DNA of 50,389 nucleotides from Chloroflexota bacterium (GCA_025454515.1 JALOOH010000001.1:1-50389); one strand, 5' to 3'. Numbered from the stretch's first letter, positions 1 through 50,389 are shown. The notes: a model not told the origin generated them from the letters alone. Numbers and translations are program-made.

Positions 1-1
1 G

Positions 2-1258
2 ACGTGGGCCATCCAGCCCGTGGTCTCCGTGCTCGACGCGCAGGGGGACGTCGTGACGACGGACAGCGCCACGATCGTCCTCCTCGACATCGCGCCCGGC
101 TCGCCGCAGGCGGGCGGCCCCGGGACCCTCGGTTGCACGAGCGGCCTGTCGGCTCGCGTCCACCGCGGCGTCGCGCGCTTCGCCGGCTGCTCGATCGGGA
201 CGCCGGGCACGTACTACCAGCTTCGGGCGCGGACCTACTCGACGGGCTCCACGCTGGTCCTCACGGACATCAGCCTGCCGTTCGACATCGGTGGCGGGAA
301 CACGCCGGCGCGCGCCCTGTTCACGACCGAGCCGCTCGGCGCGACACTCGGGGGCGCGCCGCCGACCGCGCCGTCCGGCACGCCGTGGGCCGTCCAGCCG
401 GTCGTCTCGATCCTCGACGCGTCGGGACGGCTCGTGCGGGACGACAGCGAGACGGTCGTCGCGATCGCGATCGACGGCTCGTCGCTCCCGACCACGGGTC
501 GACTCGACTGCGCGGGCGGCACGACCGTGCAGGTCCTCGGCGGCGTGGCCGCCTTCACCGGCTGCCAGATCGCCGGCGCCGCCGGCGGCTACGTGCTGCG
601 TGCGACCGCCCGGGCCCCGGGCGGGGCGCTCACGTCCGACCTGAGCCTGCCGTTCACGATCACCGCGGCGACATCGAGCCTCGAGCTGTCCCCCTCGACG
701 CTCACCGTGGGACCGGGCGGCTCCGTCACGCTCACCGCGACGCTCGCCGGCACGGGGAACGCGAACCAGCCGATCGCCTTCGAGCGCGATGGACCCGACG
801 ACGCCGGCTGGGTGACGATCGGGACGTCGCCGACGGACGGCTCCGGGCAAGCGACGTTCTCCACGACGGTCCCGTACACGTCGGGATTCCGGGCGGTCTT
901 CGCCGGCAGCGGCTCGCTGGCGGCGGCGACGAGCGCGCCCGACATGGTCGCGGTCGCCGCGCGCGTGACGCTCGCCCCCGGCACCGCGTCGGTGAAGAAG
1001 GGGACCACCATCCGTTACGTCGCCGCGGTCGCGCCGGTCCCGCTCGGGGCGACCGTGGTCCAGTTCCACGTGTGGCGGTACGTCTCCGGCTCCTGGGCCC
1101 ACGTCACGCAGCGGTCCGCGCGCGTCGCCGCGAACGGGACCGCGACGCTGTCGTGGACGTGGGCGACGGCCGGCCGCTGGCGGATCGCCGTCATCGCCCC
1201 CACGACCGCGTACTCCACGCAGGGGCGGTCGCGGGTGATCCCCATCACGGTCAGGTAG
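2..1258 (+). CDS. Secreted Ig-like/Big-like repeat protein, 5'-truncated by the window edge; paralog of 1371..3197
   Basis: The frame is open from the window edge (TWAIQPVVSVLD... is already inside a repeat unit). Codon position 3 is G/C-rich, and the stop is TAG at 1256-1258. It has a repeated ~125-aa module with an invariant C...GC pair (..EPLGA..G..PWAVQPVV.ILD.SG..V..DS.T.V...G.L.C.GGT.V.V.GG.A.F.GC.I...G.Y.L.A...SLPF.I). The C-terminal ~200 aa align with the C-terminus of the next gene. Confidence 0.8.
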   Translation, partial: TWAIQPVVSVLDAQGDVVTTDSATIVLLDIAPGSPQAGGPGTLGCTSGLSARVHRGVARFAGCSIGTPGTYYQLRARTYSTGSTLVLTDISLPFDIGGGNTPARALFTTEPLGATLGGAPPTAPSGTPWAVQPVVSILDASGRLVRDDSETVVAIAIDGSSLPTTGRLDCAGGTTVQVLGGVAAFTGCQIAGAAGGYVLRATARAPGGALTSDLSLPFTITAATSSLELSPSTLTVGPGGSVTLTATLAGTGNANQPIAFERDGPDDAGWVTIGTSPTDGSGQATFSTTVPYTSGFRAVFAGSGSLAAATSAPDMVAVAARVTLAPGTASVKKGTTIRYVAAVAPVPLGATVVQFHVWRYVSGSWAHVTQRSARVAANGTATLSWTWATAGRWRIAVIAPTTAYSTQGRSRVIPITVR

Positions 1259-1370
1259 CGCGAGGGGACGCCGTTCCGCTCGGGGCGGCGAGCCTGTATC
1301 CTCTCGCGGGACCTCATTCCAGCACCCGGGCCGGGACGCGTCCGCCGGCGCCACCTTCGAGGAGGAGAGA

Positions 1371-3197
1371 ATGTCCGATCCCGTCCGCACATCGCATCGG
1401 GCGCTCCGGCGGGTGGTCGCCGTCGCGCTCGGAGGAGCGGTCCTCGCGTCGGCGTTCGCCTTCGGGCCGGTCGCCGCGTTCGGGGGCGACCCGTACGTCA
1501 TGTACACGTCCCAGCCGCTCGGCGCGACCGCGTGGAACGCCCCGACCGGCCAGGCCGGCGTCGCATGGTCGACCCAGCCCGCGGTCACGATCGTCGGCGA
1601 CGTGGACCCTTCGTACGACTACCAGGCCACGCTGTCGGTCTCGCCCGACTCGCCGTATGGCAACCTCTCCTGCTTCGGCGGGACGACCGTCGACATGCTC
1701 GGCGGCTCGGCGCGCTGGTCGGGCTGCTCGATCGACACCCCCGGCCAGGGCTTCACGCTCACGGCGACTGTGTTCGGCACGACGGCCATGGGGGTGGTGC
1801 TCCCGCCGATGCAGGCCGTGAGCTTCGCCTTCAACATCTCCGGCGGCGGGCCCACGCCGGGCGCCCAGACGCTCCAGTTCACCACCCAGCCGCTCGGTGC
1901 CAACCTCGGCAGCGCGCGACCGGTCGCCCAGGCCGGCCGCGCCTGGTCGATCCAGCCCGTGGTCGCGCTCGTCGACCAGAACGGCCGCCCGGTGAACAAC
2001 AGCTCCACCGTCGTGCAGCTGTCGATCACCACCGGCACGCCCCAGTCGGGTGGGCCCGGTCGGCTCACCTGCAGCGGCGGGACCGCCGTCACGCTCCAGA
2101 ACGGGTTCGCGTACTTCACGGGGTGCTCGATCGACACCCCCGGCACCGCGTACCAGCTGACCGCCTCGACGGTGAGCTTCGGCTCGACCCAGGTCCTCTA
2201 CGACATCAGCCTGCCGTTCGACATCAGCGGCGGCAACTACGCCACGCAGATCCGGTTCAGCACGCAGCCGCTCGGCGCGGTCCAGGGCGGCACGGTCCCG
2301 TCCGGGACGACCGGCACCCCGTGGTCGATCCAGCCGAGCGTGGCGCTCTACAACTCGTCCGGCAAGATCGTCTCGACCGACTACACGTCGCTCGTCACGC
2401 TCTCCCTCGACCCCGCCGGACCGGCGGGGCAGCTCTACTGCGCCACCGGGACGTCGGTCCAGGTGACCGGCGGCATCGCGTACTTCCAGGGCTGCCAGAT
2501 CGTGGGGACGGGCAACGGATTCCGCCTGCTCGCCCGCGCGCAGACCTCGACCGGCAACATCGGCCCGACGTACAGCCTCCCGTTCAACATCGTCGCCGCC
2601 CCGTCCGGCCTCAGCCTCGAGGCGTCCGCCTACGAGGTCGCGCCCGGGACGACGATGACGTTCACCGCGACACTGTCGGGTTCGGGCGCCGGTGGCCAGA
2701 CGATCATCTTCGAGGGCACGAACGCCAACTACCCCTCCTGGACGCAGTTCGGCACCGCCGTGACGAACTCCGCCGGCGTCGCGACGCTCACCCCGGCCCA
2801 GGGGATCAACTACACGGCGACGGTCCGGGCTCGCTTCGCGGGCAGCGGCACCCTCGCGCCGGCGACGAGCACGTCTGACGTCATCGGCGTCTTCGCCCAG
2901 CTGACGATCTCGCCCGGCGGCACGAACAACGTGAAGAAGGGCAGCGCCGTCACCTACACCGCGACCCTGAAGCCGAACCCCGGGCTGGGCCAGAAGGTCC
3001 AGTTCCTCATCTACCAGTACGTGAACGGGAAGTGGGTCTACAACAACCAGCGGACCTACTTCACGACCTCCAGCTCCCAGGTGAAGCTCACCTGGAAGTG
3101 GTCCACGGCGGGCAAGTGGTACGTCCGCGCGTACGCGCCGGCGAACGTGTACTACACCGACGGCTACTCGCCGACGTCGGTCGTCAACGTGAAGTAG
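1371..3197 (+). CDS. Secreted Ig-like/Big-like repeat protein (3 Cys-pair modules plus 2 C-terminal Ig-like domains)
   Basis: ATG is preceded by GAGGAGGAGAGA. The N-terminal signal peptide is RRVVAVALGGAVLASAFAFGPVAAFG. Three ~125-aa modules share (T/S)TQPLGA...W(S)(I/T)QP.V...C.GGT.V....G.A.F.GC.ID(T)PG..Y.L.A...(S)LPF(D/N)I, followed by a beta-rich tail. A 24-nt stretch is identical to gene 1 (266..289 vs 2202..2225). Confidence 0.85.
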   Translation: MSDPVRTSHRALRRVVAVALGGAVLASAFAFGPVAAFGGDPYVMYTSQPLGATAWNAPTGQAGVAWSTQPAVTIVGDVDPSYDYQATLSVSPDSPYGNLSCFGGTTVDMLGGSARWSGCSIDTPGQGFTLTATVFGTTAMGVVLPPMQAVSFAFNISGGGPTPGAQTLQFTTQPLGANLGSARPVAQAGRAWSIQPVVALVDQNGRPVNNSSTVVQLSITTGTPQSGGPGRLTCSGGTAVTLQNGFAYFTGCSIDTPGTAYQLTASTVSFGSTQVLYDISLPFDISGGNYATQIRFSTQPLGAVQGGTVPSGTTGTPWSIQPSVALYNSSGKIVSTDYTSLVTLSLDPAGPAGQLYCATGTSVQVTGGIAYFQGCQIVGTGNGFRLLARAQTSTGNIGPTYSLPFNIVAAPSGLSLEASAYEVAPGTTMTFTATLSGSGAGGQTIIFEGTNANYPSWTQFGTAVTNSAGVATLTPAQGINYTATVRARFAGSGTLAPATSTSDVIGVFAQLTISPGGTNNVKKGSAVTYTATLKPNPGLGQKVQFLIYQYVNGKWVYNNQRTYFTTSSSQVKLTWKWSTAGKWYVRAYAPANVYYTDGYSPTSVVNVK

Positions 3198-3257
3198 CAC
3201 GCGCGCGGGCCGGCCGGCGAGCCCGCCGGCCGCCGCGTCCGTCGGACGCACCGGATC

Positions 3258-3291
3258 CGCAGGGGCGGGGCCGCGAGGCCCCGCCCCTGCG
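3258..3291. terminator. Stem-loop between convergent genes (putative bidirectional terminator)
   Basis: Perfect 15-bp inverted repeat CGCAGGGGCGGGGCC-gcga-GGCCCCGCCCCTGCG between the stops of 1371..3197 (+) and 3321..4664 (-). There is no U-tract. Confidence 0.55.
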
Positions 3292-3320
3292 GCCGTCCCG
3301 GGCCCGCCCGCGCCGGATCG

Positions 3321-4664
3321 TCAGGCGGCGCCGAACAGGGTCGCCCCGACGAGGATCACGGACAGGCTCGCGACGAGCGCCGTCACGGTCCAGCCGATCG
3401 CGCCCAGAAGCCGGCCGTTCGCGAGGTCGCCCATGATCCTGCGGTCCCGCGCGAGGAGCATGACGAAGACGAGGATGAACGGAAGCAGGATCCCGTTGAG
3501 GACCTGCGCGAGGAACATCACGGTGATGAGCGGGAGCCCGGGGATGAGGACGAACACCGCGGAGAAGCCGATGACGAAGGCGAGGATCCCGTAGAACGCC
3601 GGCGCCTCGCGCCACCGGTGGTCCACCCCCGATTCCCAGCCGAACGCCTCCGTCGCCGTGTACGCGCTCGAGAGCGGGACGACGCCGAGGCCCAGCAGTG
3701 AGGCGGCGAGCAGCCCGAGGCCGAAGATGAGCACGGCCGCCTCGCCGGCGAACGGCCCGAGCGCCTCGGCGGCCTGCCCGGCGTCCGTGATGTTCGTGAT
3801 CCCGTTCGCCCACAGCGTCGCGGCGCAGGCAACCACGATGAACGCCGCGACGACGTTCGTGATGAGCGTCCCGATGCCCACGTCCACTCGCTCGGCGGTG
3901 AGCTCCTCCGGGCCCAGGCGCTTGTCCACCACGTACGCCTGGATGAACGCCTGGCCCCACGGGGTGATCGTCGTGCCCACGACACCGACGACGGCGAGCC
4001 AGTAGGCGGGCGAGGACTCGAGCTGCGGGACGACGAGAGAGCGGACCGCGGTGGACCAGTCGGGGTGCGCGAGGTACGCGGCGACCGCGTACGCGACCGA
4101 GATCGCGACGCCGACCGCGACGAAGAAGTACTGGACCTTGCCGTAGCTGCCGCGACTGATGAGCAGGACGACCGCGATCGCGGCGAGGATCGTCGCGACC
4201 GGCAGCGGGACGCCGAACAGGCCGAGCGCCGTCCCGATCCCGGCGAACTCGCTGATGACCGAGCCCTGGTTCGCGACGAGCATGAGGACCGCCGCGAACG
4301 CCGCCCAGCGGACGCCGAACCGTTCCCGCACGAGCCCCGTCAGGCCCTGGCCGGTCGCGAGCCCCAGCCGCGCCCCCACCTCCTGCGTGAAGAAGAGCGC
4401 GATCTGGCTCGCCAGGAGCACCCAGAGCAGCGCGTAGCCGAACCGCGCGCCGGCGAGGGAGTACGTCGTGATCCCGCCTGCGTCGTTGTCCGCGAAGCCG
4501 GCGACGATGCCCGGGCCGAGGACGGCGAGCGACGCGGCGAACCGCAGTCGCCAGCGCGGGACCGCGGCGGGGCGCCGGACCGCGACGCGCCGGCGTCGGC
4601 GCCGGCCGACCGCCGCGGGAGCGGCGGTCTCGACGACCTCCGCCGCCTCCGGGCGCGACGTCAC
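3321..4664 (-). CDS. NRAMP/SLC11-family divalent cation transporter with non-canonical metal-site motifs (NRMT-like, possible Mg2+ transporter)
   Basis: About 11-12 hydrophobic helices. The TM1 region LGPGIVAGFADNDAGGITT aligns to the NRAMP signature LGPxxxxxxxYxDPGN, and the TM6 region VVGTTITPWGQ aligns to GAxxMPH. The GTG start overlaps the upstream gene's stop (GTGA at 4661-4664). Confidence 0.8.
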   Translation of the reverse strand: MTSRPEAAEVVETAAPAAVGRRRRRRVAVRRPAAVPRWRLRFAASLAVLGPGIVAGFADNDAGGITTYSLAGARFGYALLWVLLASQIALFFTQEVGARLGLATGQGLTGLVRERFGVRWAAFAAVLMLVANQGSVISEFAGIGTALGLFGVPLPVATILAAIAVVLLISRGSYGKVQYFFVAVGVAISVAYAVAAYLAHPDWSTAVRSLVVPQLESSPAYWLAVVGVVGTTITPWGQAFIQAYVVDKRLGPEELTAERVDVGIGTLITNVVAAFIVVACAATLWANGITNITDAGQAAEALGPFAGEAAVLIFGLGLLAASLLGLGVVPLSSAYTATEAFGWESGVDHRWREAPAFYGILAFVIGFSAVFVLIPGLPLITVMFLAQVLNGILLPFILVFVMLLARDRRIMGDLANGRLLGAIGWTVTALVASLSVILVGATLFGAA

Positions 4665-5932
4665 CGGGCCGCCTCGCTGCGCGCGAACAGCTTGGGGATC
4701 CGCTTCTTCCAGGCTGTCGGCAGCACGGTGTCGATCGCGTCATCGACCGTCACGATCCCCTGGAGGACGCCGTCGGCGTCCACGACCGGCACCGCGAGCA
4801 GGTTGTACCGGGCGACGACGTGCGCGACCTCCTCCTGGTCCGCGAGGACGTCCACGGCCACCGGCTCGTCGTGCATGACCTCGCGGATCGGCGCCTCGGG
4901 CCGCGCGACGATGAGGTCCCGGAGCGAGAGGACGCCCACGAGCCGCTCGGCGTCGTCGGTGACGTAGACGTAGTAGATCGTCTCCGCCTCGGGCTCGAGC
5001 TCGCGCAGCCGGTCGATGGTCTGGGCCGCTGTCAGGGTGTCCGCGACCGCGATGTACTCGGTCGTCATGATCCCGCCCGCGGAGTCCTCTGGGTACCCGA
5101 GGAGCTCGCGGACCTCCGCCTCCTCCTCGTCCTCCATGAGCGCGAGGATCTCCTCGCGGCTCTCGTCCGAGAGGTCGGCCACGAGATCCGCGGCGTCGTC
5201 CGGGCTCATCTCCTCGAGGACGTCGGCCGCCCGCTCGGGCTCGAGGTCTTCGATGACGTCGACCTGCGCCTCGGGCTCCATCTCCTCGATGGCGTCCGCG
5301 ACCGCCTCGTCGTCGAGGGTGGCGAGGACGCCCGCCCGGTCGCGCGGCGTGAGCTGCTCCAGGATCGTGGCGAGGTCCGCGGGGTGAAGCTCCGCGAGGC
5401 CCTTGTGCGGCACCTTGAGACGGACGCCGGCGATGGTGGACTCGACCGGGTCGACGTCCTCCCAGTCGATGTACTTCTCCTCGATCGGCAGGCGGAGGTT
5501 GCGGGCGACCGTGCGGAAGGGGCCCTCGATGCCGAAGCGGCGGAGCAGGCCCGACGCGCCGACGTCCACGGCGACGAGCCGGAGCGAGCCGTCCACCTCG
5601 TCGAGCCGGATGTCGTTCACCCGGACGACCTTCCGACCGTCGATGTCCACGATCTGCTTGTCGAGGAGGTCGGCCTTGAGGAGGATCTCGTTCTGGCGCT
5701 GCCGGAACTTGCCGATGTCGATCGTCGCGGTGCGCAGGCGCGCGCCGCCCTCGTCCAGGCTGGCGACCGATGCCCAGGGCAGGAAGATCTCGCGCCGGTC
5801 CGTCCTGACGACGAGTCCGGTCACGGGCGGGTAGGCGTCGCCGATCGCCACGATCAGGTCGGCGACGGTCCCGATCGACTCGCCGTTCCGGTCGAGGACC
5901 GGGCGGCCGATGGCCCTGGACAGGTAGATCAT
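4661..5932 (-). CDS. Soluble PRC-barrel + MgtE N-domain + CBS-pair protein (MgtE cytoplasmic sensor module without the membrane pore)
   Basis: The N-terminus has two PRC-barrel-like segments (GRPVLDRNGESIGTVADLIV; DKQIVDIDGRKVVRVNDIRL). An acidic helical MgtE_N-like region follows (LHPADLATILEQLTPRDRAGVLATLDDEAVADAIEEMEPE...DAADLVADL), then a CBS pair (GGIMTTEYIAV...VTDDAERLVGVLSLRDLI...VVDADGVLQGIVTVDDAID). No TM segment follows. The ATG is preceded by GAGGTGG. Confidence 0.85.
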   Translation of the reverse strand: MIYLSRAIGRPVLDRNGESIGTVADLIVAIGDAYPPVTGLVVRTDRREIFLPWASVASLDEGGARLRTATIDIGKFRQRQNEILLKADLLDKQIVDIDGRKVVRVNDIRLDEVDGSLRLVAVDVGASGLLRRFGIEGPFRTVARNLRLPIEEKYIDWEDVDPVESTIAGVRLKVPHKGLAELHPADLATILEQLTPRDRAGVLATLDDEAVADAIEEMEPEAQVDVIEDLEPERAADVLEEMSPDDAADLVADLSDESREEILALMEDEEEAEVRELLGYPEDSAGGIMTTEYIAVADTLTAAQTIDRLRELEPEAETIYYVYVTDDAERLVGVLSLRDLIVARPEAPIREVMHDEPVAVDVLADQEEVAHVVARYNLLAVPVVDADGVLQGIVTVDDAIDTVLPTAWKKRIPKLFARSEAAR

Positions 5933-6134
5933 GTGCCACCTCGCGGGCGGGTCCGCCGCCCGGCGCGAGGAGGCGCGGCGCAGCGCGCGCCGCGTCGGCT
6001 CAGAGGGCGGTACGGACCTCGCGGGAGCTCCCGGCGCACCGTGCGCCGGGGGGTCTGGGTCCGGTCTCCACTGGGGGAGGGTTCCTCCGATGCGGACATG
6101 GCGGATCGGCCCGGCGGGGGCGCGGTCCGAACCA

Positions 6135-6164
6135 AGTCTAGTCCCGGCGCGGACGGCGCTGCAA
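6135..6164 (-). promoter_or_regulatory. Putative sigma-70/SigA-type promoter for the sensor/transporter operon
   Basis: The minus strand reads TTGCAG-N18-TAGACT in the only relatively AT-richer patch of this intergenic region. It would give a ~200-nt leader before the ATG at 5932. Confidence 0.35.
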
Positions 6165-6282
6165 CGCGGACGCGACGGCGGGCCGCGGGCCCGTCGCGGC
6201 CGTGTCCGCGGCCGCCGCGGCGGTGTACGCTGGCCGCCGGTCTCGCGTGGGGGAGGCGTGCGGGGCGCGCGACGACGGCCGG

Positions 6283-7572
6283 ATGGGAGGAGCGGTGGCA
6301 GCGAAGGGCGGGAGCCGGGCCGCGGGCTCGACGGAGGTCCCGCCCCGCGTCCGGCGACGCGGCCGCGCGTCCGGACGTGCGGCGGGGTCAGCCGACGTCG
6401 ACCTGCTCGACCTGCACGAGACGTCCCCGGAGGCGCTCTGGGCCCGCCGGCTCACGATCGGCATCGGCGTCCTGAGCGGCGCGCTGGCGCTCCTCGTCGC
6501 GGCGGAGTTCGTCGCGGGCGAGGCATCGCCCGCCGACATCCTCATCGTCATCGCGCTCGCCGCGATGGCCGGGCTGACGCTCGTGACGATCCGCCTCGTG
6601 GGGGTCCGCGACCGCCAGCGCGCCGCGGAGCTCGAGGACACCGCGCGGCTCATCCGGAGCCTCTCGCGCGCGGTGTCGCCGGACGCCGTCGTCGAGGCCA
6701 TCGCGGGCGAGGTCGGCTTCGCCACGGAGGCCGATCACGTGGTCGTCGTCCGACGCCGGCCCCGCGCGTGGGCGCTGGACGCCACCCTGGTCAGCGTGGG
6801 CGGCGACGTCGCGCCGTCCACCACGACGCTCCCGTCCACCGACCTCGTGCCGGCGGGCCGGCCAGAGGACGCGTCCCTTCGCCGCCTGGAGGCGCACGTC
6901 GCCGACGCCTTCGCCCTGCGGCACACGATCGCGGCGCCGCTCGTCGTGGAGGCCGGCCTCGTCGGGGCGATCGTCCTCTCGCGCCGCACCGGGCAGGCGT
7001 GGGGTGACACGGCGCGCCGCCGCCTCGCCGTCTCGGCGGCCGAGGCGTCCGCCGCCCTCGAGCGTGCGTACACGCTGTCGGACGCGGAGGCGCGCGCGCA
7101 GACGGACCCGCTGACGGGCCTGCCCAACCGACGGCGGTTCGACCAGGCCGCGCGCGACCTCGCCGGGAGGCGCAGGGCAGGGGACCGCGTCGGGCTGCTC
7201 ATGATCGACCTCGACCACTTCAAGCGCCTCAACGACGAGCTCGGGCATCCGGCCGGTGACCGCGTCCTGGTCGCGGTGGCGCGCGCGATCGCGGGCTCCG
7301 TGCGTGACGTGGACCTTCCGGCGCGGGTGGGCGGCGAGGAGTTCGCGGTCATCCTCCGCGACCCGTCCGGCGCCGCAGAGGTGGCCGAGCGTCTCCGGGC
7401 CGCGATCGCTGCGATCGACCTGTCCGATCACGGGATCCCGGGGGTCACGGCCTCGGTGGGCGTGGCCGTCGCCGCCGACCCGGACGAGCAGATCGCATCG
7501 CTCGTGCGCCGGGCCGACGACGCGCTGCTGCGCGCGAAGCGCGAGGGGCGGGACCGGGTCGTCGCCGGGTAG
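6283..7572 (+). CDS. Membrane-anchored GAF-like + GGDEF diguanylate cyclase (start codon uncertain, 6202-6400)
   Basis: Two TM helices (LTIGIGVLSGALALLVAA; ILIVIALAAMAGLTLVTI) and a GAF-like middle region. The GGDEF domain shows DPLTGLPNRRRF, LLMIDLDHFKRLND, an RDVD I-site and an intact GGEEF. Confidence 0.85.
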   Translation: MGGAVAAKGGSRAAGSTEVPPRVRRRGRASGRAAGSADVDLLDLHETSPEALWARRLTIGIGVLSGALALLVAAEFVAGEASPADILIVIALAAMAGLTLVTIRLVGVRDRQRAAELEDTARLIRSLSRAVSPDAVVEAIAGEVGFATEADHVVVVRRRPRAWALDATLVSVGGDVAPSTTTLPSTDLVPAGRPEDASLRRLEAHVADAFALRHTIAAPLVVEAGLVGAIVLSRRTGQAWGDTARRRLAVSAAEASAALERAYTLSDAEARAQTDPLTGLPNRRRFDQAARDLAGRRRAGDRVGLLMIDLDHFKRLNDELGHPAGDRVLVAVARAIAGSVRDVDLPARVGGEEFAVILRDPSGAAEVAERLRAAIAAIDLSDHGIPGVTASVGVAVAADPDEQIASLVRRADDALLRAKREGRDRVVAG

Positions 7573-7640
7573 GCTCCGCGGACGGGGCGGGACCGGGCGC
7601 CGCGCTCGAGCCCACGGCCGTCGCGTAGCATTCCCACTCG

Positions 7641-8444
7641 ATGGACACGCGCCGCAACACGCGCCGCGAGCTCGCCGTCCTCGCGACGGCCCTCGTCGTC
7701 GCCTCCCGGCCTCTCGAGGGCGACCTCGTCTGGCTCGTCGGCGCCCTCGTCCTCGGCGCCGTCGTGCTCGGCGGCCTCCAGGCGCTCGACCTCGGCGAGC
7801 CGCGCGGCGTCGCGATCGAGTCGGTCATCACGCCCGCCGTCGCGTCTGTCGCTGCCGTCGGCGCGATCCGCCTCGTGCCGGTCGGCCTGTGGCTGGTGCC
7901 CGCGGTCGTCCTCGCGTTCGTGCTCATCGACCGCGCCCTCGCCGCCGAGGCGAACCTGCTGTCACGACCCGGAGGCGAGCCGGCGCCGGAGGACCGCAAC
8001 GCCCTGCTCGCCGTCGTGCTCACGTCGGCGTTCCTCGCGTTCGCCGGCGCGGCGGGCGCCGCGGGCGTCATCGCGCCCCTCGGTTCGGAGGCGACCGCCC
8101 CCGTCTCCGAGGGCGGCCTGCTCGTGCTCGTGGCCGCGGACGCGGGCGTCGCGGCGCTGCTGGGCTTCCGCCTCACGCTGCTGGACTCTCCGAGCCTGCG
8201 GGACGCGGCGTGGGGCGCCATCACCTTCGCCGCGGTCGCGGCGATCGGGACGGCCGCCGTCCGGGCGATCGACCTGCCTCGACTCATCGGCCCGGCCGTC
8301 GTCACGCTGCTCCTGTACCTCTGGAGCGTCTACCTGCGCCGGCCCCAGGGGTTCGGCGGGGAGCGGCGGCGCCTGGCGGAGGGCGTCGCCCTCGCCGTCC
8401 TCGGCCTCGTCGTCGTCGGCTGGAACCTGCTCCTGCGCGGGTGA
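7641..8444 (+). CDS. Polytopic membrane protein of unknown function
   Basis: The 267-aa ORF has about 7-8 Ala/Leu/Val-rich hydrophobic segments, a GC3-rich frame and an ATG start. I recognise no family motif. Confidence 0.6.
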   Translation: MDTRRNTRRELAVLATALVVASRPLEGDLVWLVGALVLGAVVLGGLQALDLGEPRGVAIESVITPAVASVAAVGAIRLVPVGLWLVPAVVLAFVLIDRALAAEANLLSRPGGEPAPEDRNALLAVVLTSAFLAFAGAAGAAGVIAPLGSEATAPVSEGGLLVLVAADAGVAALLGFRLTLLDSPSLRDAAWGAITFAAVAAIGTAAVRAIDLPRLIGPAVVTLLLYLWSVYLRRPQGFGGERRRLAEGVALAVLGLVVVGWNLLLRG

Positions 8445-8462
8445 TGCCCGCCGGGCCCGTCG

Positions 8463-8491
8463 TTGACAGCCCCGACCCCGGGCGCTATAAG
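8463..8491 (+). promoter_or_regulatory. Near-consensus promoter TTGACA-N17-TATAAG
   Basis: TTGACA at 8463-8468, a 17-nt spacer, and TATAAG at 8486-8491, about 80 nt upstream of the GTG at 8571. It is unusually close to consensus for this GC-rich sequence. Confidence 0.6.
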
Positions 8492-8570
8492 GGGATGCTC
8501 CCCTTCCGCGATCCCGCGCGCGCCGGAACGGCGGCGCGCCTGCCGCCCTCCCCGAAAGGACCCAGCCTCC

Positions 8571-9428
8571 GTGACCTTCCCCGACCTCGACGCCCCGGCG
8601 TCCGCACCGTCGACATCGCGCGTCCGCCGGCAGCTCACCGACCTCGCCATCTCCCAGGCCTCCCAGGCGCGCTGGGCCGACGCCGCCGAGACGAATCGGA
8701 AGATCCTCGAGCTCGGACCGGACGCCGAGGCGCACAACCGGCTCGCGAAGGCCCTCTGGGAGCTCGGCGAGCTCCGGGCCGCGCGCGAGCAGTACCAGGC
8801 GTCGCTGGCGATGGACCCCACGAACCGGATCGCCGAGCGCAACATCGACCGGCTGCGGGTCCTTCTCGTCGAGGCGGGTGACCGCACCGTGCCCGCCCTC
8901 GAGGGCAGCAAGGCGCCCGTGACCATCTTCGTCGAGGAGACCGGCAAGACCGGCTTCGCCTTCCTGACCGACCTGGCGGACCCGAAGAAGCTCGCCCAGG
9001 TGAACCCCGGGGACTTCGTCGAGCTGACGCCCGAGGCGAACCGGCTCATCGCGTGGAGCAACGGCGTCCGCATCGGCGTCGTGGAACCCCGCGTCGCCGC
9101 GCGCCTCCTCAAGCTCATGGCGAACGGCAACAAGTACGCCGCCGGCGTCACGTCCCTCGGCGCCCAGGACGTGCGGATCATCATCCGGGAGGTCTTCCAG
9201 GATCCCCAGAACTACGGGAAGGTGTCGTTCCCGACCGCCGCCAAGTCGGTGGACCTCCGCCCGTACACGAAGGGCACGCTCGTTCGCGAGGACGAGGAGC
9301 TCGAGGAGGACCTGGAGGACGACGAGGAGGACGAGGAGATCGAGGACCTCGAGCGCGTCATCCCGGCCGAGGTCACCGGCGACGAGGCCTTCGTCGAGGA
9401 GCCCGACGAGCTCGTCGAGGAGCCGTAG
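8571..9428 (+). CDS. TPR-like protein with a beta-rich middle domain and a strongly acidic C-terminal tail
   Basis: GTG at 8571 follows GAAAGGA. The longer ORF start at 8463 would be the -35 box itself. TPR-like helices are present (ARWADAAETNRKILELGPDAEAHNRLAKALWELGELRAAREQYQASLAMDPTN). The tail reads REDEELEEDLEDDEEDEEIEDLERVIPAEVTGDEAFVEEPDELVEEP. Confidence 0.75.
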   Translation: MTFPDLDAPASAPSTSRVRRQLTDLAISQASQARWADAAETNRKILELGPDAEAHNRLAKALWELGELRAAREQYQASLAMDPTNRIAERNIDRLRVLLVEAGDRTVPALEGSKAPVTIFVEETGKTGFAFLTDLADPKKLAQVNPGDFVELTPEANRLIAWSNGVRIGVVEPRVAARLLKLMANGNKYAAGVTSLGAQDVRIIIREVFQDPQNYGKVSFPTAAKSVDLRPYTKGTLVREDEELEEDLEDDEEDEEIEDLERVIPAEVTGDEAFVEEPDELVEEP

Positions 9429-9434
9429 GGCTCG

Positions 9435-12263
9435 GTGAGCCCGCGGGACCTGCCTCTGCGCGGGGACGCGATCGCGACCCTCCCGGTCTTCGAGAGGCTC
9501 GCGCCGCGTCCCGACCCGCGCGAGGTGGCGGCGCGGATCGACGCCGCGTCCGGGACCGGCGACGTCGTCGTCGACCTCCACGGGCGGGGCGGATGGGTGG
9601 CGCGCGCGGCCGTCGCGCGCCAGCGCCGGGCCGTGACGGTCGAGTCGATGCCGCTCACGCGGCTCCTCGCCGAGGTCGTCCTCCGGCCGCCGGACATCCG
9701 CCATCTCGACGCCGCGTTCCAGGCGATCGCCGCCGCGCCGCGCGGGCAGTCGAGCCTCCGGGTCTCGCTCTCCGAGCTGTTCGCGAGCCGGTGCGCCACG
9801 TGCGGGCGGACGGTCGTCGTCGAGGAGCTGACGTGGGCCGCGGGAGCTGACGGGGCCGCGCGGCCCGTGCGCAAGACCTACCGGTGCTCGACGTGCCGCG
9901 CGCAGCAGGGAGGCCCGGAGCTGCGACAGGCGCCGGTGGACCCGGCCGACGTGGAACGGGCGCTCGCCGACGTGGACGCGGCGACCGCCCGGCGGGAGGT
10001 GCACGACCGGTTCCCGCTCCTCGACGGCCGCGACACCCTCGCCGACGACCTCACCGAGCTCCAGACGCCGCGGCAGCTCGTCTACCTTCACGCGATCCTC
10101 CAGCGGATCGAGATCGACCTGCGCGCGCCGCAGGTCGAGGCCGCGCTCCGGCTCGCGCTCCTCGAGGCGATCCTGCCGGCGAGCCGCCTGGCCGCGACGC
10201 AGGGCCGGAGCGCCACCCTGCGCATCGCGAACGCGCGCGCGAAGCCGGCTCTCCCGGCCGAGTGGCGCGAGCGGAACCCGTGGGTCGCCTTCGAGGCCGG
10301 CTACCGCGCGGTGCGCGCCTTCATCCAGGGGCTCGAGGCGGATCCGCTCGGCTCCGTCCAGGCGCGGACGTCGGAGGACATCCTGTCGCTCGGCGAGGGA
10401 TCGACGAGCGCCGTCGTCCGGCTGGGGTCGCCGGCAGGCTTCCGTGGGCTCGCGGACGACGCGTCCGTCGTGCGCTCCACCGACCTGCGGCGGCGGATCC
10501 GGCTCATCGTCGGCCAGCCGCCGCTCCGCTGGAGCCAGGACCGGCTGTCGCTCGCGTACTACCTCACCGCCTGGGTCCTCGGCCGCGACGCCGCCGCGTC
10601 GCTCCCGCTCGAGCCCCTCTTCGGGGCGCCGGTCCGCCCGTCGTGGTCGTGGCAGTCGGCGGCCCTCCGGCGCTCCCTGGCCGCCGTCGCGCCACTCGCC
10701 GCGGCCGATGCGCACGCGCTGATCCTCCTCGAGCCCGACAGCGGCGCCGAGGCGCTCGTCGCCTCGGCGCTCGGAGGCGTGGCCGCGGGCTACCGGCTCG
10801 TGGCCGCGCGGCTCCCGGACGTGGGCGAGAGCGGGCCCGGATGGGTCGAGCTCGCTGCCCCGGGCGTCCCGGTCTCGTCGGGGACGCGGTCCCGCGCGAC
10901 ACGGGCACTGCCGCCGCTCCCCGGTGCGCCCCACGAGCCCGAGTCCGCGCGCGCGGCTCGCGCGGCCCGCGCGGAGCCCGAACGGATCGAGCGAGGCCCG
11001 TTCTCGGCCTCGGAGGCTGCCCGCACGATCACGGAGACGGCGGTGTCCGTCCTCCAGGCGCGAGGGGAGCCGGCGCGTGAGGACCGCCTGCTCGGGGAGA
11101 TCCTGCTCGGCCTCGACAGGACGGGCCAGCTCCGCCGGTTCGTGTCGAGCGCGCCGGAGATCGGGATCGACGACGAGCCGCCGCCGACGCCACCCTCCGA
11201 GCCGGCCGACGCGGGCGACGGGCGCGTGCGCCGCGGCGGTGCTGCCCGCAGGCCCGCCGGGCACGACGGCCAGGGCGGCGGCGGCGCGGAGGCGGCCGGT
11301 CGGCCGGGCGCCGACACCGTCGCCGATGCCCGTCCCACGGCGCCCGTGACGTCCGCGAGCGGGGGCGCAGGCGCCGCGGATCGCGTGGAGGTGCTCCTCG
11401 GCCTCATCCGCGACGAGCTCCAGCGGCCCACCAACCGGCGACTGGCGGAGGTGGAGCCGGGCCGCTGGTGGCTGGCCATGCCGGAGGACCAGGACGCATG
11501 CGCCGTCCCGCTCTCCGACCGCGTCGAGTGGGCGGTCTTCAGCCTCCTCGCGACGGCAAGCCGGGTCTCCGAGGCCGCGTTCCGCGACCGGATCGCCGCC
11601 CTGTTCACGGGCCCGGACGAGCCCGACGAGGCGTTCGTCCGCGCGTGCCTGGAGAGCTACCGTGGGCCGGCGAGCACGGCGGACGTGCTCGTGCCGTTCG
11701 AGGACCTCACGCGCAGGTCCGAGGAGCACGCCCGGACGATCGCGACCCTGGTCGAGCTGGGGCACCGGCTCGGGATGCGCGCGTGGATCTCCCGCCGCGA
11801 GCAGAGCCGCCGGCTGGGCGGGCACAAGCTCGCGGAGTGGCTCGACGAGCGCGAGCTCGGCGCCTACCTCCCGCTCATCGGCCGTGGGCCGACGGACGAC
11901 CTCGAGATGGTGGACGTCATGTGGTACGTCCGCCAGCGCGCGACCTTCCTCTTCGAGGTCGAGTGGACCGCGATGATCGGGGAGACGGTCCTCCGACGCC
12001 ACGCACGGATCCCGACGACCGACCAGGTCGTCCGCTTCCTCGTGATCGCACCGGAGCGGACGGAGCTCCTCCGCGTGAAGATCGACCGCTCCCCGCTCCT
12101 GCGGCGGGCGTTCGAGCAGGGCAACTGGCACATCCTGAAATGGGACCACCTGCGCGAGTTCGCCGCCGGCGACCGGGTCTCGCTCGAGGAGCTCGAGCAG
12201 TTCCTGGGGCTGGACCCGGCGGCCGAGCATGGCGGCGAGCAGATGCCGCTGTTCGGGTCATGA
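9435..12263 (+). CDS. 942-aa multidomain protein: degenerate Zn-ribbon adenine-methylase-like N-terminal half (COG1743/DUF1156-like), a disordered linker, and a PD-(D/E)xK-like C-terminal domain
   Basis: GTG lies 6 nt after the TPR gene stop, and the frame is GC3-saturated. VVVDLHGRGGWVARAAVARQRRAVTVE resembles MTase motif I. There is a CATCG...CSTC zinc ribbon. IVGQPPLRWSQDRLSLAYYLTAW sits in the DPPY-motif position. The C-terminus carries MVDVMWY...FLFEVEWT...FLVIAPE. Confidence 0.7.
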   Translation: MSPRDLPLRGDAIATLPVFERLAPRPDPREVAARIDAASGTGDVVVDLHGRGGWVARAAVARQRRAVTVESMPLTRLLAEVVLRPPDIRHLDAAFQAIAAAPRGQSSLRVSLSELFASRCATCGRTVVVEELTWAAGADGAARPVRKTYRCSTCRAQQGGPELRQAPVDPADVERALADVDAATARREVHDRFPLLDGRDTLADDLTELQTPRQLVYLHAILQRIEIDLRAPQVEAALRLALLEAILPASRLAATQGRSATLRIANARAKPALPAEWRERNPWVAFEAGYRAVRAFIQGLEADPLGSVQARTSEDILSLGEGSTSAVVRLGSPAGFRGLADDASVVRSTDLRRRIRLIVGQPPLRWSQDRLSLAYYLTAWVLGRDAAASLPLEPLFGAPVRPSWSWQSAALRRSLAAVAPLAAADAHALILLEPDSGAEALVASALGGVAAGYRLVAARLPDVGESGPGWVELAAPGVPVSSGTRSRATRALPPLPGAPHEPESARAARAARAEPERIERGPFSASEAARTITETAVSVLQARGEPAREDRLLGEILLGLDRTGQLRRFVSSAPEIGIDDEPPPTPPSEPADAGDGRVRRGGAARRPAGHDGQGGGGAEAAGRPGADTVADARPTAPVTSASGGAGAADRVEVLLGLIRDELQRPTNRRLAEVEPGRWWLAMPEDQDACAVPLSDRVEWAVFSLLATASRVSEAAFRDRIAALFTGPDEPDEAFVRACLESYRGPASTADVLVPFEDLTRRSEEHARTIATLVELGHRLGMRAWISRREQSRRLGGHKLAEWLDERELGAYLPLIGRGPTDDLEMVDVMWYVRQRATFLFEVEWTAMIGETVLRRHARIPTTDQVVRFLVIAPERTELLRVKIDRSPLLRRAFEQGNWHILKWDHLREFAAGDRVSLEELEQFLGLDPAAEHGGEQMPLFGS

Positions 12264-12285
12264 CCCGGGCCGGCACGGAGGGACG

Positions 12286-14004
12286 ATGACGACCGGGACG
12301 CACACGACCGACGGGCAGGCGACGGACGGGATGGACGCGCGGGCGTCGCTCGACGCGCTCGCGGACAGCTTCTGGGAGTCGGTGCTGGAGCTCAGCCCGA
12401 CGACCGCGACCGTCTACGGGGACGAGCGGTACGCCGACCGCCTGGAGGATCCGGGGCCGGAAGGCCGCGCCAGGCTCCGCGACCTCATGGCCGGGACGCT
12501 CGCGGCGGTCGGGTCCATCGACCCGGACGCCCTCGACACCGAGCGCCGGATCACCCGCGACATGCTCCGGGTCGTCGCCGAGCTCGCGATCGAGCAGCAG
12601 GACCAGCGGATCGACGTCCTCAAGGTCGTCGACCAGATGGAGGGGCCGCAGACCCTCCTGCCGTCGCTCGCGGCCTTCCAGCCGGCGGACACGCCGGAGC
12701 GGCTCGAGAAGCTCGTCGCCCGCCTCCATGCGTACGGCCCGTTCATGGCCGCGAACACCGAGCTCCTCCGCGAGGGGATGGCCCGCGGCCTCACGGCGCC
12801 GAGGATCGTCGCCGAGCGGACGGTCGCGCAGCTCGAGCGGCTCCTCGACCTTCCCGCGGAGGAGTACCCGCTCGTGACGGCCGCGGCGGTCGCGCGCGAC
12901 GTGGACCGCGAGGCGATCCTCGCCGCGGTGCGGGACGTCGTGCGGCCGGCGGACGCGGCGTACCTCGCGGTGCTCCGCGACGACTACCTGCCCCACGCCC
13001 GGACGGAGCCGGGCCTCTGGTCGGCGCCCGACGGCGAGGCGCTCTACCGGACCCAGGTCCGCGCGTGGACGACGCTCGACCTCGACCCGGAGGACGTCCA
13101 CCGCATCGGGCTCGACGAGCTCGCGTCGATCGAGGAGGAGCGCCGCGTCATCGCGCGCGCCGCCGGCTTCGGCGACGACACGGTCGCCTACCGCGCCTCG
13201 ATCCTCTCGGACCCGGCCAACATCCCGGCATCGGCCGACGCGCTCGTCGCGCGCGCGACCGACGACATCGCCCGGGCGATGGACGCGGCCCCGCGCGTCT
13301 TCGGACGGCTGCCGCGCGCCGGCGTCGTCGTCCGACCGGTCGAGCCGTACAAGGAGAAGGACGCACCGTTCGCCTACTACTTCCCGCCCACGGTGGACGG
13401 GTCGCGGCCCGGCATCTACTACGCGAACACGTACGACCTGCCGAGCCGTGCGTACTACAAGCTCGCCTCCACGACGTACCACGAGGCCGCTCCGGGCCAC
13501 CACTTCCAGATCACCCTCGAGATGGAGCACCCGGAGCTCCCCGCGTTCCGCCGCCTCGGCTCCCGCATGGTCGGCGGCGCGTACGTGGAGGGCTGGGGCC
13601 TGTACAGCGAGCGGCTGGCCGACGAGCTGGGGCTCTATCGCGACGAGGCGGAGCGGTTCGGGATGCTCGACGCCCAGGCGTGGCGTGCTGCGCGCCTCGT
13701 GGTGGACACCGGCGTCCACGCCCTCCGCTGGGAGCGCCAGCGGTCGATCGACTTCCTGCGGTCCGCCGCGCTGGGCCCGACGGACGCCCTCATCGAGACC
13801 GACCGGTACATCGCGTGGCCCGGCCAGGCGCTGACGTACAAGACGGGGCAGCGGGAGATCGAGAGGCTGCGGCGCGAGCTCACCGCCAGGGATGGTGCCG
13901 CGTTCGACCTGCGGCGGTTCCACGACGCCGTCCTGGGGCACGGCTCACTGCCGCTCGCGACGCTCGCCGCCGAGCTGCCGCGCTGGCTCGCACCGGAGGC
14001 GTAG
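12286..14004 (+). CDS. DUF885-family protein (metallopeptidase-like)
   Basis: ATG follows GGAGGGAC. It has the characteristic YHEAAPGHHFQ motif and a GWGLYSE segment. Length is about 570 aa. Confidence 0.8.
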   Translation: MTTGTHTTDGQATDGMDARASLDALADSFWESVLELSPTTATVYGDERYADRLEDPGPEGRARLRDLMAGTLAAVGSIDPDALDTERRITRDMLRVVAELAIEQQDQRIDVLKVVDQMEGPQTLLPSLAAFQPADTPERLEKLVARLHAYGPFMAANTELLREGMARGLTAPRIVAERTVAQLERLLDLPAEEYPLVTAAAVARDVDREAILAAVRDVVRPADAAYLAVLRDDYLPHARTEPGLWSAPDGEALYRTQVRAWTTLDLDPEDVHRIGLDELASIEEERRVIARAAGFGDDTVAYRASILSDPANIPASADALVARATDDIARAMDAAPRVFGRLPRAGVVVRPVEPYKEKDAPFAYYFPPTVDGSRPGIYYANTYDLPSRAYYKLASTTYHEAAPGHHFQITLEMEHPELPAFRRLGSRMVGGAYVEGWGLYSERLADELGLYRDEAERFGMLDAQAWRAARLVVDTGVHALRWERQRSIDFLRSAALGPTDALIETDRYIAWPGQALTYKTGQREIERLRRELTARDGAAFDLRRFHDAVLGHGSLPLATLAAELPRWLAPEA

Positions 14005-14040
14005 CGGAAGGGCTCGGGGCCGCCGCGCGACGGCGCTGCG

Positions 14041-14667
14041 TCAGGGCGCGCGTCGGTCCCGTCGACGCTGGGCGCCGCCGCGAGTCACGGCCCACCGCCC
14101 GGCGGCGACGAGCGCGATGAGCCCCGCGCCCGCCATCGGGACGAGCGTGTCGACCGAGCGGACGCCCAGCACGATCCACGCGACCGGGTAGGCGACGAAG
14201 CCGACCGCAGTGGCCGTCGGCGCGCGTCGGACCACACCGTACGTGACGAGGGCGGCGACGAAGCCGACGGCGGCCGCGACGGGCTCGATCACCGCGAGGG
14301 CGCCCGCGGCGGTCCCCACGCCGCGGCCGCCGCGCATCCCGGGGATCAGCGGCCGGACCGACCCCAGCACGGCTCCGAGGCCCCCGAAGACGGCACCCCA
14401 GTAGCCTCCGAGCACCCAGCCCGCGAGCCCCGGGGCGACGCCGCGGGCCAGGTCGAGCAGCAGGACGGTCGCGCCCGCGACGGGCCCGGCGAGGTGCCAC
14501 ACGTTCGCGCTGCCGGGGTTGCCCTCGCCCTGGCGGAGGACGTCCACGCCGACGATGCGTCCGACGACGACCGCGCTCGGGAAGCTCCCGCAGAGCCAGC
14601 CGACGGCGACGAGCCCGAGGACGACGCCGATTGGAAGGTCGGGCCAGCCGGAAGGGAAGCCGGGCAC
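14041..14667 (-). CDS. plsY: PlsY-like glycerol-3-phosphate acyltransferase family membrane protein
   Basis: The 208-aa ORF has about 5-6 TM segments. GEGNPGSANVW aligns to the PlsY motif GSGNxGATN, and LLLDLARG aligns to DxxKG. The GTG start lies 12 nt after the crtB stop. Confidence 0.65.
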   Translation of the reverse strand: MPGFPSGWPDLPIGVVLGLVAVGWLCGSFPSAVVVGRIVGVDVLRQGEGNPGSANVWHLAGPVAGATVLLLDLARGVAPGLAGWVLGGYWGAVFGGLGAVLGSVRPLIPGMRGGRGVGTAAGALAVIEPVAAAVGFVAALVTYGVVRRAPTATAVGFVAYPVAWIVLGVRSVDTLVPMAGAGLIALVAAGRWAVTRGGAQRRRDRRAP

Positions 14668-14679
14668 GCGTGCGGGCCG

Positions 14680-15612
14680 TCAGCCGCCGCCGGCGGGCGC
14701 GAGGACGCACCGCGCGACGATGACGGCCTTGCGCCAGCGGGGCACGACGCTGCGCCACGGCCGGCGTGCGCCCAGGCCGTCCCGCTCGATCTGGCGGAGG
14801 ATCTCGCGGTACATGACGGCCGCGGCCCGGATCGAACGCTGCCCGTGGGGCAGGAGCCGGATGCCCGCCATGCCGGCGGCGTACGCCGCGTCCGCCCGCG
14901 CGATCCCGTCGCGGAGCACGCCCGTCCGGTCCCCGGTCGCGAGGGACGCCGCATCGAGACCGTGCGCGCGGAGCGTCTCCTCGGCGAGGTACACCCGGCC
15001 GCGCGCGAGGTCCTCGTCCACGTCGCGGAGGATGTTCGTCCGCTGCATCGCCCCGCCGAGCGCGCGGGCGGCCCGGTCGGCCTCCTCCCCCTCCGCGCCG
15101 AGGATCGACGCCATCAGGCGGCCGACGGTCCCCGCCACGCGGTAGCAGTACTCGTCGACGTCCGCCTCCGTCCCCATCCGCGGCCCGGCGAGATCCTGGC
15201 GCATCCCGGCGACGAACGCGGTCACCGCGTCCCGGGGCAGCGCCGGATGGCGGCGGCGGAGGTCCTCGAGGATCCGCGTCTCCGCGGTCGCGCCCGACGC
15301 CGCGCCCCCGTCGATCCGGTCGCCCCCCTCGCCTCCGGCGCCCGGATGGGCCGCCCACGACTCGACGGCGGCGAGCCGCGCCTCGGCGTCCGGGTCGCGC
15401 GATCCCTCGCGGTCCACGAGGTCGTCGAGCGTGCGGAGGACGAGGTACAGGAGCTCCGTGTCCTCGCGGATCCCGCGCGGGAGGAGTCGGGACGCGAGCG
15501 CGAACGTCCGGGCGACCCGCCGGATCGTCCGCCGCGCCTCCGGGAGGAGCGCCGTGACCTCCGGGTCCCGCGCAGCCAGGGTCGCGTCCGTCGCAGGGCC
15601 GCCGGCGGTCAC
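14680..15612 (-). CDS. crtB: Phytoene synthase (squalene/phytoene synthase family)
   Basis: Asp-rich motifs LVLRTLDDLVD and ILRDVDEDL, plus YCYRVAGTVG. The GTG start overlaps the crtI stop (GTGA at 15609-15612). Confidence 0.9.
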   Translation of the reverse strand: MTAGGPATDATLAARDPEVTALLPEARRTIRRVARTFALASRLLPRGIREDTELLYLVLRTLDDLVDREGSRDPDAEARLAAVESWAAHPGAGGEGGDRIDGGAASGATAETRILEDLRRRHPALPRDAVTAFVAGMRQDLAGPRMGTEADVDEYCYRVAGTVGRLMASILGAEGEEADRAARALGGAMQRTNILRDVDEDLARGRVYLAEETLRAHGLDAASLATGDRTGVLRDGIARADAAYAAGMAGIRLLPHGQRSIRAAAVMYREILRQIERDGLGARRPWRSVVPRWRKAVIVARCVLAPAGGG

Positions 15613-17189
15613 GGGCGCCGCCCGCCCCCCACGTCCGCCCGGATGAGCCCGGCCGTCACCTCCGCGGTGAGGAGCGTCCCGGGGAGGCCCGCTCCCGGAT
15701 GCGTCCCGCCGCCGACGTAGTAGAGGCCGCCCACGACCCGGTCGCGGTTCGGCTGGCGGAAGTACGCCGACTGCTGGAGTGTCGGCTCCACCGCGAACGC
15801 ATTGCCGTCGGTGGAGCCGAGAGCGTCGCGGAACGTGAGGGGCGTCCAGCTGTGCTCGACCACGATGGACGTCCGGAGCCCGGGCAGCCCCGCCGGGCCC
15901 TCGAGCCAGTCAAGGAGCCGGTCGCGGAGGAGCGGCTCCACCCGGACCCAGTCGTCACCGGATCGGAGGTTCGGGACCGGGAGGAGCACGTACAGCGAGT
16001 CGCCGCCTTCCGGCGCCATCGCCGGCTCCGTCCGGTTCGGGGCGTGGATGTAGACGTTGAACGAGGCCGGGAGCCGGCGCCCGTGCGTGACATCCCGGAT
16101 GAAGCCCCGGTAGTCGTCGCCCACGACGAGCGTGTGGTGCAGGAGGCGCGGGAACTGCCGGTCGGTCCCGAGGTAGAGGAGGTACGCGCTCATCGTCGTG
16201 CGGAGCGGCCGCAGGCGCCACGGCAGGACGTCCGGGGCGTCGGGGAGGACGCGATCGCGGCCCGTCACGTCGCCGTTGTAGACGACGACGTCGGCAGGCA
16301 GCTCGTCCCCGCGGTCCGTCCGGACGGCGCGCACCCGCCCTCCGGCGTGGAGGATCCGGTCGACCCCGTCTCCCGTCACGATCCGGCCCCCGCCGCGCCG
16401 GATCAGTTCCGCCATCGACTCGACGAGGGTGTACGTCCCGCCCTCCGCGTACCAGATCCCGTCGGCGATCTGGAGGTAGACGAGCGCGGCGTAGATGGCC
16501 GGGACGCGGTCGGGGTCGCCCCCGATGAACAGCGAGTGGAAGTCGAAGACCTGCCGGATGTGGGGCTCGTCGAAGTACTTCGCGACGAACGACCCCATGA
16601 ACCGCACCGCGTCGAGCCGGAGCATCGTCGGGAGCAGCTTCACGAAATCCGCCGCGCGCGTGAAGGGCATCCGTCCGTATCGGAGGATCCCCTGCTCGTG
16701 GATCGCCTTCGTCGCGGCGAGGAACCGGTCGAGGTTCGCCGCGTCGTGCGCGTCGAACTTCAGCATCTCGCGGCGCAGCTCCCCGGGGTCGCGCATGAAG
16801 TCGAAGTGCCGCTCGTCCTCGGTCCAGTGGATCCGGTACCCCGGGTCGAGCTCGTGGAGCCGTGCCTCCGCCTCGAGGCTCGAGCCGGCGAGACGGAACA
16901 GCTCGTCGAACAGCCACGGCATCGTGATGAGGGACGGCCCGGTGTCCCAGGTGTAGCCGCGGTCGCGGATCCGCGAGGCGCGCCCGCCGAGCGTCGTGCG
17001 GCGTTCGAGGATCGTGACGTCGTGGCCGTCCGCGAGGAGTCGCATCGCCGCCGCGAGGCCGCCGAAGCCGCCGCCGGCGATCACGACGCGCGTGCGTCGG
17101 CGACCGCGTCCGCCACGCGCGGGCGGCGCGGAGCCCGGATCGACGGCGGGTGCCCCGGTCGGGCGGGAGGGATCGGCGACGGCGCTCAC
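15609..17189 (-). CDS. crtI: Phytoene desaturase
   Basis: N-terminal FAD fold RVVIAGGGFGGLAAAMRLLADGHDVTILERRTTLGGR and C-terminal GLYYVGGGTHPGAGLPG. The GTG at 17189 overlaps the stop of the upstream ORF (GTGA). The 1184-aa track ORF is a spurious 5' extension. Confidence 0.9.
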   Translation of the reverse strand: MSAVADPSRPTGAPAVDPGSAPPARGGRGRRRTRVVIAGGGFGGLAAAMRLLADGHDVTILERRTTLGGRASRIRDRGYTWDTGPSLITMPWLFDELFRLAGSSLEAEARLHELDPGYRIHWTEDERHFDFMRDPGELRREMLKFDAHDAANLDRFLAATKAIHEQGILRYGRMPFTRAADFVKLLPTMLRLDAVRFMGSFVAKYFDEPHIRQVFDFHSLFIGGDPDRVPAIYAALVYLQIADGIWYAEGGTYTLVESMAELIRRGGGRIVTGDGVDRILHAGGRVRAVRTDRGDELPADVVVYNGDVTGRDRVLPDAPDVLPWRLRPLRTTMSAYLLYLGTDRQFPRLLHHTLVVGDDYRGFIRDVTHGRRLPASFNVYIHAPNRTEPAMAPEGGDSLYVLLPVPNLRSGDDWVRVEPLLRDRLLDWLEGPAGLPGLRTSIVVEHSWTPLTFRDALGSTDGNAFAVEPTLQQSAYFRQPNRDRVVGGLYYVGGGTHPGAGLPGTLLTAEVTAGLIRADVGGGRRP

Positions 17190-19288
17190 GTGCGGGCTCC
17201 TTCGAACGGGCGCCCGCGCCACCGCGGCGGCCGCCCGCGGACGGCGTCCACCAGGCTCGCCACCTGGGCGATGGTCGTCAGGCTCACGGTGAGAGGGTGC
17301 CACAGGACCGTTCGCAGCGGCATGCGCTCGCGGATGGCGACGAGGAGCCGGAACACGACGACGAGCCCCAGTGCGACGAGTCCTCCGCCGAACAGGATCG
17401 GGTCCCCGACGATCGCGCCGGCGAGCGGCAGGAGGCACGGCAGCAGCCATGCGACGGTCGTGAGGCCGAGGCTCGCGATCGCGACCGCGAACGACCCCCC
17501 TCCGTACGCGACGAACACGCGCCGCCAGGCGGCGAGCGCCCCGACGCCGTCCGGGTAGTGGCGCGTCGCGGCGAGCGGGGCGGCGCGGACGAGTCGCACG
17601 CGGTCGCCGGCCCGCACGAAGGTGCGCGCGAGGTCGACATCCTCTCGCTCGCTCCCGGGGGTCGCGGCGTGCCCGCCGCATCGGGCGTACGCCGCGCGGT
17701 CCACGAACAGCAGCGGTCCGTAGGCGAAGGCGATCGCCGCGGGGTGTCCGCCGCTGCCGTGCGCGGGAGCGAGGGGCAGCAGCCCGAGGATCGTCATCGG
17801 CAGCTGCGGGATGCAGGCCTGCTCCGCGAACGTCGGCATCGCGTAGCGCGTGACGCCGGTCACGAGGCCGGCCCTGGTCCGCAGCTGCTCCGTGGCCAGC
17901 CGCGTCAGCGCCGACGGATCGGTGAGCGTGGTGTCGGCATCGAGGAAGAGCAGGTGCGGCGTGGCGACCGTCGCGGCCGCCCGGTCGCAGGCCCAGCTCT
18001 TCCCGGCCCATCCGTCGGGCTTGGGTGGCACGGTCATCACCACGTCCGCGCACCCCGGCCGCAGCCGTGCCAGCTCGGCCCGCGCGACCGCCGCCGACCC
18101 GTCCGTCGAGCCGTCGTCCGCGACGACGATCGCGAGGTCGGGATGGTCCTGCCCGGCGACCGAGGCGAGGAGCGCCGGCAGCCGCGCGGCCTCGTCCCGG
18201 CACGGCACCACCACCGTCAGCGGCGGGAGCACGGCACCCGGCGCGGCCCGTGTGGGCAGCCGCAGCGAGGCCTCGGCCGCGAGCGCCATGAGGAGGGGCA
18301 CGCCGGCGGCGAGGCAGGTCGCGGCCACGATGACGACGCTGACGGGGCTCGTGTAGAAGCCCCACGCGGCGAGGAGGGCCTGCGTGATGACGAAGCCGGC
18401 GAGGAAGTTCAGGCCGAGGAAGCTGCGCCACGCGCGCCGCGCCTGGGCCTCCGACGGGTCGCAGAGGATCGACAGCGGCAGCAGCAGGTACGGCGCCAGC
18501 GCGAGGGCGGCGAGCACGCCGAGCGGCCCGTACGCCAGCGGGATCGCGGCGGCGAGCGCGTAGCACGCGAGGGCCAGCCATGCGGTGGCGCGAGGGCCGG
18601 CCGCCGTGGCGATCGACCCGATCCCCGCGGCCCGGTCGTACGCGATGTCCTGGACCGCGCCCACCGCGTGGCTCGCCACGCCCCAGGCGAAGAACGCCGC
18701 GACGAGGGGCCAGGGGATCGCGGCAGGCGGCATGCCGCCGACGAGGAAGCCCGCGACCGCCGGCAGGACGAAGTGCGACGACGACGTGAGCGAATCCAGC
18801 AGCGGCCGCTCCTTGGTCCGCAGCGGCGGCGCCGAGTAGACGACGGCCGCGAGGGCCGCCAGGAGCACCACGGCCGTGCCCGCCGGCGGCGCGACGACCG
18901 CGAGCGCGAGGAGCAGCGGGACGTTCGTCACGGCGACGGCCACCCACGTCGCGCGGCGACGATCCGGCGGCAGGAGCCCGCCCTCGACCGACCGCTTGCG
19001 CGGGTTCGCGACGTCCGAGGGGTAGTCGAAGATGTCGTTCACCCCGTACATGAGCAGGTTGAACGGCACGAGGAAGTAGAGGAACCCGAGCAGGACGGCG
19101 AGGTCGACGCCCCGCAGCGCCGCGTAGGCGGCGGCGGCGAACGGCAGCGCGGTGTTGACCCACGAGAGAGGGCGACTGGCGGCGAGGAGGTCGCGCACGA
19201 CGGCGCCCGGCCGCGCCCCGTCGGCATGCCCCGGCGCGGGCGGCGGAGGCGTCCCGTCGGGTGATGCGGGATGCGGCGCCGCGTCCAT
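17186..19288 (-). CDS. Fusion protein: UbiA-type lycopene elongase (CrtEb/LyeJ-like) N-terminal half + family-2 glycosyltransferase (CrtQ/CrtX-like) C-terminal half
   Basis: The ATG at 19288 lies 2 nt after the upstream stop. The prenyltransferase motifs are NDIFDYPSD and QDIAYD in a polytopic region. The GT2 part shows TVVVPCRDE, DDGSTDGS, FLDADT and EDVDL, followed by further TM helices. It is a single uninterrupted frame. Confidence 0.8.
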   Translation of the reverse strand: MDAAPHPASPDGTPPPPAPGHADGARPGAVVRDLLAASRPLSWVNTALPFAAAAYAALRGVDLAVLLGFLYFLVPFNLLMYGVNDIFDYPSDVANPRKRSVEGGLLPPDRRRATWVAVAVTNVPLLLALAVVAPPAGTAVVLLAALAAVVYSAPPLRTKERPLLDSLTSSSHFVLPAVAGFLVGGMPPAAIPWPLVAAFFAWGVASHAVGAVQDIAYDRAAGIGSIATAAGPRATAWLALACYALAAAIPLAYGPLGVLAALALAPYLLLPLSILCDPSEAQARRAWRSFLGLNFLAGFVITQALLAAWGFYTSPVSVVIVAATCLAAGVPLLMALAAEASLRLPTRAAPGAVLPPLTVVVPCRDEAARLPALLASVAGQDHPDLAIVVADDGSTDGSAAVARAELARLRPGCADVVMTVPPKPDGWAGKSWACDRAAATVATPHLLFLDADTTLTDPSALTRLATEQLRTRAGLVTGVTRYAMPTFAEQACIPQLPMTILGLLPLAPAHGSGGHPAAIAFAYGPLLFVDRAAYARCGGHAATPGSEREDVDLARTFVRAGDRVRLVRAAPLAATRHYPDGVGALAAWRRVFVAYGGGSFAVAIASLGLTTVAWLLPCLLPLAGAIVGDPILFGGGLVALGLVVVFRLLVAIRERMPLRTVLWHPLTVSLTTIAQVASLVDAVRGRPPRWRGRPFEGART

Positions 19289-19290
19289 CG

Positions 19291-19596
19291 TCACCGCAGG
19301 CTCCGGCGGCGGCCGCGCGCCGCGTCGTACGCCGCGATGGCGGTGAGGCAGAGCGCCGCGCCGTACAGGTAGTCCTCGACTGGCGTCGTCCCCAGGCGGA
19401 TCCCCGCGATCGCCGCTTCTCCGTACGTGACGATCGGCAGCCCCGTGAGCACGGCGTCGAACACGACCGTGAAGGCCAGGAAGACCGCGAGAGCGGCCCA
19501 GGTCTGCCGTCGCCCGGCCGCCCCCGCCCACCACGCGAGGAGGACGGCGGCAGCGAGCCACGCCAGGCCGGCGAGCGTGTACGCGGGGATCGTCAC
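19291..19596 (-). CDS. Lycopene cyclase domain protein (heterodimeric CrtYe/Yf-type subunit)
   Basis: A 101-aa, 3-TM protein with the motif GTTPVEDYLYG. The GTG start overlaps the upstream stop (GTGA at 19593-19596). Confidence 0.75.
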   Translation of the reverse strand: MTIPAYTLAGLAWLAAAVLLAWWAGAAGRRQTWAALAVFLAFTVVFDAVLTGLPIVTYGEAAIAGIRLGTTPVEDYLYGAALCLTAIAAYDAARGRRRSLR

Positions 19597-19901
19597 GCAG
19601 GCTCCTCACCCGTGAGCCTGCCCGCGACGCGGTACAGCAGGATCGCCCACACGGTGATGAACGCGAGAAGAAGCGGCTCCTCCGGCGGGATCCCGGGGGG
19701 GACGATCGCGACGACCCACGTCGGGTTCGATGCGAACCATCCGCCCGCCGCCCCGAGCGCGTCGAACGCGAGGAAGGCGACCTCCACGACGACGATCGCC
19801 ACGACCGTGGCGCGGCTCCACAGGCCGAGCCGGAGGCGCCGGTCGATGACGAAGGCACCGACGAGGGACGCGAGGATGGCGGCGAGGTACAGGCCGGGCA
19901 C
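19593..19901 (-). CDS. Lycopene cyclase domain protein (second heterodimeric subunit)
   Basis: GTG at 19901 gives a ~102-aa, 3-TM protein (VPGLYLAAILASLVGAF...) with the motif GIPPEEPLLLAF. The track ORF's extension up to 20213 is Arg/Pro-rich and was rejected. Confidence 0.7.
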   Translation of the reverse strand: MPGLYLAAILASLVGAFVIDRRLRLGLWSRATVVAIVVVEVAFLAFDALGAAGGWFASNPTWVVAIVPPGIPPEEPLLLAFITVWAILLYRVAGRLTGEEPA

Positions 19902-20224
19902 GCACCGAGTGTAGCGGCGACCCGTGTGCGGCCGGCCGGGACCGGGCGCCGGCCCGCCCGCCTCGGCCCCGGTGCGCACCTCACGGGGTGCCACGTCGTG
20001 CGCATCCGGGCCGGATGTGCGCCGACGGCCACGCGATTCGCAGGTGTCGGCGGGCCACGGGCGCGTGTTCCGCAGGGTGGCGTCGTTGACGAGCCGGAGG
20101 GGGCATGGCACGATGGGCGCCCCATCCGAGAAGTCGCGGGCACCCGTCCGCGGCGGACGCGTCCGTCGATCGGCCGACCGCTCCGGAGGCCCGCGGGCTC
20201 GGCATGGGCGCACGAGGATCCATC

Positions 20225-21577
20225 ATGGCAGCCGACCCCGCCGCCGCGACCACGGCGCCCCTTCGCCGCGACGTCCAGCTCGCCGCCTACCGGCGGGCGA
20301 TCGCCGTCATGCCCGGCGGGGCGGACTCCAACTTCCGCGCGTGGGGCGAGGACACCATCTACATCGACCGCGGACGCGGCAGCCACATCTGGGACCTCGA
20401 CGGCAACGAGTACATCGACCTGCGGATGGGCTACGGCCCGGTGATCCTCGGCCACGCGGACCCGCGCGTGGACGAGCACGTGCACGCGCGCATGCGCCAG
20501 GGCGTGAGCTTCTCGCTCACGAGCGAGGACGAGATCCGGGCGGTCGAGCTCATCAGGGAGCTGACCGGCTGGGTCGAGATGGCCCGGCTGACCGTCTCCG
20601 GGACCGAGGCCACGATGCACGCGATGCGGACGGCCCGCGCGTACACGGGCCGCACGAAGATCGTGAAGTTCGAGGGCCAGTACCACGGTGTGCATGACTA
20701 CGCGCTGATCAGCGTCGTCCCCAACGACATCTCCCTCCTCGGGGATCGGGACAACCCGGTCCGGCTCGCGTGGGGCCGGGGCATCCCGCCGGCCGTCGCC
20801 GACACCGTCATCCCGATCTCGTACAACGACACGGCGATGCTCCGGCGCGTCTTCGAGGCCGAGGGGGAGGACATCGCGGGCGTGATCATCGAGCCCGTCC
20901 TGGGCAACGCGCAGGGGATCATGCCGCGGGAGGGCTTCCACCAGGAGGTGCGGGCCCTGACCCGGGAGTACGGGGCGCTCCTCATCTTCGACGAGGTGAA
21001 GACGGGCTTCCGGTTCGCGCCGGGCGGTGCCGCGGAGTACTTCGGCATCGAGCCGGACCTCGCGAGCTACGCGAAGGCGATGGGCAACGGGTACCCCGCG
21101 GCGGCCTTCGGCGGGAAGGCCGAGATCATGGCGGTCATGCCCAGGCACATGAGCCATGGCGGCACGTACGCCGGCAATCGCGTGGCCGCGGCCGCGGCTG
21201 TCGCGACGCTCGAGGCGCTGAAGGACGGCACCGTGCTCGCCGGGATCGCCGAGACGGGGCGGCGCATCCAGGCGGGGCTCGCCGATGTCGCGGCCCGACG
21301 CGGCCTGCCGATCTCCTTCATGGGCCACCCGACGATGTTCGGGATGGTGTTCGCCGAGGACGCGCCGGCCGACTACCGCGGCTGGGCGGCGACGGACCAT
21401 GACCTGTACGACGCGGTCGCGGTCGGCATGCACCGCCGCGGAGCGATGCCGGAGCCCGACAGCCGCGAGCCGTGGTTCCTCAGCGCCGCCCACGACGACG
21501 CCGACGTCGCCCGGATCGTCGAGATCTTCGCCGACTCCCTCGACGCTGCCCTGGAGGCGCGCGCGGCGGCCCGCTGA
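20225..21577 (+). CDS. Class-III PLP aminotransferase (glutamate-1-semialdehyde aminomutase-like family)
   Basis: Motifs: MPGGADSN, GYGPVILGHADP, SGTEATMHAMRTARAYTGR, IIEPVLGN, LLIFDEVKTGFR, and YAKAMGNGYP carrying the PLP lysine. ATG is at 20225. Confidence 0.85.
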   Translation: MAADPAAATTAPLRRDVQLAAYRRAIAVMPGGADSNFRAWGEDTIYIDRGRGSHIWDLDGNEYIDLRMGYGPVILGHADPRVDEHVHARMRQGVSFSLTSEDEIRAVELIRELTGWVEMARLTVSGTEATMHAMRTARAYTGRTKIVKFEGQYHGVHDYALISVVPNDISLLGDRDNPVRLAWGRGIPPAVADTVIPISYNDTAMLRRVFEAEGEDIAGVIIEPVLGNAQGIMPREGFHQEVRALTREYGALLIFDEVKTGFRFAPGGAAEYFGIEPDLASYAKAMGNGYPAAAFGGKAEIMAVMPRHMSHGGTYAGNRVAAAAAVATLEALKDGTVLAGIAETGRRIQAGLADVAARRGLPISFMGHPTMFGMVFAEDAPADYRGWAATDHDLYDAVAVGMHRRGAMPEPDSREPWFLSAAHDDADVARIVEIFADSLDAALEARAAAR

Positions 21578-21605
21578 CGCCGACGGGCCGCATCTCTCGG
21601 CCGGT

Positions 21606-21695
21606 GGGCCGCCCGCGCCGGCGGCCACCGCGCCGAGCCCCTCGACCGGCGGGCCGCCCGCGCCGGCGGCCACCGCGCCGAGCCCCTCGACCGGC
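21606..21695 (+). repeat. Perfect 45-bp tandem duplication (2 copies)
   Basis: GGGCCGCCCGCGCCGGCGGCCACCGCGCCGAGCCCCTCGACCGGC occurs at 21606-21650 and again, identically, at 21651-21695. The flanks are partially related. It lies between the aminotransferase stop and the mscS ATG. Confidence 0.95.
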
Positions 21696-21719
21696 GGCGG
21701 CCCCGCTACCATCGCATCC

Positions 21720-22688
21720 ATGCCGACGCTCGACCCGAACGACCTCGACGGGCTCGTCGCGTTCCTGCGCGCCAACTGGTTCGCGGTCGCCTTCTGGGGG
21801 ATCGTCCTCGTCGTCGGCTACCGCCTCGCGAGGCCGCTCGTCCACCGGCTCGCCGTCCGCATCATGCGGTCCGCCTCGCGGGAGGGGGACGACGAGCTCC
21901 GTGAGCTGAGGGCGGCGGAGGCGGAGAAGCGCGCCGCGACCGTCGAGGACCTCGTGAGCAAGCTGCTCCGCGGGGCGATCATCGTCATCGGCCTCCTCAT
22001 CCTCCTCGCCCTCTTCGACCTCTTCCCCGTCATCGCCGGGCTCGGCATCGTCCTCGCCGCCATCACGCTCGCCGGCCAGGACATCGTCCTCGACTACCTC
22101 ATGGGCATCCTCATCCTCGTCGAGGGGCAGTACTTCATCGGGGACTGGATCTCGGTGGGCGGCGTGGAGGGCTCCGTCGAGGAGATCACGCTGCGTCGCA
22201 CGGTGATCCGGGACGCGACCGGGACCGTGCACAGCGTGTCGAACGGCGTCATCCGGACGTCGTCGAACCTGACCCGCCTCTACGCCGGGCTCGCCGTGGA
22301 CGTGGTCGTGCCGTACGACACGGACATCGACCGTGCGACCGCGGTGGTGTCGCGCGTGGGCCGCGAGATGTTCGACGACCCCGAGTGGTCGGGGCGCCTG
22401 CTCGACGCGCCCCGGCTCATCCGCGTCGGCCCGCTCGGCGACCTCGGCGTGACGCTGAAAGTCGGGGGCCGCGTCCGCGCCGCGGACCGCTGGGAGGCTC
22501 CCGGCGAGTTCCGCCGGCGCCTTCTCGCCGCGTTCAACGCGGAGGGGATCGAGATCGCGCGGCGCGGGGCCATCGTCGTGGGGAAGGACGCGGCGGGCGG
22601 GACCGTGGCGGTCGATCCGACGGCGCTCGACGCTCCGCCGCCCGGGACGGCGCCCGACGGCCCGGACGACGCCCGGCCGCATCCCTGA
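21720..22688 (+). CDS. mscS: Small-conductance mechanosensitive channel (MscS family)
   Basis: TM helices are followed by the MscS signature region (IVLDYLMGILILVEGQYFIGDWISVGGVEGSVEEITLRRTVIRDATGTVHSVSNG). ATG is at 21720. Confidence 0.85.
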   Translation: MPTLDPNDLDGLVAFLRANWFAVAFWGIVLVVGYRLARPLVHRLAVRIMRSASREGDDELRELRAAEAEKRAATVEDLVSKLLRGAIIVIGLLILLALFDLFPVIAGLGIVLAAITLAGQDIVLDYLMGILILVEGQYFIGDWISVGGVEGSVEEITLRRTVIRDATGTVHSVSNGVIRTSSNLTRLYAGLAVDVVVPYDTDIDRATAVVSRVGREMFDDPEWSGRLLDAPRLIRVGPLGDLGVTLKVGGRVRAADRWEAPGEFRRRLLAAFNAEGIEIARRGAIVVGKDAAGGTVAVDPTALDAPPPGTAPDGPDDARPHP

Positions 22689-22788
22689 GGCGGACGCGTC
22701 CTCGTTCGGGTGACGGTGCCGCGGTAGACTGGAACGCCTGCACGTCGCGGCGCGGCGGCGGCGACCGGACCGGTGTGGAGGACCGCCC

Positions 22789-24756
22789 GTGAGCGTGGAC
22801 GAGGGCATCCCGGCCCGCCCCGAGATCGAGGGGCTCCTGCTCGAGAGCCGGACGTTCCCGCCGGACCCCGCGTTCGCCGAGCGCGCGAACGCGCAGGCCG
22901 ACCTCTACGCGGAGGCGGAGCGCGATCCCGAGGGCTTCTGGGCGTCCCGAGCCCGTGACGTGCTCTCGTGGTTCACCCCGTTCGAGCGGGTGCTCGACTG
23001 GGATCCCCCGTTCGCGAGGTGGTTCATCGGCGGCGAGCTGAACGTCGCGTACAACTGCGTCGACCGCCACGTGGAGCGCGGGCTGGGGGAGAAGGTCGCG
23101 TACCACTGGATCGGGGAGCCGGGGGACACGCGGACGATCACGTTCGCGGACCTCCAGCGTGAGGTGAACAGGGCCGCCAATGCCCTCCTCGAGCTCGGCG
23201 TGCGCAAGGGCGACCGGGTCGCCATCTACATGCCGATGATCCCCGAGCTGCCGGTGTCGATGCTCGCGTGCGCGAAGATCGGCGCCGCGCACACGGTCGT
23301 CTTCGGCGGGTTCTCCGCCGAAGCGCTTGCGGACCGGATCAACGACGCGCAGGCGAAGGTCCTCATCACGGCCGACGGGGGCTGGCGGCGCGGGAGGAAG
23401 GTCGGGCTGAAGCACCACGCCGACGAGGCGCTCGCGAGCACGCCGTCGATCCTCCACACGATCGTCGTGGAGCGGCTGGGGGACGGTTGCCACATGGTGG
23501 AGGGCCGCGATCACCTCTGGGCGGACATCGTCGCCAGGCAGAGCGACGCGTGCGACCCGGTCCCGGTCGAGTCCGAGCAGATGCTGTACCTCCTGTACAC
23601 GTCCGGCACGACCGCCAAGCCGAAGGGGATCGTCCACACGAGCGCCGGCTACCTCCTGGGCGCGACCTGGACGCACCGGATGGTCTTCGACGTGAAGCCC
23701 GACGACGTGTACTGGTGCGCGGCGGACATCGGGTGGGTCACCGGCCACTCGTACATCGTGTACGGCCCGCTCGCGAACGCGACGACCGGCGTCATGTACG
23801 AGGGGGCTCCCGACACGCCGGACTGGGACCGCTGGTGGGAGATCGTCGAGCGGTATCGCGTGACGATCCTGTACACCGCGCCGACGGCCATCCGCGCCTT
23901 CATGAAGCAGGGACCCGACTTCCCGCGGCGGCACGACCTCTCGTCCCTGCGCCTGCTCGGGTCGGTCGGCGAGCCGATCAACCCGGAGGCGTGGCTCTGG
24001 TACCACGAGCACATCGGCGGGTCCAGGGCGCCGATCGTGGACACGTGGTGGCAGACAGAGACGGGCTCGATCCTCATCAGCCCCCTGCCGGGCGTGACGA
24101 CGACGAAGCCCGGCAGCGCCACCTTCCCGCTGCCGGGCGTCGCGGCGGACGTGGTGGACGCCGAGGGGAGGTCCGTCCCCAACGGTTCGGGAGGCTACCT
24201 GGTCCTCACGCGGCCATGGCCGTCGATGCTCCGCGGGATCCACGGCGACCCGGACCGGTACCGGCAGACCTACTGGAGCCGCTTCCCGGGGATGTACTTC
24301 GCGGGCGACGGCGCCAAGAGGGACGAGGACGGCTACCTGTGGCTGCTCGGCCGCGTGGACGACGTGATGAACGTCGCCGGCCACCGGATCAGCACGATCG
24401 AGGTCGAATCGGCGCTCGTCGACCACACGTCGGTCGCGGAGGCGGCGGTGGTCGGCAAGTCGGACGAGGTCACCGGCCAGGCGATCTTCGCGTTCGTCAT
24501 CCTGAAGTCCGGGCAGGAGCCGTCCGACGCGCTCGCCGTCCAGCTCCGCGAGCACGTGGCGTACGTCATCGGGCCGATCGCGCGACCCCGGTATCTCCTC
24601 TTCACCCCGGACCTCCCCAAGACGCGGTCGGGCAAGATCATGCGACGGCTCCTGCGCGACATCGCGGAGGGGCGGACGCTCGGGGACACGACGACCCTCG
24701 CGGACGCCACGGTCGTCGACACGATCCGCGAACGGACCGGCGGCACGGAGGACTGA
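22789..24756 (+). CDS. acs: Acetyl-CoA synthetase
   Basis: GTG follows GGAGG. Motifs: [60 protein letters not shown] and the C-terminal [12 protein letters not shown]. Confidence 0.95.
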
Positions 24757-24760
24757 GCGG

Positions 24761-25531
24761 GTGCCACTTTTCGATCTCTTCCGACGCAAGCCCGCGCAGG
24801 GCGGTCCGCAGGCCGCCCCGGCCGCGGAGCCGGGCGCGCCGATCGACGCCTGCACGGAGGACTGGCGGATCCGCGGTCGCGTGAACGTCGAGGGCCGCCT
24901 CCTGGACGCCCTCAACCGCCGGGATCCGATCGAGATCCTGTCGGCCGAATGGGCGCCCACGGACGGCTCCGCGCCGTTCGAGGCCGTCCCCGGGCTCCGC
25001 ACGCTCGACCCGTTCGACCTGCTCATCGTCTTCGCGCGACCGGAGACGATGCCTGCCCGGACCCCGGAGGAGACTGCCGCCCGGCGGCGGTCGAAGGACA
25101 CCTTCGACGTCCTCGTGGACCTCGCGCCGTTCCAGGTCGTGGGGACCGTGCACCTGTACCCGGGCCTCGATGCGTCCTCGCTCCTCGATCGCGGGACCGA
25201 CCTGTTCATCGCCTTCACCGGTGCCGTCGCGGCCCTCCCGACCGGCCGGCGCGTCGGGCCGGACGAGCCGACGACGATCCTCGTCAACCGCTCCTACCTG
25301 ACGCACGTGGAGCAGGTCGACGAGGTCACGATGCGGGCGATCATGGCGACACGGCCGGGCGGACCCGAGGCCCCGGGCGCGCCCCTCGTCGCATCTGCGG
25401 CGCCGGACGCTGCCGGCTCACCCGCGCTGACCGCCGACGCCGTCGACGCGCCCGCGCCGCCCGTCGACGGGCCCGGTGCCGCCACGCCGGGAGTGCCCGC
25501 TCCCGGCGACGAGTCGGGCGTCACGGGCTAG
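24761..25531 (+). CDS. Hypothetical protein, apparently translationally coupled to acs
   Basis: The GTG lies 4 nt after the acs stop, and GGAGG sits inside the last acs codons. The frame is GC3-rich. A ~190-aa globular part is followed by an Ala/Pro-rich tail. I recognise no family. Confidence 0.6.
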   Translation: MPLFDLFRRKPAQGGPQAAPAAEPGAPIDACTEDWRIRGRVNVEGRLLDALNRRDPIEILSAEWAPTDGSAPFEAVPGLRTLDPFDLLIVFARPETMPARTPEETAARRRSKDTFDVLVDLAPFQVVGTVHLYPGLDASSLLDRGTDLFIAFTGAVAALPTGRRVGPDEPTTILVNRSYLTHVEQVDEVTMRAIMATRPGGPEAPGAPLVASAAPDAAGSPALTADAVDAPAPPVDGPGAATPGVPAPGDESGVTG

Positions 25532-25628
25532 ATCTCCGCGACGCGCGTCGCGGGTCGCGCGTCTCGCGTCGCGCCCGGGCCGGGGGGGCCGGACGCCGTC
25601 CAACCCGTGACGGACCCGAACGGACAGA

Positions 25629-25655
25629 GGCCGGATCGGCTGCGCCGATCCGGCC
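25629..25655. terminator. Stem-loop between convergent genes
   Basis: Perfect 12-bp inverted repeat GGCCGGATCGGC-tgc-GCCGATCCGGCC between the stop of 24761..25531 (+) and the stop of 25688..27073 (-). Confidence 0.55.
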
Positions 25656-25687
25656 CCAGGTCGTGGGACGAGGTCTCGCCGCGGAGG

Positions 25688-27073
25688 TCAGGCCTCCGGG
25701 TCGCGGGCGGTGAGCTCGACGAGCCCGGGCTCGACGCGGCCGATCTGGGGCGAGAAGCCGCCGAGCGAGGTGACCCCGTCGGCGAGCTGCACGCCCGGAG
25801 CATGCGTGACGGCGAACACGAACTCGCCGGAGGGACCGGACGAGACCGCCACCGAGCGGACCCCGTCGAGGCGCCCGAGCTGCCGCTTGAAGGCCGCGAT
25901 GCTCGAGACGCTGGTGAGGCCGGTGACGACCACCTGGGAGGTCTCGACCGGCCCGCTCTCCGAGGGAGCCTCGGCCGCGGCCGGGTGGACCGGCGCCGTG
26001 AGGCCCGCGAGTCGTGCGCTGATCGAGCCGTCCGCGGCGCCCTCGCCGTCGGCCTCCGAGGCCGAGACGTCCGCGAGCGCGTCGCGTTCCGCGTCCGCGA
26101 GGTCGGGCAGCGCGGCGAGCCGCGGATCGACGTCCCCGGCTCCAGTGGCTTCCGCGTCGGCGGGCCACTCGCCGCCGTCGTCGGTGGGCGGGGACTGCGT
26201 CGTCTCCGCGACCGGCTCGCCCTGGGCCTCGACCGCGGCCGGCTCGGCCTCGGTCTCGGCCTCTCCGACCTCGGCCACCGCCATCGCCTCGGCCGCCGGC
26301 TCGTCGGCCACGCCCTCGGGCGACTCCTCGACGACCCCCGTCCCCGTCGCGCGAGCGACGACAGCGGCACGCTCCGTCTCGGAGAGGGGCGTGAACGGCG
26401 GCGGCTCGGGAAGGCTCGCCGCGAGGGCTGCGAAGCGCCCCGGATCCTCTTCGGCGATGAGCTTCTCGAAGAACGCGTCCATCTCCGTCTCGAAGGCGGA
26501 CACCTGGCCCTGGACGTTCTCGATCTCGGCCTCGACCACGGCCGCGTGGCCCTCGAGGTCCCGGTCGAGCTCGACCTTGCGCGCCGCGATCCGCTGCTCC
26601 GTCTCCTCGCGGATCCGGGCGATCTCGGCCTTGGACCACTCGCGGATCCGCGTGACGTCCTCGTCCGCGTTCCGCCGGATGGAGGTGGCCCCGTCGGCTG
26701 ACCGCGACTGGATCTCCTCGACGGCCGTCTTGCCGTCGGCCCGCAGCTGGTCCAGGGTCGCGACGCGGCCCTCCTCGGCTGCGGCATGCATCGCGCGCGT
26801 GAGCTCGGCGAGGAACCGGCTCGGCCGGCGCGCCGGGGCCGCGTCGGGCGCGGCGGCCGGTGCTCCGCCGTCCGTCGTCGCGTCGCTCGCGGCAGCGTCA
26901 CCGACGGACGGTGCCGTCTCGCCCTCCGGCGGGGGGATCTCCATGTCGTGCTGCATCTGGTTCGCCTCGGCGTCCTCTGGCGGACCGCCGCCGCCGTCGT
27001 CAGGGGCCGGCGGCTCTCGCCGGTCGCTCCACGGGAGCCGGAAGCCGGCTCGCTGCTCGGTCGTGTCCATCAT
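25688..27073 (-). CDS. Acidic coiled-coil protein with a small C-terminal alpha/beta domain (function unknown)
   Basis: Start MMDTTEQ is at 27073. The central heptad-like region is IREWSKAEIARIREETEQRIAARKVELDRDLEGHAAVVEAEIENVQGQVSAFETEMDAFFEKL, followed by a long Asp/Glu/Ala linker. The C-terminus reads VVVTGLTSVSSIAAFKRQLGRLDGVRSVAVSSGPSGEFVFAVTH. The track ORF extension to 28207 is antisense to moaA and was rejected. Confidence 0.65.
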   Translation of the reverse strand: MMDTTEQRAGFRLPWSDRREPPAPDDGGGGPPEDAEANQMQHDMEIPPPEGETAPSVGDAAASDATTDGGAPAAAPDAAPARRPSRFLAELTRAMHAAAEEGRVATLDQLRADGKTAVEEIQSRSADGATSIRRNADEDVTRIREWSKAEIARIREETEQRIAARKVELDRDLEGHAAVVEAEIENVQGQVSAFETEMDAFFEKLIAEEDPGRFAALAASLPEPPPFTPLSETERAAVVARATGTGVVEESPEGVADEPAAEAMAVAEVGEAETEAEPAAVEAQGEPVAETTQSPPTDDGGEWPADAEATGAGDVDPRLAALPDLADAERDALADVSASEADGEGAADGSISARLAGLTAPVHPAAAEAPSESGPVETSQVVVTGLTSVSSIAAFKRQLGRLDGVRSVAVSSGPSGEFVFAVTHAPGVQLADGVTSLGGFSPQIGRVEPGLVELTARDPEA

Positions 27074-27325
27074 CGAGAACCTCGTCGGCGGCCGTTCGGC
27101 CGATGCGCGCTCCCACCCGTCGCGCATCCCCGAGTCTGGCGCCGGCGCGCACCGGGGACAGGATGCCGGTGGTACCGGTACGCACCACCAGTTCGTACCG
27201 TGGCACGAAGGCGGTCGTTCGACGCACCCAGCCGCGCCAGCCGCGCTCCTCCCGCCTGTCGCGCGCCTCGTCGCACGCCATCCGCGCGCACCCCCCGGCC
27301 GCCGGCACTTGCCGATGCCGGTACG

Positions 27326-28363
27326 ATGCCCCCCATGGACGCGCCTCCCGGCGGCGCGCCGGCCCGGGACCTGCTCGGGCGGCGCCTGCACGACCTCCGG
27401 ATCTCGGTCACCGACCGCTGCAACTTCCGCTGCGTGTACTGCATGCCGGCGGAGATCTTCGGGGCCGACTTCGCCTTCGTGCCACGCGCCGAGCTCCTCT
27501 CGTACGAGGAGAGCGCACGTCTCGTCCGGATCTTCGTCCCGCTCGGCGTGGAGAAGGTCCGGATCACCGGCGGCGAGCCGCTCGTCCGCCGGGACCTGCC
27601 CGACTTCGTGGCGATGCTCTCGGCGATCCCGGGCGTGCGCGACCTGACGCTCACGACGAACGGCGCCGCGCTGCGGCGGCTCGCCGGGCCGCTCGCGGAT
27701 GCGGGCCTGCGCCGGATCACGGTGAGCCTGGATTCGCTCGATCCCGAGGTCTTCGCCCGGATGAACGGGATCGGCTTCCCCGTCTCGCGCGTCCTCGAGG
27801 GCATCGATGCCGCTCGCGAGGCCGGGCTGGCGCCCGTCAAGGTCAACACGGTCGTCCGGCGGGGCCTCAACGACGCGAGCGTCCTGCCGCTCGCGCGATG
27901 GGCGCGCGAGGCCGGCCTGACGGTCCGGTTCATCGAGTACATGGACGTCGGGCAGGCGAACGGGTGGCGGCTCGACGACGTCGTCCCCGCTTCCGAGATC
28001 GTCGACACGATCGGTCGCGAGTTCCCGCTCGAGCCCGTCGCCCCCGCATACCGCGGCGAGGTCGCGGACCGCTGGCGCTACGTGGACGGGGGCGGCGAGA
28101 TCGGCGTGATCGCGTCCGTCACGGAGCCGTTCTGCGGGGACTGCAGCCGCGCGCGCGTGTCGGCCGTCGGCGAGCTGTACACGTGCCTGTTCGGCACGCA
28201 CGGCCACGACCTCCGGTCGCTCCTCCGCGGGGGTGCGACCGACGACGAGATCCGCGCGTCGATCGTCGAGGTCTGGCGCGGCCGCGCCGACCGCTACTCG
28301 GAGATCCGGTCGGACGAGACGGAGGGCCTGCCCAGGGTCGAGATGTTCGCGATCGGCGGGTAG
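27326..28363 (+). CDS. moaA: GTP 3',8-cyclase (molybdenum cofactor biosynthesis protein A)
   Basis: Radical-SAM motif CNFRCVYCMP, then GGEPLVRRD, and the C-terminal auxiliary cluster CGDCSRARVSAVGELYTCLF. ATG is at 27326. Confidence 0.93.
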   Translation: MPPMDAPPGGAPARDLLGRRLHDLRISVTDRCNFRCVYCMPAEIFGADFAFVPRAELLSYEESARLVRIFVPLGVEKVRITGGEPLVRRDLPDFVAMLSAIPGVRDLTLTTNGAALRRLAGPLADAGLRRITVSLDSLDPEVFARMNGIGFPVSRVLEGIDAAREAGLAPVKVNTVVRRGLNDASVLPLARWAREAGLTVRFIEYMDVGQANGWRLDDVVPASEIVDTIGREFPLEPVAPAYRGEVADRWRYVDGGGEIGVIASVTEPFCGDCSRARVSAVGELYTCLFGTHGHDLRSLLRGGATDDEIRASIVEVWRGRADRYSEIRSDETEGLPRVEMFAIGG

Positions 28364-28435
28364 CCCGGCCCGAAACCGGGATCATCGGAGGCGAAGCGCC
28401 CGTCGCGGGCGGGCGGCCGAACGGAGGGTGGATCT

Positions 28436-29137
28436 GTGACCGAAGGCCAGGGAGGAGCGCCGGGGGGCGCGGGAGGCGGCGGATGGCAGCCGGAGGCACC
28501 GGCCCCGCAGGGCTCGCCGCCGGACCCGGGTGAGGCGGCCTCGCAGGCCGCGACGGGCGCGCGGAGCGCGATCGACGACGTCGGGCGGCAGATCCCCGGG
28601 AACGCGGCGGCCCAGCCGGCTCCGATGGGCCTGGTCTACGGCGACGTCCTGAGTCGCGTCGTGGCCATCATCATCGACGGGATCCTCATCGCGATCCTCA
28701 ACTTCATCGTGTTCATGGTCCTCGGGGTCTTCCTCGTCGCCGGGGGCGACGCGATCGGGCTCGGGACCAACTGGCTCTTCATCCTCGTCTCGACCGCGAT
28801 CGGGCTGCTCATCAGCGGCGCGTACTTCGTGGGCCTCTGGACCACGCGTCGGGCGACCCTGGGGATGATGGTGTTCTCGCTGCAGGTCGGGAACGAGTCC
28901 AACGGCGCCACGCTCACGACGCAGCAGGCGATCATCCGCTGGCTCCTCCTCGGCGCGGTCTTCAGCATCGCGCAGGCGTTCACCCCGGCCGGGTTCCTGA
29001 GCACGATCGTCGGGCTCGCCGCCTTCGTCTGGGTCATCGCCCTCCTGTACACGACATGGGCCAGCCCCACGAAGCAGGGGCTCCACGACAAGTACGCGCA
29101 CACCATGGTGGTGAAGTCGGTCCGCACGGTCGCCTGA
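28436..29137 (+). CDS. RDD-family membrane protein
   Basis: GTG follows GGAGGG. The Gly/Pro-rich N-terminus is followed by an RDD-type core (RVVAIIIDGILIAILNF ... TLGMMVFSLQV ... GLHDKYAHTMVV) with 3 TM helices. Confidence 0.75.
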   Translation: MTEGQGGAPGGAGGGGWQPEAPAPQGSPPDPGEAASQAATGARSAIDDVGRQIPGNAAAQPAPMGLVYGDVLSRVVAIIIDGILIAILNFIVFMVLGVFLVAGGDAIGLGTNWLFILVSTAIGLLISGAYFVGLWTTRRATLGMMVFSLQVGNESNGATLTTQQAIIRWLLLGAVFSIAQAFTPAGFLSTIVGLAAFVWVIALLYTTWASPTKQGLHDKYAHTMVVKSVRTVA

Positions 29138-29154
29138 GCCGGCCGTCCGCCCGA

Positions 29155-29189
29155 CCGAGGCCCCGCCGGCGTCGCCGGCGGGGCCTCGG
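29155..29189 (+). terminator. Strong stem-loop after the RDD gene
   Basis: Perfect 16-bp inverted repeat CCGAGGCCCCGCCGGC-gtc-GCCGGCGGGGCCTCGG, starting 18 nt after the stop codon. Confidence 0.65.
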
Positions 29190-29217
29190 CACGTCCCGTC
29201 GCCGCTGACCACCGCAC

Positions 29218-29282
29218 GGCCCCGGTCGGTTCTCGATCGGCCCCTGTCGGCCCCCGGTCGGTTCTCGGTCGGCCCCCGGTCC
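29218..29282 (+). repeat. Short degenerate tandem repeats (GGCCCC(C)GGTC / GGTTCTCG(A/G)TC units)
   Basis: GGCCCCGGTCGGTTCTCGATC is at 29218-29238 and GGCCCCCGGTCGGTTCTCGGTC at 29249-29270. Shorter GGCCCCTGTC and GGCCCCCGGTCC units lie between and after them. Confidence 0.9.
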
Positions 29283-29287
29283 GCGGA

Positions 29288-29377
29288 GTGGACCGTCCAC
29301 ACCGTTCTCCACAGGCCGTCCACGACGCCCTCCGTTCCGTGGATATCTTCGCGACGACGCGCCGCGATTTCGTGGAC
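29288..29377. promoter_or_regulatory. Cluster of GTGGAC/GTCCAC half-sites (possible operator array)
   Basis: Palindrome GTGGAC-c-GTCCAC at 29288-29300. Hairpin TCCACG(29319-24)/CGTGGA(29338-43). Further GTGGAC at 29372-29377. All lie directly upstream of a candidate -35 box. Confidence 0.35.
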
Positions 29378-29384
29378 AACCGCG

Positions 29385-29413
29385 TTGCGCCACCCTCCGG
29401 CCGCCCGTATCGT
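29385..29413 (+). promoter_or_regulatory. Candidate promoter TTGCGC-N17-TATCGT
   Basis: Hexamers at 29385-29390 and 29408-29413 with 17-nt spacing. This would give a ~320-nt leader ahead of the GTG at 29745. Confidence 0.3.
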
Positions 29414-29452
29414 TCGGTCTGCCCGAAGGGGTCCGCAGGGACAGCGGGAGCC

Positions 29453-29601
29453 GAGATCACATCAAGGCTCGGGGCCGGAGATCGCATCAAGGCCCGCGGC
29501 AGAGATCGCATCAACGCCGGTCGCGTCCCGGGCGAGGTGGCCGCCGCAAGGCGGGCGCAGCGCCGACGGAGCCGCAGGGAGCGCCGAGATCACATCAAGG
29601 C
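29453..29601 (+). repeat. Four copies of the 16-nt motif GAGATC(A/G)CATCAA(G/C)GC, each flanked by short complementary arms
   Basis: Copies lie at 29453-29468, 29478-29493, 29502-29517 and 29586-29601. Flanks pair as CCGAG/CTCGG, GGGCC/GGCCC, GGC/GCC and CGCC/GGCG, placing AGATCRCATCAA in the loops. Copies 1 and 4 also share the upstream CCGCAGGGA. Confidence 0.9.
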
Positions 29602-29744
29602 GGTCCGAGCGGAGCCGGAGCTGGTTCCTTCGGGCGCTTCCATGTCCGCCTCCGGGCGGACGGCGCCCGGCGGGACGTGGCCGGCATCCCGGTGTCTGGG
29701 ACGACCCGTCGGGCGTGGAAGCCTTCTCCCGGAGGACCGAGCGA

Positions 29745-30605
29745 GTGTCGATCGACCACGCCCGCCCCATCCATCCCGCGGACCTGCCAGAGCGTCTCGA
29801 CGCCCTCGAGGCCGCGGTCCGCGCGCGGACCCCGCTCGTCCCCCGCGTGGGCATCGTCCTCGGGTCCGGCCTCGGCGGGCTCGCCGACGACCTGGCGGAC
29901 GCGACGGCGATCCCGTTCGCCGAGCTGCCGGGCTGGCCCGCCGCCACTGCCCCCGGCCACGTCGGTCGGCTCCTCCTCGGGACCCTCGACGGCGTCCCGG
30001 TCGCCATGCTCCAGGGTCGCCTTCACGCGTACGAGGGCAATCACCCCGGGCTCGTGGTGCAGCCGGTCCTCCTCATGGGGCGGCTGGGCGCGCGGACGAT
30101 CGTCCTGACGAACGCCGCCGGCGGCCTGGATCCCGCCTTCGGCGCCGGCACGCTCATGGTCATCGCCGACCACATCAACATGACGGGCGTGACCCCCCTC
30201 CACGGTCCCAACGCCGACGCCATCGGGCCGCGCTTCCCGGATCAGACCGACACGTGGACGCCCGCGCTCCGGGCGCGACTGCACGACGCCGCCCGCGCCG
30301 AAGGGGTCGTCCTCGAGGAGGGCGTGTACGTCGGCCTGCTGGGGCCCACGTACGAGACCCCCGCCGAGGTGCGCATGCTCCGCGGCTGGGGCGGCGACGC
30401 GGTCGGGATGTCCACCGTCCTGGAAGCGATCGCGGCGCGCTGGGCTGGGCTGCGCCTCGCGGGCGTCAGTCTGGTGACGAACCCTGGCGCCGGGTACCTC
30501 GGCGAGCCCCTCTCCCACGAGGAGGTGCTGCAGGCGGGGCGCGAGGCCGGCCCGCGGCTCGCGCGCGTGCTGCGGCGCTTCGTCCGGGACCTGCCCGCCG
30601 ACTGA
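29745..30605 (+). CDS. punA: Purine nucleoside phosphorylase (PunA/PNP family)
   Basis: GTG follows GGAGGA with 8-nt spacing. Motifs: GIVLGSGLGGLAD, GHVGRLLLG, GRLHAYEG, NAAGGL, GPTYETPAE, GGDAVGMSTV. The upstream in-frame part of the track ORF (29385..) runs through the repeat array and was rejected. Confidence 0.9.
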   Translation: MSIDHARPIHPADLPERLDALEAAVRARTPLVPRVGIVLGSGLGGLADDLADATAIPFAELPGWPAATAPGHVGRLLLGTLDGVPVAMLQGRLHAYEGNHPGLVVQPVLLMGRLGARTIVLTNAAGGLDPAFGAGTLMVIADHINMTGVTPLHGPNADAIGPRFPDQTDTWTPALRARLHDAARAEGVVLEEGVYVGLLGPTYETPAEVRMLRGWGGDAVGMSTVLEAIAARWAGLRLAGVSLVTNPGAGYLGEPLSHEEVLQAGREAGPRLARVLRRFVRDLPAD

Positions 30606-30694
30606 CCCGGGCCCGGGGCGGACCGATGTCCCCCGGCTGATCCCCGCCGGCGCCTCCCCGCCCGGAGCGCGCTCTGGCCCCGGCGGCCCTCGGG

Positions 30695-31567
30695 TCAGCC
30701 CTCCGCGATGGGCAGGTCGCGCCCGGCCGCCTTCGCGGCACGCGCCTTCTCTGCCCACGCCCCGAGCACGGTGTCCTTGTGCGGTCGGATCGGGCAGTGC
30801 TCGTCGCGGTTCCCCGCCTCGTCGCAGTAGCCGAGCGGCACGCACTTGGGGGCGAGGAACGAGCCGAGGAACGGACTCACCGCGAACACCTCGTGGCGGA
30901 TGAGCTGGAAGAGCCGGCGGATCTCCCACTGCGCCATGGTGCACAGCCGCAGGCCCGACATGTGGATGAGGGCGCGGAGGTTCGTCGTCATCACGAGGTT
31001 CGTGCGCGTGGCGTTCGGGAAGACGAACCGCGCGTCCTCGCCGGGGATGCCGGCCTCCACGAGGTCGCCGTACAGTCCCAGGCCGCCGCGGATGTGCTCG
31101 TCGAAGCGGTCTCTCAGATCGTCGTCCGCCTCGGCGATCGTCGCGGGCGTCATCGTGGACGCGCCCTTGAACTTCACGTAGCGCTGGCTCTGCTGGTCGA
31201 AGGCGACGCCCGCGCGATGCCGGACGAGCTGGTGCGAGAGCGTCCGCGACACCCCACTGATGCCGAACGAGAAGACGACATGCTCGATGGTGGACCCGTG
31301 GCCGGACTCGATGACGCGGCCGATCAGCTCCCGCTGCTTCGCGGGGTCCACGCGCCCGTCCAGGGCGCGGGCCATGATCTCGTCGGGGTCCAGCTCGCTG
31401 TAGCACGTCCGGCACGCCGTGTAGATGAGCGGGACGTAGTAGCGATCGACGATCTCGCGGTCCGGGAAGAGGAGCGTCGCGCGCATGCCGAGCTCGTGGC
31501 GGCCCGGGTTGCGCGGGATCGAGCTTCGCTCGGGGGAGCCGGGGGGACGGAGCGGCTCGGCGGTCAT
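30695..31567 (-). CDS. thyX: FAD-dependent thymidylate synthase ThyX (start either 31567 or 31486)
   Basis: ThyX signature HQLVRHRAGVAFDQQSQRY, plus GHGSTIEHVVFSF and RLCTMAQWEIR. The C-terminal tail contains three Cys and one His. Confidence 0.9.
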   Translation of the reverse strand: MTAEPLRPPGSPERSSIPRNPGRHELGMRATLLFPDREIVDRYYVPLIYTACRTCYSELDPDEIMARALDGRVDPAKQRELIGRVIESGHGSTIEHVVFSFGISGVSRTLSHQLVRHRAGVAFDQQSQRYVKFKGASTMTPATIAEADDDLRDRFDEHIRGGLGLYGDLVEAGIPGEDARFVFPNATRTNLVMTTNLRALIHMSGLRLCTMAQWEIRRLFQLIRHEVFAVSPFLGSFLAPKCVPLGYCDEAGNRDEHCPIRPHKDTVLGAWAEKARAAKAAGRDLPIAEG

Positions 31568-31576
31568 GGGCGGAGT

Positions 31577-32962
31577 CTACGCGGCGCCGTCCGCAGTGCG
31601 TCGAGCCGCCGGGACGCTCTCGGCACGGCGGAACCAGAGCCAGTACAGGGCGGTCGCCACCGAGTAGAGGGCGATGATCGTCGCGAACGCGACGGTGTAG
31701 CCGAGCGAGAAGCCGAGCGTCGCCTGGAGCACGCCGTACCAGAGGCCGGCGATGACCCACCCGAGCGACCACAGGAGGTTCTGCGCGGCGGCGAGCGTCG
31801 CGCGCTCGTCCGGGCGCACCTGCTCCTGGGAGAACGCCGTGATCATCGGGCTGCCGGCGTTCATGAGCGAGTTGCGCACGGCCAGCGCGAGGACCACCGT
31901 CCAGAGCAGTGGCGACCAGCCGAGGACCACGATGAACGGGATGCTCACGGACTGGACGAGGACGACCGACCCCACCTTGCCGACGCGCCGGGCCAGGACG
32001 GGCTGGAGGAGGATCGCGAGCGTCGTCCCGAGCGCCGAGATCGCGAAGACGAGGTTGAGCGACGCGAGCGAGAGATCGAACTTCGTCTCGACGAAGACGT
32101 TGAGGAACGGGATCACCTGCCCGGCTCCCAGCGCCGTGAGGAACCCCGGGAAAAGGAGCTTGAAGAAGAGCGCGCGGTCGTGGACCACGATCCCCACGCG
32201 CGAGAGCGTCCGCGGCCGGGCGCGGTCCGCGCGCTGCGCGATCGGCTCCCCGCTCCATCCGTCACCGGCGCGCTGCTCCGCGGTCCTCGGGCGGCGCCGC
32301 GAGGGGCGGTCGTCGTGGAGCGTGAGGAGGATCGCGAAGCCCACGACGCCGAACCCGACCATGATCGCGAGGAGGACCCTGTAGACCGCGGGGTCCCCCG
32401 ACTGCAGCCCCCAGGCGCTCGAAGCGATCGCCGCCACGACCGCGCCGAGCATGGCCGCGCCGACGCCGGTGAACGTCATCGTCGCGTACTGCGCCGCGAA
32501 CAGCTCCGCCCGATGGTCGCGCGTGCTGTGCTCGGTCACGTACGGGACCGTGACCACGGCGAACGTCTGCTGGCCGGCGGCGAGGATGGCCGCCAGCACG
32601 ATGATCGCGACGGGCTCGGGGATCGCGACGAGCCCGGTCGTCGCGACCACGGTGAGCGCCACGCCCACGAGCAGGACGGCCCGTCGCCCGATGCGGTCGG
32701 AGACCGCGCTCGCGGGGAACGCGACGACCATCGCCGCGAGCGAGCCCACCGCCGCGACGACCCCGACGAACGAGTTCGTCAGGCCGAGGGACCCGAGGTA
32801 GAGGTTGAAGTCGACCCAGTAGAGGCTCTGCGCCGCGCCGACGACGAGGGTGACGACGAGGAAGCGCCGAGCGTCCGGCTCGAACGACGCGTACGCGGCC
32901 AGGGCCCCACGCAGTCGCCCATGCCGTCCGGCCATCCCGCCGCCGCTGCCGCCCACCGTCAT
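31577..32962 (-). CDS. MFS transporter
   Basis: The ATG at 32962 overlaps the upstream stop (ATGA). There are 12 predicted TM segments, with the MFS loop motif SDRIGRRAVLL. The track ORF extension to 33553 was rejected. Confidence 0.85.
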   Translation of the reverse strand: MTVGGSGGGMAGRHGRLRGALAAYASFEPDARRFLVVTLVVGAAQSLYWVDFNLYLGSLGLTNSFVGVVAAVGSLAAMVVAFPASAVSDRIGRRAVLLVGVALTVVATTGLVAIPEPVAIIVLAAILAAGQQTFAVVTVPYVTEHSTRDHRAELFAAQYATMTFTGVGAAMLGAVVAAIASSAWGLQSGDPAVYRVLLAIMVGFGVVGFAILLTLHDDRPSRRRPRTAEQRAGDGWSGEPIAQRADRARPRTLSRVGIVVHDRALFFKLLFPGFLTALGAGQVIPFLNVFVETKFDLSLASLNLVFAISALGTTLAILLQPVLARRVGKVGSVVLVQSVSIPFIVVLGWSPLLWTVVLALAVRNSLMNAGSPMITAFSQEQVRPDERATLAAAQNLLWSLGWVIAGLWYGVLQATLGFSLGYTVAFATIIALYSVATALYWLWFRRAESVPAARRTADGAA

Positions 32963-33405
32963 CGCGGCCGGGCGTCCTCCCCGGCGACCTCCTCGTCGGT
33001 CATCTCGACGAGGGCCGCCACGTAGCCCTCCCAGTGCGCAGCGTGGTCGTCGCGGTCCTTCGCCGCGAGCCCCGCCTCCGACCAGCCGTCGTGCGTGAGC
33101 GTCACCCGCGTGCCGTCCTCGCCATCCGCCAGCTCCCAGCACACGCGCGTCCGGGCCGCGGGCTCGCCGCCCCACCCCCAGGAGTACGACAGGCGCTCGC
33201 CTGGGACCACGTCGAGCAGCTCCCCGCGCATGACGTCGCCGCCGCCGAAGTCGAGGACGTAGGCGTCGCCCGCCGACCCGACCGGGCCGACGTGCGTGAA
33301 CCACCGCTCCACGAGCGCCGGGTCGGTGAGCGCCGCCCACGTCGCGGCCCTGTCGGTCGCGAGCTCCGCGCGGATGACCATGGGCTGCACGCGCGATCCG
33401 GGCAT
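32959..33405 (-). CDS. SRPBCC-superfamily protein (AHSA1/START-like)
   Basis: The 148-aa ORF matches the typical AHSA1 pattern (RAATWAALTDPALVERWF ... LSYSWGW ... TRVTLTHDGW). It is coupled to the MFS gene. Confidence 0.7.
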   Translation of the reverse strand: MPGSRVQPMVIRAELATDRAATWAALTDPALVERWFTHVGPVGSAGDAYVLDFGGGDVMRGELLDVVPGERLSYSWGWGGEPAARTRVCWELADGEDGTRVTLTHDGWSEAGLAAKDRDDHAAHWEGYVAALVEMTDEEVAGEDARPR

Positions 33406-33536
33406 CGTGTACCTCCACGCGGGGACGGATGGTCGCGCCCCATGCTACCGGGCCGGCCGCCCCGCGGCCGACCGCCCACCACGGGTACCCTGTGTCGGCG
33501 CGACACGCGGAAGTGCACGCGCAGCACGGGGGAGGG

Positions 33537-34166
33537 ATGGACCGGGCCTTCATCGCGGGGGTCGTCGCCGGCTACGGGATCGCGATCCCGGTCGGGGCGA
33601 TCGCCGTCCTCATCATCGACGCCGGGCTCCGGCACGGCTTCCGGACGGCCGTCGCGGCGGGCGCCGGCGCCGCGGGCGCGGACGTCCTGTACGCGACGGT
33701 CGCGGCGATCTTCGGCGCCGCGCTCGCCCAGGTGCTCGAGCCGATCGCCGTGCCGCTCCGCGTCGCGAGCGTGGTCCTCCTGGTGGCGATCGGCGCCCGC
33801 GGCCTCCTCGCGGCCCGGCGCGACGCGCGCACCGAGCCGGGAGCCGTGACGCTCCCGCCGGGCGCGGCGCGGACGTTCACCACGTTCCTCGGGCTGACGC
33901 TGCTCAACCCGATGACCGTCGTGTACTTCGCCGCACTGATCCTCGGGCTCGCGTCGACGGGCGCCGGCCCCGCGGAGAAGGCCGCCTTCGTCGCGGGCGC
34001 AGGGCTCGCCTCGCTCTCGTGGCAGGAGCTCATCGCGTTCGTCGGCTCGCGGCTCCACCGGCGCCTCTCACCCCGCGCCCGCGCCGCGACCGGGATCCTC
34101 GGGAACCTCGTCGTCATCGGGCTCGCCGTGTCGATCGCGATCCCCCTCGTCGCCGGGTCCGGCTAG
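33537..34166 (+). CDS. LysE-family amino-acid exporter
   Basis: ATG follows GGGGGAGGG. The ~209-aa ORF has 5-6 TM segments and the motif FLGLTLLNPMTVVYF. Confidence 0.75.
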   Translation: MDRAFIAGVVAGYGIAIPVGAIAVLIIDAGLRHGFRTAVAAGAGAAGADVLYATVAAIFGAALAQVLEPIAVPLRVASVVLLVAIGARGLLAARRDARTEPGAVTLPPGAARTFTTFLGLTLLNPMTVVYFAALILGLASTGAGPAEKAAFVAGAGLASLSWQELIAFVGSRLHRRLSPRARAATGILGNLVVIGLAVSIAIPLVAGSG

Positions 34167-34423
34167 CCTTCGACCGCCGCGAGCGCACGTCCGACCGCGT
34201 CGTCCCAGGCAGCGGCCGCACGTCCTCGAGCGGATCGGCCCGGAGGAACCCGTGCCGGCCGTCGCGCGTCCTGACGGGGACGGAACGACCCGACTCGAGG
34301 TCCCGAGCGGAGCCTGACGTCCTCGCCGCCGGGCCGCCCGGCGGCCCGTTCCGGGCCCTTCGGCTATCCTCCCGTCGACCCCTCGCGCGGCCGAACGGCG
34401 GCCGCCACCTCATCAGGAGCCTC

Positions 34424-35122
34424 ATGCACCCCCATCTCCGGACCGCGGCCGCGGTCGCGCTTCTCGCCGTGACCGTCGCCGCATGCGGCGGCTCGGCCTC
34501 CACCGCATCCCCCGGCGCCACCACCGCCCCGACCGCCGCGCCCACCACGGCCGCGACCGCCTCGGCAGCGCCCGACGCGTCCGCCTCGCCCGCCGCCTCG
34601 CTCGACGCGTCGGCGGCGCCCTCCGTCCCGGCGTCGCCCGCGGCGACGCCCACGCCGGATCAGCAGGCGCTCATGGAGCGGCTCCCGACGTCCGTCGGCA
34701 CGCTCCAGCTCAAGGTGAACCCCGTGGACGGCGCCGCGCTCATCGCGGCGGACCCGGAGGCGAACAAGGGCCTGGTGGACTTCCTCACGAAGATCGGCCT
34801 CGAGCCGACCGACCTCCTCATCGCGTTCACCTCGCCGGAATCCCAGACGTCGGTCGCCTTCTCGATCGGCGCGTACCGGTTCGTCGAGGCCGACCCGGCG
34901 AAGCTGAAGGCCGAGTTCGTCCAGGCCAACCTGGACAGCCAGCCCGGATCGACGGCGAAGGACGAGACGATCGGGGGCCGCGAGGTCGTGACGCTCGGCG
35001 CCCCGGCGGGCGACTCCGGCCCGCCCGTCCATCTCATCTTCGACGGCGACACGGTCTTCGTCGTCAGCTCCACCGACGCGGACTTCGCGGCTGAAGCGGT
35101 GAAGGCGCTCCCGATCCAGTGA
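34424..35122 (+). CDS. Lipoprotein of unknown function (paralog of the next gene)
   Basis: ATG follows AGGAG. The lipobox is LLAVTVAAC-GG, followed by an Ala/Pro/Thr/Ser linker and a ~150-aa globular domain. Confidence 0.75.
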   Translation: MHPHLRTAAAVALLAVTVAACGGSASTASPGATTAPTAAPTTAATASAAPDASASPAASLDASAAPSVPASPAATPTPDQQALMERLPTSVGTLQLKVNPVDGAALIAADPEANKGLVDFLTKIGLEPTDLLIAFTSPESQTSVAFSIGAYRFVEADPAKLKAEFVQANLDSQPGSTAKDETIGGREVVTLGAPAGDSGPPVHLIFDGDTVFVVSSTDADFAAEAVKALPIQ

Positions 35123-35781
35123 CCGGTCCCATGCGCCGCGCCGGGCTCCTCCCGGCCCTCCTCGCCGCCGTGGCCGTCCTCGTGGCCGCCTGCGGCACAT
35201 CCGCGAGCCCCGCCCCCACCCAGGCGCCCCCCGCCACCCCGGCGGCGTCCGCCACGACCGCCCCGGCCGCGTCGCCGGCGCCGTCCGATGCGGGCTCGCC
35301 GCTCCCGTCGTTCACGCGCGTCGCCGACCTCGAGGCGATGCTCCCCGAGAAGATCGGCGACGTGAAGCTCGCACCGCGCAGCCTGACGGGGACGGACGTC
35401 CTCGCGACGGGCGACCCGACGTCGATCGCGGCGCTCCAGGCGATGCTCGACGCGACCGGGGCGACCGCGGCCGAGTACCAGTTCGCCTACTCGCCGTTCA
35501 AGACGTCGGCCGGGACCGACGCGGCGATCGGCGTCTTCCGCGTGGCGGGGGCCTCGCCCGACAAGCTCCGCGACATCCTCATCGAGCAGGGCAGGACGAA
35601 CAACCCGGGCATCGGCGCCCCCGAGGACACGACGATCGCCGGCCGGAAGGTGACCACCCTCACGATCGACGACGGCGCCGGCACCACGTGGCTCTGGTAC
35701 TACTGGACGAAGGGCGACGTCCTGTTCTACCTCCAGACGGCCGACGCGTCCGTCGCCGAGGAGATCATCGCCGCGCTCTGA
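35119..35781 (+). CDS. Lipoprotein of unknown function (paralog of the previous gene)
   Basis: The GTG overlaps the previous stop (GTGA); an alternative ATG is at 35131. The lipobox is AVLVAAC-GT. The linker-plus-domain layout matches the previous gene. Confidence 0.75.
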   Translation: MTGPMRRAGLLPALLAAVAVLVAACGTSASPAPTQAPPATPAASATTAPAASPAPSDAGSPLPSFTRVADLEAMLPEKIGDVKLAPRSLTGTDVLATGDPTSIAALQAMLDATGATAAEYQFAYSPFKTSAGTDAAIGVFRVAGASPDKLRDILIEQGRTNNPGIGAPEDTTIAGRKVTTLTIDDGAGTTWLWYYWTKGDVLFYLQTADASVAEEIIAAL

Positions 35782-35916
35782 GCCCGGTCCGGACGGTCCT
35801 GCCGTCCCGTCCGGTCGGCCCCCGCCCCGCGGGCCGGGGGCACTTCCGGCGCCCCCGCGCCGCTGCTACGATCGCGCGGCCTCGCACGACCTCGCGCGGC
35901 ACCATGCGGAGGGCGC

Positions 35917-36879
35917 ATGCCGGTCGGGCTCCTGGAACGACTCGCCGCGGGTCCCGTCCTCGGGGACGGCGGGTACCTGCTGGAGCTGGAGCGCCGCGGG
36001 TGGGTCCGCGCGGGCACGTTCACGCCGGAGGTCTCGGTCGTCCACCCCGAGGCTCTCCTCGAGCTGCACCGCGAGTTCCTGCACGCGGGAGCCGAGGTGC
36101 TGCAGGCGCTGACGTTCTACGCCGGCGAGGACCGGCTCGCCGCCGCGGGCCTCGCCGCCGAGGTGGACGAGATCAACCGGGAGGCCGTGCGGATCGCCCG
36201 CCAGGTCGCCCGCGAGGGAGACGCGCTCGTCGCCGGCACGCTGAGCCCCACGGGCGCCTTCGAGCCGGACGACCGGCGCTCCGCCGATCACGTCCGCGCC
36301 GCGTTCGACCGCCAGCTCGACGACATGGTGGCGGTCGGGGTGGACTTCGTCATCGGCGAGACGTTCGCGTGGCTGGGCGAGGCACGGATCTGCGTCGAGC
36401 GGGCGCGGGCGACGGGGCTGCCCGTCGTCGTCACGATGGCGTTCGAGGAGGAGCCCGTCGCCCGCGAGGGCGAGGGGGCGGGGGAGTGCGCGCGCGTCCT
36501 CGTGGACCACGGGGCAGACGTCGTCGGCGTGAACTGCCTCCGCGGCCCGGTGAAGCTCCTGCCGATCGCGGCGCAGATGCGCGAGGCGGTCCCCGCGCCG
36601 ATCGCGTGCCAGCCCGTGGCGTACCAGACGCCGCCCGGGCGGCCGGATTTCACGTCCCTTCCGGAGTTCCCCTTCTCGCTCGACCCGCTCCAGCTGCCCC
36701 GCGCGGCGATGGCGGAGTTCGCGGTCAAGGCCCGGGAGCTCGGGATCGGGTACATCGGGTCGTGCTGCGGATCCGTCGCCGTCCACGTCCGCGCGATGGC
36801 GCAGGCGCTCGGCAAGGCCCCGCCGGACGACCGCGGCCAGGTCGCGCGCGGCGTCCACGGGGGCGATCCGGGCCGCTGA
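35917..36879 (+). CDS. Homocysteine S-methyltransferase family enzyme (BHMT/MmuM-like)
   Basis: Hcy-binding domain motifs: VLGDGGYLLELERRG, DVVGVNC and IGSCCGS, the last two carrying the Zn-binding cysteines. Confidence 0.8.
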   Translation: MPVGLLERLAAGPVLGDGGYLLELERRGWVRAGTFTPEVSVVHPEALLELHREFLHAGAEVLQALTFYAGEDRLAAAGLAAEVDEINREAVRIARQVAREGDALVAGTLSPTGAFEPDDRRSADHVRAAFDRQLDDMVAVGVDFVIGETFAWLGEARICVERARATGLPVVVTMAFEEEPVAREGEGAGECARVLVDHGADVVGVNCLRGPVKLLPIAAQMREAVPAPIACQPVAYQTPPGRPDFTSLPEFPFSLDPLQLPRAAMAEFAVKARELGIGYIGSCCGSVAVHVRAMAQALGKAPPDDRGQVARGVHGGDPGR

Positions 36880-37043
36880 CCCGCGCCGCGCCCCGCACGC
36901 GCCCGCGCCGGACCGAGGCGCGCCGCGCCCCGCACGCGCCGCCCTCGGCGCGTACACTCGGGGCGTCCCCACAGGAGGAGCGGGGACATCGGCCTCCGTG
37001 GCGAGCCTGCGTCCCGGCGCGTCGCGGCCGGAGAGGAGCCACC

Positions 37044-38990
37044 ATGCGATCGACCGCCGGATCCCGTCTCGCGCGTCTCGCGGCTCTCGCGCTCGCGGTG
37101 AGCGCACTTCTCGTCGCCGGACCGCCGGCGCCCACGCGCGCGGCGGACCCTCTCGTGCTCCGGGTGGGCACGAGCCAGGACCTCGAGGCGCTGAACCCGT
37201 TCAACGCCTACCAGTACATCGGCTACGAGATCTTCTTCCTCAACTACGACCTGCTCGTCGGCTTCGGCAACGACCTCAAGCCGATCCCGGGGTTCGCCGA
37301 GTCGTGGTCGCAGTCGCCCGACGGCAAGACGTGGACGTTCAAGATCCGCCCGGGGATGAAGTGGTCGGACGGGACGCCCGCCACCGCCGAGGACGCCGCC
37401 TGGACGTTCCAGATGATCATCGACGCGATCAAGGACGGGAACAGCGTCGGGTACGGCTACCTCGACCCGGACGTGAAGAACGCGGCGATGGTCTCCGCGA
37501 CCGCGGCCGACCCGGAGACGCTCGTCATCGAGCTGGCGCGCCCGAACGACCGGCCGCTCACCACGACGATCCCGATCCTGCCGAAGCACATCTGGGGCGA
37601 CAAGACACTCGACCAGATCAACGAGTTCGCCAACGACGCGCCCGTCGTCGGGACCGGGCCGTACCAGGTCGTCGAGTGGAAGACCGGGCAGTACGCGCGC
37701 CTCGCGCGGAACCCCAACTACTGGGGGAACCGGGGCGCCGCCGACGAGGTGATCTTCCAGTTCTTCCCCGACTCCGCGGACACGATGGTCCAGGCGTTCA
37801 AGGCCGGCGAGCTCGACTACATCCGCAACCCCAGCGCCCTCCAGTTCAACGAGCTGAAGAAGGAGCCGGGCACCGCGACGATCAGCGCCACCTCGAACGG
37901 GTGGACGCAGCTCGGGTTCAACACGTACCAGGAGGAGATCCCGGGCGGAGGCGCCTCCACGACCGCTCTGCGCGACCCGGCCTTCCGCGACGCGCTCGGG
38001 TACGCGATCGACAAGCAGGCCCTCGTGGACAAGGTGCTCCAGGGGTACGGCATCGTCGGGACCACCCAGGTGCCCCCGTGGGAGCGGCGCTTCCACACCG
38101 ATCCCGCGGACCCGCGGACCTTCGACATCGAGCTCGCGAAGCAGAAGCTCGACGCTGCGGGGTACGTGCTCGATGGGTCGGGCAACCGGCTCGACAAGGA
38201 CGGCAAGCCGATCAACCTCCGCCTGTACTTCCCGAACTCGAGCGATGACTACCCCAAGCTCGCGGCGTTCGTCACGGACTGGTTCAGCCAGCTCGGGATC
38301 CCCGTGAAGAGCCAGTCGTTCGACTCGGGCGCCCTCACGGACATCCTCCTCCCGCCGGAGGCGGGCGACCAGTACAAGGCCGACTACGACATGTTCATCT
38401 GGGGCTGGGGCGGCTCCCCCGACCCCAACGCGCTCCTCGAGATCTTCACGACCGGCGCGATCGGGTCCACGAGCGACAGCCAGTTCTCCGATCCCGACTA
38501 CGACGCGGCGTTCGTCACGCAGAACGAGGCCCCCACGACCGCTGACCGCAAGGGGTACATCGACGAGTTGCAGCGGATCTTCTACGACAAGGCGCCGTAC
38601 CACATCTTCTACTACGACAACGAGCTCCACGCCTACCACACCGACACGTTCGCGAACTGGCAGACGCAGCCGACGGAGGACGGGACCCCGTTCTTCGTGA
38701 ACGGGTCGCTCAACTACACGCTCCTGACCGACGCGAAGGCGACACCGTCGCCGACCCCCGTCGTCACCGAGGCACCGAGCGCCTCCGCGGGCGGCTCTGC
38801 GGCCCCCACCGCGGCGCCGACGCAGGCCCCGAGCCCCAGCCCGGCACCGGGCGGCCAGCCGGGGGACAGCACCGGGACGTTCCTGCTCATCGGCGGGGTC
38901 GCCGTGCTGATCGTGCTCGTCACGGTGGGCATCCTCGCCTGGCGGACACGCGGCCGCCGGGGCGGCCCGGGATCGGGCGAGGAGGAGTAG
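37044..38990 (+). CDS. ABC transporter substrate-binding protein, family 5 (peptide/nickel type), with a C-terminal linker + TM helix + basic tail
   Basis: ATG follows GAGAGGAG. The signal peptide ends at ..PTRA-AD. SBP_bac_5-like motifs are present (LNPF, GFAESW, KWSDGTPATAEDAAWTF, NPNYWG). The C-terminus is a Pro/Ser/Thr/Ala-rich linker followed by TFLLIGGVAVLIVLVTVGILAW-RTRGRR. Confidence 0.88.
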   Translation: MRSTAGSRLARLAALALAVSALLVAGPPAPTRAADPLVLRVGTSQDLEALNPFNAYQYIGYEIFFLNYDLLVGFGNDLKPIPGFAESWSQSPDGKTWTFKIRPGMKWSDGTPATAEDAAWTFQMIIDAIKDGNSVGYGYLDPDVKNAAMVSATAADPETLVIELARPNDRPLTTTIPILPKHIWGDKTLDQINEFANDAPVVGTGPYQVVEWKTGQYARLARNPNYWGNRGAADEVIFQFFPDSADTMVQAFKAGELDYIRNPSALQFNELKKEPGTATISATSNGWTQLGFNTYQEEIPGGGASTTALRDPAFRDALGYAIDKQALVDKVLQGYGIVGTTQVPPWERRFHTDPADPRTFDIELAKQKLDAAGYVLDGSGNRLDKDGKPINLRLYFPNSSDDYPKLAAFVTDWFSQLGIPVKSQSFDSGALTDILLPPEAGDQYKADYDMFIWGWGGSPDPNALLEIFTTGAIGSTSDSQFSDPDYDAAFVTQNEAPTTADRKGYIDELQRIFYDKAPYHIFYYDNELHAYHTDTFANWQTQPTEDGTPFFVNGSLNYTLLTDAKATPSPTPVVTEAPSASAGGSAAPTAAPTQAPSPSPAPGGQPGDSTGTFLLIGGVAVLIVLVTVGILAWRTRGRRGGPGSGEEE

Positions 38991-39078
38991 CCCGGACCGC
39001 CGGCCGACGTCGCCGGACACCACTGCGTGAGCGCAGGACGGATGGATCGGCTACCCATCGCGCGCCGCGAGGCGCGCG

Positions 39079-40047
39079 GTGGGTAGCCGCTATCTCGCGC
39101 GGAAGATCGTCCAGGCGATCCTGACGATCGTCTTCATCGTCCTGCTCAACTTCGTCCTCTTCCGGATGATGCCCGGGTCGCCGGACCGGGTCCTCGCGCG
39201 CAACCTCCCGGACGCCGCCCGGGCGGAGCTGCGCGAACGCTGGGGGCTGGACCAGCCGCTGATCCCCGACCAGCTCGTCGCATACATCGGGGCGATCGCC
39301 CGGGGCGACCTCGGCTCCTCGTACAAGTTCAGCAACACGCCGGTGACGGAGGTGATCGGCGACCGGATCTGGCCGACCCTCATCCTGTTCGGCCTCGGCG
39401 AGCTCATCGCGATCGTCGTGGGCCTGGGCCTCGGCGCCTACTCCGGGTGGAGGAGAGGAGGGCCGGTCGACTACGTCGGCAACGGCTTCTCGCTGATCCT
39501 CTACTCGATGCCGTACTTCGTCATCGGCATGATCCTCCTCATCGTCTTCGCGACCACCCTGGGGTGGTTCCCGACGAGCGGGATGTTCTCCCTTGGCCAT
39601 CGGTTCGACAGTCCCGTCGAGCAGATCGCCGACTTCGCGTGGCACCTCTTCCTGCCCCTGATGACCGTGGCGATCGGGCTCATCGGGCAGTACTCGATCC
39701 TCATGCGCTCGTCGATCATCGACACCCTGACCGAGGACTACGTGACGACCGCGAAGGCCAAGGGCCTGACCGACGGCCGGGTCCTCCGCTCGCACGCCCT
39801 GCCGAACGCCCGCCTGCCCGCCGTCACGCTCATCGCGATCAACCTGGGCTACGTCATCGCCGGCGCGATCACCGTGGAGGTCGTCTTCGGCTGGCCGGGG
39901 ATCGGGACGCTCACCGTCACCGCGCTCAACGCGCGCGACTACCCCGTCCTGCAGGGGATCTTCCTGCTCCTCTCGATCTCGGTCGTCATCGCCAACCTCG
40001 CCGCCGACCTCATCTACGGGTACCTGGACCCGCGGGTGCGGACGTGA
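39079..40047 (+). CDS. ABC transporter permease (DppB/OppB-like)
   Basis: The N-terminus YLARKIVQAILTIVFIVLLNFVLFRMMPG is typical. The EAA-like region is YVTTAKAKGLTDGRVLRSHALPNA. Confidence 0.9.
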   Translation: MGSRYLARKIVQAILTIVFIVLLNFVLFRMMPGSPDRVLARNLPDAARAELRERWGLDQPLIPDQLVAYIGAIARGDLGSSYKFSNTPVTEVIGDRIWPTLILFGLGELIAIVVGLGLGAYSGWRRGGPVDYVGNGFSLILYSMPYFVIGMILLIVFATTLGWFPTSGMFSLGHRFDSPVEQIADFAWHLFLPLMTVAIGLIGQYSILMRSSIIDTLTEDYVTTAKAKGLTDGRVLRSHALPNARLPAVTLIAINLGYVIAGAITVEVVFGWPGIGTLTVTALNARDYPVLQGIFLLLSISVVIANLAADLIYGYLDPRVRT

Positions 40048-40994
40048 CGTCGACGCCGCTCTCCGATCGCGAGCTTCGGGCGGAGCGCTGGCGCCTGCGG
40101 ATCCGCGGATGGTCGGACTTCGCGGGCCGGTTCGGCCGCCGACGCGACGGGGTCATTGGCGTCGGCGTGCTCGTGCTCTTCACGATGCTGGCGCTCTTCC
40201 CGAACCTCATCGTGGGGCCGCTGCAGACGGCGACGACGGCCCCCGGCCAGCCCCTCCAGCCGCCGAGCCTGGAGTTCCCGCTCGGGACGGACGACCTGGG
40301 CCGCAGCATGCTCAACCTGACGGTCCACGGCGCGCGGATCTCGATGGTCATCGGCCTGCTCGCGACGGTCGTGACGGTCCTGCTCGGCGCCGTCATCGGG
40401 ATCGTCTCCGGCTACCTCGGCGGCCGGACCGACACCTTCCTCATGCGCATCACGGACTTCTTCCTGGTCCTCCCGACCTTCGTCCTCGCCCTCATCCTCG
40501 CGCCGATCATCCTGGAGCTCGTCGGATCGGACGCCGAGATCATGGGGATCCCGTCCACCCTCGTCGTGATCATCGTCGTCATCGGCGTCACGAGCTGGGC
40601 GTCCACGGCCCGGATCATCCGGTCCCAGGCGCTCTCGGTGAAGGAGCGGATGTTCATCGCCCGGGCCCGCGTGATCGGCGGCGGCGGCGGCCACATCATG
40701 TGGCGACACATCATGCCCAACGTCCTCAACCTCATCGTTGCGAACACCGTGCTCGTCTTCGCCGGCGCGATCCTCACCGAGACGACCCTCTCGTTCATCG
40801 GCCTCGGCGACCCGCTCCTCCCGTCCTGGGGCGTGATCCTCAACTCGGCGCAGACATCGGGGGCGCCCGGCCTCGGGGCGTGGTGGTTCTTCGTCCCGCC
40901 GGCCACCTGCATCGTCCTCGTGGTCCTCGCGTTCACCCTCGTGGGCGGGGCGCTCGACGACGTCCTCAACCCGCGCATGCGAGCCAGGCGATGA
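40044..40994 (+). CDS. ABC transporter permease (DppC/OppC-like)
   Basis: The GTG overlaps the upstream stop (GTGA). Motifs: PLGTDDLGRSMLNL and FIARARVIGGGGGHIMWRHIMPN. Confidence 0.9.
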   Translation: MTSTPLSDRELRAERWRLRIRGWSDFAGRFGRRRDGVIGVGVLVLFTMLALFPNLIVGPLQTATTAPGQPLQPPSLEFPLGTDDLGRSMLNLTVHGARISMVIGLLATVVTVLLGAVIGIVSGYLGGRTDTFLMRITDFFLVLPTFVLALILAPIILELVGSDAEIMGIPSTLVVIIVVIGVTSWASTARIIRSQALSVKERMFIARARVIGGGGGHIMWRHIMPNVLNLIVANTVLVFAGAILTETTLSFIGLGDPLLPSWGVILNSAQTSGAPGLGAWWFFVPPATCIVLVVLAFTLVGGALDDVLNPRMRARR

Positions 40995-42325
40995 GCTCGA
41001 CCCCGATCCCGCCCGAGCCCGCGTCCGCGCCCGCGTCCGCGCCCGCGTCCGCGCCCGCGTCCGCGCCCGCGTCCGCGCCGTCCGCGACCCCCGGGCAGAT
41101 CCGCGGACGCCGCCAGTGGCCGCTCCCGAAGCAGGCCGACCCCGACGCGCCGCTCCTCGTCGTCGAGGACCTCCGCGTCCACTTCCGCCTCGAGTCCGGA
41201 TCGGTCAAGGCCGTGGACGGCGTCAGCTTCACCCTCCGCGACGGGGAGGCCCTCGGCATCGCCGGCGAGTCCGGCTGCGGCAAGACCACCACCGCGCTCT
41301 CGCTCCTCCGGCTCCTGCCCGGCAACGCGAAGGTCGTCGGCGGCAGCGTCCGGCTCTTCGGGATCGACCTGGTCCCCAAGTCGGAGAACGCGCTCCGCCG
41401 CTACCGCTGGCGCGAGATCTCGCTCGTCTTCCAGGGCGCGATGAACGCCCTCAACCCCGTCAAGCGCATCGGCGAGCAGATCGCCGAGCCCATCGTCGTC
41501 CGCCTCGGCCAGTCCCAGGCGGATGCCGACCGCCGGGCGGGCGAGCTGCTGGAGCTCGTCGGGATCCCGCGCCAGCGGGCGCGCGCCTACCCGCACGAGC
41601 TGTCCGGCGGGATGCGCCAGCGCGCGATGATCGCGATGGCTCTCGCCTGCGATCCCGCGATCGTCATCGGGGACGAGCCCACGACGGCCCTCGACGTCAT
41701 GGTCCAGGCGCAGATCCTCGAGCTCCTCGAGCGGCTGCGATCCGAGCTGGGCCTGTCGCTCATCCTCATCACCCACGACCTGTCGGTCATCGCGGAGACG
41801 TGCGACCGGGTGCTCATCATGTACGCCGGCCGCGTCGCCGAGGAGGGGCCGGTGGCGGAGGTCTTCACCAGGCCGCGCCACCCGTACACGCAGAAGCTCC
41901 TCGGGGCGTTCCCCAACATCCATGCCGACCGGCGCACGCTCGAGGTGATCCCCGGGGCCCCGCCGGACCTGCGGACCCCGCCGCCCGGCTGCCGCTTCCA
42001 CCCGCGCTGCCCGCTCGCGATGCCGGTCTGCGCCGAGGAGGTGCCGCCGGAGGCGACGTTCGCCGGCGTCCGGGTCGCGTGCCACCTGTACGGCCCGGAC
42101 TCCGACGGGACGCCCGTCCCCGTGCCGTCCCTCGCGGCCGGCGCCGATGCCCCGCCCACGCCCGACGACGGCGCGGGGACCGCGGGAGCGCCCGGGCCGT
42201 CCTTCGCCGACGTCGTCGCCGCGGAGCTGGCGGCCACGACCCCCGCGCACATCCCGTCGTTGGACCACTCGATCTCGCCGGTCCGGCCGCCGGGCGAGGA
42301 CCGCTCGCCGGGAGAGGACGCGTGA
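40991..42325 (+). CDS. ABC transporter ATP-binding protein (DppD/OppD-like) with low-complexity N- and C-terminal extensions
   Basis: The ATG overlaps the upstream stop (ATGA). Walker A is GESGCGKTT, the signature is LSGGMRQR, Walker B is [12 protein letters not shown], and the oligopeptide C-terminal motif is [10 protein letters not shown]. Confidence 0.92.
41021..41080 (+). repeat. 12-bp in-frame tandem repeat x5 (encodes ASAP x5)
   Basis: GCGTCCGCGCCC occurs four times, then once as GCGTCCGCGCCG, inside the N-terminus of the first ATPase. Confidence 0.95.
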
Positions 42326-43455
42326 GCGACGACCGCGACCTCCTCCGCATCGAGGGCCTGAAGGTCCACTTCCCGATCCGCGGCAGCCTGACCGACGCGC
42401 TCCTGCGGCGGCCGCGCGGCTTCGTGCGTGCCGTGGACGGGATCGACCTCTCGATCCGGCCCGGCGAGGTGCTCGCGCTCGTCGGCGAGTCGGGGTCCGG
42501 CAAGACGACGACCGGCCGAGTCATCGTGAAGCTCACCCGCCAGACCGCCGGCCGCGTCGTCTTCGACGGACAGGACGTCTCCGGCCTGTGGGGTGTGCGC
42601 CAGCTCCGGGCGTATCGGCGGCGGGTCCAGATCATCTTCCAGGATCCGTACGAGACGCTGAACCCCAAGCAGACGATCCACGACTTCGTCGCCGAGCCGC
42701 TCCAGGTCAACCGCCTCGCCCGGTCTGCGCGGGAGCGGGAGGAGCGCGTCATGGGCGCGCTCGAGGCGGCGGGCCTCCGGCCGGCGAGCGACTTCGCGTT
42801 CCGCTACCCGCACGAGCTCTCGGGCGGTCAGCGGCAGCGTGTCGTGATCGCGGGGGCCCTCGTCATGGGCCCCGAGCTCGTCGTCGCGGACGAGCCCGTC
42901 TCCATGCTCGACGTCTCGATCCGCACGGAGCTCCTGCGCCTCATGCTGGACCTGCGCCGACAGCGCGGGCTCACGTACCTCTTCATCACCCACGACCTGT
43001 CGGTGGCCTGGGTGATCGCCGACCGGATCGCGGTCATGTACCTCGGCCGGATCATGGAGGTCGGGACGGCCGAGACCGTGATCCGGGCGCCCGCGAACCC
43101 GTACACCCGTGCGCTCGTGAGCGTCTCGCCGAGCCCTGCGCCGGCGACGAGCGGGACGCGCGCGGTCCGGACGATCCTGTCGGGCGAGACGCCCGACGCG
43201 GCGGACGTCCCGGACGGCTGCCGGTTCCACCCGCGCTGCCCGCTCGCGTTCGACCGCTGCCGGCGCGAGGAGCCGCCGCTCTTCGACCTGGGCGACGGAC
43301 ACGCGTCCGCGTGCTGGCTCGTCGAAGGGGGTGGCAGCCTGCCCGCGCAGGCGGCGATGCCCGCGCAGGCGGCGATGCCCGCGCAGGCGGCCCGCACGGA
43401 CCCCGAGCCGGGCCCCGCCGCATCCGCCGGGGCCGCGCCGGAGGCGGCCGCATGA
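42322..43455 (+). CDS. ABC transporter ATP-binding protein (DppF/OppF-like)
   Basis: The GTG overlaps the upstream stop (GTGA). Walker A is GESGSGKTT, the signature is LSGGQRQR, Walker B is [12 protein letters not shown], and [10 protein letters not shown] is present. Confidence 0.92.
43341..43392 (+). repeat. 18-bp in-frame tandem repeat, ~2.9 copies (encodes PAQAAM repeats)
   Basis: GCCCGCGCAGGCGGCGAT occurs at 43341-43358 and 43359-43376. A partial third copy runs to 43392, in the C-terminal tail of the second ATPase. Confidence 0.95.
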
Positions 43456-43489
43456 GCGGCGGCGGCGCGCGCGCGTCCGCGCGCCGGGA

Positions 43490-44530
43490 TCAGGCCCGAC
43501 CGGCGAGCCGGCGCAGCTCCGCGTGCGGGCCCGAGATGATCGCGACCTCGCCTGCCCGCAGGACGCGTCCGTCGGGCGGGTTCGCCTCGTAGTCGGCCTC
43601 GCCGTGGACCACGGCGAGGACGAAGATCCCATCGTGGCGCAGCGAGGCGACGTCGCGGTCGGCGAGCGGTGAGCCGGGTGCGATCGAGAGCTCCTCGAGC
43701 GAGAACGCCAGCTGTCCGTGCGAGAGAGCCTGGTCGAGGAAGTCCACGACCCGCGGGCGACTCGCGAGCTCCGCGAGCCGCCGTCCGGCCATCGTGTACG
43801 GCGAGACGACCCGATCGGCGCCGGCGCGGGCGAGCTTCGCCTCGGCCTCGACGGTGGACGCCCGGCCGACGATGAAGAGGCCCGGGTTCAGCGCGCGGGC
43901 GGAGAGGATGACGTACACGTTGTTCGCGTCCGAGTCCATCGTCGCCACGAGGCCGCGGGCGCGGTCGACCCCCGCCGCAAGGAGAGTCGCGTCGTCCGTC
44001 GCGTCGCCCGCGACGACGAGGAGCCCGTCCCGGCGAGCGTGCTCGATCGACGGCTCGTTGCCGTCCACCACGACCATCCGCTGGCCGTCGTGCGTCAGCT
44101 CGCGCGCCACGGTGGAGCCGACGCGCCCGTAGCCGCAGAGCACGAAGTGGTCGCTCATCCCCGCGAGCTCTTCCTCCATCCGCTTCGCCTCCCGCCTCCC
44201 GCTCGTCGCGTCGCGCACGAGCTCCTCCGTGATGATGCCGACCGTCCCGAAGATGATCCCGACACCGGCGATCGCCACCAGCGACGTCCAGATCCGCAGC
44301 GGCTCGTCGAGCTCGCGCACCTCGCGGAACCCCACGGTGGTGAGCGTGATCGCCGTCATATAGAGGGCGTCCGAGACGGACCATCCGCCGATGAGCATGT
44401 ACCCGGCGGTCCCGACGACGAACGCGGCGGCGACGACGAGGAGCCAGATGCGCAGGAGCCGCCACGGCCCCGCGCCCGGCGCGATGGACCTGGTGCGGCC
44501 GCCCGTCACGTGCTCCGCCATCGAGCGCAT
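43490..44530 (-). CDS. Two-TM potassium-channel-like protein with cytoplasmic RCK (TrkA-N/TrkA-C) domains (start 44530 or 44521)
   Basis: The pore region is [18 protein letters not shown]. The RCK Rossmann motif is [18 protein letters not shown]. The C-terminal TrkA-C-like segment is [20 protein letters not shown]. The upstream part of the track ORF was rejected. Confidence 0.85.
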
Positions 44531-44668
44531 CGTAGGGGACGGTGGCGACGCCCTGCGAGCCGCGGCGGCAGGCGGCGGCCGGCGCGCGCGGCTCGCAGGC
44601 CGCGGAGGCCGGGGCAGCCCCCCGCGCGCGGGAGCGGGCGCGGCCCGCCTCGCGTACCATCGCGCCCC

Positions 44669-45145
44669 ATGAGCCGGCTTCCCGACCTGGGCCCCCGCGG
44701 CGAGGGCTGGGTCGCTATCCAGGGGGTCCTCTTCGTCGTGATCGCGGCCTCGGCCTTCCTGCCGCCAGCGTGGGAGGGCGCGCTGCGCGTCGCGACGGTC
44801 GCCACGGGCGCCGCCCTCATCGTCCTCGGCGGGATCCTCGCCGTGCGCGGCCAGCGCGACCTCGGGCGCAGCCTCACGGTCTTCCCGCGACCGCGGGGCG
44901 ACGCGACCCTCATCGAGGCGGGCGTCTACGCCCGCGTGCGGCACCCGATCTACGGCGGGCTCGTGCTCGCCGCCTTCGGCTGGGGGCTCGTCGGCGCCAG
45001 CCCCGTCGGCCTCGCGCTGGCCGCGGTCCTTCTCGGCTTCTTCGCGCTCAAGTCCACGCGCGAAGAGGCCTGGCTCGCCGACCGGTTCCCCGGCTACCCG
45101 GCGTATCGCGCGCGGACGAAGCGGTTCGTCCCGTTCGTCATCTGA
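44669..45145 (+). CDS. Isoprenylcysteine carboxyl methyltransferase / phospholipid methyltransferase family membrane protein
   Basis: The 158-aa ORF has 4 TM segments and the motifs GVYARVRHPIYGG and EEAWLADRFPGY. Confidence 0.75.
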   Translation: MSRLPDLGPRGEGWVAIQGVLFVVIAASAFLPPAWEGALRVATVATGAALIVLGGILAVRGQRDLGRSLTVFPRPRGDATLIEAGVYARVRHPIYGGLVLAAFGWGLVGASPVGLALAAVLLGFFALKSTREEAWLADRFPGYPAYRARTKRFVPFVI

Positions 45146-45166
45146 TCCCGGCGGCCGAGCGTCCGG

Positions 45167-46093
45167 TCACTCGGCGGGGCACCCGCTCTCCTCGGGGAGG
45201 AGCGGCCGGAGGATGAGCGAGAAAGTCTCGCCGCCGCTTCGCCAGTACGTCAGCTGGTTCGCCGCCTCGAGGGCGGGCCGCAGGGTCGCCAGGTCGTCGC
45301 CGGCCACGACCCCGCACCGCATCGCGGGCTCGGCGCCGGGCCGGAACGGCTCGCCGAACGTCGCGAGAGGGACCGCGAGCGGCCAGTCCACGACGGTCGG
45401 CTCGATCCCCTGGTCCTGGGAGGTCGGATCGGCCGCCTGCGCGTAGACGCGGATCGACGCGAAGTCGAATGGCTCGTCGGCGGAGACGACGTCGGGGCCG
45501 AGCCAGCCGGGCAGGTCGCCGAGCTTCGCCGCGAAGTCGGCGAGCTCCGCGCGGGCTGCCGCGTCCGCGGGCGGGATCATCGACGCGTCCTCGCCGATCC
45601 CGAGCGCGTAGGCGGAGACGCGCGAGGTGGCGCCGCCCGCGTTCACCGTGAAGATCGTCGTCGGGGCGTCGGCGATGCCCGGATAGTCGTAGTGCGCGTC
45701 GTTCCCGAGGATGCCCGCCTCGGCCGCGGCCGCGAGGATCTTCTGGAGACCGTCCTCGGAGATCCGCGCGACGCGCAGGTTCGGGAGCGCCGGCCCCGGG
45801 TAGATCTCGATCCTGGGCCCCTGGGTGATGACACGGCCGTCGCCGTAGATGCTGACGATCGGGAGATTCGAGAGGATCCACTCGTACGGGACGAACCCAC
45901 CGCCTAGCTCCTGCCGCAGGACGAGCTCGTTCGCGCCGGTGGGGTGCATGATCGGCTCGGCGGTCGGCATGGTGCCGGGCGGCGTCCCACCCGCCGGCGG
46001 GGTCGTGGGCGGAGTCGATGCCGCGCCCGTGCAGGCGGCGACGAGCACGGTGGCGAGCGAGAGGGCGGCGGTCGCCGCGACGGTGCGCTTCAT
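45167..46093 (-). CDS. Lipoprotein of unknown function
   Basis: The lipobox is ATVLVAAC-TG, followed by a Pro/Thr linker and a ~250-aa globular domain with two C-terminal Cys. I recognise no family. Confidence 0.7.
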   Translation of the reverse strand: MKRTVAATAALSLATVLVAACTGAASTPPTTPPAGGTPPGTMPTAEPIMHPTGANELVLRQELGGGFVPYEWILSNLPIVSIYGDGRVITQGPRIEIYPGPALPNLRVARISEDGLQKILAAAAEAGILGNDAHYDYPGIADAPTTIFTVNAGGATSRVSAYALGIGEDASMIPPADAAARAELADFAAKLGDLPGWLGPDVVSADEPFDFASIRVYAQAADPTSQDQGIEPTVVDWPLAVPLATFGEPFRPGAEPAMRCGVVAGDDLATLRPALEAANQLTYWRSGGETFSLILRPLLPEESGCPAE

Positions 46094-46136
46094 GGCCGTC
46101 CGACGACCGACCGGCCCGGGCGGTTCCCGCCCGTCG

Positions 46137-47165
46137 TCACGGGACCGCCGTCGGCGAGGCCTCCGGTCCTCCGGCTCCCGGCGAGGTGCTCTCCGCGGGC
46201 GACGCCGGCGCGGAGCCCGCGGGTGCGGACGCGGGCGCCTCGGGCGTCGGGCTCGGCACGGTGCCGTCGATCGTCTGCTGGATCGCCTTCTCGATCTCGC
46301 TGAGCTTCGTCACGCCCTTGACGATGGTCTCTCCCTTCGGTCCGACGATGTGGAACGTGGGCGTGGACGAGATGTCGATCGCGCGCCCTGCCTCGGTCTC
46401 GACGAGCGCGGCGCCGTGCGCCTCGCGCCCGTCCATGCACTCCGCGAACGCCTGTGTGTCCAGGTCCGCGAAGACGGCGAGCTGGGTGAGGTTCTCGGGT
46501 CCGAACGCCCCCTGGTTCTCGCCGCGCTGGGACGCGAACAGGAGGTCGTGATAGCGCCAGTAGGCGCCCTGCTGGCCGGCGCATCGCGCCGCGGCGGCCG
46601 CGTCCACCGACTCCTCGCCGAGGAACGCGAAGTCGCGGAACACGAGCCGGGCCTCGCCCGTGTGCACGAGGTCGCGGAGCAGCGCGGGCTCGACCGCGTG
46701 CGCCATGACGCCGCAGTACGGGCACTGGTAGTCGGCCCAGACCTCGATGAGGACCGGGGCCGCGGGATCGCCGAGGACCGGGGCGGCCCCTGCGCCGGCA
46801 CCTGTGCCTGCGTCCGCGTCGGCACCGGACGGCGCCAGCGTGGGGCTCGCCTGGGCGGCTCCGCCGCCGGGCGTACCGGGCGTGCCCGCCGTGCCACCGC
46901 CGAGCATCCCCGCGGCCGCGAGGACGAGGGCGACGATGGCGCCGCCGGCGACGGCCGCGAGGAGATACCCCCCGGCCCGCGCGATGCGACCGGGGCCCCC
47001 CGGCGCGATGGGCTCCACCTCCACGGGGGAGGGGTGGACGTCGCCCGGCTCCACGGGCTCGAGCGCGGGATCGTCCTCGACGGGGTCCGCGGATGCCGCA
47101 GGGGCGAGCGGGGCGTCGGCGGATCCGGCGTCGATGGCGCCGTCCCGCGGTTCGGTGTCGGTCAT
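46137..47165 (-). CDS. Membrane-anchored DsbA/thioredoxin-family thiol:disulfide oxidoreductase
   Basis: ATG at 47165. It has one TM helix (GGYLLAAVAGGAIVALVLAAAGML). The active site is WADYQCPYCG, and the STPTFHIVG cis-Pro region is present. Confidence 0.8.
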   Translation of the reverse strand: MTDTEPRDGAIDAGSADAPLAPAASADPVEDDPALEPVEPGDVHPSPVEVEPIAPGGPGRIARAGGYLLAAVAGGAIVALVLAAAGMLGGGTAGTPGTPGGGAAQASPTLAPSGADADAGTGAGAGAAPVLGDPAAPVLIEVWADYQCPYCGVMAHAVEPALLRDLVHTGEARLVFRDFAFLGEESVDAAAAARCAGQQGAYWRYHDLLFASQRGENQGAFGPENLTQLAVFADLDTQAFAECMDGREAHGAALVETEAGRAIDISSTPTFHIVGPKGETIVKGVTKLSEIEKAIQQTIDGTVPSPTPEAPASAPAGSAPASPAESTSPGAGGPEASPTAVP

Positions 47166-47296
47166 GGGGTCTCCTCGGGGTCGGTCGCGGCCGGCGGTGG
47201 GCCGGCGGCGGCCAGGGGGGCCATCGTCGCACAGGCGGCCCGCCGGCGCCTCCGGCGCGCTACGCTGGCGGCGCGACGCCGGGACCCGGCGCGGAG

Positions 47297-47686
47297 ATGG
47301 AGCCACGGATGGACGAGACCGTCACGGGGATCGTGCAGGCGCTCGGGCGCTTCCTCGACCTCGCGGGCGTCCTCGCCATCACCGTCGGCTTGCTTCTTGC
47401 GGCGGTACTTGTCGTGCCGGCCCTCGCCCGCGGCGACCGGTCGGCCGCCTACCGGCGCTTCCGCGTCGGCCTGGCGCGTGCGATCGTCCTCGGGCTCGAG
47501 ATCCTCGTCGCGGCAGACATCATCCGCACGGTCGCGCTCGAGCCGACGCTGGAGAACGCGGCCGTCCTGGGCATCATCGTGCTCGTCCGGATGGTCCTGA
47601 GCTTCACGCTGACGGTCGAGATCGAGGGCAGATGGCCGTGGCAGCCGCAGCGTCCGGGCCTGCCGGACGGTGAGCGGATCGGCTGA
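47297..47686 (+). CDS. DUF1622-like small membrane protein
   Basis: The ~129-aa ORF has 3-4 TM segments and the motif GLEILVAADIIRTV. Confidence 0.65.
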   Translation: MEPRMDETVTGIVQALGRFLDLAGVLAITVGLLLAAVLVVPALARGDRSAAYRRFRVGLARAIVLGLEILVAADIIRTVALEPTLENAAVLGIIVLVRMVLSFTLTVEIEGRWPWQPQRPGLPDGERIG

Positions 47687-47741
47687 TCCCTCGTCCGCGA
47701 GCCGGGCCGGATCGAGCCCGACGGGGCTCTGCGACGCAGGC

Positions 47742-48980
47742 CTACGAGACCTCGACGACCCGGTACAGGCGCGAGCCCGACGGCGCAGCGACGGAGACCT
47801 CGTCGCCGGCCGCTGCGCCCAGGAGCGCCTGGCCGAGCGGGGACGTGTCGCTGATCCGGCGCTCGGCCGGCTTCGCCTCGGCGCGGCCGACGACCGTGTA
47901 CGTCTCCCGGGCGCCGTCGTGCTCCACCGTCACGACGGACCCGATCCCCACGACGTGGGTCCGCTCGATGTCGTCGATGACGATGACGGAGTGGAGCAGC
48001 GCCTCGATCTGCGCGACGCGGCCCTCGAGGAAGGACTGCTCCCGCCGCGCCGCCTCGTAGTCGGCGTTCTCCCGGAGGTCGCCGAGCTCCCTCGCCGCCT
48101 TGATCCGTGCGACGATCGCAGGCCGCTCCACCGTGGTGAGGTGCGTGAGCTCCGCCTTGAGTGCCGCGAGCCCGGCCGCCGTCAGGTGCGTGACGGCCTG
48201 TGTCGTCGGCGCCGCCTGGTCCTTCGCTCCCGGGGTCCGTGGCTTCCTGGGAGCCCGCTCGGCCGCCGCGCGCGAGGCTGCCGAGCGCGCCCGCGCGGAC
48301 GGCTTCGCCATCGGGCCGCCGGCCGCGCCGGAGAGCGCCGTGCCGGGCTTCACCGCGGCCTCCTCGTCCGGCCGGAAGAGGTTCGCCAACCCGTGCTCGA
48401 CCCTCCGTCCGTCCGGTGCCTCGACGTTGCCGTACGGCAGCACGAGGGTCGGGTCGGGGAGGCGCGCGGCCCAGACGGGATCCACGCCGCGTCCGAACGC
48501 CTCGAACGCCGCGTCCGCGTACTCCTCGGCCGCTTCCGTCACCGCCCACCAGAGCCGGAGCTTGGCCACGTCCTTCAGCACGCGGAGCCGCCACGCTCCG
48601 CCGAACGGCCGCCGATCGCCCATCGGCGTCGCCGCCAGCGCCGCCGCCCTCCCGCCGAGCGACTTCGTCGTGGAGCCGATGAACAGGACGGTCTCGCCCG
48701 GCAGCCACCACCGGCGCAGGTCCGCGGCCAGCTCGTGCGGTGTCGGCGTCCTCCCGTCGAGCGTCAGCTCGGGGACGCGCTCGAGCCACGCCCGGAGCGC
48801 ATGGTGATCGACGGGCATCTCGGGGTGGGGTGCAGCGATCTCGACGACGAAGATCCCGGGCTTCGCGCTCCGGAGCGCGGCGCCCCAGAGCACGGGGCCG
48901 TCCGCGAGGAGGCCGAGCCCCGCGAGCAGCTCGCGGGCGGTGGGCCCGGGCAGGGCCGGAGGGGGAGGGGTGGGCGGCAT
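47742..48980 (-). CDS. greA: Transcript cleavage factor GreA fused in-frame to a ~225-aa N-terminal GIY-YIG-like domain and a basic linker
   Basis: The C-terminal ~150 aa form a complete GreA: the coiled coil has the acidic tip GDLRENADYEAARREQ, and the C-domain shows VGIGSVVTV and ISDTSPLGQALLG. The N-terminal part shows PGIFVVEI ... VLFIGSTTKSLGGR ... AEEYADAAFEAF ... LPYGN. There is no stop between the parts, and an internal ATG lies at 48311. Confidence 0.8.
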   Translation of the reverse strand: MPPTPPPPALPGPTARELLAGLGLLADGPVLWGAALRSAKPGIFVVEIAAPHPEMPVDHHALRAWLERVPELTLDGRTPTPHELAADLRRWWLPGETVLFIGSTTKSLGGRAAALAATPMGDRRPFGGAWRLRVLKDVAKLRLWWAVTEAAEEYADAAFEAFGRGVDPVWAARLPDPTLVLPYGNVEAPDGRRVEHGLANLFRPDEEAAVKPGTALSGAAGGPMAKPSARARSAASRAAAERAPRKPRTPGAKDQAAPTTQAVTHLTAAGLAALKAELTHLTTVERPAIVARIKAARELGDLRENADYEAARREQSFLEGRVAQIEALLHSVIVIDDIERTHVVGIGSVVTVEHDGARETYTVVGRAEAKPAERRISDTSPLGQALLGAAAGDEVSVAAPSGSRLYRVVEVS

Positions 48981-49098
48981 GACCGTCAGCCTATCCGAGC
49001 GACCCGGAGACTGCTCGTCGAACCGGTGCCGGTCCCGGTGACCGCCGGCCGAGCGACTGGACCCGCCCGGCCGGCGGTGGGATCGACGGGTCGTCGGG

Positions 49099-50325
49099 TC
49101 AGGCGGTCGCCTTCCCCGGCTCGATCTCCGTCATCGCGTGATGGATGCCCAGGGCGTCCATCAGGCTGAGGAACGGATCGGGATCCATCTCCTCGGGGAT
49201 GACGATCCCCTCGGCCTTCCACGCGCCCTCGGCGATGAGCTCCATCGCGAGGACCGGGTTGAATCCGGTCTGCCAGCCCACGACCTGGAGTCCGTGGTTC
49301 CGCCAGATCTCCTGCGCGTCGGCCATCTGGTACAGGTAGACCTCGCGCGGCCGGCCGTCCTTCACGCCGGTCACCCAGGTCCCCACGATCGCGCGGCCGA
49401 ACATGCGGTCGCCCACCGTCATCGGGTCCGGCGTCAGCGCCATGACGACGTCGCGCGGCGCGACCTCCACGTTGCCGACCCGGATCTTCTTCGTCGAGTC
49501 GAGGCCGAGCTTGTGGAGCGTCTTGAGGATCTCGATGAACTCGGCGCCGAGCGCGTACTTGAACGAGGCGCTCCGCACGTCGAGTGCCCGCGGGATGAGG
49601 GCGACCTCCTCGTGCTCCACGTTGACGCACTCGACCGGCCCCACGCCCTCCGGGAAGATGAACCTCTCGGCGCCGGAGAACGGCTCCGTGGTGAACCAGC
49701 CGCGGTCCTTCTCGTAGAGCAGCGGCGGGTTGAGGCACTCCTCGATCGTCGTCCAGATGCTGAAGACCGTCGCGAACGCATACCCGGCGATGTACATGTC
49801 GCCGCCGTCGCGGACGTGCGCCCCGTGGACCTCGTCGAACAGGTCTCTCGCCGCCTTCTTCGCGAACACGTCCGTGAGGCCGGGGTCCATCCCGATGCCC
49901 AGGAGGGCCATCCGGCCGCTCGCCCTCCACGCGTCGGCCAGCGCGAACTGGCGTTCGCCGAGCATGACGCCCACCTTGCGGAACGGGTCGTCGGGGTGGG
50001 GCTCGGACAGGCTCACGGCCATGTCGACGTAGTCGATCCCCGCCTCCAGCGCCGCCTCGAAGATGGGCATGACGAAGCGCGGGTCGACCGAGTTCATCAC
50101 CAGGTCGACCTTCTCCGCCTTCGCGAGCGCGACGATGTCGGCCTTGCGGCCGGCGTCGAGCCGCACGGCCGTGTAGCGCTCGTCGTTCCCGACGACGCCG
50201 AGCACGTACTGGGCGCGCTCGAGGTTGTAGTCCGCGAGGACCATCTTCTCGAGCCACGGGCGTCCGCGGCTGAGCTTCGCGATCGCCTCTCCGACGGTGC
50301 CCGTCCCGATGAGCAGGACCTTCAT
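49099..50325 (-). CDS. Saccharopine dehydrogenase family NAD(P)-binding enzyme
   Basis: ATG at 50325 follows GGAAGGAG. The Rossmann N-terminus is MKVLLIGTGTVGEAIA. The GMDPGLTDVF motif is typical of the Sacchrp_dh family. Confidence 0.8.
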   Translation of the reverse strand: MKVLLIGTGTVGEAIAKLSRGRPWLEKMVLADYNLERAQYVLGVVGNDERYTAVRLDAGRKADIVALAKAEKVDLVMNSVDPRFVMPIFEAALEAGIDYVDMAVSLSEPHPDDPFRKVGVMLGERQFALADAWRASGRMALLGIGMDPGLTDVFAKKAARDLFDEVHGAHVRDGGDMYIAGYAFATVFSIWTTIEECLNPPLLYEKDRGWFTTEPFSGAERFIFPEGVGPVECVNVEHEEVALIPRALDVRSASFKYALGAEFIEILKTLHKLGLDSTKKIRVGNVEVAPRDVVMALTPDPMTVGDRMFGRAIVGTWVTGVKDGRPREVYLYQMADAQEIWRNHGLQVVGWQTGFNPVLAMELIAEGAWKAEGIVIPEEMDPDPFLSLMDALGIHHAMTEIEPGKATA

Positions 50326-50389
50326 GGCCGATGACTCCTTCCGGCGGGCCCCCGACCGCGCCACCACGGCGCCGGGCCGCCCCGCATCG

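Follow-up and report, generated by a model that had tools for sequence, protein, structure and literature searches.

An inherited Limnocylindria gene with degenerate methylase motifs looks like a housekeeping factor rather than a mobile defence system

Does a protein that combines an apparently inactivated methylase with a nuclease-like domain, and whose gene follows that of a TPR protein, serve in mobile defence or in the routine upkeep of its host? The locus in question lies in a 50,389-nucleotide stretch of DNA from a Chloroflexota bacterium (hereafter, the window). A first-pass annotation, made from the sequence alone, had described a near-consensus promoter followed by two open reading frames 6 nt apart, and had left the choice between a defence and a housekeeping role open. 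The promoter and both reading frames are present as described, and all five parts distinguished in ORF2 were found (Table 1).

Table 1. Features of the ORF1-ORF2 locus, in window coordinates
Feature	Coordinates	Strand	Details
Promoter	8463..8491	+	-35 TTGACA 8463-8468, 17-nt spacer, -10 TATAAG 8486-8491; read directly
Shine-Dalgarno-like CGAAAGGAC	8553..8561	+	Upstream of ORF1 GTG
ORF1, 285 aa	8571..9428	+	TPR, beta-rich domain, acidic tail
ORF1 TPR helices, aa 15-101	8613..8873	+	TPR_2 match; AF2 pLDDT >85
ORF1 beta-rich middle domain, aa 114-208	8910..9194	+	AF2 strands; pLDDT only 45-64
ORF1 acidic tail, aa 231-285	9261..9428	+	Conserved ..DEAF..EEPDEL motif; composition, alignment
ORF2, 942 aa	9435..12263	+	Degenerate methylase and REase-like protein
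Methylase core, N-terminal part, aa 13-72	9471..9650	+	Motif X/I (DLHGRGGW), motif II (E70)
Target-recognition-type insert after core strand 2, aa 73-325	9651..10409	+	AF2 topology
Cys4 zinc ribbon, C120/C123/C151/C154	9792..9896	+	Alignments; beta hairpins aa 126-149 (AF2)
Methylase core, C-terminal part, aa 326-478	10410..10868	+	AF2 strands and helices
Degenerate motif IV L-I-V-G-Q-P-P-L-R, aa 357-365	10503..10529	+	Aligns with FTDPPY of P0433
Conserved helical element, aa 525-570 (RGEPAR...GLDR.GQLRR)	11007..11144	+	69% identity, low pLDDT
Variable disordered linker, aa 571-648	11145..11378	+	pLDDT ~30, 11% identity
Winged-helix-like region, aa 650-745	11382..11669	+	Fold from secondary structure only
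NmeDI_C / PD-(D/E)xK-like domain, aa 755-932	11697..12230	+	D827, E841, E843, K882

The promoter is the single match in the 50-kb window to a lineage-style pattern, TTGACR-N16-18-TABAAR, which was matched in 0 of 100 shuffles, while a generic sigma-70 scanner rejected the site because the last base of its -10 element is G and not T. Elements of the type TTGAC[A/G]-N~17-TA(C/G/T)AA(A/G) are located ~100-135 nt upstream of ORF1 at 58 of 69 related loci, the form among these being TTGACG-N17-TA(C/G)AAA. In a 22-locus alignment (A6) the Shine-Dalgarno core GAAAGGA is nearly invariant and the 5'UTR between it and the -10 element is without conservation. Given its presence at these 58 loci and the invariant Shine-Dalgarno sequence, the promoter is conserved and appears genuine.

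The GTG start of ORF1 is backed by homologues that begin with MTFP and are 285 aa long, a length that is nearly always kept, with an identity of ~80% throughout the lineage. The TPR helices and beta-rich middle domain proposed for this protein were corroborated by the TPR_2 score (27.8 bits; cutoff 27) and by AF2 modelling, and the TPR part also matches consensus TPR proteins in Foldseek and PDB profile searches. The middle domain, whose sequence is almost invariant, returned no match in Pfam and PDB searches. The final 55 residues, previously described as mostly Asp/Glu, are about half acidic (27 D/E and 3 K/R); this tail is predicted by AF2 to be disordered, and its sequence is kept among homologues, with E272, A273 and F274 invariant. 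Its proposed action as a DNA mimic or autoinhibitor is speculation.

In the AF2 model ORF2 folds as a class-I methyltransferase, into which a target-recognition region is inserted. ORF2 itself returned no match in NCBIfam or in a Pfam set that lacks NmeDI_C, nor any in the PDB at E<1e-3 (Foldseek), so that its assignment as a methylase depends on transitive links and on profile comparison. In an hhalign comparison, the ORF2 profile (alignment A1) aligned over its full length (probability 99.4%, E 3.7e-21, 739 aligned columns) with P0433, a relative that keeps the canonical motifs VMDPFSGSGVT and FTDPPY. P0433 in turn matches N6_N4_Mtase (7e-16), PglXI (5.6e-38) and the type II methylase model MTase_II (2e-35), and weakly also DUF1156_MTase (1.4e-9) and another DUF1156 model (7e-11), while two intermediate homologues, P0396 (40.6 bits) and P0424 (38.9 bits), score above the Pfam N6_N4_Mtase threshold. 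Furthermore, the best Foldseek match of ORF2, at E 5e-6 and probability 1.0, is to a Pandoravirus N4-cytosine DNA methyltransferase, and class-I methyltransferases, Dam and CcrM among them, make up nearly all of its top 50 PDB matches. PglXI and the DUF1156 methylases form one architectural group in which the target-recognition domain follows core strand 2 (PMC12839542), a layout with which the position of the ORF2 insert agrees. The structure and profile searches that the first-pass annotation had recommended thus support a methyltransferase fold, and descent from a restriction-modification-type zinc-ribbon amino-methylase, which it had also proposed, is supported by the full-length match to P0433. 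Its placement near COG1743/DUF1156 identified the right neighbourhood, as P0433 matches PglXI and weakly DUF1156, but ORF2 is not a DUF1156 member.

A role of ORF2 on RNA, i.e., rRNA or tRNA binding or processing in which the methylase-like and PD-(D/E)xK-like folds would be reused as RNA-binding and RNase modules, would suit a lineage-core gene, and many of the PDB Foldseek matches are rRNA/tRNA methyltransferases (RsmH, RsmG, Fmu, Trm11, Bud23); P0433 also weakly matches RsmD and Trm models, and one database source names a relative 'RNA-binding Zn-ribbon protein'. We consider such a role improbable, since the significant matches are to DNA methyltransferases (Pandoravirus, 5e-6; PglXI and MTase_II, 1e-35 to 1e-38; M.RsrI), whereas those to RNA methyltransferases have E>0.03 and reflect merely a common Rossmann-type core, and the C-terminal domain family takes its name from a DNA restriction enzyme. 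DNA rather than RNA is a target that we infer from ancestry only.

As regards methylation, the motif-I-like segment of ORF2 aligns with motifs X and I of M.RsrI (residues 218-275), in keeping with the AdoMet-binding motif and altered glycine loop recognized earlier; the N-terminal core, with AF2 strands at aa 44-50 and 65-70, gave a PADLOC MTase_II match (E 0.0027), and Foldseek matches to class-I and DNA methyltransferases cover the C-terminal part. Invariant residues include D47, R51, G52, W54 and E70 and, in motif IV, Q361, P363 and R365 (residue invariance, including that of R51, G52, W54, Q361 and P363, was counted over 66 sequences). The first Gly of FxGxG in motif I is replaced by the invariant R51 in ORF2 and its whole clade. 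GQPPL sits on the motif-IV strand, where the DPPY of canonical enzymes has become Q-P-P-x in the clade with loss of the aromatic residue, position 364 being L, Q, M, A or V. Owing to these two changes, ORF2 is very probably a dead methylase, as predicted from the altered catalytic motif. An active methyltransferase with non-canonical motifs could draw on the invariant motif II acid E70 and D47, on a G-x-G-like G50-R-G52-G53 that is still there, and on Q361 as a mimic of the motif IV Asn/Asp; it is nonetheless highly improbable, given that R51 aligns with the first Gly of FxGxG, that the motif IV aromatic is absent with position 364 varying freely, and that in a distant clade of homologues the glycine loop is gone altogether (DPFCRTDVV). 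The invariance of R51, W54 and Q361 suggests that some ligand still occupies the former cofactor/base pocket, and 'dead' may here equal 'repurposed'.

The target-recognition insert is 58% identical to that of mid-distance homologues, and the corresponding region of P0433 matches PglXI positions 336-604. The cysteines of its zinc ribbon are invariant in alignments A1 and A5, which include distant homologues and the canonical P0433; the CxxC...CxxC arrangement had been recognized correctly, and the two pairs are spaced by 27 residues. The ~150-aa Ala/Gly/Pro/Arg-rich linker reported downstream corresponds to aa 480-648, which are disordered in the AF2 model and 57% A/G/P/R, but aa 525-570 within it are conserved and helical, with R543, G544, E545, P546 and A547 invariant, and are possibly one of the HTH-like modules known from PglXI-type methylases (PMC12839542). 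Only aa 571-648 are truly variable, and these are missing from distant homologues of ~760-890 aa. In the AF2 model the winged-helix-like region that follows (68% identity) has a helix and then a beta hairpin at aa 670-680, with more helices after it.

The nuclease-like pattern noted at the C-terminus is borne out by a Pfam assignment and by PD-(D/E)xK-like secondary structure. NmeDI_C (PF27126) is a precomputed assignment on cluster P0001, to which the window's own ORF2 belongs, and is found on the 83% identical P0005 as an unmarked match at E<=1e-5. The core follows the order alpha-beta-beta-beta-alpha-beta (AF2) and carries D827, E841 and E843, which together with K882 are invariant among 66 sequences. 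Weak matches were returned to MmcB-like (Foldseek) for ORF2 and, for P0254, to positions 178-296 of the 351-position REase_II model; a sequence search for solved relatives of the domain found none. The restriction-endonuclease-like nature of this domain is thereby supported. In the BamHI-type PD-(D/E)xK active site the pattern is D...E-x-E, with Glu at the usual Lys position. D827/E841/E843 present the same acidic pattern and are thus compatible with an active nuclease, in a comparison that concerns the motif only, as neither in sequence nor in structure was a match to BamHI detectable. E841/E843 are replaced (V/Q, V/R and others) in several of the distant members of the family, so that nuclease activity would not be a constant of the family and could also be absent from ORF2.

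R.NmeDI is a stand-alone 351-aa type II restriction endonuclease with a separate C5 methylase (PMC2095814). The likeness of ORF2 to it is one of family membership in NmeDI_C, a family from the C-terminal part of NmeDI that may be either its catalytic or its DNA-binding part. Type IIG/IIC enzymes (MmeI, BcgI family) combine a methylase, a target-recognition domain and a PD-(D/E)xK-type domain in one chain. The same three parts are joined in ORF2, and canonical relatives such as P0433 may work as single-chain enzymes of this style; however, type IIG/IIC enzymes have an N-terminal nuclease and an active methylase, whereas the nuclease-like domain of ORF2 is C-terminal and its methylase signature is lost. 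METTL14 (EPPL for DPPW) and DNMT3L are pseudo-methyltransferases that partner an active paralogue. ORF2 resembles them in keeping the methyltransferase fold as a putative nucleic-acid- or partner-binding scaffold and in its EPPL-like Q-P-P-(L/x), yet its lineage is unrelated; no active methylase paralogue was seen near ORF2. With PglXI/BrxXI of BREX type-3 and the DUF1156 'BR' methyltransferases of DUF499 systems, ORF2 shares the N6_N4_Mtase-type core (PMC12839542), the target recognition nested after core strand 2 and the ensuing C-terminal helical DNA-binding modules. It differs from them in lacking the DUF1156 N-terminal domain and a direct model match, in its degenerate motifs I and IV and extra NmeDI_C domain, in the absence of ATPase, helicase or PglZ partners, and in its vertical inheritance and non-patchy distribution.

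ORF2 relatives were found in at least 146 species-representative genomes, with one copy in each of 80 fetched loci and a conserved order of GGDEF, membrane protein, ORF1, ORF2 and DUF885, the neighbours being housekeeping genes. The absence of known partner genes that had been remarked upon holds within +/-10 kb of the locus for BREX, DUF499 and DISARM, and neither a defence island in the 50 kb nor a PADLOC system-level match was found; as for the patchy distribution that was to be looked for, the gene is not patchy but syntenic. Degenerate relatives in other lineages and genomic contexts (one cluster is labelled Anaerolineae) are also situated among housekeeping genes. By these comparisons ORF2 appears as an inherited chromosomal gene of the uncultured soil class Limnocylindria, with degenerate methylase motifs and usually adjoining ORF1. 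It could still be an immune effector fixed in the lineage, with or without ORF1, for example a modification-dependent type IV-like restriction enzyme in which the degenerate pocket would recognize modified bases of foreign DNA, leaving the cut to the NmeDI_C domain. Its ancestry among defence methylases (PglXI and type II models), the kept D/E/E triad and the remodelled invariant pocket residues R51, W54 and Q361, which suit a reader, would fit such an effector, and a type IV enzyme works without a partner methylase, in agreement with the missing partner genes. The syntenic occurrence in so many species, with one copy per fetched locus, a target-recognition region that is conserved (58% identity across the class) and not diversifying, the lack of a defence context and the housekeeping neighbours even of distant homologues all speak against it, and we regard a defence role as unlikely.

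The relationship between the two genes is less settled. ORF1 is located upstream of ORF2, on the same strand and within 5 kb, in 72/72 species with both genes in the fetched locus; the gap is <300 bp in 43 of these and 6 nt in the window clade, where a GAGGAG stretch precedes the ORF2 GTG in the window and the short gap suggests coupled translation. Opposite-strand MoxR/DUF58/DUF4129 or DinB_2 genes, however, intervene in 12/72 species, and gaps of 0.3-2 kb separate the genes in a further 17 (29/72 in all); the pairing is not obligate, and the 'two-gene cassette' of the first-pass annotation does not hold as a fixed unit. A reading in which the two genes have no functional tie, being adjacent through slow gene-order change and with a promoter mainly for ORF1, is credible but falls somewhat short of probable. 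The flanking membrane protein and DUF885 genes are equally syntenic, no ORF1 was found within 8 kb of distant ORF2 homologues, and the within-class identities (~80% for ORF1, ~55% for ORF2) indicate very different constraint, while the invariable orientation and the 6-nt gap argue for a link, and the acidic ORF1 tail and the basic N-terminal half of ORF2 (pI 9.1) are at least compatible with binding.

On balance, we judge it somewhat probable that ORF2 is a domesticated PglXI/DUF1156-type methylase-nuclease that has lost methylation and taken on a DNA-maintenance role, with ORF1 as an optional partner. Its ancestor would have belonged to the architectural group of PglXI (BREX type 3) and DUF1156, as an N6/N4 amino-methyltransferase in which a zinc-ribbon target-recognition insert followed core strand 2 and to whose C-terminal helical DNA-binding modules NmeDI_C was added. 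Strong purifying selection maintains all the folded DNA-recognition scaffolds, as well as the D...E-x-E triad. With methylation lost, ORF2 would bind one conserved DNA target or structure through its pseudo-methylase cleft, zinc ribbon and helical modules, and its C-terminal domain would cut or nick DNA, or at least bind metal and DNA; such activities would place it in chromosome maintenance (repair, recombination or surveillance) and not in mobile defence against phages. In this genome both genes would be transcribed together from the conserved promoter of ORF1, and their translation is probably coupled. ORF1 would be an abundant TPR adaptor, extremely conserved in sequence, and may use its acidic tail to bind ORF2 or to hold it in check, in a partnership that would be optional across the lineage. 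The evolutionary reading, that of a domesticated methylase-nuclease descendant, is supported, and of the two roles initially entertained the housekeeping one is favoured: because of its one copy per fetched locus, its synteny and vertical inheritance, its conserved target-recognition region and its housekeeping neighbours, ORF2 has the look of a DNA-handling factor with a housekeeping role in its lineage rather than of a mobile defence system.

ORF2, which starts 6 nt past the stop codon of ORF1 after a GAGGAG stretch, was found to contain all five segments described in the first-pass annotation, with two corrections: both CxxC pairs of the zinc ribbon are present and separated by 27 residues, and the proposed 150-aa linker, disordered over aa 480-648, harbours a conserved helical element (aa 525-570), leaving only aa 571-648 truly variable. 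Direct scans of ORF2 against Pfam (E<=1) and NCBIfam returned no family, a search of the single sequence against the PDB gave no match, and PADLOC returned only weak single-domain MTase_II matches (aa 34-99). Two stretches, aa 13-478 (pLDDT >85) and 650-932, are predicted with confidence in an AlphaFold2 (AF2) model that draws on 66 homologues. The N-terminal half of this model shows a class-I methyltransferase topology, in which a strand carrying motif I (44-50) is followed by a helix and by a second strand (65-70), the last residue of which is the invariant E70; the core resumes at aa 326 after an insert of ~250 residues (aa 73-325) holding the Cys4 ribbon, and the motif-IV strand spans 355-360. 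The presence of a class-I Rossmann-like methyltransferase fold is indicated by both the model and Foldseek, which matched ORF2 among viral models to a Pandoravirus N4-cytosine DNA methyltransferase (E 5e-6, probability 1.0) and also to a Megaviridae adenine methyltransferase. Against the PDB, the top 50 Foldseek matches of whole ORF2 are nearly all class-I methyltransferases, Dam and CcrM among them, none of which is significant (E>=0.035), and the ORF2 family profile aligns aa 19-74 with motifs X and I of M.RsrI (E 0.18).

When 1.8 billion representatives were searched with a profile, 1679 ORF2 relatives were returned, a family count inflated by frameshifted entries; among them is a distant group of proteins of ~760-890 aa that do not possess the long linker. 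Several 50%-identity cluster representatives (P0264, P0268, P0271, P0273, P0276, P0338, P0361 and P0376) are frameshifted or out-of-frame translations, in which Arg/Pro/Ala-rich stretches alternate with in-frame segments, typical artefacts of gene calling or assembly at high G+C, and these were left aside. A search from the distant member P0293 led to proteins with precomputed N6_N4_Mtase matches and to P0433, a relative with canonical VMDPFSGSGVT and FTDPPY motifs and with the same zinc ribbon and C-terminal domain as ORF2. P0433 matches N6_N4_Mtase (7e-16, 59.2 bits), the BREX PglXI model (5.6e-38), a type II methylase model (2e-35, aa 2-462) and DUF1156 models (1e-9 to 7e-11), and the Limnocylindria profile aligns with it over 739 columns (probability 99.4%, E 3.7e-21). 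The N6_N4_Mtase (PF01555) cutoff of 26.7 bits is likewise passed by P0396 (40.6), P0424 (38.9) and P0416 (36.6), the matches of all four proteins covering motifs X-I only; window ORF2 lies below the PF01555 gathering score, with no Pfam match at E<=1, and the PglXI model is matched by the relatives P0433, P0396 and P0390 only. Profile and structural evidence, obtained via intermediate sequences, thereby supports the proposed descent of ORF2 from a restriction-modification methylase with a restriction-nuclease-like domain, outside any named system. The comparison with COG1743/DUF1156 made in the earlier annotation was thus close to the mark, even though ORF2 itself falls outside the DUF1156 family.

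Type-3 BREX PglXI/BrxXI and the DUF1156 methylases were placed in one architectural group by a 2026 survey, which describes their target-recognition domain as inserted behind strand 2 of the core (PMC12839542). ORF2 resembles this group in that its zinc-ribbon insert (aa 73-325) follows strand 2 (aa 65-70), but differs from it in having no direct match to PglXI or DUF1156 models in PADLOC, Pfam or NCBIfam, in lacking the N-terminal helical domain of DUF1156 proteins and in the absence among its neighbours of the partners BrxC/DUF499 ATPase, helicase-nuclease and PglZ, consistent with the original observation that BREX/DUF499-type partner genes are missing from the neighbourhood.

Both signature motifs are degenerate in ORF2. 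The motif I loop reads D47-L-H-G-R51-G52-G53-W54 and departs from FxGxG, the invariant R51 being aligned with the first Gly of that pattern, while motif IV reads G360-Q361-P-P363-L364, is aligned to the DPPY of P0433 and departs from (D/N/S)PP(Y/F/W). Position 364, at which the catalytic aromatic residue is expected, is occupied by L, Q, M, A or V in the 66 sequences, whereas D47, R51, G52, W54, E70, Q361, P363 and R365 are invariant in these family members. A distant clade carries DPF-C-R-T-D-V-V and (S/T/A/Q/E)-x-PP-x in place of the canonical motifs. The simplest reading of these alignments is that the methylase has lost catalysis, in agreement with the prediction of a dead enzyme, and, since the replacement residues are strictly conserved, they suggest a pocket that has been repurposed and is not decaying.

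The C-terminal part of ORF2 had been compared to a restriction nuclease. PF27126 (NmeDI_C) is the precomputed Pfam family on P0001, the cluster of window ORF2, and on most homologues; P0005, which is 83% identical to ORF2, and P0433 carry it unmarked (E<=1e-5), and the distant P0390 as a 'faint' match. R.NmeDI is a type II restriction endonuclease of 351 aa (PMC2095814), and the relative P0254 matches a 351-position PADLOC REase_II model (positions 178-296). The AF2 model predicts a helix (758-778), strands 782-785, 828-832 and 836-843, a helix, a strand (865-871) and a further helix, i.e., the alpha-beta-beta-beta-alpha-beta order of PD-(D/E)xK enzymes, with D827 just before the second strand, E841-V-E843 on the third and a Glu at the Lys position. 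A D...E-x-E site of this kind is known from BamHI. D827 is conserved in 65/66 sequences, and E841, E843 and K882 are conserved too; the equivalents of E841 and E843 are replaced in several distant family members. The profile of this domain (A3) gave no match in the PDB, any PDB Foldseek match for the domain is crowded out by those to methyltransferases, and an MmcB-like Foldseek match (probability 0.94) is weak, with an E of 0.26. A predicted nuclease activity of window ORF2 is therefore plausible. A literature search found no paper mentioning PF27126 and none of relevance on Limnocylindria.

Coordinates of features of the locus and its surroundings (nucleotide positions in the window)
Feature	Position	Residues	Strand	Basis
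Promoter TTGACA-N17-TATAAG	8463..8491		+	Read directly in the sequence
ORF1	8571..9428	285 aa	+	
TPR helices		ORF1 aa 15-101	+	TPR_2, 27.8 bits vs cutoff 27; AF2
Beta-rich domain	8910..9194	ORF1 aa 114-208	+	AF2, low confidence
Tail linear motif	9363..9428	ORF1 aa 265-285	+	
ORF2	9435..12263	942 aa	+	
Two adjoining ORFs	2..3197			Weak Big_3_5 bacterial Ig-like matches below Pfam cutoff
Carotenoid biosynthesis cluster	14680..~20200		-	

ORF1 starts with a GTG codon, its homologues opening with MTFP at a length of 285 aa, and both a profile match and a helical repeat fold place it among the TPR repeat proteins: its PDB profile matches to TPR proteins reach 1e-39 and its TPR region superposes on CTPR proteins with an rmsd of 0.9 A over 80 residues (Foldseek). 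The beta-rich domain that follows (~95 aa) hardly varies throughout a bacterial class and is evidently important. No Pfam match to it was obtained in 33 members at E<=10, a beta-domain-only profile found no match in the PDB, and Foldseek with the ORF1 model returned TPR proteins only, leaving this domain unmatched. A HIRAN-like fold, suggested by the sequence pattern G-D-x-V-x-L ... I-G-x-V ... A-x-x-L, was considered for it and dropped, no tool result being in its favour. The tail is disordered in the AF2 model and acidic, although not 'mostly' so as first described, since 27 of its last 55 residues, or about half, are D/E. Even this tail is conserved, and within it a short linear motif is invariant (P265, T269, D-E-A-F at 271-274, E277 and D279, then PDEL), and looks more like a docking peptide than generic acidic filler. 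EEVD peptides are bound by TPR domains, and by analogy the TPR domain of ORF1 itself could be the receptor of this motif.

The promoter reported upstream of ORF1 is present in the window and conserved in the lineage. A TTGAC[A/G]-N~17-TA(C/G/T)AA(A/G) element, frequently with a TG extension, lies 100-135 nt 5' of the ORF1 start in 58/69 related loci, and the lineage consensus derived from window positions 8463..8570, together with the sequences 5' of ORF1 in the fetched loci of relatives (L001-L079), is TTGACG-N17-(TG)CTA(C/G)AAA. Given this conservation, and since the lineage-style pattern has one match in the window and none in 100 shuffles, the promoter can be called conserved across the lineage, and a match by chance looks unlikely. 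A generic sigma-70 scan skips the window site, the last -10 base of which is G; standard scanners miss the lineage promoter because A or G takes the place of T as its final -10 base. The Shine-Dalgarno sequence CGAAAGGAC is invariant upstream of ORF1, while the leader of 70-110 nt is G+C-rich and not conserved between promoter and Shine-Dalgarno sequence. A conserved RNA element in the 5'UTR was ruled out by a 22-locus alignment, in which promoter and Shine-Dalgarno sequence only are conserved, and no Rfam family was found in the window.

The notion of a two-gene cassette holds in part. ORF1 lies upstream of ORF2 on the same strand in 72/72 loci holding both. Of these, 43 have the two genes <300 bp apart, 17 have them 0.3-2 kb apart and in 12 the distance is >=2 kb; no ORF1 homologue was found within 8 kb of distant ORF2 relatives. 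Within the large gaps lie MoxR-DUF58-DUF4129 operons, or a DinB_2 gene, on the opposite strand, so that ORF1 and ORF2 must be transcribed separately there; for the window clade, co-transcription is likely in view of the 6-nt spacing and the one conserved promoter. The genes flanking the pair are equally syntenic, and adjacency alone therefore cannot prove a functional link. The MoxR (AAA_3)-DUF58-DUF4129 insertion, with MoxR divergent from ORF2, occurs in one Limnocylindria subclade (L007-L011, L013-L016, L018, L021 and L075, around locus positions 2000-6000). The distant ORF2 homologue P0424 likewise has a DUF58 gene directly beside it (L083:10339-11673), which could be coincidence or a recurrent association.

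A role in defence, one of two options left open at first, would be indicated by a patchy distribution, by a setting in a defence island or by a match to a system-level model. The closest homologues of ORF1 and ORF2 are found in metagenome-assembled genomes that carry the label Chloroflexota or Candidatus Limnocylindria/Limnocylindrales. In a scan taking one genome per species, at least 146 species genomes encode an ORF2 relative; each of 80 fetched loci, including one on a complete 3.1-Mb chromosome, has a single syntenic copy, and the order GGDEF, membrane protein, ORF1, ORF2, DUF885 is kept throughout. All annotated genes of the 50-kb window (74% G+C) are metabolic or housekeeping genes (including Nramp, MgtE/CBS, GGDEF cyclase, PlsY, phytoene synthase, acetyl-CoA synthetase, MoaA, GreA and TrkA), and ORF2 is neighboured by Nramp, MgtE/CBS, GGDEF, membrane protein, TPR, DUF885, PlsY and carotenoid genes. 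Distant degenerate homologues, too, are surrounded by housekeeping genes and come from genomes with 57-65% G+C, one cluster being labelled Anaerolineae. Specificity domains of restriction-modification systems usually diversify; unlike these, the recognition insert of ORF2 is not diversifying, every folded domain including the insert sharing 52-69% identity with mid-distance homologues, as against 11% in the linker. The single syntenic copy, the undiversified insert and the housekeeping setting are typical of a chromosomal gene passed on vertically and not of a mobile defence module, and the idea of a defence island was rejected for its housekeeping context and non-patchy distribution. PADLOC gave no system-level match for the locus, only the single-domain MTase_II matches. 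A defence role of ORF2 is thus unlikely, and a lineage-specific chromosomal DNA-binding or nuclease role, held with moderate confidence, is the best-supported reading.

Further features of the surroundings were noted. The carotenoid cluster, downstream of DUF885 and PlsY (cf. L085:15280-20543), comprises phytoene synthase, an amino-oxidase-type desaturase, UbiA/glycosyltransferase and lycopene cyclase genes, and the two ORFs at the window's start probably encode cell-surface proteins unrelated to ORF1/ORF2. The longest DUF885 ORF (ATG 12229) shares 35 nt with the 3' end of ORF2; because its Pfam match begins only at residue 57, the true start is probably the in-frame ATG at 12283, 19 nt past the ORF2 stop. 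One database entry, P0015 (1524 aa), fuses ORF2 and DUF885.

A more specific scenario, which we regard as improbable, starts from a BREX-type-3-like methylase-nuclease. In the Limnocylindria ancestor, or possibly at an earlier point within Chloroflexota, this enzyme would have become a chromosomal sensor-nuclease for DNA that no longer methylates. The remodelled cofactor/base pocket, in which R51, W54 and Q361 are invariant, would read a specific state of a base (e.g., damage, mismatch or modification), and the nuclease would be restrained by the TPR protein, co-transcribed and highly expressed, through its acidic, DNA-like tail, the two proteins forming a lineage-specific genome-maintenance pair. 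Such a pair, if real, would be previously undescribed and built from defence parts.

The locus represents a clear, datable case in which a defence-type enzyme, composed of a PglXI/DUF1156-like methylase and a REase-like domain, became fixed as a vertical chromosomal gene after losing its catalytic methylase motifs, in a large uncultured soil class whose molecular biology is almost unexplored. Constraint is much stronger on ORF1 than on ORF2 (~80% identity, with length kept constant, versus ~55%), and ORF1, with its conserved strong promoter, is flagged as an evidently important Limnocylindria protein. Were ORF2 a structural DNA-binding relic only, the gain would be a modest improvement in annotation; were it a nuclease of repair or surveillance, it would be a further factor of genome maintenance specific to this lineage, and a bacterial counterpart to the eukaryotic pseudo-methyltransferases.
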